NCBI GenBank assembly: GCA_023205875.1
Contig: CP060764.1
Coordinates: 1-64,000, forward strand
DNA length: 64,000 nucleotides
Reading direction: 5' to 3'
Origin: Chloropicon primus
Taxonomy: Eukaryota
Shown here in pieces: positions 1 through 64,000 of the stretch (position 1 is its first letter; the number at the start of each line of letters is the position of its first letter). A program made the translations under genes and the position numbers. Below the pieces are notes generated by a model, which did not search any database, had not been told where the DNA came from, and was given only the letters and a program-made list of their open reading frames with translations.

Positions 1-308
1 AAAGGCCTAAAGCCTAAAAGCCTAAGCCTGGGCCTAAGCCTAAGGCCTAAAGGCCTGAGGCCTAAAGGCCTGGGCCTAGGCCTAAAGCCTAAGCCTAGGC
101 CTGGGCCTAAAACCTAAAACCTACCAAGGCCTAAGGCCTGGGCCTAAAGGCCTAAAACCTAAAACCTAAAACCTAAAACCTAAAACCTAAAACCTAAAAC
201 CTAAAACCTAAAACCTAAAACCTAAAACCTAAAACCTAAACCTAAACCTAAAACCTAAAACCTAAACATAACAACCTAACAGCCTAACAAACCTACAATC
301 CTAAACCT
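1..308. repeat. Telomeric tract, (CCTAAAA)n = TTTTAGG on the G strand; degenerate over 1-150 and 267-308
   Basis: Near-perfect CCTAAAA tandem array ~150-266 at the very start of the window, C-rich strand on +. Confidence 0.92.
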
Positions 309-801
309 AAGGAAGGACGACCTGGCCAAGGAAAGGAGCCGGAGAACAAAAGAAGCCTAAGAGAAAGACACCGTCGCATCATCCAACCTTTCCGTGGTGC
401 CTCCGAGTCACCGCGTTTCCTAAAGCCTTGGGAGTCCGAAAACCTAACGCCTAAAAGGCCCTCTCGTGGGTCCGAAGTGCCTTGAGTAGGGTTTACCCGA
501 GGAAGGAAGGAAGGACGACCTGGCCAAGGAAAGGAGCCGGAGAACAAAAGAAGCCTAAGAGAAAGACACCATTGCATCATCCAAGCTTTCCGTGGTGCCT
601 CCGAGTCACCGCATTTCCTAAAGCCTTGGGAGTCCCAAAACCTAACGCCTAAAAGGCCCTCTCGTGGGTCCGAAGTGCCTTGAGTAGGGTTTGCCCGAGG
701 AAGAAAGGAAGGAAGTCCTGGCCAAGGAAAGGAGCCGGAGAACAAAAGAAGCCTAGGAGAAAGACACCGCCGCATCATCCAACCTTTCCGTGGTGCCTCC
801 A
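309..801. repeat. Subtelomeric tandem repeat, 198-bp unit, ~2.5 copies
   Basis: CCTGGCCAAGGAAAGGAGCCGGAGAACAAAAG starts at 321, 519 and 717; units carry embedded AAAACCTAA/CCTAAAA motifs. Confidence 0.9.
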
Positions 802-1483
802 AGCCTAAACCGCATGTTTTCCTTCTGGTATAAGTTTTAAGTGTGATCTTGGTTTTAGTCGGCCATAAACCAGGTCGCATAAGACGACGGATTCCAGCAG
901 AAGAGTGGATCAGGGTAAGGTTTACGATTGAAACTCTTTATTGTCAGGTGCCCTAGATTGCACTCCACCCGGAACAAGTCTCTTCATCACGGACTCCATT
1001 CACACAACATCATCATCATCCATGGAGGGCTGTGGTTTGGGTTTTAGTGGTCCGACAGATGGACCTCTACAGGTTCAAGGACGACGGGAAGATACACCAT
1101 ATTACAAGAGTATCCAAATATAAAATACAAACGCCTTCTGACAAAGTTTAATAGCCATCGGACACGAACTGGATCCGTCACTACACTATTCGTACCAAAA
1201 AATAGGCCCCAAAATGGACAATAATGCAACAGAATCATATCATACACATCTACATTACACAATCAAGTCAGCATGAACCAAACCAAGAGGATCCAATCCA
1301 CGAACAACTACCCACAATCATCTCTACTTGCCTTCTCTCCTCTCCCACTCTCCTGCATTGCCCCAAGAACACCTCTCCTCTCCCACCCCTCGACGCCGGT
1401 GCCCGAACCCGAGCACATCATCTGGATTGAGAGATCTTGCTGGGGATCTTCGGTTTTTGTGGCTGTGAGATCATCGGGCGACG

Positions 1484-3458
1484 ATGGCGACGGTGGCGGT
1501 GAGGAAGCAGGGCGCCAGGCCCGCGCGAGGAGTCCAGAGGGCGGCCACTCGCCCTACCCGGTGCCCCAGGGCCTCTCGAGGGAGGCTCGCCGTGGTGGTG
1601 GCCAGCAAGGTCAAGGGCGAGGAGGACAAGGAGGCCGAGGACTCCTCGAGATCGAGGTCGAGGTCGAGGAAGTGGAACGTGAGTCGGTTCGCCAAGCAGC
1701 TTCTTTTCTTTAGGACGGGCGGCGTGGTCGGGGGGACCGTGAGGGTCGTCACCTTCCCCTTCCGCCTGGCGAAGAGAATGCTCGGCAGGGGGGCCTCCCC
1801 GTCGGCGGATGGCCTCGTGGAGGTCCTGCTGGACCACACGAGAACGAGAACCTCCGAGGAGGGGGAGGACCTCGTGGTGATGGTGGCGGGGGCGACGGGA
1901 GGGGTGGGCAAGCGCTGCGTGACCAAGCTGCTTTCCCTCGGCCGGAGGGTCAGGGTCCTGGTGAGGGACGCGGACAAGGCCAGGGAGCTCTTCAGGGGCG
2001 CCGGGGACCTGGCCGCACCGGGGGCCAAGCTGGAGCTCTGCGCGGCGGACATCACCCAGCCACAGACCCTGCAGCCCTCCATGTTCCAGGACGTGGGGAC
2101 CGTGATGTGTACCACGGCGTGCAAGGTCGCGCCCAAGGAGGGGGACACCGACAAGAGGGACAAGTACTACCAGGGCATCAAGTTCTTCGACCCCGAGATC
2201 GTGGGGGACACGCCGGAGGTCGTCGACTTTGAGGGCGTGAAGAACCTGGTGGACGCCTTCAAGGAGAAACGGCGTGAGCACCATGAGCAAGGAGAAGAGG
2301 TGGCTGGCCAAGAACAAGTCGGGCGGGGAGGGCGTGGACTTGCTTTCCCTCCCCCAGCTGGCTTGGGGGTCTCTGGACGACGTGGTGATGGGCGGCGTCA
2401 GCGAGAGCTCCATGGAGGCGTCCGGGGAGAACGTGGTGTTCAAGGGCATCGTGAGGACGGAGAACAACGGGGGGTTCGCGTCCATGAGGACGAGGAACGT
2501 GGACCCCGCGCTGGACCTCTCCGGGGAGGCTGGCATAACCCTCAGGGTGAGGGGGAACGGCATGAGATTCAAGTTTCTCGTGAGGACGGAGACCGGGTTC
2601 GATGCCGTGGCGTACGCGTCCTCCTTCGACACGAAAGACGGCGAGTGGCAGGAGATCGACCTGCCTTTCAAGGACTTCATTCCTGTGTTCCGGGCGAAGA
2701 CCGTGACTGGCGACGAGGCGAAGCCCCTCAACACCAAGAACATCGTCAGCATGCAGGTCATGCTGAGCAAGTTCGAGTACGACGGGGCCCTCAACCCGAG
2801 CTTCCGGGCTGGGGAGTTCGAGCTTCCCATCGCGGGCCTCAGAACGTACCGAGGCTCCGCCAGAGCGGGCGGCGAGGAAGAGGAGGAGGAGGAGGAGGAG
2901 GAGAGGCCTCGGTTTGTGTACGTCAGCAGCGCGGGGGTCACGCGTCCCAACAGGCCGGGCATCGACGTGGAGGTCGAGCCGCCCGCCGTGAAGCTGAACG
3001 ACGCCCTCGGCGGCATCTTGACCTACAAGCTCAAGGGGGAGGACTACATCCGGGAGAGCGGGCTGAGCTACTGCGTGGTCAGGCCGTGCGCCCTGACGGA
3101 GGAGCCGGAGGGCGCAGAGATCGTCGTGGAGCAAGGGGACACGATCAGGGGCAAGATCAGCAGGGAGGACGTCGCGTCTCTGATGTGCTCCATGGTGCTG
3201 GAGAAGTTTGACCAGGTCAAGGACGTGACGTTCGAGGTCACTTCCACCCAGCCCTTCAGCGAGCCTTACGTGCAGGGGGAGGGGCACCAGCCCAGGACGG
3301 GGTCGGACTGGAAGGCGATTCTGGACAAGGCAAACGTGAGGAGAGGCGTTACGGGCAAGACCATCAATGGCAAGTACACGGGAAACGTGCCGGAACAAGA
3401 GACCCTCGCCGGGACTGGGGCGGAAAGGCCCCTCACGGACGCCTGGTACTCGTGGTGA
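1484..3458 (+). CDS. Plastid NAD(P)-binding Rossmann-fold protein with inserted CIA30 domain (UOS1/At4g18810-like); frame break near 2270
   Basis: Frame 1: VMVAGATGGVGKR, KEGDTDKRDKYYQGIKFFDPEI. Frame 2: WGSLDDVVMGGVSES, ENNGGFAS, LSKFEYDGALNPSF, YVSSAGVTRP, VRPCALTEEP. Confidence 0.85.
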
Positions 3459-3467
3459 GAAGCTAAT

Positions 3468-4210
3468 TCATTTTTTTTCCTTTTCAAGCGAGTCGTCGTC
3501 GTCGGTTGTCGCGCGTTTTATCGTGTCTTCTTCGCTCCGCCGAGGCCCCGCCGCCGTGGCGTGCTGGTGGTACACCTTCCCCATTTCCCTGTAGTCCACT
3601 GTGAGCTCGGTTCCCTGGCGGATCGTGTCCTTGGCCACGTAAGTGTTGAAGCCGTTCTCCTCCGCGCACTCGACGAATTGGATGTTGGGCCTATCGCTGT
3701 GGTTCAAGTACCAGGAGACATCCAGGGTATTTGTTCCCGTGGCGTTCACTCCGTAGAGCAGGTCCCCCGATGCCGTCGTGGCCTCCCTCTCCATTCCAGT
3801 TCGGTTGCACTCCTCGGTGAGAGGGGCGAAGAAGCTCTTGATGAGTTCGAGCACTGCGGTCGACCCCGCCCTCCTGGAGACCTCCCGCACCTCCGTCTCA
3901 GTGAGCGTCACCATGGTTTCCCTCCTGAGGAGTCCCTCGTTGCAGGACGTGAATGGATTGGTCCCCTTGGGTATGTCCCTGATGGCGATGACACCCACCC
4001 CCTCGATGTCGCTCACCCCGAGCTTCACGTACACCTCCGAGCCCAGCCACCTCACCAGTTCCCTCTTCCATACTGCAGAACAACAAGAAGAAGAACAACA
4101 AGAAGAAGAATCCTTGTCCTTTGGTGACGCAGATGGTGAAGCAGATGGTGCTGTGGTGCTGGGTTTGTTTTTTCCTGGGGGTTCCGTTGAGCCCAGGAGG
4201 GGTGTTGTAG
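3468..4210 (-). pseudogene. SET-domain protein, 5'-truncated by element copy 1 (no ATG before the domain)
   Basis: SDIEGVGVIAIRDIPKG, YLNHSDRPN, IRQGTELTVDY. The frame is open back to the element end (TGA at 4223-4221) with no ATG upstream of the SET motifs. Confidence 0.75.
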
Positions 4211-4488
4211 TGTTCAGACATCAGATCAAAACAGCACACAGAAAAGTCACGAAAGGACGGTAGGGAAATCACAGTCAATACTGGAAGCACAAAGGCAAGT
4301 TCTCCTTTCCACTGAAGAGGCCGGCCCCTACTTACCTGTTAGTTTTCTGCAAAGGTCGTTTCACCGAGTTTGTAAGTTTCTCGGCAGGGTAATTCAGCCC
4401 TACCACGACCATTCCACCGTACATGAACGAATACTTCCGCCCACGCACGGCAGCCCGTACTAACAAACGTATGTGCAACCCTGAGGAG
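4190..4488 (-). ncRNA. Candidate omegaRNA, copy 1: scaffold 4488-4211 plus flank-derived guide (CUACAACACCCCUCCUGGGC)
   Basis: Non-coding right end conserved with copy 2, with stem-loops; position matches TnpB/Fanzor loci. Exact RNA ends unknown. Confidence 0.65.
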
Positions 4489-6066
4489 TTACACACTTTT
4501 TGGTTGACGCAAGTGCTTCAGGAGGACGTTGCGTGCCCCGTTCACATCCCGACCGCACTTGAAGCCACACTTCTGGCACTTGTACACCTCTGCTCCACCC
4601 AGGTTCTTCTTGATGTGTCCGCACCTGCCACAGGTCTTGGAGGTGTACTCCTCCGTCACGATCGCCAGCTCACTGCCGTGCAAGAGCACCTTGGAAGCCA
4701 AGAACGTTCTGAACGCATAGTGCCTCAACGTCAAGAGCGTGCGAGCCGTCTTCTTCCTGATCACTCGGCGTCTCCCGTTGTTGTTCTTCTTCACCATGTC
4801 TTGGGACTTGAACTCCGGGAGGAGGATTGTGTCGAACCTCCTGCATAGATCGTTGGCTACCTTTTTGTGAAGCTCGTTCGTCAGACCTCGAAGTTTCTCC
4901 ATGCAGGCGTATTGCTGTCTCTTCAAGTCGCGGCGGTCGAGGTAAGGGAGCTTCACCTTGGGATCTTCGCGCTCGGAAATGATCTCATCAATCCTCCGGC
5001 AGAGGTGGAACAGCCTCGCGAAGCCTCGCTCGCCCGTGGCATACTCCCCGACGCCTTCTTGCGGCGAGTACGACGTCTGAAAGGTCCTGACTCCCGGATC
5101 CAGGGCGACAACCTTCCGCTTGTTCTCAGGCTTCAGGGGTGGCAGGCGATCCCATGGCGTCGCGATGGGAATGTGCATGTGGAACTGCCCAAGGCGATTT
5201 CTTGTGATCTTCACGGCACCCTCGATCTTGCCCCCGGGGATCTCCTCCGTCAAGTACAGGGGCCCGCCGGCCATCTTCTTCTTGAACACCTCCAGCTTGG
5301 TCCACTTGCGTCGTTTGTTGTGCTTGGTGTCATCCTTGTGCCTCGTGTTTGGCCTTTCGATCGTCTCCACGTTCTTTAACTCTCTTGCATCAATTTCAAT
5401 GGTCCAAGAACTCGGTTGCTGACGTTGACGATACTTGAGAACGAAGCGGTGCCCCTTCTCCTCGCCGCGCTCCTTCATCGCTTCCTGCTTCGCGATGTTC
5501 GAATCCCATGCCTTGATGAGACTTCGCACGGCAGCTTGTCTGATGGCACAGGGGGTATCCTTCAGCCAAGGATGCTTCTGATTTACAAAGGCCCCGCTAA
5601 CGTAGTCCCGGTCCTTGGCCACTTCGGTGCGAAAAGCTCTGCCTCCAATTTGGCTCTCGAGTCTCTTCTCTCTGGCCGCGAAAAGCTCTGCCTCCTGTTT
5701 TGTCCATGGCCGTGGAGAGCATTGGATTTCTTTCAGCTCTTTCTTCAGGCCCTCAAAGACCTCAGGGCCTCGAGGTTTGGCCGTCACAAATCTGTCCAGC
5801 AGGACGGTCCAAACCAGCGGAAAACGCTCCTTCTTGACCGCCTCCAAACACTTGTTGTATGTGAAACGCGCAGCTCCCATCCAGTTGCAAAGGCACTTCG
5901 CCTGCTCAGGGTTCAAGCGCATCCTCAGCTTCCTCGTCCGTATCACCGTTCGCTCCGACAATACCTTGGAGGTCTTCAGTTTCTGCCCCTCTTCCTTTTG
6001 GCGGGCGGCTGCAATGTCTCGACGGATACCACAAGATCTTCTGGAAGGTTCAAGCACGACCTCCAT
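4489..6066 (-). CDS. Fanzor2/TnpB-like RNA-guided RuvC endonuclease (first ATG 6066; GTG at 6081)
   Basis: N-terminal RTRKLRMRLNPEQ..WMGAARFTYN; RuvC-I ALDPGVRTF; VTEEYTSKTC; Zn finger CGRC..CQKC; RuvC-III RDVNGARN. Confidence 0.93.
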   Translation of the reverse strand: MEVVLEPSRRSCGIRRDIAAARQKEEGQKLKTSKVLSERTVIRTRKLRMRLNPEQAKCLCNWMGAARFTYNKCLEAVKKERFPLVWTVLLDRFVTAKPRGPEVFEGLKKELKEIQCSPRPWTKQEAELFAAREKRLESQIGGRAFRTEVAKDRDYVSGAFVNQKHPWLKDTPCAIRQAAVRSLIKAWDSNIAKQEAMKERGEEKGHRFVLKYRQRQQPSSWTIEIDARELKNVETIERPNTRHKDDTKHNKRRKWTKLEVFKKKMAGGPLYLTEEIPGGKIEGAVKITRNRLGQFHMHIPIATPWDRLPPLKPENKRKVVALDPGVRTFQTSYSPQEGVGEYATGERGFARLFHLCRRIDEIISEREDPKVKLPYLDRRDLKRQQYACMEKLRGLTNELHKKVANDLCRRFDTILLPEFKSQDMVKKNNNGRRRVIRKKTARTLLTLRHYAFRTFLASKVLLHGSELAIVTEEYTSKTCGRCGHIKKNLGGAEVYKCQKCGFKCGRDVNGARNVLLKHLRQPKSV

Positions 6067-6649
6067 CCCGTCTTCGGACACTTTACCTCTTCAAGTTCTC
6101 TCTTCATCGATGAGAACCAGGTCTTCTTCACGCTGTCGCCCGCCAAGCCACCCGGCTGCTTCCTGCTTTCTTCCCCTCTTGTTCTTCTTCTTCTTACCCT
6201 TCTTCTTGTTCTTCTTCTTGCCCTTCTTGCGAGGCTTCTTGCGAGGCTTGCCTGACGAGCTCGAACTCTCACCGCAGAGGAAGCCGCCTCCGGCGGCTTC
6301 CCTTACCCGCTTCCCCCGCTTCTTGCGAGGCGTGCTCGAACCCTCCTCGAAAGCAGAGGCGGGGTCGTCCAGCAGCTTCTCCTTCCGCCCCCCGCTTCTT
6401 GCGAGGCGTGCTCGAACCCTCACCCGCAGAGGCGGGGTCGTCCGCGATAGGAAGCATGCACTTCTCGTAGAGCCACTTCAACGCCTGATTCCAGAACCGA
6501 CGTAACGGCCGCTCCGTCGTCGGAGACTCCTGCCCCGACTTCGAAGCGCCCTGAGCATGACTCTCGCCAGAGTGCGACCTCCTTGTGGAACTCGTCGAGC
6601 CACTCCCCTGCTTCTCCTTTTTCTTACGGCGCTTCCCTGATCGCGCCAT
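5976..6649 (-). pseudogene. Frameshifted copy of the element's Lys/Arg-rich ORF1
   Basis: Same MARSGKRRKKK start and PAKRKRGRN end as 24696-25376, but split over three frames by small indels near 6390 and 6170. Confidence 0.6.
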
Positions 6650-7021
6650 GACGGTTATTAGGGTTTCACTCGCTGCCCTCCTCGTAACTCCTCGTAACTA
6701 TAGATTTGCCTTGTCCAGCAAGTGAGAACACGAAAAAAACATTTTGTGGGTTGTCCTTTGGGTGTGACCAAACTGGTATACACTGGAATCCCACCAACAG
6801 GGGAAAACCTCCAACAAGGGGAACGAACGAACACAAGAACACCAGACGACGACGACGACGACGACGACGAGGAGGAGGACGAGGACGAGGACGAGGAGGA
6901 CAACAAGAACATACAACCGGACTGGAGGATAACACACACACACACACACACACACACCACATAGAGATAGATAGATAGATAGAACAACGAGGAGTTTTGT
7001 GTGTTTGTGTGTTGATGGAAC

Positions 7022-7426
7022 ATGATGTTGGGTCAGGAAAGGTTGAGACTCAAGCATGAGAAGAAGACGGAGGCGAGGATAAACACAAACACAACGCAAC
7101 AAAACAAACATCACCAACAACAACAGCAACAGGAACAACATCACCAACAACAGCATCAGCATCAGCAACAGCATCAGCAACAGCAGGAGCATCCTCCTTG
7201 TGGGTACGAGCCCGAGGACGAGAGCCTGGACCGGGAGGAGCGTCTCCTTCGGTCGTTCGACCTGAACTCGCGGTTCGGTCCATGCACGGGGTTGTCCAGG
7301 ATGGAGAGGTGGGAGAGGGCCAAGGGACTCGGACTCGAACCACCGGAGGAGGTCAAGAGTACCATACTCGGACTGCTGGAGGGGGGGAAGAGGGGGAGCA
7401 AGGGCCTGTGGGAGGGAAGGGTCTGA
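7022..7426 (+). CDS. POLD4: DNA polymerase delta subunit 4 (p12/Cdm1-like)
   Basis: LLRSFDLNSRFGPCTGLSRMERWERAKGLGLEPPEEV; start codon uncertain. Confidence 0.85.
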   Translation: MMLGQERLRLKHEKKTEARINTNTTQQNKHHQQQQQQEQHHQQQHQHQQQHQQQQEHPPCGYEPEDESLDREERLLRSFDLNSRFGPCTGLSRMERWERAKGLGLEPPEEVKSTILGLLEGGKRGSKGLWEGRV

Positions 7427-7743
7427 CTGAACGGATGGACTGGGACACCACGCACCGCACGCGTCACTTGATGGACTTGAGGGAGGCTTGGAGACCTGCG
7501 CAATGCCTCGAGGGCGTCTCGTTGGATTGCTAACAAGCACGAGGTTTTTGGAATAATGTTTTTGTTAAAAAATCACTTATGTCGTTGTTGTCTCGTCAAC
7601 CTAGCGTAACGCCCTTGCTGGGTATCGAGCCAGCAGTAATTTAGTCGTCGTCGGTCGCTCGGTCCTCTCCTTCTACTATTGTACAGTGTCACTTGCTTGG
7701 TGTCCCTCTCCTGTTGTTTGTCATCGATTCGATCGGCCGTCGC

Positions 7744-9375
7744 TCACGCCACGGTCCTCCCCAGCACCGCTTGCGCCCCCCGCGAAGCGGCTTGCGCTGC
7801 CTTGAGGGGTCTGGTGCAGTATATGGAGGCCAAGGCGACCGACATGAGGGTCAAGGCGCCCGCTTGGTGGGCGCTGCCCAGGTGAACGGGCACGTAATTC
7901 AGCAAAGTCGTGATCCCGAGGCCCACCTGGCACCAGGCCATCCCGCAGAGAACTTTGAGCAAGGTCGCCGAGTGGTTCGGCAAAGGGCTTCTCCTGTGGA
8001 TCAGGAAGAGCGAGGTGGACGCCAGGAGGGTGGTCACCGCGAGGACGCGGTGGTGGAACTGCACGGCGCACGTGTTCTCGAACGTGTTCGCGAGAATCCT
8101 GGAAACTCGGTCGGCCGGGTCAAGGCCAGCCCAGTCGCCCCAGTCGCCCCCCTCGTGCCCCCAGTAGTCCGTGGGAAAGACCCTCCCGGGGTCTCCCATC
8201 AGAGGGAACGTGTTGTAGGCGTGTCCCGCGTCAAGGCCCGCGACGAAGGCGCCGCTGACGGCCGTGAGGGAGACCAGAACGGCGTACAGACCCAAGTGCC
8301 TCCCGAGCCTCCTTCCTCCCGAGATGACCCCGGAGCCCGCCGCGTGGAGCTCCTGGGCCAGCTGCATGGGGGTCTTCGGCATGAGGACTGAGAGGGTCGT
8401 CCACAGAAGCCCGGAGTAGATGACAAAGGCCGAGGTGAGGTGGGCCGCGAGCCTGTAGGGCGAGACCCTGGGCACGTCGTACTGGTACTCCGTGGGTTCC
8501 TTCAGCCCGCTCTTGACCATCCACCAACCCACCAGACCCTGGCCGCCCCCCATGAGCATCAGGAGCCCAAGCCTCCTGGTGAGCGGGGCCGAGAGCTTCC
8601 GCGTTGCAGCAAAGTACGCGAACGGCAGGCCGAACACGAGTCCGAGCACCCTCCCCCACATCCTGTGCCCGTACTCCATCCAATAGATGAACTTGAACTC
8701 CTCGAGGGACATGCCCAAGTTCACCTTCTTGAACTCCGGACTCTGCTTGTACTTTGCGAATTCCTTGACCCAGTCCTCGTGATTGAGCGGCGGCCTCTCC
8801 CCAGCGAACTTCCACTCCGTCATGCTCAAGCCACTCCGCGTGAGCCTCGTGATCCCGCCGAGGACCACCATGGAGAACACCCAAGCGCTGCAGAGACCGA
8901 GCCAACCCCCAACCCACTTCCTGCTCGTGGAGCTCATCCCGCGCGTCAAGCCGCTCTCGACACTCGCCTCGCTCATTGTCCCGAACGACCGCCGCCAAGG
9001 ATGCCAACCAGGACGAGGATGAGGACGAGGACTCAACCTCAACGCGTTCGCCGGCAACCCCTTCCCCTTCGAGGATGAGGATGAGGACGCCTTGGTCAAG
9101 GAGAAGAATCCTCGCGTCCACTTGGGCGCCGCTCGAGCGCTCGATGCCGCGGACGGTCCCCCGCATTGCCTCAGTCCAAGGGACACACCCCTCCTGCGGT
9201 TGGCGTGTTCGGTCGCCATCCTCCGTGCCAAAGTCGTCGTCCTCGGTGCCGTCTTCGCCATGAAGGGAAGGGAGGGGAGTAAGGTTACCTTGGCCTGCGT
9301 CCCCTCGGCCCTCCCCATCCCCAGGACGCCCCGCCGCAAAACCTGCGACACGAGGGCCGTCACCGCCATCGCCAT
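7744..9375 (-). CDS. COX15: Heme A synthase
   Basis: LGGITRLTRSGLSMTEW, WMEYGHRMWGR, GWWMVKSGL, PRVSPYRLAAHL, GAFVAGLDAG, HQAGAL. Confidence 0.96.
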   Translation of the reverse strand: MAMAVTALVSQVLRRGVLGMGRAEGTQAKVTLLPSLPFMAKTAPRTTTLARRMATEHANRRRGVSLGLRQCGGPSAASSARAAPKWTRGFFSLTKASSSSSSKGKGLPANALRLSPRPHPRPGWHPWRRSFGTMSEASVESGLTRGMSSTSRKWVGGWLGLCSAWVFSMVVLGGITRLTRSGLSMTEWKFAGERPPLNHEDWVKEFAKYKQSPEFKKVNLGMSLEEFKFIYWMEYGHRMWGRVLGLVFGLPFAYFAATRKLSAPLTRRLGLLMLMGGGQGLVGWWMVKSGLKEPTEYQYDVPRVSPYRLAAHLTSAFVIYSGLLWTTLSVLMPKTPMQLAQELHAAGSGVISGGRRLGRHLGLYAVLVSLTAVSGAFVAGLDAGHAYNTFPLMGDPGRVFPTDYWGHEGGDWGDWAGLDPADRVSRILANTFENTCAVQFHHRVLAVTTLLASTSLFLIHRRSPLPNHSATLLKVLCGMAWCQVGLGITTLLNYVPVHLGSAHQAGALTLMSVALASIYCTRPLKAAQAASRGAQAVLGRTVA

Positions 9376-9702
9376 GATCTCCTCTCTCAGTTGACGTCAC
9401 CGCTGCAGGATGATGGCGAGGGCGATGACGAGGGCGATGGCGTTGGGGGAGAGAGAGGGGTGGGGACGATAGGAAGCGCTTGGAATGCAGGACACGGAGA
9501 TTGATCTTCATCACATGTCTCTCCATCGGGAACAAGGGCAACACTTCTTGCTGGCGACGGGCGCGAGGGTAACGCTCCTGGGCAGCAATACGATAGGATA
9601 GGGAGGGAGGTGATCGGCAAAGCAAAGTGTGTTCTTGGATTCAAAATCTAGTGACGAGGGGTTACTCTTCCTCTCGAAAATCGAACGGCGTGCGTGCGTT
9701 GT

Positions 9703-10389
9703 TCAGACGACGGGCATGCCGGCCTTCACCCAGCCCTTGATGCCGGGCTCCAGGTTCATCACGTTCTCGTAACCCATGAAGAGGAGGGTGTTGGCCACGT
9801 CTGCACTCCTCCTTCCGCTGTTGCAGTAGACGAGGACCGGGGCCTCCTTGTCCTTCGGGAGCTCGCCGTCCCTGTTGGGCAACTCGTTTGACGTGATCCG
9901 CACGGCGCCCTCGATGTGGCCCTTGTTGAACTCCTCCTCAGACCTGAGACCCCGAGAAGAGAGAGGGAGAGAGACACACACACAGACAGAGAGAGAGAGA
10001 GAGAGAGAGAGAGGACAAGGCGGCGAGGTGTCAGGAGTCGTCATGCATCGTGCTTGTGGCTGGCAGGCGGGAAGAAGAACGTGGATCAGGACGGGGGACA
10101 CTCCTCGTCGCCCAGGACCCGCCTCAGGGAAAGAAAGGCCAAGGTTAGGTTCCCTTCCACGAGGGAGGGAGGAGGCGAAGGAAGGGGAGACTCACCTGAC
10201 GTCCAGGACGAAGGCATCGGGCTCCTGCATGGTCTCGTTGAAGATCGTGACGTTGACGTTCTTCACCTCGTGGATTGCATCATCGTCGTGAGAGTGCTCG
10301 TGGTTCTCCTCGGCAGCGGTCAAGGTCAAAGATCCCGCCGCGACCAAACCGACGAGCAGGACAATCGCAAAAACGTTTCTCCTCACCAT
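9703..10389 (-). CDS. Single-domain rhodanese with signal peptide; exons 10389-10196 and 9943-9703
   Basis: VLDVR|SEEEFNKGHIEGA, VYCNSGRRS, NLEPGIKGW; the GT-AG intron restores the frame. Confidence 0.88.
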
Positions 10390-10977
10390 CGCGTACTCTC
10401 CCTTCCTCTGCGCTTTGCTTTGCTTTACGTTTGCGTTCCGGTGTTGCGTTCCTCGAAGGCTCAGGCGTTACGTCACCTCTAGGGTTATTTTTTCTGGCGG
10501 TGGCGTTGGAGCCGCCAGGAGCCAGGAGCTTGGAGACATGAGGAGGACCAACCCAACCCCGGGGAGGAAAGGATGGTGGGACACGGGAGGCAGAATTGGG
10601 TCAGACGGCGGCGCACCAGAGGAAGTGGCAATCCGCATTGTTCAACAACAATCAGAATAGAACACGGGTGTTTCAGGAAGGTTGGGCTCCTCCCGAGGGA
10701 GTCTAGCGGTGTGTTTGAAGGCTTCTGCTTCGTGGTTTGAAGTTGTGGTCAATCGCGTTGCACCTTTAGGTGCTTCAGATACTTGTGGGGTGCTTCAAGA
10801 CACAGTTGCACCAGAACAAGAGTCCATCAGCAACTCCAGGAGGAGATTATCTTTAGCAGGAAAAAGTCTTGGTGATGGATGTTTAGAGTCTAATGTGGAA
10901 ACACTTGGCTTGGCTTGGCTTGGCGTGGGTGGAGGGCTCCGCTCCACTCTGTAATCTTGTTGTCTTGAGCTTTGGGT

Positions 10978-11709
10978 TCATTGCTGGGCGCATTCCGGGA
11001 ACACCTTGGTGTCAGGGTCGACGTCCGGCACCGAGGACATGCGATCGCACCCGAGTCCCGCGACCACCTGGAGGACTGCGAGGACAGTACGGTAAGAGGT
11101 AAGGTTTTCGGGTCAATCCAAAGCGCCTTTCGTGCCGTGCGTGTTTGCGTGTGCTCACTTACCTTGGGAGAGGAACGCCTCGTGATCGGGGCCGAGGATC
11201 CTCTCGGTGGCGTTGGTCTCGCAGAGGCAGCCCCCGCGCCAGCCGTTGGGGCCGTAAGACGCGATGAGCGGGGGGAGGGAGTCGCAGCAGGGTTCCGTGA
11301 TAGTCCCCTCGCAGCAGGGTCCGAGGGCCTCCTTGATCTCCGGGATGCTCTCCGAGGCGTTGGCGGCGTCGCCGCCCTTGTTGACCCAGCCGGCCACCGC
11401 GACGATCTCCGCCAGGCAGTTGGCGCCCAAAATGGGTGCGACGATGCCCTGGCACTCCGAGTCGAAGCCGGAGCAGGGGAGAAGCTTCTGCAGTCCTTCC
11501 ACGACGTCCGTGTCGTCAGGGGCCGCTTGGACCTGCTGGAGGGTATCCACGAGCCCCTGGACCCCTTGCTTCTCGTAATCCTTGATCAACTTGTCGCACT
11601 CCTTGGGCGGGTTGGCGCCTGCGTCCTGCGCCGCGGCCACGGTCGCCATCGCGGCGAACACAACCGAAACAACAACCGCCATCGTCCTCGTCCTCGTCCC
11701 GGTCCTCAT
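10978..11709 (-). CDS. Secreted Cys-rich protein, paralog A (2 exons)
   Basis: Signal peptide, PCC..PCC..GCLC pattern, GTAAGT donor after FLSQ, exon 2 VLQVVAGLGC..PECAQQ*. Confidence 0.75.
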
Positions 11710-12113
11710 TCTCCCTTTGTCGGTCGTCGTCGTGTGTCGCCCTGGTTCGTGCCAAAGTGAAAGCGTTACGTTACTCCTCTCGCCCAATCAGATTTTGGTT
11801 CGTCGTCTAACGCCTCGCCTCGCTCCTGTTGTCCATCGAGTGAGGGGACCGAAGCGATGAGCTATGGAAACGGAAACCTTGCACTCACTCCATCACTCCT
11901 GGGGCTCTGGCTCCTTCCATGACGATGGAGGCCCAGGATGCTAGTGGGTTGTTGTCTCTGTCTCTCTCCTTGGAAGGGGAAGGAAAAAAAGTCTTGATGC
12001 ATGACATGGTGGACCACACTTGGCTTGGGGTGGTTAACTTGGCTTGGCTTGGCTTGGCTTGGCTTGGCTTGGGGTGGAGGGCTCCTCCCTCCCTCGCGAT
12101 GGGAGGTTCACTG

Positions 12114-12952
12114 CTAGACGCATCCCGGGTACGGCACCACTTCAGGCGGCACGTTCGGTGGAGGATTGGCCAGCGTATCGCACCCGAGTTCCGCGACCAC
12201 CTGGAGGACTGCGAGGACAGTATGGTAAGAGGAGGAGGGGTCAGGTTTTCGGGTCAATCCAAAGCGCCGTTCGTGCCGTGCGTGTTTGCGTGTGCTCACT
12301 TACCTTGGGAGAGGAACGCCTCGTGATCGGGGCCGAGGATCCTCTCGGTGGCGTTGGTCTCGCAGAGGCAGCCCCCGCGCCAGCCTACGCGGCCGTACGT
12401 CGCGACGAGTGGGGTAAGAGAGACGCAGCAGACATCCGTCAGCGTCCCGCCGCAGCAGGGACCGAGGGCCTCCTTGATCTCCGGGATGCTCTCCGAGGCG
12501 TTGGCGGCGTCGCCGCCCTTCTTGACCCAGCCGTCCACCGCGAGAATCTCAGGCAGGCACGTCGCGCCCAAGATCGAAGAGAACGCAGACTGGCACTCCG
12601 AGTCGAAGCCGGAGCAGGGAAGAAGCTGCTGCAGTCCATACACGCGGTCGATCTCCGGCGCCGTTTGGACCTGCTGGAGGGTATCCACGAGCCCCTGGAC
12701 CCCTTGCTTCTCGTAATCCTTGATGAACTTGTCGCACTCCTTGGGCGGGTTGGCGGTCGGGTCCAGGCCGGTTCCGGCGAAGAAACCCGCATCAGCCGTC
12801 CCAGGCGCCACGTTGTCCTCCTGCGCCGCGGCCACGCTCACCCTCTCGGCAACAAACACCAGCAAAACAACAACAACAACACCAACCGCCACCCTTGCCC
12901 TCCTCCTCCCTTGGTCCTCCTGGCGTCGTGCCCTCTCCCTCTCCCTCGCCAT
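12114..12952 (-). CDS. Secreted Cys-rich protein, paralog B (2 exons)
   Basis: Tandem paralog of 10978-11709 with the same Cys positions and intron position. Confidence 0.75.
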
Positions 12953-13255
12953 CGCAGCGGTTGTCTTAGAGCAACCTCGTGCCTTGGACGTCGTTCCGGA
13001 CGCCGGCACCTCCTCCTCCGTCAAGCAATTCAATTGACAATTCACTCCCACGTCCACACGTGGGCGAACGATGAGGCTGCAGCAATCTGAAAATATAAAA
13101 ATATCTTTTTTTGATATTGATAATGATAATTTTTTGTAACGCTCGCCTCGCTCTCCTCCGAGGAAACCGTGACCTGCGGCGAGACAGAGAGACACGAAGC
13201 GGCGGAGGGAAGAGAGGAGAGAGGAGAGAGGAACACGACGACTGAGACGAGGACG

Positions 13256-13729
13256 ATGAGGGGAACGATGGACGTGTGGGTGGCGGTTGTTTTGTTTACC
13301 GTGATGGGGGTGGGGATGGCGGGAGTGGAGGCGTCGTCGACGCCGGGGGCGATTGCGGCCGTGGGGAGCTTGGGGTCGAGCATCTACGGAGGGAGGAGGG
13401 CGCTCCAGCAGTTCCCGAGCCAGCCGGCGCTCATGCCGGGACCCTTCCTCGCGGGAGGATGGTCCGAGGTGAGCGCGGACCAGGACTTTCAGACGCTTGT
13501 GAACGTGTTCAACTACGCGACCCTCGTCATGCCGGAACTCAACGCGAACGCCAAGTCGCCCGGCGGGACGATGGAGCTGTGCGAGGCCCGGTCTCAGGTG
13601 GTTGCGGGGATGAACTACTTTTTGAGCCTGTCGCCCGACTGCGCCGACCCGAACGTGCAGCCGAAGAACATCACCGTCTACCAGTCCCTGGACGGGCAGT
13701 ACGAGATCACGGCCCTCGCGGGGTTCTAG
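13256..13729 (+). CDS. Secreted cystatin-like protease inhibitor
   Basis: Signal peptide, LAGGW, QVVAGMNY (QxVxG). Confidence 0.75.
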   Translation: MRGTMDVWVAVVLFTVMGVGMAGVEASSTPGAIAAVGSLGSSIYGGRRALQQFPSQPALMPGPFLAGGWSEVSADQDFQTLVNVFNYATLVMPELNANAKSPGGTMELCEARSQVVAGMNYFLSLSPDCADPNVQPKNITVYQSLDGQYEITALAGF

Positions 13730-14049
13730 GCGCGGGGTTCTAGGCTAGAACTTCTAGCAGGAGCGCGGGGAGCAGCGAGACGACGGCGAGGCGGCGGAAG
13801 ATGGTTCCGTCGTCTTCTTCCTTCGTCCTTCTTTTTCTTTCTTCTTCTTCCTAAAAGGTGTTGTAGTGTATATTTCATTCAAACCAACGGGGAAGGGGTA
13901 GCCCACAGCCTTATCCATCATAATGTTCTAAACCAAAGCGCCGGACCCGTCCCACGACTCCCGCCGTTCCGAATGGTTGGTGGTCATAGTTAGTTATTCT
14001 TCAATGCCCTCCGAGAACCCCGTGCCTACGCGCGCGAGTAACGCGCTTC

Positions 14050-15008
14050 TTACGCGTCGGAGGCCTGGGACTTGGCCCTCCTCTTGGCGAGGGACTCAGA
14101 TCTCCTCTCCTTGGCCTCCTTGGTTCTGACGGCAAGGAGCTTCTGGTAGTTGGCGGCCTCGGCCTTGGCCTTCTGGATCTTCTTGGCCTTGAGGTTCTTG
14201 ATCCTTCTCTTCCTCTGCAACTTGGTTGGGGTGATGAGCCTCTGGATCTTGGGGGCGGTGGAGTAGGTCTTTCCGTTCTTCTCGGTCGTCCTCCTGTAGA
14301 TGTTGACGTACTTCCTGACATCGTCCTGCTTGGAGAGGGCGAAGAGCTTCCTGATGGTGCTGGCCCTCTTTGGTCCTCTAAGCTTTGGGATCTCCTTGTC
14401 GGTCAGTCCTGGGATAGGGTTCTCGCCGATCTTGGTGATGATGACGTTGAGGACGGAGAGGTCTGGGGACACGATGCATCCTCTCACACCCTTTCTCCTT
14501 CTCTCGCCGTTCCTCCTTCCGTAGCCACGGAAGCACTGGTCGCCAGGGGCCATGAGAATCTTGCACCTTCCAGGGATCAAGCAGCCCTGCTTCATGCCGA
14601 AGCCCTGCTTGTCGTGTCCACCGGCGATCTTCAGGATGTATCCCTTCCACTCGTCTCCGAGCACCTCGCCTGGCACCTCCGCCGCGAGCCTCTTGTCATA
14701 AAAAGCTCTCAGCTTGGAGTCCTCCTCCACCTTGATCTGCTTCTGCGCTCCCGTCGAGGGGCAAGCCACGTTAACCTGTTCCAGTTCAAAAAAAACAAAA
14801 CAATAACAGAGTCAGTTCAGTCCCTTCCTTCCTTCCTTCCTTCCTTCGAGGTCGCTCGGTCGCTCGGTCGCGTGCTTCGGAGGGAACCGTGTCCGGCATC
14901 GTGGGTTTGGATACGAATGAATGAAACAACCCCCCAAGAAAGACAGCCGAGTCGTAGGAGTAGGTCGTGGTTGTGGTTGTTGTTCTTCTTGTTATGTCTT
15001 ACCTTCAT
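14050..15008 (-). CDS. RPS6: 40S ribosomal protein S6; exons 15008-15003 and 14775-14050
   Basis: [47 protein letters not shown]. Confidence 0.97.
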
Positions 15009-15519
15009 GTTCGATGCTTCTTGTTATGCGTTGGTTCGTTGGTGTGTGCCGCCTCCTGCGTCCGTCGTCTGCGTCTCTTCCGTCGCTCCTCTTCGTGTTT
15101 CGTTTTTTTTTCTCTTTCTTTCTTTCTTTTTTTTCTCCGTTTTTTTTCCTTCTCTTTCGAGTAGAAAACACGTCTTAGGGGAGGGAAGGGAAGGCCGCCG
15201 CCGCCGCCTATCGTCTCCCACCGATCATAAATATAAACACAAATATAAAAATGCTGGACGAGGAACATCAGGCAATCCGGGAGGAACAGGAACATCCCGG
15301 AGGACAGGGGACAGGGACAGAGGGGGCGAACACGCTACAGGAGGTCAGGAACGATGAAGATTATGATTCATCATCATCTGATTCATCATCATCTGATTCA
15401 TCGTCATCGTCATCTGCTTCGGCTTCGGCTTCGGAGAAAGCAACACAACAGTGGAGAGGATAGAACTGGAGATTAGAATTACAATTACAAACAACTCCTT
15501 CCTTCCTTCCTTCCTTCCC

Positions 15520-17205
15520 TCAAGTTGCTGTTGCCTCGTCGCACCACCGGATCAGTTGGTGGGCCGAGGGCCTGTCCTGGGGCTTGAAGGAGAGCATGGG
15601 ATAGATCATGTCGCACAGGGAATCGGGGACGCCGCAAGACAAAAGCTCGCGGGCGATCAGGTCCTTGAAGGATCCCGGGACCTCCCCGCCTCCAGACCCG
15701 CTCTCCAGCTCGATCCTGTTGGTGGGAATGGTCCTGCCCGTGCAAGACTCGAAGAGGACGGCGCCGAAGCTGTACACGTCGGCCTTGCTCGTCGCCTGGG
15801 CCTCGTCGTCCAGGAGCTCCGGGGCCAGGTAGCGCCCGTCCCCCTCCTCCCAGTCCCAGCCCAGCTGCCCGAGGACCGCCAGGCCAAAGTCCCCGATGTG
15901 GTACGTCCCCTCGCCGTCCAGGTAGATGTTCTCCGGCTTGATGTCCAGGTGAAGGACGCCGTGGTCCTCGAGGAAGGACAGGCCGAGGGCTATCTCCCCG
16001 ACCAGGCGGAGGATTTCCCCGACGGGCAGAACCATCCGCTGGCTCCCGCCGGCCGTCCCCAGCGACTCGTCCTGCGCCCCCGCGAGCTTCTGCTTCAGGG
16101 TTCCCCCCTCGCAGAACTCCATCTGGGTGAACACATAGGAGTCCTCCTGCCAGGCCCTGTAGTAGAAAACGATGTTCGGGTGGGGCGGAAGGTCCGCCAC
16201 GCTCTGCATCTCCCGCTTGCACTTGTCCCTCTCCTGCTTGCTCGAGAAGTGCCTCTGCTTCACCGCGAAGTTTCTCCTGTTGTACTTGTGCTTCACCAGC
16301 CAGACTTCCGAGCACTGGGAGGACCCGATCTGGCGTGTGAACTCAAAGTGAGACATGTGCATGAAGAGCTCGGGGATGACGATGCTCTCGGAGCGAAGCA
16401 GAGCGGAGGGGACCTTGGTCGCCGCGAGGACCTTGGTCTCGTCCAGGGAGCTCGTGCGGTTGATGGGGCCCCCGAAGTTGAGAACGCCTCCCAGTCCCCC
16501 ACTCCCGTCCGAGTCCGCCTCCTGGTGCAGCACGGAGTACACCCTCCTCTGCTTAAGCACGGACGGGGGCTGCCTGATCCCGTCCTTCTGCACGCTGCCG
16601 GACGGCCTCCCGCCGGAGAACTCCGCGGCGAGATCGGTCCTCAGGGTGGGCACGGGGGAGTCAAACGAGCTCCCGTCGGTGTTGCACGTGTTCGAGGTGC
16701 TGGGCGTTTTCGTGCTGGCGCCGCTGGAAGCCTGGGAACGCGACTCCAGCATATCCCCGCGAATGTTGAGGGCAGTCTCCAGGTCCGGAAGGGGTTTCGC
16801 AGCCTTGAGGAGTCCTGATATGATGCCCTTGGATCCGCCCTTCGCCGGACCTTGCGACCCCGACGGGGCGGGCGGAGTCTTGAAGGCCAGCCCGCTACCG
16901 AGGACGCTCTCCGGCGTCAGCATCACGGACTCCCCTCCGCGTTCCCCCTCCCCCTTCCTCCTCCCGGAGGCCTCTCCCTCGCCCTCCGTCTTCGCAAAGG
17001 GCGCCGGCGTGCTTCGAGTCCCACCCGTGCACTCCATCGCATCCAACTGCGCGTTCAGGTCCAACAACGTCGTCCCCTTCTCGTCATCAACGCCAACACC
17101 ATCATCAACAACACCCTCACCCCTCACTCGGACTGCTTGCGACCTCATCCTCTTCGGTCTCTGCTCCTCGTGCACCCTCGCCTCCATCGTGGCGATAGGG
17201 AACAA
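15520..17205 (-). CDS. WEE1: Wee1-like kinase
   Basis: HLDIKPENIY, IGDFGLA, WEEGDGRYLAPELL, FYYRAWQE. Confidence 0.88.
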   Translation of the reverse strand: MFPIATMEARVHEEQRPKRMRSQAVRVRGEGVVDDGVGVDDEKGTTLLDLNAQLDAMECTGGTRSTPAPFAKTEGEGEASGRRKGEGERGGESVMLTPESVLGSGLAFKTPPAPSGSQGPAKGGSKGIISGLLKAAKPLPDLETALNIRGDMLESRSQASSGASTKTPSTSNTCNTDGSSFDSPVPTLRTDLAAEFSGGRPSGSVQKDGIRQPPSVLKQRRVYSVLHQEADSDGSGGLGGVLNFGGPINRTSSLDETKVLAATKVPSALLRSESIVIPELFMHMSHFEFTRQIGSSQCSEVWLVKHKYNRRNFAVKQRHFSSKQERDKCKREMQSVADLPPHPNIVFYYRAWQEDSYVFTQMEFCEGGTLKQKLAGAQDESLGTAGGSQRMVLPVGEILRLVGEIALGLSFLEDHGVLHLDIKPENIYLDGEGTYHIGDFGLAVLGQLGWDWEEGDGRYLAPELLDDEAQATSKADVYSFGAVLFESCTGRTIPTNRIELESGSGGGEVPGSFKDLIARELLSCGVPDSLCDMIYPMLSFKPQDRPSAHQLIRWCDEATAT

Positions 17206-17591
17206 CGTCGCGTCTCCAGGTGACCCCTGTGAGTGACGGGATCAGTAACGCCTGACCTGTGTGGATCAAAGGCCGAAAAGGATGAATGAATGACCCAAAA
17301 GCCAACGCCAATCCCCTTCCCCTTCCGTCCTCGCACCCACCTTGACCCAAAGCCAAGCGAATTGAAGCGATAATTGATCGTCCTCTCGTCCTTCGTCACC
17401 TCCTCCCTCTCCCTCTAACCCCTGCGCCCTCGCTGGATGGTGATGCCCCTTCGATGCCGGAGGGATGATGATGAAGATGAAGATGCTGCTGATGATTATT
17501 CCTGTCGTGGACGAACCCCTTCGATGGTGGCGTCTACGGAAAGTCCACGAGATGGTCCTTCCTCCTGACCGGCCCTCGTCCTCCTCCTCGC

Positions 17592-17633
<42 letters not shown>

Positions 17634-17703
17634 CGCGAGGCGCCAGAAACGAATTCAAAAACCAACAGAGCGGCAAAACGACGAAAGCGGCGAAGGCGAC
17701 GAC

Positions 17704-17740
<37 letters not shown>

Positions 17741-17743
17741 GAG

Positions 17744-18148
17744 ATGTCTGGCGTGGGAGCGGATGGTGTCAAGGAGGAGGACAGGAAGGCGTTCCTGGAC
17801 CTGCAGAGGACGATGTTCTTGGAGTCTCAGAAGTTGAAGAAACTGGAGCAGCAACAGAGACAAAGTCAAGTGGAGAAGAGAAAGAATGAGTTGTGTTTGC
17901 AAGAGTTGGGAAGCTTGCCACCGCAGGTGAACTGTTATAGAACGATCGGGAGGACTTTCGTTCTGGTCAACAGGGAGGACATGTGTCGCGAGCTCGAGCA
18001 GTCGTGCAAGGACAACGAGGAGTTCTTCGTCAACTCAAAGGACAAGAAGGTCTACTTGGAGAAGCAGGTCAGGGAAGCGGAGGAGAACATTAGGGAACTG
18101 CTCAGGGGGGCGCCGCTACTCGCCAAGCAGATCGCAGGGGTCCAATGA
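17744..18148 (+). CDS. PFD1: Prefoldin subunit 1 (beta type)
   Basis: RKAFLDLQ..LQELGSLP..CYRTIGRTFVL..YLEKQVREAEENIRELL. Confidence 0.85.
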   Translation: MSGVGADGVKEEDRKAFLDLQRTMFLESQKLKKLEQQQRQSQVEKRKNELCLQELGSLPPQVNCYRTIGRTFVLVNREDMCRELEQSCKDNEEFFVNSKDKKVYLEKQVREAEENIRELLRGAPLLAKQIAGVQ

Positions 18149-18470
18149 GAACTCGGGCGCGAGCCGAACGAGCAAGGGATCGGCCAAACCACAAACAGGA
18201 GCCTTGACTTGACTTGATTTGCCTCGGCTTGGCTTGGCTTGGGTTTGTTTTGATACCTGCTGGCCTTGGGAACGCAAGGGTTCTTGTTCTTCTTCTTCTT
18301 CCAAGGGAAGTTTCTTTTGAAAACTGAAGAGAAAGTATTTATAAATTATTTCTCTCTCCATTTCGTTTCGTTTCGTTTTGTTTCTCATTCTGTTATATCT
18401 AAATGCTCGCCAAAGGGCCTCCCGTTCCATCTCCCGAACGAGAGCCGGATCAGCGCCACGACGTTTTACC

Positions 18471-19562
18471 TCAGAGGGTAACGTCCACCGCAGCAGCTTC
18501 GCCTTCTTGTGCCACTTCTTGGACCTCTTCCTCTTCTCCCTCGTCTTCTGAAGGTGGCTCGGACGTCTTCTCGTACATGTCAACTGCGTCCTCTTCGTCC
18601 TGCGTCTGCACTTTGAACTTGAACCAGATCTCCTTCCCGGTGTATCTAATTGGGGACGACGATGACGGCAAAACGCGAACGAAAGAGTCAGGCTAGGTCC
18701 AAGGTCTTCCATTTCCCCTTCTACGAGGGGGGGAAGGTCGACGGCAGGATGGAGTTGGAGTTGGAGATGTCCTTACCTATTTTTCCTCCACCTTTCCGCC
18801 TTGTCCTTCTTCTCTTGCTCCATCTGCCTCTTGTTCTTCTTGTCGAGCCACTTCTTGAAGACCTCTTCGTTCATCTTGGTCTTCTTCTCCACCAGAGTCC
18901 TCGCCTCCTCGATACGGTCTTCCAGGGTCCGGTCGGCGAACTCCGGAAGGGTGCCTTCCAGCAGCTGCCTGATGCGGGTCTGGTGCAGCGCAAGGGTTTC
19001 AGAAGAATCAAAGGGGGAGAAAAGACGCGTCAGTCCCCGCAACCAACCAACCCAAGAGCCAAACCGAAGGCACAGACGACCGACGACGCGGTTGCCGTTC
19101 GTTCCTGTCCGTCCGTCTGCCTGTCGTCGCGAGGAGATAGAGGCAGCGCATGTCTCCATGCGCGTGTGTCCCTGCATGTGCAACTCCGTGCTCCTGCGGT
19201 AACCTTACCTTTGCATCAACCTTGACGACCTTCTTTTCCTCCTTCTGTTCCACTTGAAGGTGCTTCTGGTTGTCGTTGTCCTTCTTCTTGACGGACTTGA
19301 ACATGAGTTCCATCTCCCTCCTGGCTTCCTCCTCGGCAGCCTTCTGGGCCTTCCTCGCCTTGTTCTCCTGGGCGGCCCTCTGGGATCCCGGATCGTTCAT
19401 GGAGTTCTTCAACTGATTGATCTTATTCTGCACCACTTTGCTCTTGTTCTTGTTCTTCAACCCAAACGTCGCATCTTTCATCTTCTGCTCCGTCTTCTTC
19501 TTCTTCTCCGCCTTCTTCTGATCCTTCTGCGTGGCCTTCGCGGCCGTTCCCTTCTTCCCCAT
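18471..19562 (-). CDS. ZC3H15/Tma46 (DFRP1)-like protein, 3 exons (~19562-19209, 18979-18777, 18645-18471)
   Basis: KDATFGLKNKNKSKVVQ N-terminus; TLEDRIEEAR..EEVFKKW and TGKEIW resemble DFRP_C. Confidence 0.75.
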
Positions 19563-20255
19563 CGCGACGACGACTCAACCTCTTACCCCTCTCCTCTCCT
19601 CTCCTCTCCTCTCCTCGATCCCTTTCCCTTTGCCTTTCGCTCGATCCCTTTGCCTTTGCCTCGCCTCCACGAAACGAAACAAGGCAACCAGCCGACCGAT
19701 CGAAAGACCACGACAAGCGCCGTCGCGTGAAGCCCTTGCGTTCGTCTCAAGACCTCGACCCTGACCGCTCCTCGCCGCAAACGATCGCTCCGCTCCTCCG
19801 CTCCTCCGCTCGCTCGATCCAACTGCAACTGCGGCGCCACACGAGGGGTAAGTGATGTTCGAGGAAGGGAGCGACGAGGGGCGCGGCCTTGGGAGCGACG
19901 AGGGGCGAGGGTCTACACCATGGAAATCCTTGGGTCGCGGGCTTTCGAATGAGCGCTCCCTCGACGCGTTTGGCGTCCGAACGAGGATGAGGGACACTGA
20001 AACGAATGGTTTTGTCTTGTTGATGCCACGAGAAGGGAAGGGGAAGAGGGCGAGGTAGACGGCGAGAGAGGGGAGGAGGTCGAGATAGGGGGCAACAGGA
20101 GTGATCTTCGCCTCGTGATCTTTCGAAAGAGCCCTCACTCGAAGGGAATGGCGTCGTGGTGAGGACGAGAGAGGGGTGAGACGAGGGAGGGAGAGAGGAG
20201 GGCAGAGGCGAGGAGGGCAGAGGCGAGAGGCGAGAGGCGAGAGGGGGCGCAGCGC

Positions 20256-22607
20256 ATGATAAGGACCAAGTGGAAGCTGTGCCATCCCAGGCACAATGCC
20301 AAGGCGTGCTATTGGGGGGGCAAAGGCGAGGGGAACGGACTCGGTGCCGGAGTGAAGAGAGACGTGTTGTTCGGGCCAGGCCACTATGGTGCTGGGAGGA
20401 GGCACGTGTTGGCGACGGCGACGGGGGGGAGGGGTGCGTTGGGCTTGAGGGCGTACGCCGAGGTGCAGCATGGGGCAGCCTTGCCGCTGGGTCTCCTGGA
20501 CGCCCACTCAGGGAGGGAGCTGCAGCTGCAGCGGAGGACGGGCCTGGGCGCGTTGTCGCGCGGGCTCACCGACGCCGCGGGGCTCCGCTGCTTGCTGGGG
20601 CATAGACCGCTGCTGAGGGGGTTGCGCTGCAATGCGAAGAGCAAGGCTGATGCCTCGACGAAGGTCAGCGTGAAGGGGAAGAAGGGGACGAAGGCCAGGA
20701 ATACCTTGACGGCGCGGACGGAGAACGCGAGCACGGACACCAGGGCCGGTGGCGACGACGGGGGCGCCGGGAACACCTACTTGGACCACGTCCTCACGCA
20801 GCTGACGAGGACGCAGTTGCCCTTCCTCCAAGGGGCTTCCGAGGCCTCGGAAGGTGCGGACCTCGAGGCCGGCCCCTGGGACAGCTCAAAGTCCGTCGTG
20901 GTCGTGCAGGGCGAGGCCAAGCACTTGGGAATGAAGTGCACTTGGAAGCAGCACTTTCATTACAACACCGGGGCGTTCTGCGAGGAGCTGGTGAACGATG
21001 ACATGCACGTCTGGTGGGGGTACGACGGAAAGGACACCACCTGGGAGGTGGATTTCAGTGGGCTGCCATCGATTCTTGAGCTGGACGACAAGGAGACCTC
21101 GCTGCTGTGCACTTGGATCAGAAACGGGATCTGGTTGGTGCCTGGGTTGAGGGAGAACCAGCTGAAGATCACCTTGGCGGAGGAAGTGAAGGAGCCCGGG
21201 GACTGGCAGCTCCTGAGGGAGCAGTCCTATGGGAGGGCCGCGGGCAGTCAGGGTAGGGGGGTCGTGGTCAGAGAAAGGCAGGGCAAGGCAGGAGGAGGGA
21301 GCGACTCAACCATACTGGAGGTTCAACTGAAGGAAGGAAAGGTGAAGGCGAGGCTTCAGGTCTGCACCAAGACTTGGCGGCCCATGGACTTGACTCTGCC
21401 CGTCTGCGGGGACATCGAAAAGACGACGTACACGGACTTTGAGGCCATGTGCAAGGTGGACGAGGGGGAGCTCGATGTCGTTTACCCGAGGCACACGGTT
21501 CAGGTGGCGTCGGGAGGCGGGAAGAACGAGTATTGGGCGACCGAGTGCTACTTGAGGGATGCCAACGAGGAAAAGGAGGGCTCCTTTGACTTGTTCACTG
21601 TTCCGGAGGTGCCACTTTTTCCGCCAGACACTAGCTTTGACGCCGATATGAAGGGGGAGATCGATTACTTTCAAGCCAGGAGTGGCCACATCGTTGTCAA
21701 GCCCAAGATAAACGGCAAGGAGATCCCAGGGATGATGATTCTGGACACCGGGGCCAGCGGGTTTGTGATCACGAAGAAACTCGCGGATGACCTGGATCTG
21801 GAAGCCTTCGGGGAGCTCTACGTTGCTGGTGTCACTCAGAAAGTAAAGAGCCAGTTCAGAAGAGCCTCGTCCATCCAGCTCGGTCCCGTCTGCATGAGAA
21901 ACCCTTTGTTCATGGAGATGAACATCGATGGCGTCGTCCACGGTTCCCCGGAGCCTGTGGTCGGCATCCTGGGCTACGACTTTTTCAGGCGGTGTGTGGT
22001 CGAGATGCCCCCGCTGGAGCAGACCGTTCTCCGCAGCGGCTTTGTTCCGAGCAGCTACATGCCTCGCCCGGAGAGGAAGATCATGGTCTATGATCCCACC
22101 CAGTACGAGGAGCTGAACCACAAGTACGCGGACAAGCTCGTGTGGAAAGATTTGCAGCTTGTGGCCAACGTGCCCCACATTTACGCCACCTTTGGGAAGG
22201 ACAGCAAAAACGGAAGCGCAAAGGATGGTGGGGAAGAGGAGGAGCACTTGGCGCTCTTCATGCTGGATTCTGGCGCCGGGGGTGCCGGTATCATGTTCCA
22301 CGCCAGGGCGAGCCAGGAGTACCAGCTGCTGGAGCCCAGCGAGCTGGAGAGCCTGAGCAACACCAAGTCTATCCGCGGCATTGGGGGGGAAGCGAGTTCA
22401 GGGGGAATGAAAGTGATCGAGGGAAAAATGAAGTACCTGCAGGTGTCCGGGGCAAGGTTTGAGAACGTACTTTCCCTTATCGCAATGGGAGGGGGGTTCG
22501 ACCTCAGCCTTCACACCGCGGGAATGATTTGTGCTGATCTGATGGTTCAGTGCCGAGTAATCTTTGACTACCCGAGGAGGCGGTTTGCCATGATTCAAGG
22601 GGAGTAA
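20256..22607 (+). CDS. Retropepsin-like (clan AA) aspartyl protease with two lobes
   Basis: HIVVKPKING..MILDTGASG..GILGYDFF and FMLDSGAGG..GMICADLM..VIFDYPRRR; start uncertain. Confidence 0.8.
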   Translation: MIRTKWKLCHPRHNAKACYWGGKGEGNGLGAGVKRDVLFGPGHYGAGRRHVLATATGGRGALGLRAYAEVQHGAALPLGLLDAHSGRELQLQRRTGLGALSRGLTDAAGLRCLLGHRPLLRGLRCNAKSKADASTKVSVKGKKGTKARNTLTARTENASTDTRAGGDDGGAGNTYLDHVLTQLTRTQLPFLQGASEASEGADLEAGPWDSSKSVVVVQGEAKHLGMKCTWKQHFHYNTGAFCEELVNDDMHVWWGYDGKDTTWEVDFSGLPSILELDDKETSLLCTWIRNGIWLVPGLRENQLKITLAEEVKEPGDWQLLREQSYGRAAGSQGRGVVVRERQGKAGGGSDSTILEVQLKEGKVKARLQVCTKTWRPMDLTLPVCGDIEKTTYTDFEAMCKVDEGELDVVYPRHTVQVASGGGKNEYWATECYLRDANEEKEGSFDLFTVPEVPLFPPDTSFDADMKGEIDYFQARSGHIVVKPKINGKEIPGMMILDTGASGFVITKKLADDLDLEAFGELYVAGVTQKVKSQFRRASSIQLGPVCMRNPLFMEMNIDGVVHGSPEPVVGILGYDFFRRCVVEMPPLEQTVLRSGFVPSSYMPRPERKIMVYDPTQYEELNHKYADKLVWKDLQLVANVPHIYATFGKDSKNGSAKDGGEEEEHLALFMLDSGAGGAGIMFHARASQEYQLLEPSELESLSNTKSIRGIGGEASSGGMKVIEGKMKYLQVSGARFENVLSLIAMGGGFDLSLHTAGMICADLMVQCRVIFDYPRRRFAMIQGE

Positions 22608-22730
22608 GGACGGCGTGACGAGTTTTAGGGGGTGCGATGGTTTTTGACATGTAACGTGCGCTTGCTTGTGTACAAATTCAATTCATTGTTTGCCTTTTCC
22701 CTCTCCCGTCCAGCACCAGCCAGACCACAC

Positions 22731-24116
22731 TTAGGCGCCGGGCCGTCTCAACCTGTCTCCCCCTGAGAGGATCTCAACCTTTTCGATGACGTCCCCACCT
22801 TCAACTTGCGCCACCAGGTCAGCTCCACTGGTCACGTACCCCACCACGCTGAACTGCCCCTCGTCGAAACTGAGCCCGGCCAAACCTCCCATGGATTCGT
22901 CAAACTTGTAGATGAAGAAATTCTCTGTGCTGGACTTGTTCGCGTCAGCGCTGTCGTGAGACATCACAACGGCACCGAAGACGCTCATGGGAAGGATGGG
23001 GTACTCCATCTCGAGCACGTCAAGCTGCTGGTTGTAGAAGGGTTCGAACTCCCCGGTCTGAAAAATCTCCAGCGGAAGAGTTTTTGGCACAAACTCGCCA
23101 CTGGAAGCGGGCTCCCCTCCGTCCATTTCGGCAGCGCCCTCAGCCTCAGACGCCTGGGCAAAGGCTCCCTTCTTTGCATTCATGATCAAGGCGGTGCCGT
23201 TCAAGTCCTGAAGAATTTCGATGCCATCGTACTTCCTGCTCTTGATGTTGGTCAGGAGCTGGCCCGAGGTCACGGGCGCGGAGAATCCGTCCAGGTCTAT
23301 CGTCACCGTTCCCACCGAGTCCTGCCTCGTCTCCTCGTCCAGGACGTACAGTTTTGGGGATCCAGCCTTCTTCCTTATGGTCAGCCTTACCTGGGCGCGG
23401 CCTGTGAGGACCGGGTACTTTGCTACCAGATCCCTTGGCAGGCTGTACGGCAGCCCCCTAACTTGGGCCAGCTCTACCGTGTTCACGTTGCTAAGCGCCA
23501 CGCTCAGGTACTTGGTGCTGTACGTCGCGTCCTTGTATTCGATCCCTCTCAGCACTTGGCCAAAGGCCACGTCCATACTTTCGATGTTTTCCCGAACCTG
23601 TCGCTGCGCCTCTTCCCCGGCCGTAACGTCCTTCAAGATGGCTTCCATGACGCTCGGGTTCCTGACCTTGTCCCTGCACTCTGTCAGCTTCTGGCCCATC
23701 TTGTCCCACTGCTTCCTTTGAGGAATCCTCAGCAAGGAGGCCACGTCCTCGAGCAGCTTCTGTATCTCGGCCATCTCCGAGTTCACCACCGGCGTCGACC
23801 GCCTCAACGCCGCCTCCGCGTTCCTCGGTATCTTTGCGTTCGGGTTGCCCTTCAGGATCGCATGCGCGGGGGAAGCCACCGCCAGGGGAAGCTGCAAGCA
23901 CACGCAGAGGGCCACCACTGGAACCTTGGAACCCAGCACCTCCAACGAGGATTCCAGCAGCGTGGAGAACCACGTCTTCGTCCTCGGCCTCGAGGCGTGG
24001 CATCCCGTCCCTACACGCCGTGAAGCGAGGCACGAACGCCTCAGCCTCCTGCCCTGACTCCAGTCTCTCCCTCTCCCTCGAGGAGGAGAAGCCATTCCGA
24101 GGAGGTTTGTTGTCAT
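22731..24116 (-). CDS. CYP37: Thylakoid lumen cyclophilin CYP37-like
   Basis: EAALRRSTP, LRIPQRKQWDKM, DGFSAPVTSG, LPMSVFGAV, GLAGLSFDEGQFSVVGYVT. Confidence 0.88.
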   Translation of the reverse strand: MTTNLLGMASPPRGRGRDWSQGRRLRRSCLASRRVGTGCHASRPRTKTWFSTLLESSLEVLGSKVPVVALCVCLQLPLAVASPAHAILKGNPNAKIPRNAEAALRRSTPVVNSEMAEIQKLLEDVASLLRIPQRKQWDKMGQKLTECRDKVRNPSVMEAILKDVTAGEEAQRQVRENIESMDVAFGQVLRGIEYKDATYSTKYLSVALSNVNTVELAQVRGLPYSLPRDLVAKYPVLTGRAQVRLTIRKKAGSPKLYVLDEETRQDSVGTVTIDLDGFSAPVTSGQLLTNIKSRKYDGIEILQDLNGTALIMNAKKGAFAQASEAEGAAEMDGGEPASSGEFVPKTLPLEIFQTGEFEPFYNQQLDVLEMEYPILPMSVFGAVVMSHDSADANKSSTENFFIYKFDESMGGLAGLSFDEGQFSVVGYVTSGADLVAQVEGGDVIEKVEILSGGDRLRRPGA

Positions 24117-24175
24117 GATGATGATGATGATGATGTTGATGGTGGTGGTGGCGGTGGTGATCCCTGGCGTTTCCT

Positions 24176-24529
24176 TCACCTGTTTTGGTTTCTTTGGCGT
24201 CTGCTGGCGTAGTCTGTGGTGTCCGGCCCAATATCCTTGGACCCAATGTTCGTGTACGCTCCCCTAATGGCGGCCTGGGCGGACAAAGGCCTCTCCGTCT
24301 TGGTCGTCAGTGTGTTCTGGGGATCCAGCTTGGCCTGGAACCATAGAAGTGGTCCCAGCCCTAAGCCGCACAAGACAGCCCCGGCGAGGACAAGGGCCGT
24401 TCTCCTCGTGCCTGCCTTTTGGGCCTCCCTGTATTCCCTCGCTCTCCCTGGGAACGTAATCTTTGCCCTCCTCCGCACGCAACAACAAGCAACACGACCC
24501 ACGACCACGACGATCCGATCGACGACAGA
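24176..24529 (-). CDS. Small single-TM protein resembling a plant/algal family; no in-frame ATG before the element
   Basis: TM segment ALVLAGAVLCGLGLGPLLW then PLSAQAAIRGAYTNIGSKDIGPD, recalling a conserved RGxYxNxGSxDxGPD motif. Confidence 0.6.
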   Translation of the reverse strand, partial: SVVDRIVVVVGRVACCCVRRRAKITFPGRAREYREAQKAGTRRTALVLAGAVLCGLGLGPLLWFQAKLDPQNTLTTKTERPLSAQAAIRGAYTNIGSKDIGPDTTDYASRRQRNQNR

Positions 24530-24678
24530 TGTTGGAGGTTTTCCCCTGTTGGTGGGATTCCAGTGTATACCAGTTTGGTCACACCCAAAGGACAACCCAC
24601 AAAATGTTTGCTCGTGTTCTCACTTGCTGGACAAGGCCAGTCTATAGTTACGAGGAGTTACGAGGAGGGAAGCGAGTG

Positions 24679-24687
24679 AAACCCTAA
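24679..24687 (+). promoter_or_regulatory. Telo-box-like AAACCCTAA just upstream of the ORF1 ATG inside the element
   Basis: Motif ends 8 nt before ATG 24696 and is conserved in copy 1 (TTAGGGTTT, 6658-6666); preceded by tandem AGTTACGAGG x2. Confidence 0.35.
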
Positions 24688-24695
24688 TAACCGTC

Positions 24696-25376
24696 ATGGC
24701 GCGATCAGGGAAGCGCCGTAAGAAAAAGGAGAAGCAGGGGAGTGGCTCGACGAGTTCCACAAGGAGGTCGCACTCTGGCGAGAGTCATGCTCAGGGCGAT
24801 TCGAGGTCGGGGCAGGAGTCTCCGACGACGGAGCCGTTACGTCGGTTCTGGAATCAGGGTTTAGCCTGGCTCTACGCGTTGTGCCTGCTTCCTATCGCGG
24901 ACGACCCCGCCTCTGCGGGTGAGGGTTCGAGCACGCCTCGCAAGAAGCGGGGGGGGAAGCGGAAGGAGAAGCCGCTGGACGACCCCGCCTCTGCTTTCGA
25001 GGAGGGTTCGAGCACGCCTCGCAAGAAGCGGGGGGGGAAGCGGAAGGGGCGTCCGCCGGAGGCGGACGCCTCTGCGGGTGAGAGTTCGAGCTCGTCAGGC
25101 AAGCCTCGCAAGAAGCCTCGCAAGAAGGGCAAGAAGAAGAACAAGAAGAAGGGTAAGAAGAAGAAGAACAAGAGGGGGAAGAAAGCAGGGAAGCAGCCGG
25201 GTGGCTTGGCGGACGACAGCGTGAAGAAGACCTGGTTCTCATCGATCAAGAGAGAACTTGTAGAGGTAAAGTGTCCGAAGACGGGATGGAGGTCGTGCTT
25301 GAACCTTCCAGAAGATTCTGTGGTATCCGTCGAGACATTGCAGTCGCCCGCCAAAAGGAAGAGGGGCAGAAACTGA
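24696..25376 (+). CDS. Element ORF1: 226-aa Lys/Arg-rich protein with internal repeats, function unknown
   Basis: ATG-initiated ORF; DDPASA..GSSTPRKKRGG repeated; poly-Lys tract; overlaps the Fanzor start in the -1 frame. Confidence 0.55.
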   Translation: MARSGKRRKKKEKQGSGSTSSTRRSHSGESHAQGDSRSGQESPTTEPLRRFWNQGLAWLYALCLLPIADDPASAGEGSSTPRKKRGGKRKEKPLDDPASAFEEGSSTPRKKRGGKRKGRPPEADASAGESSSSSGKPRKKPRKKGKKKNKKKGKKKKNKRGKKAGKQPGGLADDSVKKTWFSSIKRELVEVKCPKTGWRSCLNLPEDSVVSVETLQSPAKRKRGRN

Positions 25377-26863
25377 AGACCTCCAAGGTATTGTCGGAGC
25401 GAACGGTGATGCGGACGAGGAAGCTTAGGATGCGCTTGAACCCTGAGCAGGCGAGAACACTTTGCAACTGGATGGGAGCTGCGCGTTTCACATACAACAA
25501 GTGTTTGGAGGCGGTCAAGAAGGAGGGTTTTCCGCTGGTTTGGACCGTCCTGCTGGACAGATTTGTGACGGCCAAACCGCGACGCCCTGAGGTCTTTGAG
25601 GGCCTGGAGAAAGAGCTGAAAGAAATCCAATGCTCTCCACGGCCATGGACAAAACAGGAGGCAGAGCTTTTCGCGGCCAGAGAGAACAGACTCGAGAGCC
25701 TCATTGGAGGCAGAGCTTTTCGCACCGAAGTGGCCAAGGACCGGGACTACGTTAGCGGGGCCTTTGTAAATCAGAAGCATCCTTGGCTGAAGGATACCCC
25801 CTGTGCCATCAGACAAGCTGCCGTGCGAAGTCTCATCAAGGCATGGGATTCGAACATCGCGAAGCAGGAAGCGATGAAGGAGCGCGGCGAGGAGAAGGGG
25901 CACCGCTTCGTTCTCAAGTATCGTCAACGTCAGCAACCGAGTTCTTGGACCATTGAAATTGATGCAAGAGAGTTAAAGAACGTGGAGACGATCGAAAGGC
26001 CAAACACGAGACACAAGGATGACACCAAGCACAAGAAACGACGCAAGTGGACCAAGCTGGAGGTGTTCAAGGAGAAGATGGCCGGCGGGCCCCTGTACTT
26101 GACGGAGGAGATCCCCGGGGGCAAGATCGAGGGTGCCGTGAAGATCACAAGAAATCGCCTTGGGCAGTTCCACATGCACATTCCCATCGCGACGCCATGG
26201 GATCGCCTGCCACCCCTGAAGCCTGAGAACAAGCGGAAGGTTGTCGCCCTGGATCCGGGAGTCAGGACCTTTCAGACGTCGTACTCGCCGCAAGAAGGCG
26301 TCGGGGAGTATGCCAAGGGCGAGCGAGGCTTCGCGAGGCTGTTCAACCTCTGCTGGAGGATTGATGAGATCATTTCCGAGCGCAAAGACCCAAAGGTGAA
26401 GCTCCCTTACCTCGACCGCCGCGACTTGAAGAGACAGCAATACGCCTGCATGGAGAAACTTCGAGGTCTGACGAACGAGCTTCACAAAAAGGTAGCCAAC
26501 GATCTATGCAGGAGGTTCGACACAATCCTCCTCCCGGAGTTCAAGTCCCAAGACATGGTGAAGAAGAACAACAACGGGAGACGCCGAGTGATCAGGAAGA
26601 AGACGGCTCGCACGCTCTTGACGTTGAGGCACTATGCGTTCAGAACGTTCTTGGCTTCCAAGGTGCTCTTGCACGGCAGTGAGCTGGCGATCGTGACGGA
26701 GGAGTACACCTCCAAGACCTGTGGCAAGTGCGGACACATCAAGGACAACCTGGGTGGAGCAGAGGTGTACAAGTGCCAGAAGTGTGGCTTCAAGTGCGGT
26801 CGGGATGTGAACGGGGCACGCAACGTCCTCCTGAAGCACTTGCGTCAACCAAAAAGTGTGTAA
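25286..26863 (+). CDS. Fanzor2/TnpB-like RNA-guided RuvC endonuclease (first ATG 25286; GTG at 25271)
   Basis: Same intact motifs as copy 1 (ALDPGVRTF, TEEYTSKTCGKC, CQKC, RDVNGARN); about 18 aa differences over 530 by eye. Confidence 0.93.
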   Translation: MEVVLEPSRRFCGIRRDIAVARQKEEGQKLKTSKVLSERTVMRTRKLRMRLNPEQARTLCNWMGAARFTYNKCLEAVKKEGFPLVWTVLLDRFVTAKPRRPEVFEGLEKELKEIQCSPRPWTKQEAELFAARENRLESLIGGRAFRTEVAKDRDYVSGAFVNQKHPWLKDTPCAIRQAAVRSLIKAWDSNIAKQEAMKERGEEKGHRFVLKYRQRQQPSSWTIEIDARELKNVETIERPNTRHKDDTKHKKRRKWTKLEVFKEKMAGGPLYLTEEIPGGKIEGAVKITRNRLGQFHMHIPIATPWDRLPPLKPENKRKVVALDPGVRTFQTSYSPQEGVGEYAKGERGFARLFNLCWRIDEIISERKDPKVKLPYLDRRDLKRQQYACMEKLRGLTNELHKKVANDLCRRFDTILLPEFKSQDMVKKNNNGRRRVIRKKTARTLLTLRHYAFRTFLASKVLLHGSELAIVTEEYTSKTCGKCGHIKDNLGGAEVYKCQKCGFKCGRDVNGARNVLLKHLRQPKSV

Positions 26864-27171
26864 CTCCTCAGGGTTGCACATACGTTTGTTAGTACGGGCT
26901 GCCGTGCGCTAAGTGGGCGGAAGTATTCGTTCATGTACGGTGGAATGGTCGTGGTAGGGCTGAATTACCCTGCCGAGAAACTTACAAACTCGGTGAAACG
27001 ACCTTTGCAGAAAACTAACAGGTAAGTAGGGGCCGGCCTCCTCTTTCAGTGGAAAGGAGAACTTGCCTTTGTGCTTCCAGTATTGACTGTGATTTCCCTA
27101 CCGTCCTTTCGTGACTTTTCTGTGTGCTGTTTTGATCTGATGTCTGAACACCATAACAAAAGAATAAGATA
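26864..27171 (+). ncRNA. Candidate omegaRNA, copy 2: scaffold to ~27150 plus guide (CCAUAACAAAAGAAUAAGAU)
   Basis: Stems GGTCGT/ACGACC (26947/26998), GGTAGGG/CCCTGCC (26953/26968), CCGAG/CTCGG (26973/26989), CTGCC/GGCGG (26899/26916). Confidence 0.65.
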
Positions 27172-27413
27172 TTGATATACTTATTGGCTTTGATGCATGG
27201 TTTGGTTTGATCGTCTCTTCCACTTTCCCAGGAGGAGAGGAACTGCAACTTGGATGGAGGGGAACCTTGGCTTTGATGCATTGTGTTGTGGGTAGGTAGG
27301 GAGGGGGAGAGTCGTGTTGGCGGGTGAGGTGTTGGAGGGGATCCACGGCTGGGGTTCTGTGCGGGATCAATCCGGTGGATGCGAACAAGAATCAAAGGTG
27401 TTGATAAGAAAGA

Positions 27414-29805
27414 TTATGGATTCGCGGGCATCTGCGCCGTCGTCGCCTGGGGCATCATGGGCATCATGGGCATCATGGGCATCGCCATCGGGACGCCGAC
27501 CATTCCAGGCATGCCGCCTGCCTGCTGCATCAGCGAAAGTCAAGAGAACAAAGAGAGAGAGAGAAAGAGGAAAAGCCGTGTGAGTGAGTGAGAACCAAGT
27601 CGTCGATTGGCGATGGGACGTACCATCTGCTGCTGCATCTGCATTTGCTGCATTTGCAACCCCATCATCATCGCCTGTTGGGCCTGGGCCTGCTTCTGCT
27701 GCAGGTGCTGCTCCAGTGCCATCTCCACCCGCTGAGCCATCGACTTCTGGAGCTCGATGTCCTTCTCTCCAAAGTCTGGGGGCCTGTGGACTCCGAGCAG
27801 GCAAAACGCCCCCACGCTTCTCCCGCCCACCTGCACGGGAACGCCAGAGTAAAAGAAGTCACCGCCGTTCATGATCCCTTCAAAGTATGTCATGAGGATT
27901 TTCTTGGTCTCCTCGTCCTTGTCGTTCCACTCCAACACGTTGTCGTTGTTCTCCAACCGTTGGAGGAACTCCCTCATCTTCACGTCCGTCTTCGTGGCTT
28001 GCTTCATGTCCTCAAAAGTTGTGCGAGGAGGAAGGTTGTCCGTGTCTTCCTTGCCTTGGGTGTTTTGGAACATTATCGGCTCATCTTTGGCGATCACGTG
28101 CTGGCACATTCCCACCTTCCTCGGTACCTTCATCCCACACAGATCAATCGCGCACTCGACCGGCTTGTCCTTGTCCTTCATGGTCTCCGTCACAACGCAC
28201 GGAGGCATGTATCCGCACGAAGTGAATTGGGTATTTTGGTCGAGAATTGTCGCTTGGCAAATCACGTTCCACTTTTGCGTTGCCTCCATGCACACTTCCT
28301 TGACCTTGGGCAGCACCGTGTCCTCGTTGTTCAAGTGCTTGTACGTCACGAAAGGACGGGACGGAGATGAAAACGAAAACAGTGTCTGTCAGCGCAAACC
28401 GTCAACGTCGAAAAGGTCGAGCAACTCACCATGAAACCTCCGTTGTTCACGACCAGAAGTCGCTCCGGCTCTCTCGCAGGCATTGGGAACTTTGTCATGC
28501 AGTCCTTGACCTCGGTGAGCATCGACTTGAGCTCATCCACCTGCCTCTTCAAAAAATCATTCTGCAGCCTCTGCAGCTCCGCATCCTGCTGCACTTTCAA
28601 AAAGCTGCTTGTCATCTCCTTGAGCTGCTCTTCCGTCTTCAGCACGCTCTCCCTCGTCTCCTTCATGTGCTCCCGCTGCTGTTCCTCGATCGTCCGGATC
28701 ACTGAGCTCGTCTTGGCCACCTCGTCACCCACAGCTCTAAGGCTCCTCCTGGCGGCGGTGATGTTGGCGTTCAGGACCTGGTCAGACGCCTCCATGTGCT
28801 CCGCAAGAGCCTGGGCAGCGTCGGGATCCTTCTCCAGGGCATCGGCACCGCCGAGCTCGTCCACCTTCTTGCGGAGCTCCTCCGACTGCTGGAACTTGGC
28901 CTTGGTGATGGCCGCAGTGTCCACACTCACGCTCAGGTTGAGGCGGTTGATGGCCTCCTCAATCCTGACCCGGAGGTCTTCGAACTTGCTCCTGTCGGAC
29001 TTGGCAAGGAAGGTGGCCGCGATGATGCCACGGTCCTGCATCTTTTGCATCAATACCAGCCCCTCCTCCAGGGAATCCTTGACGTCCGAGACGACCTCCT
29101 CGTGACTCTCCAGGTTCTCCGCTTTCAGAAGTATCTTCTCCAGCATCTGCACGATCTTGCCGAACTCAACGCAGTCCGCCTTGAGCGTTACCGCAGTCAC
29201 CGCGCTGCTCGCTATGGCGCCAATCAGGTAGGCCACCGGGGCCACGAAAGGCACCGTCTTGGCCACCTCGAGCAAGGCCTCTCCCGTCACCTTGACCAGC
29301 TCCTCTGGCGCACTCTGGATTGTCGCGTCGCTGTTGACGACCGCCGTTACCGCTGCCGTTGCCATCGCCCCCGCAACCGCCCCGGCCGCTGCGATCTCTG
29401 CAGCCCCCTCCAACCTCTCCGAGAGGTTCTCCTCCATACCATCATCATGGCCATTCTGTTTTGCTTGTCCTGTCTGTCCACCTTGGTCGGCCGCATTGGG
29501 TTGGAAGGGAGTGTCACTTGCGACTGAGCGAGGCGTGCCAGGCTCCTCGGGTATGGAAGTGAGTATGGTGCTCGTCCTCTGTATTGGCAGGTCCTCGCTC
29601 ACCTAATGCAAGGACAGTGTGGTCCAAAACGGCTTATCAGTGATTCAAAGTTTTTCCAATGGAGGGAGGCCAAAGAACCTTGCTGAGGGAACAAGTGGAA
29701 GACAATGGGAGAAGAGGGGACAAAGGCAATCCCATTGATCCCATGTGGTGGCGTGTGTTTTGGTCTGAGTGAGTGTCTTACCTGAGTCGAGGTGCCGCAC
29801 CCCAT
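27414..29805 (-). CDS. Multi-exon N-acylated protein: helical bundle, coiled coil, GAF domain, Gln/Met-rich tail
   Basis: Exon 1 MGCGTSTQ|gtaag; AKTVPFVAPVAYLIGAI; PRKVGMCQHVI, FFYSGVPV..VGAFCLL (GAF-like); last exon ends ..MPANP*. Confidence 0.7.
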
Positions 29806-30281
29806 GGTCCCTCTTTCCGTCACGTCACGTCACGTCACGTGAGGCTGCGTGCTGAATAGACGATTTTTGATTCCTTTTTGGCCTCTCAGCCTCCCTCGGA
29901 AAAGGGGCCAGGCCCAGGACAGGAGCAGGAGCAGGAGAGGCGAGGACATTAGGTGTACTGGTCCCGCACCCCATGGCGCGCTTCTCTTCCTGACTCTGCG
30001 CCGTGTCAAAGACAAAGGTGGCGCCTTTGCCTCACCTGTCTCTTCCTCAATCCGTTTTTCGAGGCATCGTACCATGATATCTTGGCTTGGCGTTAGGACG
30101 TTAGGAGGAGGGGGGGAAAGGAGTCTCAGACGTGCGTCCTTCAGTCCTAATTTCACTCCATTTCTTTCAGGACACGGCGCCCGCGACATCGTCAAGCGGA
30201 TGGAAGAGAACATTAACATTGCATTCATTGACCATTTAATGATTCTTTTGTTCCTTCTCTTTCCTCCTTCCTTCCTGCTTT

Positions 30282-33227
30282 TCATCCATTTCGTTGGTGT
30301 CTTGGTCCCCTGGTTCTTGAAGCCCCCCTCGCGTAGCCTCCACCGTATTGTGGGGTAGTTGCCGACTTCACTTCCATGAGCTCGTCCACCACTTCGTTGA
30401 GGTCGGATCGCGCCCTCATCGCCTCCTTCTCCGCTTTCACCATCTGCCTCTTGTATCGCAGGACCTCCTTCTTGAGATTGGCCAACTCTCCCATGCTCTG
30501 GCTGCTCGTCTCGTTCATACTCTCGTACAAGTCCTTGGAGGACGTCAGGTGGCTCAGCCCAGGGCTCGGGGGCACGATGTCGTTCCTAGCGTTCCTCGTC
30601 TTTGGCGTGCTGCTCGGGTACACCTGGTCGTGGATCATTTCCTCCCTCCTGGCTCGAGCTTGGCTGAGACGGCGGTGGATGCCAGCTGCCGTGTTCTTGA
30701 TGGCGTAGTCGAGGGCCTCATCCGCGTGCCTGGCAAAGGGCAAGTAGCCCTTTGGCGTCCCCGATGGGTCGTATAACGACGCCGACCCCCCCCTCTCGCC
30801 ATAGATGCTGTTCCCCTCAGATTGGCCGGTGTATGAATCCGGATCGAAGTACCTCGGTGATTTGTTGTTCTTCGGCGGGGAGGAATTGGTGTGCCACACC
30901 GGCTTGCCCAGCTTGTTCAGTCGAAAGAGCGCATCTTTCGTCGAGGAGCTGAAGGACGTCCTGTGCGTGCTGACGTCCAAATCCACGCTGCTTCTTGCTG
31001 GTGGCGGGGTCGACGCCACCACAGGCGGGGATCTAGGGCTGGTGGCCGGGGCCCGAGGGGGAGCGGGCTTCCTTCGAGGAGAGGAGCTCACAGGCCGTGA
31101 TTCCTGAGGCGGGGCTACCGTGAAAGAAGTCTGCGAGTCTACGCTCAAGCCATCTTCCGATAACCTCGACGTGAAGTCCGAGATCGCTCGCCAGTTCTCC
31201 TCGGTTGGGTCCTTTCCTTTCTCATCTCTGATGGGGGAGTCGCCACTTTCGCTCTCCCTGGCGACTGCAACTGCAGCCAAAGAATTGTTCACGCGTTCCA
31301 AGAGCATGTTCCTCAGGACCGCCTCCCTCTCCTCCTCAACTTTATCGGTCCTTGCACTTCCAAGGGGTGATCCTGCTCCCTTCAGCATGATGTCCTCCTC
31401 CGAAGGTTTCATTTTGAGCTCCTCCTTCAGCCTGTTGAGGTCCTTTTCCCAGGCCACCTCCTTGTCAACGAACTCGCTGACCTTCTTCTCCAAAATCCGC
31501 TTCAGCTTGTTGGCGTTGGCCTGCTGGTTGACGAGGACCTTCTTGTCATCCCTCAGCTTCTCGATGGTCTGCTCCAGCTTGGCCACCCGAGGGTCAGCGG
31601 TCGTCGTGGCAAGGAGGAGCTTCTCCCTGAGACTCAAACACTCTTCGCGCAGGATCTCCACGTCCTTCTGGGACTGCTCGAACGCAGCCGTGATGTCCTC
31701 GAAGAGCTTGGGCGTTGGGTTGTTTTGACCCCCCAGAGCCTCCACGGCGGCTTGGTTTGCCTTGAGGGTCTCCACCTCGGCCTTTGACTTGGCCAGCTCA
31801 TCGGACACTCTCTGGAAGAGGGCGTACGTGGAGTGGGCCTCGCCGTTGATGATGAGAGGGCGGTCATCTTCAAGAATCTCGAGAAGGACCCTGCTCACCG
31901 CGGACTCGATGGACATCATGCAGTTCTCCTTGCTCGAAGAAACGAGCTTGTCGATCAGAATCTTCCTGTCCACCAAATCGGCGGCGTTGTCCTGAGCCAT
32001 CATGCCAATCTCAATCATGATGCCCTCCAAGTGCCTGTAGAAGTCATTGAACCCGCTGCTTATGCTGTTCACCACGGCGGTGGTCAACGTCGTCTCGTTG
32101 TTCGCTAGTACGGACAGGGCGCCCATGTTGCCAGGGGTCTGACAGCTGCTGTCTGCTCCCTTCTGAATCTTCTTCGGGCTCGTGAGTCCCTCCTCCGGGA
32201 AGGAGAACCCTAACGTCTCCATCATCTCCTCGTTCTCTTGAATCAGCTTTGACTTGTGATGCTCCACCCGTTTGAGCGAGAGCTTGGCCTTGTCCAGCTC
32301 CTGTTCTTTCTGCTTGAGATGCGACTCGAGCGTCTTAATCCTTTCAAAGAGGGAGTGCTCTCTGTTCTCTTTGCTGCTCAGCAAGTTGTGGTTCATCATC
32401 GTGATCTCCCGGACGTTGTCCAAGCTGTAACCAAGGTTCAAGGGAGGGGTTGTGGACGAAGTCTCTGTCTCTACCATTTTACTCCCCACGCCCCCAGGGC
32501 CCTCCTCGCCCCTGTCTGCGGAGGACGGTGTCTTGACGGTTGTAATAGCGAGGTGTCGCTGAAGCATTTGCCTCTGGGCCGCCTCCGCCGCCTCCCTCGC
32601 CTTCCTCTCCTGCGCCAGCCTCTCCCTCAGCTGCTTCTCTGTGTCCCTCAAGGAGTCCATCCTTTGCTCCAAGTCAGTCCGCACCTTGACTTCTTGGTCG
32701 TGCCTTCTCTCCAACCGAAGCTCAGACTCCCTGTACTTCATCTCAAGCCTGCGGTGCGCGTCCTCGTGATGCCTCTTGGCCTTCTTGAAGCTCTCCTCCG
32801 ACTTTCTGTTGAAGTCCTGTGCCTTGACCAGCTGGGCCGTCCTCTCCGAGAGCTGCAAGTCAAACACTTCCCTTCTGGTCCTCTCGATATGCAAGTTCTC
32901 TTTGGCCTCCTTGAGCTGCTCCTCCTTCTCTCGCAGGGAAAGGGACAGGGTGAGAGAACCCTTCGCAAGGGCTTGGAAGCTCTTCACCATGGAAGCCCTC
33001 GCATCCTGTGCCGCTTCTGCAGCCTTGCTCCCAACACCCTGGCCCTCCTCCTCGCCTTTCCGTTCCCCTGCCTCCGCACTCGGCGCCTCCTGCGCTCCTT
33101 CAACCACCTTCAAAGCTTCCTCGTGCCTTGACACTTGCTGCTTGATGAAGTCCTCGAAACTTGCAAAGGCCTCGGGGTCATCCAGCTCCCTCCCCTGCTT
33201 CTCTCCGTTGGCCAAAAGCAAAGCCAT
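30282..33227 (-). CDS. Long coiled-coil protein, unknown function
   Basis: 981-aa ATG ORF with E/K/L heptads and genome-typical codon usage. Confidence 0.8.
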   Translation of the reverse strand: MALLLANGEKQGRELDDPEAFASFEDFIKQQVSRHEEALKVVEGAQEAPSAEAGERKGEEEGQGVGSKAAEAAQDARASMVKSFQALAKGSLTLSLSLREKEEQLKEAKENLHIERTRREVFDLQLSERTAQLVKAQDFNRKSEESFKKAKRHHEDAHRRLEMKYRESELRLERRHDQEVKVRTDLEQRMDSLRDTEKQLRERLAQERKAREAAEAAQRQMLQRHLAITTVKTPSSADRGEEGPGGVGSKMVETETSSTTPPLNLGYSLDNVREITMMNHNLLSSKENREHSLFERIKTLESHLKQKEQELDKAKLSLKRVEHHKSKLIQENEEMMETLGFSFPEEGLTSPKKIQKGADSSCQTPGNMGALSVLANNETTLTTAVVNSISSGFNDFYRHLEGIMIEIGMMAQDNAADLVDRKILIDKLVSSSKENCMMSIESAVSRVLLEILEDDRPLIINGEAHSTYALFQRVSDELAKSKAEVETLKANQAAVEALGGQNNPTPKLFEDITAAFEQSQKDVEILREECLSLREKLLLATTTADPRVAKLEQTIEKLRDDKKVLVNQQANANKLKRILEKKVSEFVDKEVAWEKDLNRLKEELKMKPSEEDIMLKGAGSPLGSARTDKVEEEREAVLRNMLLERVNNSLAAVAVARESESGDSPIRDEKGKDPTEENWRAISDFTSRLSEDGLSVDSQTSFTVAPPQESRPVSSSPRRKPAPPRAPATSPRSPPVVASTPPPARSSVDLDVSTHRTSFSSSTKDALFRLNKLGKPVWHTNSSPPKNNKSPRYFDPDSYTGQSEGNSIYGERGGSASLYDPSGTPKGYLPFARHADEALDYAIKNTAAGIHRRLSQARARREEMIHDQVYPSSTPKTRNARNDIVPPSPGLSHLTSSKDLYESMNETSSQSMGELANLKKEVLRYKRQMVKAEKEAMRARSDLNEVVDELMEVKSATTPQYGGGYARGASRTRGPRHQRNG

Positions 33228-33732
33228 GCTTGGCAGGACTCTTCACCACCACTCGGCTTTGGCTCGCTCAATTGGAAACAGTGAGTCCAATGCAGTGCCA
33301 GGACCAGGACGTCTTCGTCACAAAGGCGTATCTTTGAGGAACTGCAAGCGTCCTCGTGCCCCTCCTCGTCTTGTCTCTCGCACCCGGACCGGTCTTGAGG
33401 TTGCGCCGTACCCAAGGCGCCACCTTGGAAGCGTTAAGCGAATTCAATTTAGGGGAGAGAGAGCAGGAAAAAGGGGAGGAGGACGATCATGACGATGGGT
33501 GATGGGTGATGACGATGGGTGGGTGCGTGGGCGCGATGTCTCCATCATGGGAGGAGGTTCTCTTTTTCGAACAATAATATTACACCCCCCCAATTTAGTC
33601 CTCCGGCGTCCCCGCCGGGCTAGTCCTTGTTCGGCTGCTCGCAACGAACCTACGTGCTCTTGGCGAACTTGTGCTGGTACAGCAGCTCGGAGAATAGACG
33701 ATATTGCTGGAAGAAAGGAAAGGTCAGTCGCT

Positions 33733-35817
33733 TCAATTCGTGATCACAGCGGTGGGATTGGTTGTTCTGATGATTGATATGGTCAGCTTACTCACCTGCT
33801 CACTCAGACGGTGCATCCTCTCTTTGAGTTCTTGGAACTGCTTGACTCTGATTTCCTCGCTTTGTAGAATCATTTCTTTGAGGTTGTAGAGCGACATCTC
33901 CTTGCTCTCAGCCTTGATCCTCTCCTCCTTCCTCTTCTTGTACCGCTTGAAGGCCCTCTGGATGAGACAAACCACCCGAATCAGCTTATTCAGTTCCATA
34001 GTGCCGTCCAGCGACCTCCTCACCACGGTCATCTTCCCCTCGTTCGTAAAATCTCTCAGGTGCTCGTGTGCCAAAATTTTCGCCCACGCCTCGGCCTCGG
34101 TGTCGCACTCCTGCATCGCTTTGCGAGAGTAATCTCTCATGAGGTTCACGGCCTTCGCGTACCGAATCACGTTCTTCCTGCAGATGGCTTGGACGACCTG
34201 CCTCTTCAGCTTGGCCCTCACCAACGGGTACTTGTCCAGGATCATCTGGAAGTCGGTGTAGTCTATGGTGTTCGTATCCACGAAGGTCAAGGACGACACG
34301 GAGCTCAGGGAGTACTTGGATTGAAGCATCTCGTTTCCAATCAGGGTGTTCTGACCCTGGATTCGACCCTCCTTGAACACGAGCCCCCTCGTGACGATGT
34401 ACAGCCTATCGATCCTCTTGCCTTGCATGACCATGGCCTCAAAAGGCGAGAAAGACACGCTCTTCAGGGCAAAGGCGATCTTGACGATCATCTCCTTGGG
34501 CGCGCTCTGGAACAGCTCGATTTTGCTCATCCAGTCCACGTTCACCGCGAGGGCCGCGTCCTGCTGAAGCTTGGGTGACATGAGCTGCAACACCGTCTGC
34601 CACTTTCGGAAGTTGTACTTGCTCCTCTTGGTGTAACGAATGAAGGACCGCAGCCTCCTGGCCAGCTCAGGCTCGATCTTGTTCTCTGAGATGAATGCGT
34701 TCAGGGCATCCATCACCTGGTTGAACTCGCCGCTGGTTTGGTTCAAGTTGGAAATGATGCCGCAGATGGAACCCACCACGTAGGCTTGCATGGAGGCCCC
34801 GAACAGCATGGCGATGATCAAGTACACCCTCTCTCCCGTCGTCTTGGGCTGGACATCGCCGTAGCCCACCGTTGTCACTGTCATCACGCTCAGGTAGAGG
34901 GCCACGATGTACTTCGCGTAATAGCTCGGTTCCGCTTCGTATTCGTTGAAGTAGCCCGTGATCCAATTCAAGTGCACGAGTTTCCCCTCCTCGTCCTCGC
35001 TGAAGATGCTGTACCCGTCCTCCAAGTCGCTCGGCTCCTCGATCCGCGCGACGACGTGCCACCCGCACGCCATGAAGTGGGAGATGAACATCGAGATAAA
35101 GATGAACCTAAGAAGCCGCCTGGTGCCGTGCCTGAACTCGAAAAACTCCTGAGCCCTTTGCATCAGCTCCTTTGAGTTGATCATCTTCACCAGCTTGGCC
35201 AGCCTGACGAGCTTGAGGAGTCGGAGAATTTTCAGGGCCTCTGCCTTGTCCCCGGCCCCAAAGAGTATGGCGAGCTGGTCGAAGGGAAGGCAGGATATGA
35301 AGTCAACGAAAAAGTAACCTCTCAAGTACTGGCTTCGTATCACCTTCAGGTCCGCTATGGGTATCCCAGTGTTCTCGTCGAAGCTCATTCTGTTGAAGTT
35401 CAGCAGGAGGTCCACGAAGAAGGAGCAGTCCACCACGTAGTTCACCACGAGCAGCCACACGGGGATGAGGTCCGAGCTCAGAAAGCAGACCTCGAAAGGC
35501 GTGACTATCGTAGTGAACAGGAGGAGGATCACCATGTAGATGTCCCAGCCCCCGACGAAAACATTGCGCGGATCCACCAGGTACCACTTGTCCGTCAAGC
35601 CCTTCCTGTTGGAGAATTCTTTCACAAAGTGACTCAGTGACCTCCCAAACTCCACTGAGTACGTCCTCGCCCTGCTAAACTTGCTTTCGCCTCTCTTTGG
35701 CTTGCCCCCCGGCCCCTGTCCTCCGGCTCCCGCGCCCGCGCCGCTGGGACTAGTGCCCCCCGTTCCCGAGATCTTGTCGCCCCAGGACGGGAAGGAGAAG
35801 TTGCTCTGGCGCCTCAT
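33733..35817 (-). CDS. Voltage-gated K+ channel with cyclic-nucleotide-binding domain (Shaker/EAG-like)
   Basis: S4 LKILRLLKLVRLAKL; selectivity filter TTVGYGD; C-linker and CNBD. Confidence 0.93.
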   Translation of the reverse strand: MRRQSNFSFPSWGDKISGTGGTSPSGAGAGAGGQGPGGKPKRGESKFSRARTYSVEFGRSLSHFVKEFSNRKGLTDKWYLVDPRNVFVGGWDIYMVILLLFTTIVTPFEVCFLSSDLIPVWLLVVNYVVDCSFFVDLLLNFNRMSFDENTGIPIADLKVIRSQYLRGYFFVDFISCLPFDQLAILFGAGDKAEALKILRLLKLVRLAKLVKMINSKELMQRAQEFFEFRHGTRRLLRFIFISMFISHFMACGWHVVARIEEPSDLEDGYSIFSEDEEGKLVHLNWITGYFNEYEAEPSYYAKYIVALYLSVMTVTTVGYGDVQPKTTGERVYLIIAMLFGASMQAYVVGSICGIISNLNQTSGEFNQVMDALNAFISENKIEPELARRLRSFIRYTKRSKYNFRKWQTVLQLMSPKLQQDAALAVNVDWMSKIELFQSAPKEMIVKIAFALKSVSFSPFEAMVMQGKRIDRLYIVTRGLVFKEGRIQGQNTLIGNEMLQSKYSLSSVSSLTFVDTNTIDYTDFQMILDKYPLVRAKLKRQVVQAICRKNVIRYAKAVNLMRDYSRKAMQECDTEAEAWAKILAHEHLRDFTNEGKMTVVRRSLDGTMELNKLIRVVCLIQRAFKRYKKRKEERIKAESKEMSLYNLKEMILQSEEIRVKQFQELKERMHRLSEQVSKLTISIIRTTNPTAVITN

Positions 35818-36450
35818 GGTTGGTGTGGTTCCCCACTTCCTTGGCCAAACTTAAAAGCTTGCCCCTCTCCCCTCTCCTTGAAGCTCTGCTCCTCCCGGAA
35901 GTAGTGCGTGTCGTGTCGTCCCGAGTCCCAAGACCTCAGAGTCGACCGCTCGGTCCGTCACCCGGCAACGCTATAGGCTTTAGGTCCGCAGGCAGGTCAC
36001 ACGCTCGTCCTCTCCCACTTCGTTGCTCGTATCCCTTCGCCCCGTCCTTTCCTTCATCTTTGCCTCCCACAGCCAAGGAGGTGGTTTCAAAGCCAACGTT
36101 GAAAGCCACCCCAAGAGAAAACGAACACAAGCAAGAGAAAACCCTATTCACGAGGGAGCAAGCGTCTCGCCCCAGCAGCAAAACTTGCTCCCAGCACCTT
36201 TGCACAAAGGTCTGTAGCTCCCAGGTAGGTCAAGCCCAGTCAAACCCTTTCCAGCGCCTTTGGAGCACGAACACACACAGAGGGACACAAACACAATCAA
36301 TCAAGAAGAAACCGAGGAAACCCTCCCTATTGACCCAACCTCACAACACCAGCGGTCTCGTCCCTAGCACACCCTTTGGCTCCCCCAGCACCGTTTCCAA
36401 AATTGTCCATGGGTTCCCTGCCCTTTTCGATTTGAACTGTGACGTAACTC

Positions 36451-36530
36451 AAACCCTAAAACCTCTAAAACCCTAAAACCTCTAAAACCCTAAAACCTCT
36501 AAAACCCTAAAACCACTAAAGACCTAAAAC
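36451..36530. repeat. Interstitial telomere-like array, (CCCTAAAA-CCTCTAAAA)n
   Basis: 17-bp dimeric unit, about 4.5 copies, between divergent genes. Confidence 0.85.
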
Positions 36531-36921
36531 GATCGAGATCTTATTGGCGGGTGAGGGGGTCGGAAGCTCCTGGGTGCTGATTGCGACGAGGACCGACGAG
36601 AAGGGCGACGGCGGAGAGGGAAGAGGCGTCTTTTGGTTCGGCCTTTGGAATCTACGTCCTCAGGGCTTTCCGTGGACCCCTCATTCGAAGGATTTGGTGA
36701 CCGGAGTGGCCGGAGAGGTCCGTCGGAAGGGCAGGGAGGCAGGGAGAGGGTGGAGCAGAGGGGGCAGAGGGGAGGCGTTCGGGAAGGAAGGGAGGAGAGG
36801 GGCGGGTCAGGGAGGGAGGGTCCCTGCGGATGGAACATTGGTATCGTGAGGAACCTGGTACGAGGGGGAGGAAGACGACGGGAACAGAACGGGAGGGCAG
36901 GAGGAGGAAGCGAGCGTGTGG

Positions 36922-38577
36922 ATGTTTCCTGGGCAGCATCATACGACGACGATGACGACGATGTTGCCTTCCACGTCGAGCAGGCTTCAGGAGGGGTGGG
37001 GTTTGGGTTACCCCTTGAGGTGGGGAGGGAGGTTCACGCCGCCGCCGCCGCCGTCGTCGCCCGCCTTGTCGAGGTTTGGGGCAAGGAAGGGGCGCCGGGG
37101 GGTTTGTTGGAGGGAGAGGGGCCAACAGCAGTCGGTGCTGCGTTGTCGGGCTCAGGTGGACAAGGAGCGGGGGCAGGAGGGGGCGAGGAGCCAAGGGGAT
37201 GGTGATCTCGACGGAGTCTCTCTCGTGGAGGACGACAAGGAAGTCACTGCCCTTTCGACGCTCAGGGAGTTCAAGGACTATTTTTTCTTCCGCTTCAGCG
37301 AGCTGGAGGGTCGGTACCAAGTGATTCTGGGCATAGCCGTCGCGTTTGTGATCTGCAACATGGACAGGGTGAACATATCCGTGGCGGTCATTCCGATGTC
37401 CGCGGATTACGGGTGGACTCCGACCCAGGCGGGCCTCATACAGTCGGCCTTCTTCTACGGGTATTTGGTGGCTCAGCTCCCGGGGGGCTGGCTGGCCAAC
37501 AAGTTTGGGGGGGAGAAGGTTCTCCCCTTCGGGGTGTTCCTCTGGTCGGCGGCCACGTTTGCGGTGCCGTTCCTGACGGGGGATACGGGGGCGCTGTACC
37601 TGTCGAGGGCGGCGGTCGGCCTGGGCGAGGGCATCAGCCCGCCCGCGGCCGTGGATATCATCGCAAAAAGGGTGCCGGTGAATGAGAGGTCCAGGGCAAC
37701 CACCTTCGTTTTCGGGAGCATGCACGTCGGGACGATCTCTGGGCTCCTGATCGCGCCAGCCTTGATCAAGATGCTCGGCTGGCCGTCCGTCTTCATCGTT
37801 TTCGGGGCCGTCGGAGTCATATGGTGCTTTTGGTTCGAAAGCTTCTTCTCGAAGAATGAGGAGAGGCTGAACATGGAGATGGAGGCGAGCACGGGGGCCG
37901 AGGTTGGGAACGGAAACGACTCGTCTGCTGCGTCGACGGTGAAGGAGAAGATCAAGAGCGAGCAAGTCCCGTGGGGCGCCATCGCGAAGAGCACCCCCAT
38001 CAGGGCCCTGACTTACATCCACTTTTGCAACAATTGGGCGCAGTACTCGATCTTGGCCTGGCTGCCGACTTTCTACAAGGACGAGCTCGGGATGAAGCTC
38101 CACGAGGCCGCCCAGTTGTCCTTGCTCCCCGCCCTAGCGGGTATCGCCGTGTCCTTTTTCGCGGCCCCCCTGGCAGACAACCTGGTCGAGGGAGGGATGC
38201 CAGTCACTCACGTGAGGAAGATCATGCAGGGTGTAGCCTTCGCAGCGCCGGCTGGTTGCATGCTCGCCTGCATGGCCGGGGACGAGCACTTGGTGACTTG
38301 GCTTCTCCCCCTCGGGATAGGATTCCAGGCCTTCTCTCTCGCAGGGTTATACTGCAATCATCAAGACATCTCTCCGAAATACGCCAGCATCCTTTCGGGG
38401 ACCACCCACTTGTTCGCGAGCTTGCCCGGCGTCTTCGGCGTGCCCTTCACCGGGTGGCTGCTGGACCACACCGGCTCTTGGTCCATCAGCTTGTTCGTTC
38501 CCTGCTTGTTCTTCTACATCAGCGGAATCCTTGTGTACACCAAGTGGGGCAGCGGAGAGGAAATCGCATTTGAGTGA
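36922..38577 (+). CDS. PHT4/ANTR-family MFS anion (phosphate) transporter, probably plastid
   Basis: AFVICNMDRVNISVAVIPM, QSAFFYGY..QLPGG, GLYCNHQDISPKYA. Confidence 0.92.
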   Translation: MFPGQHHTTTMTTMLPSTSSRLQEGWGLGYPLRWGGRFTPPPPPSSPALSRFGARKGRRGVCWRERGQQQSVLRCRAQVDKERGQEGARSQGDGDLDGVSLVEDDKEVTALSTLREFKDYFFFRFSELEGRYQVILGIAVAFVICNMDRVNISVAVIPMSADYGWTPTQAGLIQSAFFYGYLVAQLPGGWLANKFGGEKVLPFGVFLWSAATFAVPFLTGDTGALYLSRAAVGLGEGISPPAAVDIIAKRVPVNERSRATTFVFGSMHVGTISGLLIAPALIKMLGWPSVFIVFGAVGVIWCFWFESFFSKNEERLNMEMEASTGAEVGNGNDSSAASTVKEKIKSEQVPWGAIAKSTPIRALTYIHFCNNWAQYSILAWLPTFYKDELGMKLHEAAQLSLLPALAGIAVSFFAAPLADNLVEGGMPVTHVRKIMQGVAFAAPAGCMLACMAGDEHLVTWLLPLGIGFQAFSLAGLYCNHQDISPKYASILSGTTHLFASLPGVFGVPFTGWLLDHTGSWSISLFVPCLFFYISGILVYTKWGSGEEIAFE

Positions 38578-39011
38578 GAAGGCTTGTTGTTGGAGCTGGA
38601 GGCAGACTCCACGCTCGCTTCAGTCCAAGCCAAACCAATTCCGCTTGTGCGTCAAGAAATTTTGTTTCTCTGTGGAGGATTTTCATATAAACCGTGTTTC
38701 ACCGCGTCCCCCGCGTCCCCCCCCCTCCTCCTCCTCCCTCCCTCAAAATCAAAGGACTCTTCTCTTTGCAGAAGCAGGTGGAAGTACAAGGAGCAAGATC
38801 CAGCGGAAGGAGCAAGATCCAATGGAAGAGACCATGCAAGACACAAAGCCCTCCCAATCCTCCCTCCCCTCCATCACAATCATCGACCATCCCCTCCCTG
38901 GATCCATCCATCCATCGCCATGGCTTCCTCCTCATCTGATCCAAAACTTCTGGCTCTCAGCGGCGCTGGCCGAGGTGGGCAGAGGGGTCGAGCACCTTGG
39001 CGGGCAGGAGC

Positions 39012-40016
39012 ATGGGTTGCGGGAGAGTGAGGCAAGAGAGGAGCGGCACGGGAAGGCGAAGGATGCTCCGCTCCCTGCCACAACGCAGCACGAGGCGTGG
39101 CAACGCCAAAGCGGAGAGGGGAAGGACACGAACCGAGAGGCCACACCCACACCAGGAGGATGGGGATGGAGGGTGGAGGGTGGAGGAGGGGAGGCTGGGG
39201 AGGAGGAGGGCGCTGGGACTGGGGATCTCTCTGGCGGGAGTACTCTTGCGGCGGGATGCGAAGGCGGAGCCGGAGCGGGAGCTGGAGACGGAACCGGAGG
39301 TCGTGGTGGAGAGAAAGGTTTTAGAAGTAGTGAGTTCAGAGGAAGGTCCGCTGGTGGCCGACCCGGTGGCGAAGCCGGTGGCGGAGGGAGACTCGGGGCA
39401 GGCGGAGTCGTTGCCTTCCCCCTCTTCGAGCGAGGGCGATCTGCGGGAGCCAGCCGCCGACGAGGAGCCTAGCAGGACCAGCCCAAACCCAAGTGCCCTT
39501 CCGTCTGGGGAGGCTCCGCCGCCTCCGGACGGGAGTGAGCGAGGTCCAGAGGCTGGTGAGCAAGAGAAGCCGCCGGAAGCGAGTCAAGAAAAGCTGGAGA
39601 AGCCAACCGAGCAGCCAGTTGAAAAGGAGAAGGAGAAGAAGGAAAACATTTTTAGTGTGAGGAAGTCCAAAGTCAGGGAGCTTCAAGAGGTAAGAAGGAA
39701 GGCAGCACGCGCAAGACATCCCCTCGGGCCTCACTACCAGGTCTCTCGCTTCGCCGCTCGGGCGCCTGACAGGAATTTCCCCCTTTTGTCGTGTCCTGCA
39801 CGCCACCAGCTTCGAAACAGCTTGAAGGAGAAGGAGTTTGCGCTGATGGAGAAACAACAGGAGCTCGAGGGGAAGGAGCAAACTATCATCGTCATGAAGG
39901 AGCAGCTTGCGCTGGAAAAGAAGATCAGGGATATTCTGATCGAAGAGAAGGAGAAAGCCGTCGAGGAGGCAAAGCTGACGGCAGGCTTGTGCGCTCAAGG
40001 AGGGATGATGCCTTGA
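39012..40016 (+). CDS. Unknown protein with C-terminal coiled coil; probable intron ~39690-39810
   Basis: ORF with a GTAAGA..CCAG intron-like segment and a coiled-coil tail; start uncertain. Confidence 0.55.
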   Translation: MGCGRVRQERSGTGRRRMLRSLPQRSTRRGNAKAERGRTRTERPHPHQEDGDGGWRVEEGRLGRRRALGLGISLAGVLLRRDAKAEPERELETEPEVVVERKVLEVVSSEEGPLVADPVAKPVAEGDSGQAESLPSPSSSEGDLREPAADEEPSRTSPNPSALPSGEAPPPPDGSERGPEAGEQEKPPEASQEKLEKPTEQPVEKEKEKKENIFSVRKSKVRELQEVRRKAARARHPLGPHYQVSRFAARAPDRNFPLLSCPARHQLRNSLKEKEFALMEKQQELEGKEQTIIVMKEQLALEKKIRDILIEEKEKAVEEAKLTAGLCAQGGMMP

Positions 40017-40230
40017 AACATCCTGTTCTGTTTTTCATCATCCTTCCTCGGGCGGGGTGCACGCGGGGTGCAGGCAACCACCACCATGGCTCCCTCCCCC
40101 TCGTTGCACACGCATTTGGGCCCATCCACGAGCAGGTAACCTCCGTGGTAGTCCATTGTTTTGTATTCATTCATGCATTCCCTCTCTCCCTCAAGTGGTC
40201 CTCGTCCGCGGGCTGCTGACCCACTCGAGA

Positions 40231-40437
40231 AGCCTTGATCCATCCATCCAGAAAAACACAGAGAGAGTGAGTGAGAGAGAGAGAGAGTGTGTGTGTGTAA
40301 CAGATGCTTCGTGAATGAGATCCAATCCAATCCAATCCAATCCAAACCCTTGTCCCTTGTCCCTTGTCCCTTGTCCCTCTCCGCTTGAGCCCCTTGCCTT
40401 CAGCCTTGATCCATCCATCCAGAAAAACACAGAGAGA

Positions 40438-40468
<31 letters not shown>

Positions 40469-40545
40469 TAACAGATGCTTCGTGAATGAGATCCAATCCA
40501 ATCCAATCCAAACCCTTGTCCCTTGTCCCTCTCTCCGCCTTGAGT
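40231..40545. repeat. Two-copy ~171-bp tandem repeat containing GT/GA/ATCCA/CCCTTGT microsatellites
   Basis: AGCCTTGATCCATCCATCCAGAAAAACACAGAGAG at 40231 and 40402. Confidence 0.85.
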
Positions 40546-40851
40546 CCCAGTCCCCCTAGTCCCCCTTGCCTCCTCTGCATCCGGCCATTCAAAGCAGGAG
40601 GGCGGAGAGAGGCGAGGTGAGTGCGTGCGTTTGAAGCGGAGCGGAAGGGAAGGGAAGGGAAGGGAAGGGGCAAGGAATTGAAAAAGGAAGTCCCACCGTT
40701 TAGTCCCGTCCCGCTACCTCTCGTCTTTCTTCTCTTCTCTTCTCTTTCCAAGGACCCCTCGCTGACCTCGACAAGCATCGTGTTCGTGTTGCAGACAGGC
40801 CAAGGCCAAGGGGAAGGAAGTGATCGGTGATCGGTGGTTCGTGGTCGTATC

Positions 40852-42063
40852 ATGGTGGAGGAGCAAGCGAAGAAGAAGCGCGTGGCGGAGAGGCAGCTGA
40901 CGAAAGATGATCCCGTGGACGTGGACGAGAACAGTGAGGAAGGGGAGAGGGATCCTGGCAGCGAGAGGGCGTTCAACCCGAACTTGAAGGCTGGAGTGTT
41001 TGCCAAAGCGAGCGAGGAGGAGCTGAAGACGAGGAGGTTCGTGAGGGCCAAGCGGAGGGGAGCTGTCGCTCCGGGGACGGGCGCCTTCCTCAAGGCCCAG
41101 CAGGTCGGAGCAAACCAAGGGGGCGCCGCTGAGAAGAAGGAGAAGGAGGAGGAGGAGGAGGACAACGGAACTCGTGCTGCCAAGAAGGAAGAGGAAGAGG
41201 CCAAGAGCAAGACCAACCCTTTTGCTGGGATATCGTTCAGCACGGGAGGAGGGGGCGGGTTCGGCTCAGTGGGAGGCGGAGAGGCGAAGAAGGTCAACCC
41301 ATTCGCTGGCGTGAGCTTTGGCAGCGGTGCGGGTGGCTTCGGGGCCGTGAAACCGAGCGCGGCGGGCGAGAGCGTGGACGACGGACCGAAGAAGGCCGAG
41401 GGGGGGAACGCTAGCAAGGACGACAAGAAGGCGGATCCGAGTGCATCAGCGGCGGCCACGACTGCGGGGACTGGTGCAGCGGGCACCGCGAACCCCTTCA
41501 GTGGAGGGTTCAGCTTTGGGGGAGGGTCTGGCGCTGGTGGCGGCTTTGGGGCGTTCAGTGGAGGCAGCAAGGGCTTCAGTTTCGGAAGCAAGCTTGGTGC
41601 GGGGACCAAGACGGAGGACGGCGGTGGCGGGGCGGAGACCGGGGCGAAGGACGAGACGCCGAAGTCTGTGGCCATCGGAGTGAAGCAGGGCACCGTCTCC
41701 AAGGAGTTCACGGAGAAGGAGACCGTGACGGGTGAGGAGGACGAAGAGAGCGTGTTTTCGGCCTCCGCAGTCTTGTTCGAGTACATCGATTCGTCGTGGA
41801 AGGAGAAAGGCCGGGGCCAAGTAAACCTGAACGTGAACAAGGAGAGCAAGAAAGCGAGGCTTGTGATGAGAGCCAACGGTAGCAAGAGGGTGATACTGAA
41901 CGCAAACCTTTGGCCGGAGATGGTGATCACGCCGATCACCAACGGCGTTACTTTCGCTTGCCTCAACGTCGTGAAGGAGGGCAAGACGCCCCAGACCTAT
42001 GCCCTGAGGATACCCAACACCAAGGAGTTCCAGGAACTTTTGAACAAGCACAAGAAAGCATAA
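40852..42063 (+). CDS. NUP50: Nucleoporin Nup50/Nup2-like
   Basis: KKRVAERQLTKDD, KASEEELKTRR, NPF/FSFG repeats, Ran-binding domain (VTGEEDE..WKEKGRG..RLVMR..LNANL). Confidence 0.9.
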   Translation: MVEEQAKKKRVAERQLTKDDPVDVDENSEEGERDPGSERAFNPNLKAGVFAKASEEELKTRRFVRAKRRGAVAPGTGAFLKAQQVGANQGGAAEKKEKEEEEEDNGTRAAKKEEEEAKSKTNPFAGISFSTGGGGGFGSVGGGEAKKVNPFAGVSFGSGAGGFGAVKPSAAGESVDDGPKKAEGGNASKDDKKADPSASAAATTAGTGAAGTANPFSGGFSFGGGSGAGGGFGAFSGGSKGFSFGSKLGAGTKTEDGGGGAETGAKDETPKSVAIGVKQGTVSKEFTEKETVTGEEDEESVFSASAVLFEYIDSSWKEKGRGQVNLNVNKESKKARLVMRANGSKRVILNANLWPEMVITPITNGVTFACLNVVKEGKTPQTYALRIPNTKEFQELLNKHKKA

Positions 42064-42734
42064 GAGAATATAACAAAGGAGAAGGAGAGGAAGAGGAAGA
42101 GGAAGAGGAGGATCTTTTCTTCTCCTGAGGAGGATGCAAATAGATCACAATGTTAGGGTCACGCCCGAATCAACTTTCGTGCAAACTCGGATCCACGAGC
42201 AAGGCCATCCACGAGCAAGGCCATCGCCATCCCATCCCACCACCTTCCTCCTCCTCCTCCCTCGATCATCACCGCGCAATCATCGTCATCCTTGTCTCCC
42301 TCCTCTTGCATCCCCACCATTCACCTCAAGCGAGGGCTCATTGGAAAGAGGAAGAGACGAGGCATTCATCCATGTTGAATCCCTTCCACCCCACCTCCCC
42401 CCTCTCCCTCCTCCCCCCCTCCTCCTCTCCTCCTCCCCTAGAGACGCGCTCCTCGCCTGGAGAGTCCATTGGAGTCCTAATCTCGTGGGTCCAGAAGAAA
42501 AACGCTCGCGTCGCTCGGCAACACAACGAGGACGCCGAGAGCGACGAGGGCAAGGACGAGGACGAGGACGAGGGGCTCCCATCCTTCATGAGGCCGTGGT
42601 GAGGCACCCTTTCGACACCACTGCCGCTTGTCTTGGCCTTGTCACGAGGCATACTCTTTGGCATCGTCTTCGGCAAGGGGATTTTGTTTTGGTTTTGGTT
42701 TTGGTTTTGTGTGTTTTGTGGTCGGAAGGGAAGG

Positions 42735-43925
42735 ATGACGGAACAGGAGTGGGAGTGTGCGGTGTGTTGTGAGCTTCTTTACAAGCCAGTAGTACCTCCG
42801 TGCGGCCACCCTTTCTGCTTTTGGTGTGCGCACAGGTCGATGAGTTACACCAGCGTGAGCAAGTGTCCCCTCTGCAGGAGCGAGTTCACGCACTTGCCAA
42901 GGGTGAGTGAGCTCCTGCATACGTTGCTGCAGACCAAGTTCCCTGTCAAGTATAGAACGAGGGCGGTGGACACGGTGGAGTTCGAGGCGGAGCAAGAGAT
43001 AGAGAGCATGAGCACGGACCCCAATCAGGAGGAAGGAGGTCCCTCGAGTGGTGCAGAGGAGGAGGAGGCCAAGGTGGAGGAGTGCGATGAGATGTTCAAG
43101 TGTGACAAGTGTGGGGAGAGGCTCTTTCACCCTTGCATAGTGAGCCCGTGTAGCCATTGCCTTTGCGGACTGTGCGCCGGGGTCTACGAGAAGGGGGAAG
43201 AAGGAGAAGGCTCGGGAGGGAGGTCGAGGGCGTCTTCGCAGCCTCTGAGAACTTGTCCGGTGTGCGACTGCACTCTGGTTGCACCGCCGAAAGTTTGCCA
43301 CATCCTCAACAACTATCTTGTGAAGAAGTTTGGAAACTACGAGGAGCAGGCGAATCTGAGGAGGAGGATGAGCACGCCGTTCGGGTCGCCTCAGACGAGG
43401 GCCTGCATTCCTTGCCCCCCTCCGGATAGAGATAGAGACGGGGGCGACGGATGCCCCTGCTGCAGCGACGAGGCCGCTGACATGGACGCCAGCGCAGCAG
43501 CTCCGGGTGAGGAGGGGGCGAACGGGGAGGTCGCGCCGCAGGACCACCAAGGAGCCACGGAGCAAGAGCTGGAGGCAAACTTGCAGGATCGGATCATCCA
43601 GGTCCTCAAGTCGCCGTGCGATACGGTGAGTCCAGAGAATTTCGTTCACTTTGGCGTGGGCTGTGATGGTTGCGGGGTCTGCCCAATCGTGGGGCGGCGG
43701 TACAAGTGCCTGGAGTGCGAGGAGAAGATAGGGTTCGATTTGTGCGCGCAGTGCCACCAGAGCCACCGGGGGCCGGGAAGGTTCAACCAGCAGCACAGGC
43801 CGGAGCACAAGATGGTCCTGGTGGAGCCCAAGGAAACGTTCTTGCACGCGCTACTGAAGAGTCATCCGGGCTTCACGCCCGAGTATCTATTGGACCTTCT
43901 GAATGGCATGTATTCCGACGTCTGA
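42735..43925 (+). CDS. PRT1: N-degron E3 ligase PRT1-like (RING-RING-ZZ)
   Basis: CAVCCELLYKPVVPPCGHPFCFWC, second RING, HFGVGCDGCGVCPIVGRRYKC..GFDLC..GRFNQQH. Confidence 0.9.
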   Translation: MTEQEWECAVCCELLYKPVVPPCGHPFCFWCAHRSMSYTSVSKCPLCRSEFTHLPRVSELLHTLLQTKFPVKYRTRAVDTVEFEAEQEIESMSTDPNQEEGGPSSGAEEEEAKVEECDEMFKCDKCGERLFHPCIVSPCSHCLCGLCAGVYEKGEEGEGSGGRSRASSQPLRTCPVCDCTLVAPPKVCHILNNYLVKKFGNYEEQANLRRRMSTPFGSPQTRACIPCPPPDRDRDGGDGCPCCSDEAADMDASAAAPGEEGANGEVAPQDHQGATEQELEANLQDRIIQVLKSPCDTVSPENFVHFGVGCDGCGVCPIVGRRYKCLECEEKIGFDLCAQCHQSHRGPGRFNQQHRPEHKMVLVEPKETFLHALLKSHPGFTPEYLLDLLNGMYSDV

Positions 43926-44010
43926 ACTGTGTGTATTATAAGCATCAATATTCTTTGTTATGTCATCGTGCCTTCCAAGCGAGCAGGTAGGCAGCGAGGT
44001 TCTCGTCGTG

Positions 44011-46509
44011 CTACTTGAGTTGCAGGAATCTTGGCCAAGTTTCCACCTCGCTGTTTTGCCAGTCGATCCCCCCCAGGATTTCCTCCATCTCCTCCAGCGT
44101 CGTTGCGGAATTCTCGATCTGTAGCTTCCACAGCCACTCCTTCAGCCTTCCCAGCCTCATTCCCTTGTCGAGGCCGGTCATCTGCATGATCCACTCGCCG
44201 TCCGCGAGGGGCTCCACGTCCCTCATGGACATGATCTGCTCCCCGATCTCCTCCACTTGAAGGTGCTCCTTGCTCAGCCAGCCGTGCTCCGCGCACGCCA
44301 GGGAGGCCTGGAGGCAGAGCTGAAACCGAAGCCTGGGCCCCACAAACCTCTTGTAGGCCGCCATCTCGATCACGGAGGAGCTCACGCTGGGGAAGGCCTT
44401 GAATCCCGTGAGGCAGGACTTTATGATCTTCTTGTCCTCGTTCCTCTTCCAGCCGTTCCTTAGCATCCACTTTTGCGTCTTGTCCATCTCAGACTTGTGC
44501 AGCATGAGGGCGGCCCTCGCCACCGAGATGTCTGGCATGTGCTTCCGGATGTTCTCCCGCGGCTGGACGGCTTTTCTGTCAAAGTACTGCACGGGAAAAT
44601 CCTGGCAACCGTCCAGGTGCATGGCGTGGACGATCTTCGCCAGATTCTTCGAGTCGTTCAGGGCGTTGTGGGGCCGGCCCTCCCGCGCCACCCCCAGCTT
44701 GGACGACATTGTTCTCAAAGAGTTGTAATTCTGGTTGCCGCTCCAGTAATAGTTCGCGAAGACGTCCTGGACGTCCGAGTAGTACCTCAAGTACGCTGGC
44801 ATGGGAATGTTGTACGAGTTGGCTTTGCACTGGATGGGCACAAGCTTTTCGAGGTCCCAGCACCCGCAGGTGAGGAGGGTCACCCCCTCCTGGCGGAGGT
44901 TGGACCTCTCGTCCAGCAGATCGTGCTTCTGAAGCCACTTTTGAAAGAGCCCGAGGACTTTTTTGAACTTTGGGCTCTCGTTCACGTCCCGTTGGGCGAT
45001 CCCCGTGAGCTTGGTGCAGAACGCGGTGAGCTCCTTGTGGATCACGGGCTGGCACAGCGAGTTGAAGTGGTCCAAGACTCGCATCTCTTCGCCCCCCGCC
45101 CCGGCGATGTGGAACAACGTTGCCGAGAATTGGATGACCTCCTGGGGAAACTTGTTGTTCTCCTCGCTGCAAGTCGCCTCCAGATCCAACGCGATGTACG
45201 TCTTGGCCCTTCTCGAAGCGGCGGGGGCGGCGGGGGCGGCGGGGCCCTCCCCCTCCGCCGTCGGAAGGGGGACCGGCCTCGCGAACATCTCGTGCATTCT
45301 CCTCCTGCACTTGAGGAGGTAGTCCTGCGCCACGAGCCTGGGATCCTCCCGCGATTCGATCCCTTCGTCCCCCTCGTAGTCGAAGACGTGCCTCAGCATC
45401 CCGTTCTCCTGCAACTTCCTCAGAACGAACGGCGCGTTTTGGCCCCCCAGAATTTTCTGTACCTCCTCCCAGATCCTCTCCGAGGACACCCGCGCGGCCG
45501 CCTTGACCGTGTCCGGGTGCTTCAGACACAGGTCGAGCTCCTCGCAAGGTTCCCGCGTCGACCTCATCCCGTCGTCCATGAACCTGTAGGCCCTCCAGAC
45601 CCTCAGCCCGTCCTCGGTCATCCTCCTGCCCGTCTCCGACGACGACGACGGGCTCAGCACTACCCTGAGTGTGCCTGTCCTCAAGTCCCTCATCCCGTCG
45701 AAGGGGTCCACCAAATCGCTCGAGAGGGGGTCGAAAGCCATGGCATTTATCGTGAAGTCCCTCCTCCCCAAGTCCTCCAAGATCTCGGTGGTGTACTCCA
45801 CCTCGTCCGGCCTCCGCCCGTCGGTGTACCGCCCGTCCCTCCTCAGGGTGGTGATCTCGAACTTGGACTTGTGGAGCCCCGCGGTCACCGTGACCGTGCC
45901 GAACTCCTCCCCCGTGGCCTTGGCCCTCTTGCCGAAGATCTCCACGATCTCGCTGGACTTGAGGTCGGTCGCCAAGTCGATGTCCTTTGGCGAGCCCCCC
46001 AGGAGGGCGTCCCTCATGCACCCCCCCACCAGCCACGCCTTCCCCCCCCTCGCCTTCACCGCCCGGCACACCTCCCACAACCCGCTGTCGCTCAGCTCCA
46101 AGTGACCCACCCAAGAGTCCAGGTTCTGCCGAAGCAGGACGGCATCCTCTGCCTGGACCACAACCTTGTCCGAGGAGGAAGAGGAGGAGGAGGACCTCGT
46201 GGTGGTGGTGGTGGTGCCGCTCGACGACGAGGACGACGTGTGCCTGTGCGAGCTGCTTCGGTGGTGGTGGGGAATGGGGTTAGGCGACGCGGCGGTGGCA
46301 GACTTGCAACACGACGACCACGACGGCGGAAGCGCTTGCGCACCGAGGGGTGGGTGGCTGCCTCGAGCGTGGACGACCCCTTGGCGCCTCGACGACGACG
46401 ACGACGACGACGACGAGGACGCCGGGCTCCAGAGGCTCAGCGTTCGCTGCTGCCTTTGGCTCCACCAGCACCGGACCTTCATGCGGTTCGCCAACGAGTG
46501 GAGCAACAT
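44011..46509 (-). CDS. Class II tRNA nucleotidyltransferase (CCA-adding) with inserted ERI1-type DEDDh exonuclease
   Basis: LVGGCMRD..DIDLAT, EDLGRRDFTINAMA, EDGLR..R..RF, VSSERIWEE; insert ALDLEATC..LTAFCTKLTGI..CGCWDL..HNALND. Confidence 0.88.
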   Translation of the reverse strand: MLLHSLANRMKVRCWWSQRQQRTLSLWSPASSSSSSSSSSRRQGVVHARGSHPPLGAQALPPSWSSCCKSATAASPNPIPHHHRSSSHRHTSSSSSSGTTTTTTRSSSSSSSSDKVVVQAEDAVLLRQNLDSWVGHLELSDSGLWEVCRAVKARGGKAWLVGGCMRDALLGGSPKDIDLATDLKSSEIVEIFGKRAKATGEEFGTVTVTAGLHKSKFEITTLRRDGRYTDGRRPDEVEYTTEILEDLGRRDFTINAMAFDPLSSDLVDPFDGMRDLRTGTLRVVLSPSSSSETGRRMTEDGLRVWRAYRFMDDGMRSTREPCEELDLCLKHPDTVKAAARVSSERIWEEVQKILGGQNAPFVLRKLQENGMLRHVFDYEGDEGIESREDPRLVAQDYLLKCRRRMHEMFARPVPLPTAEGEGPAAPAAPAASRRAKTYIALDLEATCSEENNKFPQEVIQFSATLFHIAGAGGEEMRVLDHFNSLCQPVIHKELTAFCTKLTGIAQRDVNESPKFKKVLGLFQKWLQKHDLLDERSNLRQEGVTLLTCGCWDLEKLVPIQCKANSYNIPMPAYLRYYSDVQDVFANYYWSGNQNYNSLRTMSSKLGVAREGRPHNALNDSKNLAKIVHAMHLDGCQDFPVQYFDRKAVQPRENIRKHMPDISVARAALMLHKSEMDKTQKWMLRNGWKRNEDKKIIKSCLTGFKAFPSVSSSVIEMAAYKRFVGPRLRFQLCLQASLACAEHGWLSKEHLQVEEIGEQIMSMRDVEPLADGEWIMQMTGLDKGMRLGRLKEWLWKLQIENSATTLEEMEEILGGIDWQNSEVETWPRFLQLK

Positions 46510-47059
46510 GCGGCGGTCCGTCGATCCAGCGCGGCAAGTGAGGACTCGAAGGTCTCGACGCAAAACCAAATGGTGCTGCAAATGAATGGTAAGGCTGCAG
46601 GGCGAGAACTTCTCTCCGCTTCGTTTCCTGACGAACCCGTGGTTCAAAATCCTCCACCGACCCCTCGATCGAAAGAGGAGAACACGAACCTATCGATCAA
46701 GACAAACAAACCCTCTTTCCCTACACCTACAACACCTCGTTCAGTCGACCGAACAAACCAAACCGATCGATCCCGCCCGCCCCTCCGCCCCCTCTGCACT
46801 GATCGCGCGCGCTTTTTCCCTTCCCTTCCCTCGTTCTTCTCGTGACGTTACTTCTCCCAGTATAACGTCACTCCAAGAACGCGTATTTCCAAAGACGTGG
46901 TACAATGTGTTATTTCTACCCTCTATCCATTTGTTTATCCGAAACGTTCGATGGGGTTCGTTTCCGCCTGACGCGGACCAATGAAATTGCACGAGAGCCA
47001 CAGACATATCTTCAAAGGGGGGGTGGGTTTTGGTGGAAGCCGACACAACGACGACGAGA

Positions 47060-47092
<33 letters not shown>

Positions 47093-47093
<1 letters not shown>

Positions 47094-48595
47094 TGCAGTG
47101 CGGTACGAGAGCGACGAGTGTGAAGGTGGGAAGCGCTTCCGCTACCAAGAAGGTGGCGGGTTCCAGGAAGGCGGTGGTGATGTGTCCTGGACTCTATCAG
47201 GGGAACCACCAGAGGGTTTCGGTTTCTTCGAGAGGTGGAGTCCTGTCTTCGTGGGCCTCCGGTGGGAGGAGAGAGGTTGGAGTGAGGGCCGTGATACAGG
47301 ATGGGGCCAAGCTCGATAGGCCATTGAGGGTCGCCATCATTGGCGGGGGACCTGCCGGGGCTTGTGCCGCCGAGGAGTGCGCCAAGAACGGCTGCGAGAC
47401 GTACATGATCGAAAGGAAGATGGACAACTGCAAGCCTTGCGGCGGAGCCATCCCGTTGTGCATGATTGACGAGTTCGACCTCCCTCCGGAGATCATCGAC
47501 AGGCAGGTGAACAGGATGAAGATGATCTCCCCATCCAACAGGGAGGTTGACATCGGGTCCACCCTCAAGCCGAACGAGTATATTGGCATGACCAGGAGGG
47601 AGGTCCTCGACGACTACTTGCGCCAGAGGGCGGAGAAGTACGGGACCAACGTCATCAACGGCTTGTTCATGGGCATGGAGCAGAAGGAGGGCGAGAAGGG
47701 CCCGTGGACCCTGAGCATCAACAACTACGGCGAGGGGGCCACCTCCAAGGGCGACAAGGCCAGGGAGAAGATGGAGCTCGAGGTCGACGTCGTCGTGGGC
47801 GCCGACGGGGCCACCTCCCGCGTCGCCAAGATCATCGACGCCGGGGACTACGACTACGCGATCGCGTACCAGGAGAGGATCAGGATCGACCAGGAGAGGA
47901 TGAAGTTCTACGAGAACTTGGCCGAGATGTACGTCGGCGACGACGTTTCCCCTGACTTTTACGGCTGGGTCTTCCCAAAGTACGACCACGTCGGAGTCGG
48001 AACCGGAACCGTGATCAACAAGCCCGCCATCAAGCAGTACCAGGACGCGATCAGGGACAGGGCCGGAGACAAGATCACGGGGGGCAAGATCATCAAGATC
48101 GAGGCCCACCCCATCCCCGAGCACCCGAGGCCCAAGAGAATTGAGGGCAGGGTCGCCCTCGTCGGTGACGCGGCAGGGTACGTCACCAAGTGCAGTGGAG
48201 AGGGAATCTACTTTGCTGCGAAGAGCGGCAGGATGTGCGGCGAGGCCATCGCCCAGAGGAGCAACCAGGGGCAGAGGATGATCGGAGAGAGGGACCTCAG
48301 GGTGTACCTCAACAAGTGGGACAGGAAGTACTGGCCGACCTACAAGGTGTTGGACATCCTGCAGAAGGTCTTCTACAGGAGCAACGCCGCCAGGGAGGCC
48401 TTCGTCGAGATGTGCCAGAGCGAGTACGTCCAGAGGATGACCTTCGACTCTTACCTCTACAAGACTGTCGTTCCCGGAAACCCAATCAATGACATCAAGC
48501 TCTTGTTCGGCACCATCGCCAGCATTTTGAGGGCCAACGCCCTCCGCGTCACCAACGGGCCCAGCGTGACCTTCGGCGAGCGCAAGGAGGCTTAA
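47093..48595 (+). CDS. CHLP: Geranylgeranyl reductase
   Basis: LRVAIIGGGPAG, CKPCGGAIPLC, VSPDFYGWVFPK, GDAAGYVTKCSGEGIYFA. Confidence 0.97.
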
Positions 48596-48831
48596 GCGGG
48601 GCACGCACGCAACGCACGCACGCAACAGAGAGAGGGGGGGTGGATTGTAAAACCAAAAGCACAAACACACACACACACACACATCGGATAAGAAAAAATC
48701 ACTAAGAGTTGCTTTTAAAAGAACAAAAGAATGGTGGGCCTGCCCCGAAAACGGGTAGGAAATTTTTAAAGGAAACCTATTCCTCTTTTTTGTCGACGAT
48801 TCTCCTGGGTCCCAAGGAAACGCCTTCCTTC

Positions 48832-50229
<1,398 letters not shown>

Positions 50230-50497
50230 TCAAGCATATGCATGCAATGGAGGCATGAGCATCACGTGCCGGTCACGGGACGGGCACCTCGTAGGGGATT
50301 TCGTTCCAACCCTGAGGTCCCTTTCCGTCGAGTGAGGAGTCGTTGGAAAGCTCTCGAGGAGACGGATCGTTCAAAACAGATGCCTTCTTCTTTCCCTCGT
50401 CCTCCACTCCGCAAAGGGCGTGCTCCTCACCTTTAGGTCTTTGCCAGCGTGTCCACGGCACTTTTACTTTTTGCTTTGGCTACAACCCCAGGAGACC

Positions 50498-50842
50498 GCG
50501 AGCAAGGTGAGGAGGTAGAGGGCGATAGAGAACAGGGACGGAAGAGAGGAGGGGAGTAAGAGAGAGAGAGAGCGATAGAGTGTCTCGCGATCTTTCGGTT
50601 GAGTGTCTCCTTGGAAGAAATGGTTCGCTTTTGAGGATTTGGGAGACTGAAACGTTGACTGTTCTGTTGTGCGATTGGTGAGTGAGCGAGCAAGGTGAGG
50701 AGGTAGAGGGAGACAGAGAATAGGGACGGAGGTAAGGAGGGTATCAACCAATAGAATGTCTCGCGATCTTTTGGTAGAGTGTCTTCTTGGAAGAAATGGT
50801 TCGCTTTTGAGGATTTGGGAGACTGAAACGTGACTGTTGTTC
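50498..50842. repeat. Two-copy ~188-bp diverged tandem repeat
   Basis: GCGAGCAAGGTGAGGAGGTAGAGGG at 50498 and 50686; GGAAGAAATGGTTCGCTTTTGAGGATTTGGGAGACTGAAACG occurs twice. Confidence 0.85.
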
Positions 50843-50861
50843 GATTGATTGATTGTGGTCA

Positions 50862-50903
<42 letters not shown>

Positions 50904-50909
50904 GTGTGC

Positions 50910-52004
50910 ATGGCGACGAGGAGGCTGGCGAGGGACATCATCATCAGGAGCAGCAGAAGCGGAGACGGTCTAGTTATCAGAAGAACTGGCGCGCCTTTGT
51001 GCTACCATTTGTCGTGCCGTGGCACTGCCAAGCACTCAGAACTGGGAGAGAGAGGCTTCCTGTCGTCGTGGCCTCGGCTCCGTTTCGACGTCCGTGCGAT
51101 GTCGAGCTCGAAGAAGAAGGAGTTCCCGGAGGGCGCGTTCCTGAAGGACTCAGAGGGTGGGCAAGTGGTGGCCTTGCCTTGCGTGGACATCGGGGCCAAC
51201 CTCGTGGACGACGCTTTCGACAAGGACGTCGACGAGGTGCTGGAGAGGGCGAGGAGGGCCGGGCTCAGGGCCCTGGTGGTGACCGGGACGAGCCTGAAAG
51301 GGAGCGAGATGGCCATCCGGTTTGCCAACGAGAAGTCCTCGGAATCCCTCCGCGTGTACGCCACGTGCGGCGTCCACCCTCACGACGCAAAGTCTGTGGA
51401 CGAGGACACCATGTCCAAGATCAGGGAGCTGGCCAAGGACCCAAAGTGCGTGGCAATCGGGGAGTGCGGCCTCGACTTTGACAGGAACTTCAGCCCGCAA
51501 GACACCCAGAAGGACGTGTTCGAGCAGCAGCTCTTGCTGGCGAAGGAGCTGGGCAAGCCGGTGTTCATGCACTGCAGGGACGCGAGCGCGAGTCTGAGGG
51601 AGATCATGGAGAAGGCCGATTGCTCTTTCAAGTCCGACGAGGGGGGCATGGAGGGCGTCGTGCACTGCTTCACTGGGACCATGGAGGAAGCCAAAGCGTT
51701 CCTTGACCTTGGCCTGCACATCGGCATCACCGGCTGGATTTGCGACGACAGGGAGGACCGGAGCGTCAACCTGTCCCGGGTGGTGAAGGAAGTGCCCCGG
51801 GGAAAGCTGATGGTCGAGACGGACGCCCCTTACCTGACCCCACGATCGATTCGGCCGAACAGAGTGCGGCCCTGGAGGAACGAACCCTGCCTGCTGCCCC
51901 ACGTCATGGCAAAGGTCGCCGAGGCTAGAGGAGAGACGGTCGAAGACCTCGCGAGCCACGCCTTTCAGACCTCCGTGGACTTCTTCGGCCTGGAAGCCCA
52001 ATAG
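50910..52004 (+). CDS. TatD: TatD-family DNase
   Basis: DIGANL, GVHPHDA, AIGECGLDFDR, FMHCRDA, VVHCFTG, ETDAPYL. Confidence 0.94.
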   Translation: MATRRLARDIIIRSSRSGDGLVIRRTGAPLCYHLSCRGTAKHSELGERGFLSSWPRLRFDVRAMSSSKKKEFPEGAFLKDSEGGQVVALPCVDIGANLVDDAFDKDVDEVLERARRAGLRALVVTGTSLKGSEMAIRFANEKSSESLRVYATCGVHPHDAKSVDEDTMSKIRELAKDPKCVAIGECGLDFDRNFSPQDTQKDVFEQQLLLAKELGKPVFMHCRDASASLREIMEKADCSFKSDEGGMEGVVHCFTGTMEEAKAFLDLGLHIGITGWICDDREDRSVNLSRVVKEVPRGKLMVETDAPYLTPRSIRPNRVRPWRNEPCLLPHVMAKVAEARGETVEDLASHAFQTSVDFFGLEAQ

Positions 52005-52195
52005 ATAGATACACAACAAGTTAAAAGCTTGTTGGTCGAGGGATACTCGCCTAAGGTGCACCAGCACCGACAACGTAACCATGAATCATATTAATGAAGC
52101 TCATCATGTGAGTCACCTCACAACGACGACGACGGTGCCCTCGCCCCCCCCTCTCAGCGCCTCAAGGGATAGCAGAGCCGAGAAGACACACATAC

Positions 52196-52232
<37 letters not shown>

Positions 52233-52356
52233 GGAGAAGGGAAGTGACTGGTGTCTTGGATCCTCCCTTCCAAGGGTCTTTCCTCTCGCATCTTGGCCAC
52301 CTCGCTCGCGCTCGTCCTCCCATCCGCATCCGCATCAGCAGAGTAACGGCGATGCG

Positions 52357-53899
52357 ATGCAGGGCGGGCAGGAGGTGGAGCGGAAGAGGAAGACAGGGAG
52401 GGGAAGGAGAGGTGGTAAGGGTGGGAGGAAGAGAGGGAGCAGGGTTCTGGAGGTCGGCCTGGGTCTGGGCAGGATTTTGGTGAAGAGGCACCAGGGAAAC
52501 GAGGAACAGGTGAGGCTAGAAATTTTCAGACTGGGTCCTGTGTTCCATAAACTGGGACAGTTGCTCGGGACGAGGCCTGATGTCGTTGGGTCTGGTTGGG
52601 CCGCGACGCTGGCTCCGCTTCAGGACAGGGCCTTCCCTTTCCCCTTCCAGGAGGTGGAGGAGGAGCTCTCCATGTTCCAGTTCTTCGACGAGACGGGAGC
52701 GGAGGCGGAGGACCCTCCGAGGCCGGTGGGCGTGGGGTCCCTCGGCCAGGTCTATCGCGTGGCCCCGAGGACGGGTGGGAAGCACATGGCGCTCAAGGTG
52801 CAGAGGCCGGGAGCGTTGGAGAGCGTGCGCTTGGATTGCGAACTCTTGCAGGGATTTGTGGATAACATGAAGCTGAGGTCGACCTTGTTTGCTGAGATCG
52901 TGGACCGAGGTAAGCGCTTGGATTGGGCCAACCGCCAGGTGAGACTGATCACTGACAAGAGCTTCCCCCTCTCTTTCGCAGTCACCCAGGCGTTACTGGC
53001 GGAGCTGGACTACGCCCAGGAGGCCAGAAACACTCGAGAGTTTGCTGCGGTGATGAATGAAGTGCCGGAGGTTGTTGTTCCTCTGCCTGTGGAGCGTTAC
53101 TGCGGGGAGAGGACGCTGGCGATGGAGTGGGTGGAGGGGCGAACGCCGGCACAGTTGTTGGAGGCGGGGGACAAGGAAGGTCTGCGGCGGCTCACGGAGC
53201 TAGCAATCAAAAGCACGATGGCGCAGTTGCTTTCCACCAACGTGCTCCACGGGGATCCTCACGGAGGGAATCTGATGGTGAGTGCTCCATCGGTTGGTTG
53301 CTTGGCCAACTGACGCTCTGACTGACGCTCTGCTCTGCTCCTAGCTGAGCCCCGAAGGGAAGCTGGTGTACTTGGACTTTGGTGTACTGTGTCGCATCAC
53401 GGAGAAGAAAGCCCGGGGGCTCTTGGTGATGTCGGCCCATATGGTGAACCAGGAGTGGACCGGATTGGCATCCGCCCTCAAGGACATGGAAGTGGTCGGG
53501 GATGACACGGACCAGGCCGTTCTGGGCCTTGACTTCGCGAAGGAGCTCCGCGGCTGCATGGATCAGCAAGCCATTAACTCCGCCATGATGAAGCTCGGCG
53601 TCAAGTACAAATTCAGGTTCCCAAGCTATTACATGCTCCTGGCACGAGCACTGGCGCCCATTGAGGGCTATGGCAAGGCTGCAGACCCGGACTTTGACGT
53701 CATGAATGCAAGCTATCCCTACGTGATGGAGCGTCTCAGCAGCGCGGATCGCCGCAAACTTGCAGAGGAGTTGGGTTCCGGTCCATCGCTGTCCCTCCTG
53801 CTGAAGTCCCTGCTCCGGTCGATCGTACTTGCTGTGGCCGCCATCCGCAGGTCTCTCAAACGCCTCTTGTGCTTCTTCCTTCCACGCCGATCTGCATAA
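52357..53899 (+). CDS. ABC1/UbiB-family atypical kinase, multi-exon (5' boundary approximate)
   Basis: LGPVFHKLGQLLGTRPD, SLGQVY, ALKVQRP, ELDYAQEA, LHGDPHGGN, YLDFG. Confidence 0.85.
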
Positions 53900-54004
53900 A
53901 ACCTGTATCGCCTGTAAGGACGCACACGACGACAGAAAGCCGCATCTCGATGAATCGCCGCTTCATCACGCAAGACAGAGAAGAGAGTGACGGATGCCGA
54001 TTGC

Positions 54005-64000: not shown

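Follow-up and report, generated by a model that had tools for sequence, protein, structure and literature searches.

How can a Fanzor nuclease obtain a usable guide together with a target motif after its element has moved from the IS607 mode to cut-and-paste transposition? According to the text of a previous study (PMC10711439), the scaffold takes up the new end, a solution suited to fixed duplications only. A locus of Chloropicon primus with variable duplications raises this question again. Two inverted copies of a TnpB-like gene and its element, A and B, are present in the window, i.e., the whole stretch of 64,000 nt that was analyzed (Table 1). The element itself is already known, as Yoon et al. 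describe its family as Fanzor2*: the locus is the C. primus transposon of that study, which is non-autonomous, has degenerate inverted ends, and makes a 5-nt duplication of variable sequence (PMC10711439; 10.1101/2023.08.09.552727), and four C. primus proteins are found in the curated table (PMC10711439).

The ends of both copies are of the Fanzor2* kind. Copy A reads CCCCT/TGTT..AACA/CCCCT, with a perfect duplication (5/5), and copy B reads ACAGA/TGTT..AACA/AAAGA, with a duplication of 4/5; the left repeat TGTTGGAG matches the reversed right ends at 7/8 (copy A) and 5/8 (copy B) positions. No transposase accompanies them, the best TnpA match in the window being non-significant (E 0.055), and the marks of IS607 elements (a serine recombinase TnpA and duplication-free insertion) were absent from the window and present in one relative, L005. 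A flank swap between the inverted copies was considered and dropped, since each copy has its own duplication. The blastn searches with both element ends against 141 loci returned weak matches only (E 0.48 or worse), and the right-end pattern had zero exact matches among the viral contigs searched.

Downstream of the stop codon, the two copies align over 279 bases with 0 mismatches and two indels, of 5 nt (26908–26912) and 4 nt (about 27041–27044). An earlier sequence-only reading of this region had noted both the near-identity and the two indels, which are real, although the first had been taken for 4 nt; its further claim that identity stops abruptly after GAACAC (27151) did not hold, as the alignment continues to 27158 with only two mismatches (27152 and 27154). 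We compared these positions with the contigs of several runs (X1, X2, X4–X7), which are assemblies with guessed RNA or DNA labels that show neither strand, RNA ends nor level. Contigs of X1, X2, and X6 match through 27158 without differing letters, the summed depth of X1 and X2 is ~10,000–12,700 up to 27157 and then collapses, and in X6 other flanks begin at 27158 and 27159. Because the duplication of copy A is perfect and contigs of other copies reach 27158, the right end of the element is 27158 and not 27151. A short derivative in run X5 keeps only 24530–24645 and the end from 27101, which suggests that the last part of the tail serves transposition and not the guide RNA. Loose ends at 24637, 24673, and 27101 were seen in X1, alongside the X5 joint 24645/27101; Fanzor-less short derivatives or sister elements have the first ~110 and last ~58 bases in common, and they may lead to the autonomous transposase partner. 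The coding parts of copies A and B differ at 26 of 1592 bases. Position 26961 is T in both window copies and C in all four runs compared, a private shared variant for which a recent duplication or conversion is offered as the cause. Elsewhere, the window holds telomere-type CCTAAAA repeats (100–290) with an interstitial array (36431–36532), tandem arrays with units of ~104 and ~147 nt (57905–59174; 54004–54430), and a 300-nt direct duplication (11095–11394 with 12236–12535).

Table 1. Coordinates of the observed and predicted features of both element copies in the window
Feature	Positions	Strand	Basis or remark
Whole Fanzor2* element, copy B	24530..27158	+	Alignment with copy A; contig ends at 24530 and 27158
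Left target-site duplication ACAGA, copy B	24525..24529	+	4/5 match to 27159–27163
Left terminal inverted repeat TGTTGGAG, copy B	24530..24537	+	Match counts to the right ends in the text
Fanzor2 gene, copy B	24696..26863	+	Frame break near 25362 when compared with the 723-aa family protein
Predicted omegaRNA scaffold core, copy B	26877..27021	+	Folding, covariation, published register; 5′ start may reach the stop codon or beyond
Small hairpin CGT-[TTGTTAGT]-ACG	26883..26896	+	Loop 26888–26893 is the 5′ pseudoknot strand
Long hairpin	26899..26943	+	18 perfect pairs in copy A; bulged by a 5-nt insertion in copy B
Branched stem (from the sequence-only reading)	26947..27003	+	Folding
3′ pseudoknot strand ACTAAC plus AG	27014..27021	+	Predicted scaffold end, putative relic IS607 right end
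5′ splice site GTAAGT	27022..27027	+	First guide-slot base; X4, X5, X7 contigs leave, X6 contigs split
137-nt tail (right end of the transposon, probable body of the intron)	27022..27158	+	Unstructured, T-rich, last 64 nt AG-free
Candidate branch point CTGAT	27137..27141	+	Motif position
Right terminal inverted repeat CCATAACA, copy B	27151..27158	+	Holds TAAC 27154–27157
Right target-site duplication AAAGA, copy B	27159..27163	+	First downstream AG (27161–27162), candidate acceptor
Predicted guide, copy B, assuming the first AG as acceptor	27163..27182	+	Deduced
Whole element, copy A	4203..6816	-	Alignment with copy B; several frame breaks in 5′ part
Left target-site duplication CCCCT, copy A	6817..6821	-	Identical to 4198..4202
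Predicted scaffold core, copy A	4336..4475	-	Splice donor next (4335–4330)
Right target-site duplication CCCCT, copy A	4198..4202	-	Identical to 6817..6821
Candidate host acceptors, copy A	4073..4175	-	First CAG ends 4175; pyrimidine-rich CAG ends 4073

The protein is a predicted RNA-guided DNA cutter of the Fanzor2 type. Published descriptions of this type list a RuvC-I DPG, a proline at the canonical glutamate, a shifted glutamate before the zinc finger, and a RuvC-III RD (PMC10711439, PMC13565253); both copies and protein P0003 carry ALDPG, LLPEF, TEEYTSKTC, and RDVN, and the nuclease-bearing part of copy B (25271–26863) is open, with the DPG, shifted E, and RD motifs. The closest proteins are annotated as putative IS605 transposases of C. 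primus (88–99% identity, main cluster of 46 members), the nearest relatives of the protein share only 51–59% identity, and the best solved relative is the mimivirus Fanzor2 ApmFz2 (PDB 9B0L; E 1e−39 with the family profile), with domains of the TnpB type. The profile alignment with ApmFz2 missed the motif-reading residues, so no target motif was obtained from the protein. As assembled, both copies have a frame break near 25362 in place of an intact full-length frame, and copy A has further breaks upstream; 25359–25362 and the equivalent in copy A contain one G fewer than in all four runs compared, a difference that a misassembled G run may explain. Full-length proteins of 722–723 aa are annotated on many chromosomes. 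An intron or programmed frameshift linking the two upstream frames was dropped as an explanation, given that the family protein is in one frame and the four runs have the additional base. A related Fanzor2 with 51% identity (L003:1335-3393) lies between 78-nt inverted repeats, without TnpA and without the pseudoknot motif described below, and represents a separate capture by an inverted-repeat element.

The sequence-only reading had considered all 290 nt after the stop codon as one structured scaffold. Fold z-scores against shuffled sequences did not agree with this: the whole 288-nt region scored −0.68 in copy B, no better than shuffles, and −2.14 in copy A, the tails were unstructured (+0.49 for 27022–27158 and +0.56), and the signal was located in the 5′ part of copy A (about the first ~158 nt after the stop, −4.84) and in the middle of copy B (−2.52), with the scaffold likely ending at 27021. 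The stems listed in that reading had mixed fates, as GGTCGT/ACGACC (26947–52/26998–27003) and GGTAGGG/CCCTGCC form when the middle is folded alone, CCGAG/CTCGG shares CC with CCCTGCC and retains 3 pairs, and CTGCC pairs with ACGGTGG instead of GGCGG. A fold that keeps the small hairpin contains these main stems; leaving aside the pseudoknot (about −4.1 kcal/mol), it lies 3.8 kcal/mol above the free minimum. No Rfam match was obtained up to E 1 in 26700–27300.

The loop of the small hairpin (26888–26893) pairs with ACTAAC at 27014–27019. The same small hairpin, with compensatory changes, is found in four metagenomic relatives (L001, L002, L004, and L005; 40–56% protein identity) whose RNA middle is unalignable; it lies 16–22 nt after the stop and has an 8-nt loop, the last six bases of which pair with a downstream hexamer that is followed by GG or CG. 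Across copy B and these four loci, 30/30 pseudoknot pairs are standard, with two-sided changes at 4/6 positions, and 15/15 pairs of the inner stem are standard, with two-sided changes at 2/3 positions (pairs were counted by script, as the automatic alignment misplaced the hairpin of the window). An invariant AA precedes the internal loop partner in the window and the relatives. The sequence-only reading was right in assigning the region to an omegaRNA, here that of a Fanzor2 element, and several of its stems belong to the scaffold. As a strict motif, the pseudoknot was found in 6 of the 8 closest regions (shuffled mean 0.08, maximum 1), scored on the loci from which the motif was drawn; over all 106 regions it was not enriched (7 vs. 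a shuffled maximum of 7), and it was absent from L003 and L007. A relaxed motif was found in 38 of 98 (shuffled mean 21.4, maximum 32), a figure of little weight since the loci are non-independent.

The register of this pairing agrees with published structures. In ApmFz2 the pseudoknot engages nt −4 to 0, with G:C(−2) (PMC11832414), and in ISXfa1 the tested pair is U-130:A-3 (10.1101/2023.08.09.552727); when G27021 is set as 0, G26888:C27019 falls at −2 and T26889:A27018 at −3. Multi-copy groups that were not used for the motif point the same way: copy identity stops exactly 2 nt past the loop partner in the L070 group, which ends in AG (3/6 pairs diverge, all at that break), and in the L096 group (9/15 pairs diverge, all at that break), and 8 of the 10 diverging copy groups had zero loop partner at their break. 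L070, L072, L073, and L084 represent a multi-copy TnpB/Fanzor2 element whose right end is formed by the loop partner and AG, i.e., a natural AG-ended scaffold; L084 is a contig of a giant-virus bin.

Since the loop partner lies at 27014–27019, the scaffold very probably ends at G27021, 137 nt inside the mobile end at 27158, with ..ACUAACAG directly before the guide slot. The pairing of a 5′ loop with the last scaffold bases, typical of TnpB/Fanzor2 omegaRNAs, is therefore found at this internal position and not at the element end, and the usual coincidence of scaffold end and mobile right end, with the adjacent flank DNA as guide, is missing here (27021 vs. 27158). IS607 TnpA sequence is carried by L001, L002, L004, L005, and L006 and not by the window, so position 27021 is likely a relic IS607 right end.

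The base following G27021 opens a GTAAGT splice donor. The string AGGTAAGT occurs 4 times in the window with both strands counted, twice in these elements. In 3/3 runs labeled as probable RNA (X4, X5, and X7), a contig leaves the element at 27021/27022; X4 and X5 continue into the same sequence for at least 255 letters, which, like its acceptor, is not in the window, and X7 continues into another. The letters joined in X7 are those found behind ..CATAACA-AG at another copy in X6, which would give an exact GT-AG intron whose acceptor AG opens the duplication and lies 2 nt past the end of the element. This is the single junction traced to an acceptor, it spans two runs with different organism labels, and AGG stands on both of its sides, so a DNA deletion would look identical. 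An AG supplied by the host within the duplication is a splice signal in introners as well. Introners are likewise DNA transposons supplying splice signals (PMC12130899), the difference being that here only the last 137 nt would be spliced and not the whole element; the text searched of that paper mentions neither Fanzor nor Chloropicon.

At 27021, one X6 contig stops (depth 282), one differs at the next letter (depth 195), and one reads on (depth 34). For the runs labeled as probable DNA, a contig of depth 4700 in X1 crosses 27021/27022, and none of the loose ends listed for X1 and X2 (19/45 and 12/13) lies at this point, although a contig of X2, too, stops at 27021. The tail has a CTGAT near its end, CTRAY being the branch-point consensus, and other copies contain a variable tandem insertion near 27036–27041 with a ~12-nt pyrimidine-rich unit. 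Together with 2–28 flank bases, the tail would make an intron of 139–165 nt, near the mean intron length of 152–154 nt given for C. primus (PMC12301720). We regard splicing at 27021/27022 as highly probable, and the GTAAGT donor at the scaffold end appears to be in use.

The best reading of these data, which we consider somewhat better than an even bet, is that splicing removes the 137-nt end and joins the scaffold to the host flank as guide. A small DNA transposon with inverted repeats would have taken in an IS607 element with Fanzor2, immediately before a 5′ splice site, and the IS607 element would have lost its own TnpA; this capture would have left 137 nt of fixed sequence between the scaffold and the new mobile end. 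Going by the published registers, the guide slot would open at 27022, where transcripts would depart, and in the contigs of the probable RNA runs one seems to resume after the AG located 2 nt past the element end. The Fanzor would bind the scaffold on the spliced transcript, trimming would leave about 15–20 host-derived guide bases, and splicing would thereby re-create in RNA the junction lost in DNA, i.e., scaffold, AG, and host flank. That the spliced host flank serves as guide is slightly favored in our judgment, and the earlier view of the guide as flanking host DNA may hold in this form, likely through the splicing step that it missed. The target motif is predicted to be NAG, because an acceptor AG precedes every spliced guide in DNA and the scaffold itself ends in AG. 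The complex is predicted to cut the vacated or empty site, prompting repair from the filled copy, and homing would work best when AG opens the duplication, as the base before AG then differs between the filled and empty alleles. Functional homing by an AG motif is put forward tentatively, at slightly less than an even chance. With the same reserve we propose spliceosome-written guides, for which the donor would lie at the scaffold-guide junction, each copy would have its host acceptor, the acceptor AG would act as target motif, and the splice choice would set the target. Loading, cutting, and self-avoidance by a spliced-guide complex are predictions of this model.

Five independent duplications were available (CCCCT of copy A, ACAGA/AAAGA of copy B, two in X6, and one before the X5 derivative), and AG was present in 4/5 of them, compared with 0.27 for random 5-mers (P about 0.02), in a tiny sample that comes partly from transcribed copies, with one flank left out, possibly that of the copy B locus. 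In copy B, the right and left duplications differ at the base before AG (CAG to AAG), a change that, as a single case, would fit an escape from self-cutting. Positions 27167–27200 of the copy B right flank are uncovered by the four runs compared, contigs of X2 and X4 diverge after 27163, and X4 and X5 carry 27184–27266 as a tandem repeat; the flank at 27164–27266 may be rearranged in the assembly. The main weakness of the proposed model concerns acceptors located within the duplication or past it, for which motif and target would both persist in the filled allele and expose it to cutting as well. For copy A, there is no AG in the duplication and none in the flank before 28 nt, and the strongest acceptor, the pyrimidine-rich CAG ending at 4073, stands directly before a SET-domain exon of the host, which would be a harmful target. 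The strong acceptor of this exon (3561–4073, − strand) is reached 130 nt past copy A on its downstream side, and the element may sit in an intron or leader of the SET-domain gene.

As an alternative to the spliced guide, which we rate as unlikely but not negligible, an unspliced omegaRNA could carry a constant internal guide, GUAAGUAGGGGCCGG, directed against Fanzor-less family members with the ancestral GG-type motif. The change from CGG to CAG would then shield the Fanzor-bearing copies, splicing would give the mRNA a host 3′ end or disarm the guide, and the expected genomic target would be the motif plus GTAAGTAGGGG outside the elements. The constant guide itself had zero other matches in the window at ≤ 3 mismatches in 15 and zero exact matches among the viral contigs searched. 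X4 and X5 contigs of probable RNA origin contain an internally deleted derivative with ..ACTAACGG and then GTAAGTAG, the latter matching the first 8–12 guide bases behind CGG. The same scaffold end would fit, the self-cutting problem would be avoided, each of the four close IS607 relatives has GG or CG at its end, and Fanzor2 motifs are described in the text of PMC13565253 as 3-nt and G-rich, whereas the AG-rich duplications would be left unexplained and a natural AG-ended relative exists (L070 group). Unspliced contigs are indeed present in X6, but the read-through contig is the shallower one (34 vs. 282, contig depth being a poor measure), and a variable tandem insertion interrupts the sequence from about guide base 15 onward. 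In this derivative, 25296 is followed by a diverged scaffold end in which CGG precedes GTAAGTAG (X4 and X5 have loose ends at 25296), and its linked variants have low depth in the DNA run X1 and high depth in the probable RNA runs.

It is improbable that the RNA spans the whole 295-nt end, with the pseudoknot formed by TAAC (27154–27157) and a guide starting from about 27160 or after the duplication, a corrected form of the idea in the sequence-only reading that has been proposed for other inverted-repeat Fanzors. In copy B and the common end form, TAAC makes 4 pairs with the same loop and is followed by two bases, but copy A lacks this terminal partner, and the internal partner has 6 pairs (−4.1 vs. 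−0.6 kcal/mol), sits as in the relatives, and keeps the invariant AA before it. The tail is identical in both copies apart from one indel and two terminal mismatches, yet it folds no better than shuffles and tolerates repeat expansions. Inclusion of inverted repeat and duplication in the scaffold is reported for Fanzor1 and apparently for Fanzor2* (text of PMC10711439); with a variable 5-nt duplication, there would be no common pre-guide motif, and the left flanks end in GACGACAGA and GTTCCCCT.

Slightly less probable still is a relic, in which the scaffold no longer guides and the junctions at 27021 are plain 3′ UTR splicing or artefacts of assembly or deletion. Both window copies are frame-broken, but full-length proteins of the family are annotated on many chromosomes and the catalytic motifs are intact; contigs cannot prove splicing, and the copies are so young that their conservation says little, while the pseudoknot is perfect despite 51–59% protein identity and an unalignable RNA middle. 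Finally, the sequence-only model taken literally, with a scaffold to GAACAC (27151) and guides CCAUAAC.. and CUACAAC.. against the empty donor alleles, would account for the copy differences at 27152 and 27154 but is hardly tenable, because 27152–27158 is element DNA common to many copies, inside the duplication-defined boundary and absent from the empty site, each of the two guides (starting at 27151 and 4210) contains 8 bases of the element, and zero loop partner of at least 4 pairs ends near 27149.

Among known systems, ApmFz2 (PDB 9B0L; PMC11832414) and the ISXfa1 TnpB reRNA have a 5′ loop that pairs with the last scaffold bases in the register observed here; in both, scaffold and mobile element end at one position and the adjacent flank is the guide, whereas in C. 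primus 137 nt belonging to the end of another transposon lie in between and TnpA is gone. The mollusc Fanzor2* MmeFz2 and the SfAV Fanzor1 were likewise captured by cut-and-paste inverted-repeat elements with duplications, according to the published text, but their duplication is of a fixed TTAN type and repeat and duplication were absorbed into the scaffold, unlike the C. primus element with its variable duplication and an old scaffold end that was apparently kept. The nearest concept is the IStron, a group I intron combined with an IS605/IS607 TnpB (10.1101/2023.11.20.567912), which likewise has a splice site at the scaffold-guide junction. As described there, IStrons are self-splicing and have their 3′ splice site at the junction, so that the scaffold is lost on splicing, which works against the guide. 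In C. primus, by contrast, the intron would be spliceosomal with its 5′ site at the junction; the scaffold would remain exonic, and the guide would be a product of splicing. An element-spanning group I ribozyme was not found (zero Rfam match in 26700–27300), and the junction is a GTAAGT donor. In the main and supplementary text of PMC10711439, figures aside, ‘splic’ occurs 0 times, and neither the RNA boundary nor an internal IS607 end is described in the text searched; the C. primus RNA may have been drawn earlier in published figures. Similarly, the open-access text searched, again figures aside, in which two papers name both Fanzor and Chloropicon, contains no description of spliceosomal splicing at a Fanzor scaffold-guide junction. 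What appears to be new is that the scaffold stops 137 nt before the end of the element, at a splice donor apparently in use.

For the construction of a nuclease from this family, the boundary to be used would be a scaffold of about 145–160 nt ending at 27021, and not 290 nt. If the constant-guide alternative were true, the nuclease would be driving itself through its own transposon family. If the spliced-guide reading is true, it predicts the guide starts, an NAG motif, and AG-biased insertion sites, it would explain the programmability of a pseudoknot-bound Fanzor2 with random 5-nt duplications, and it would represent a second route, via host splicing, to a programmable guide.
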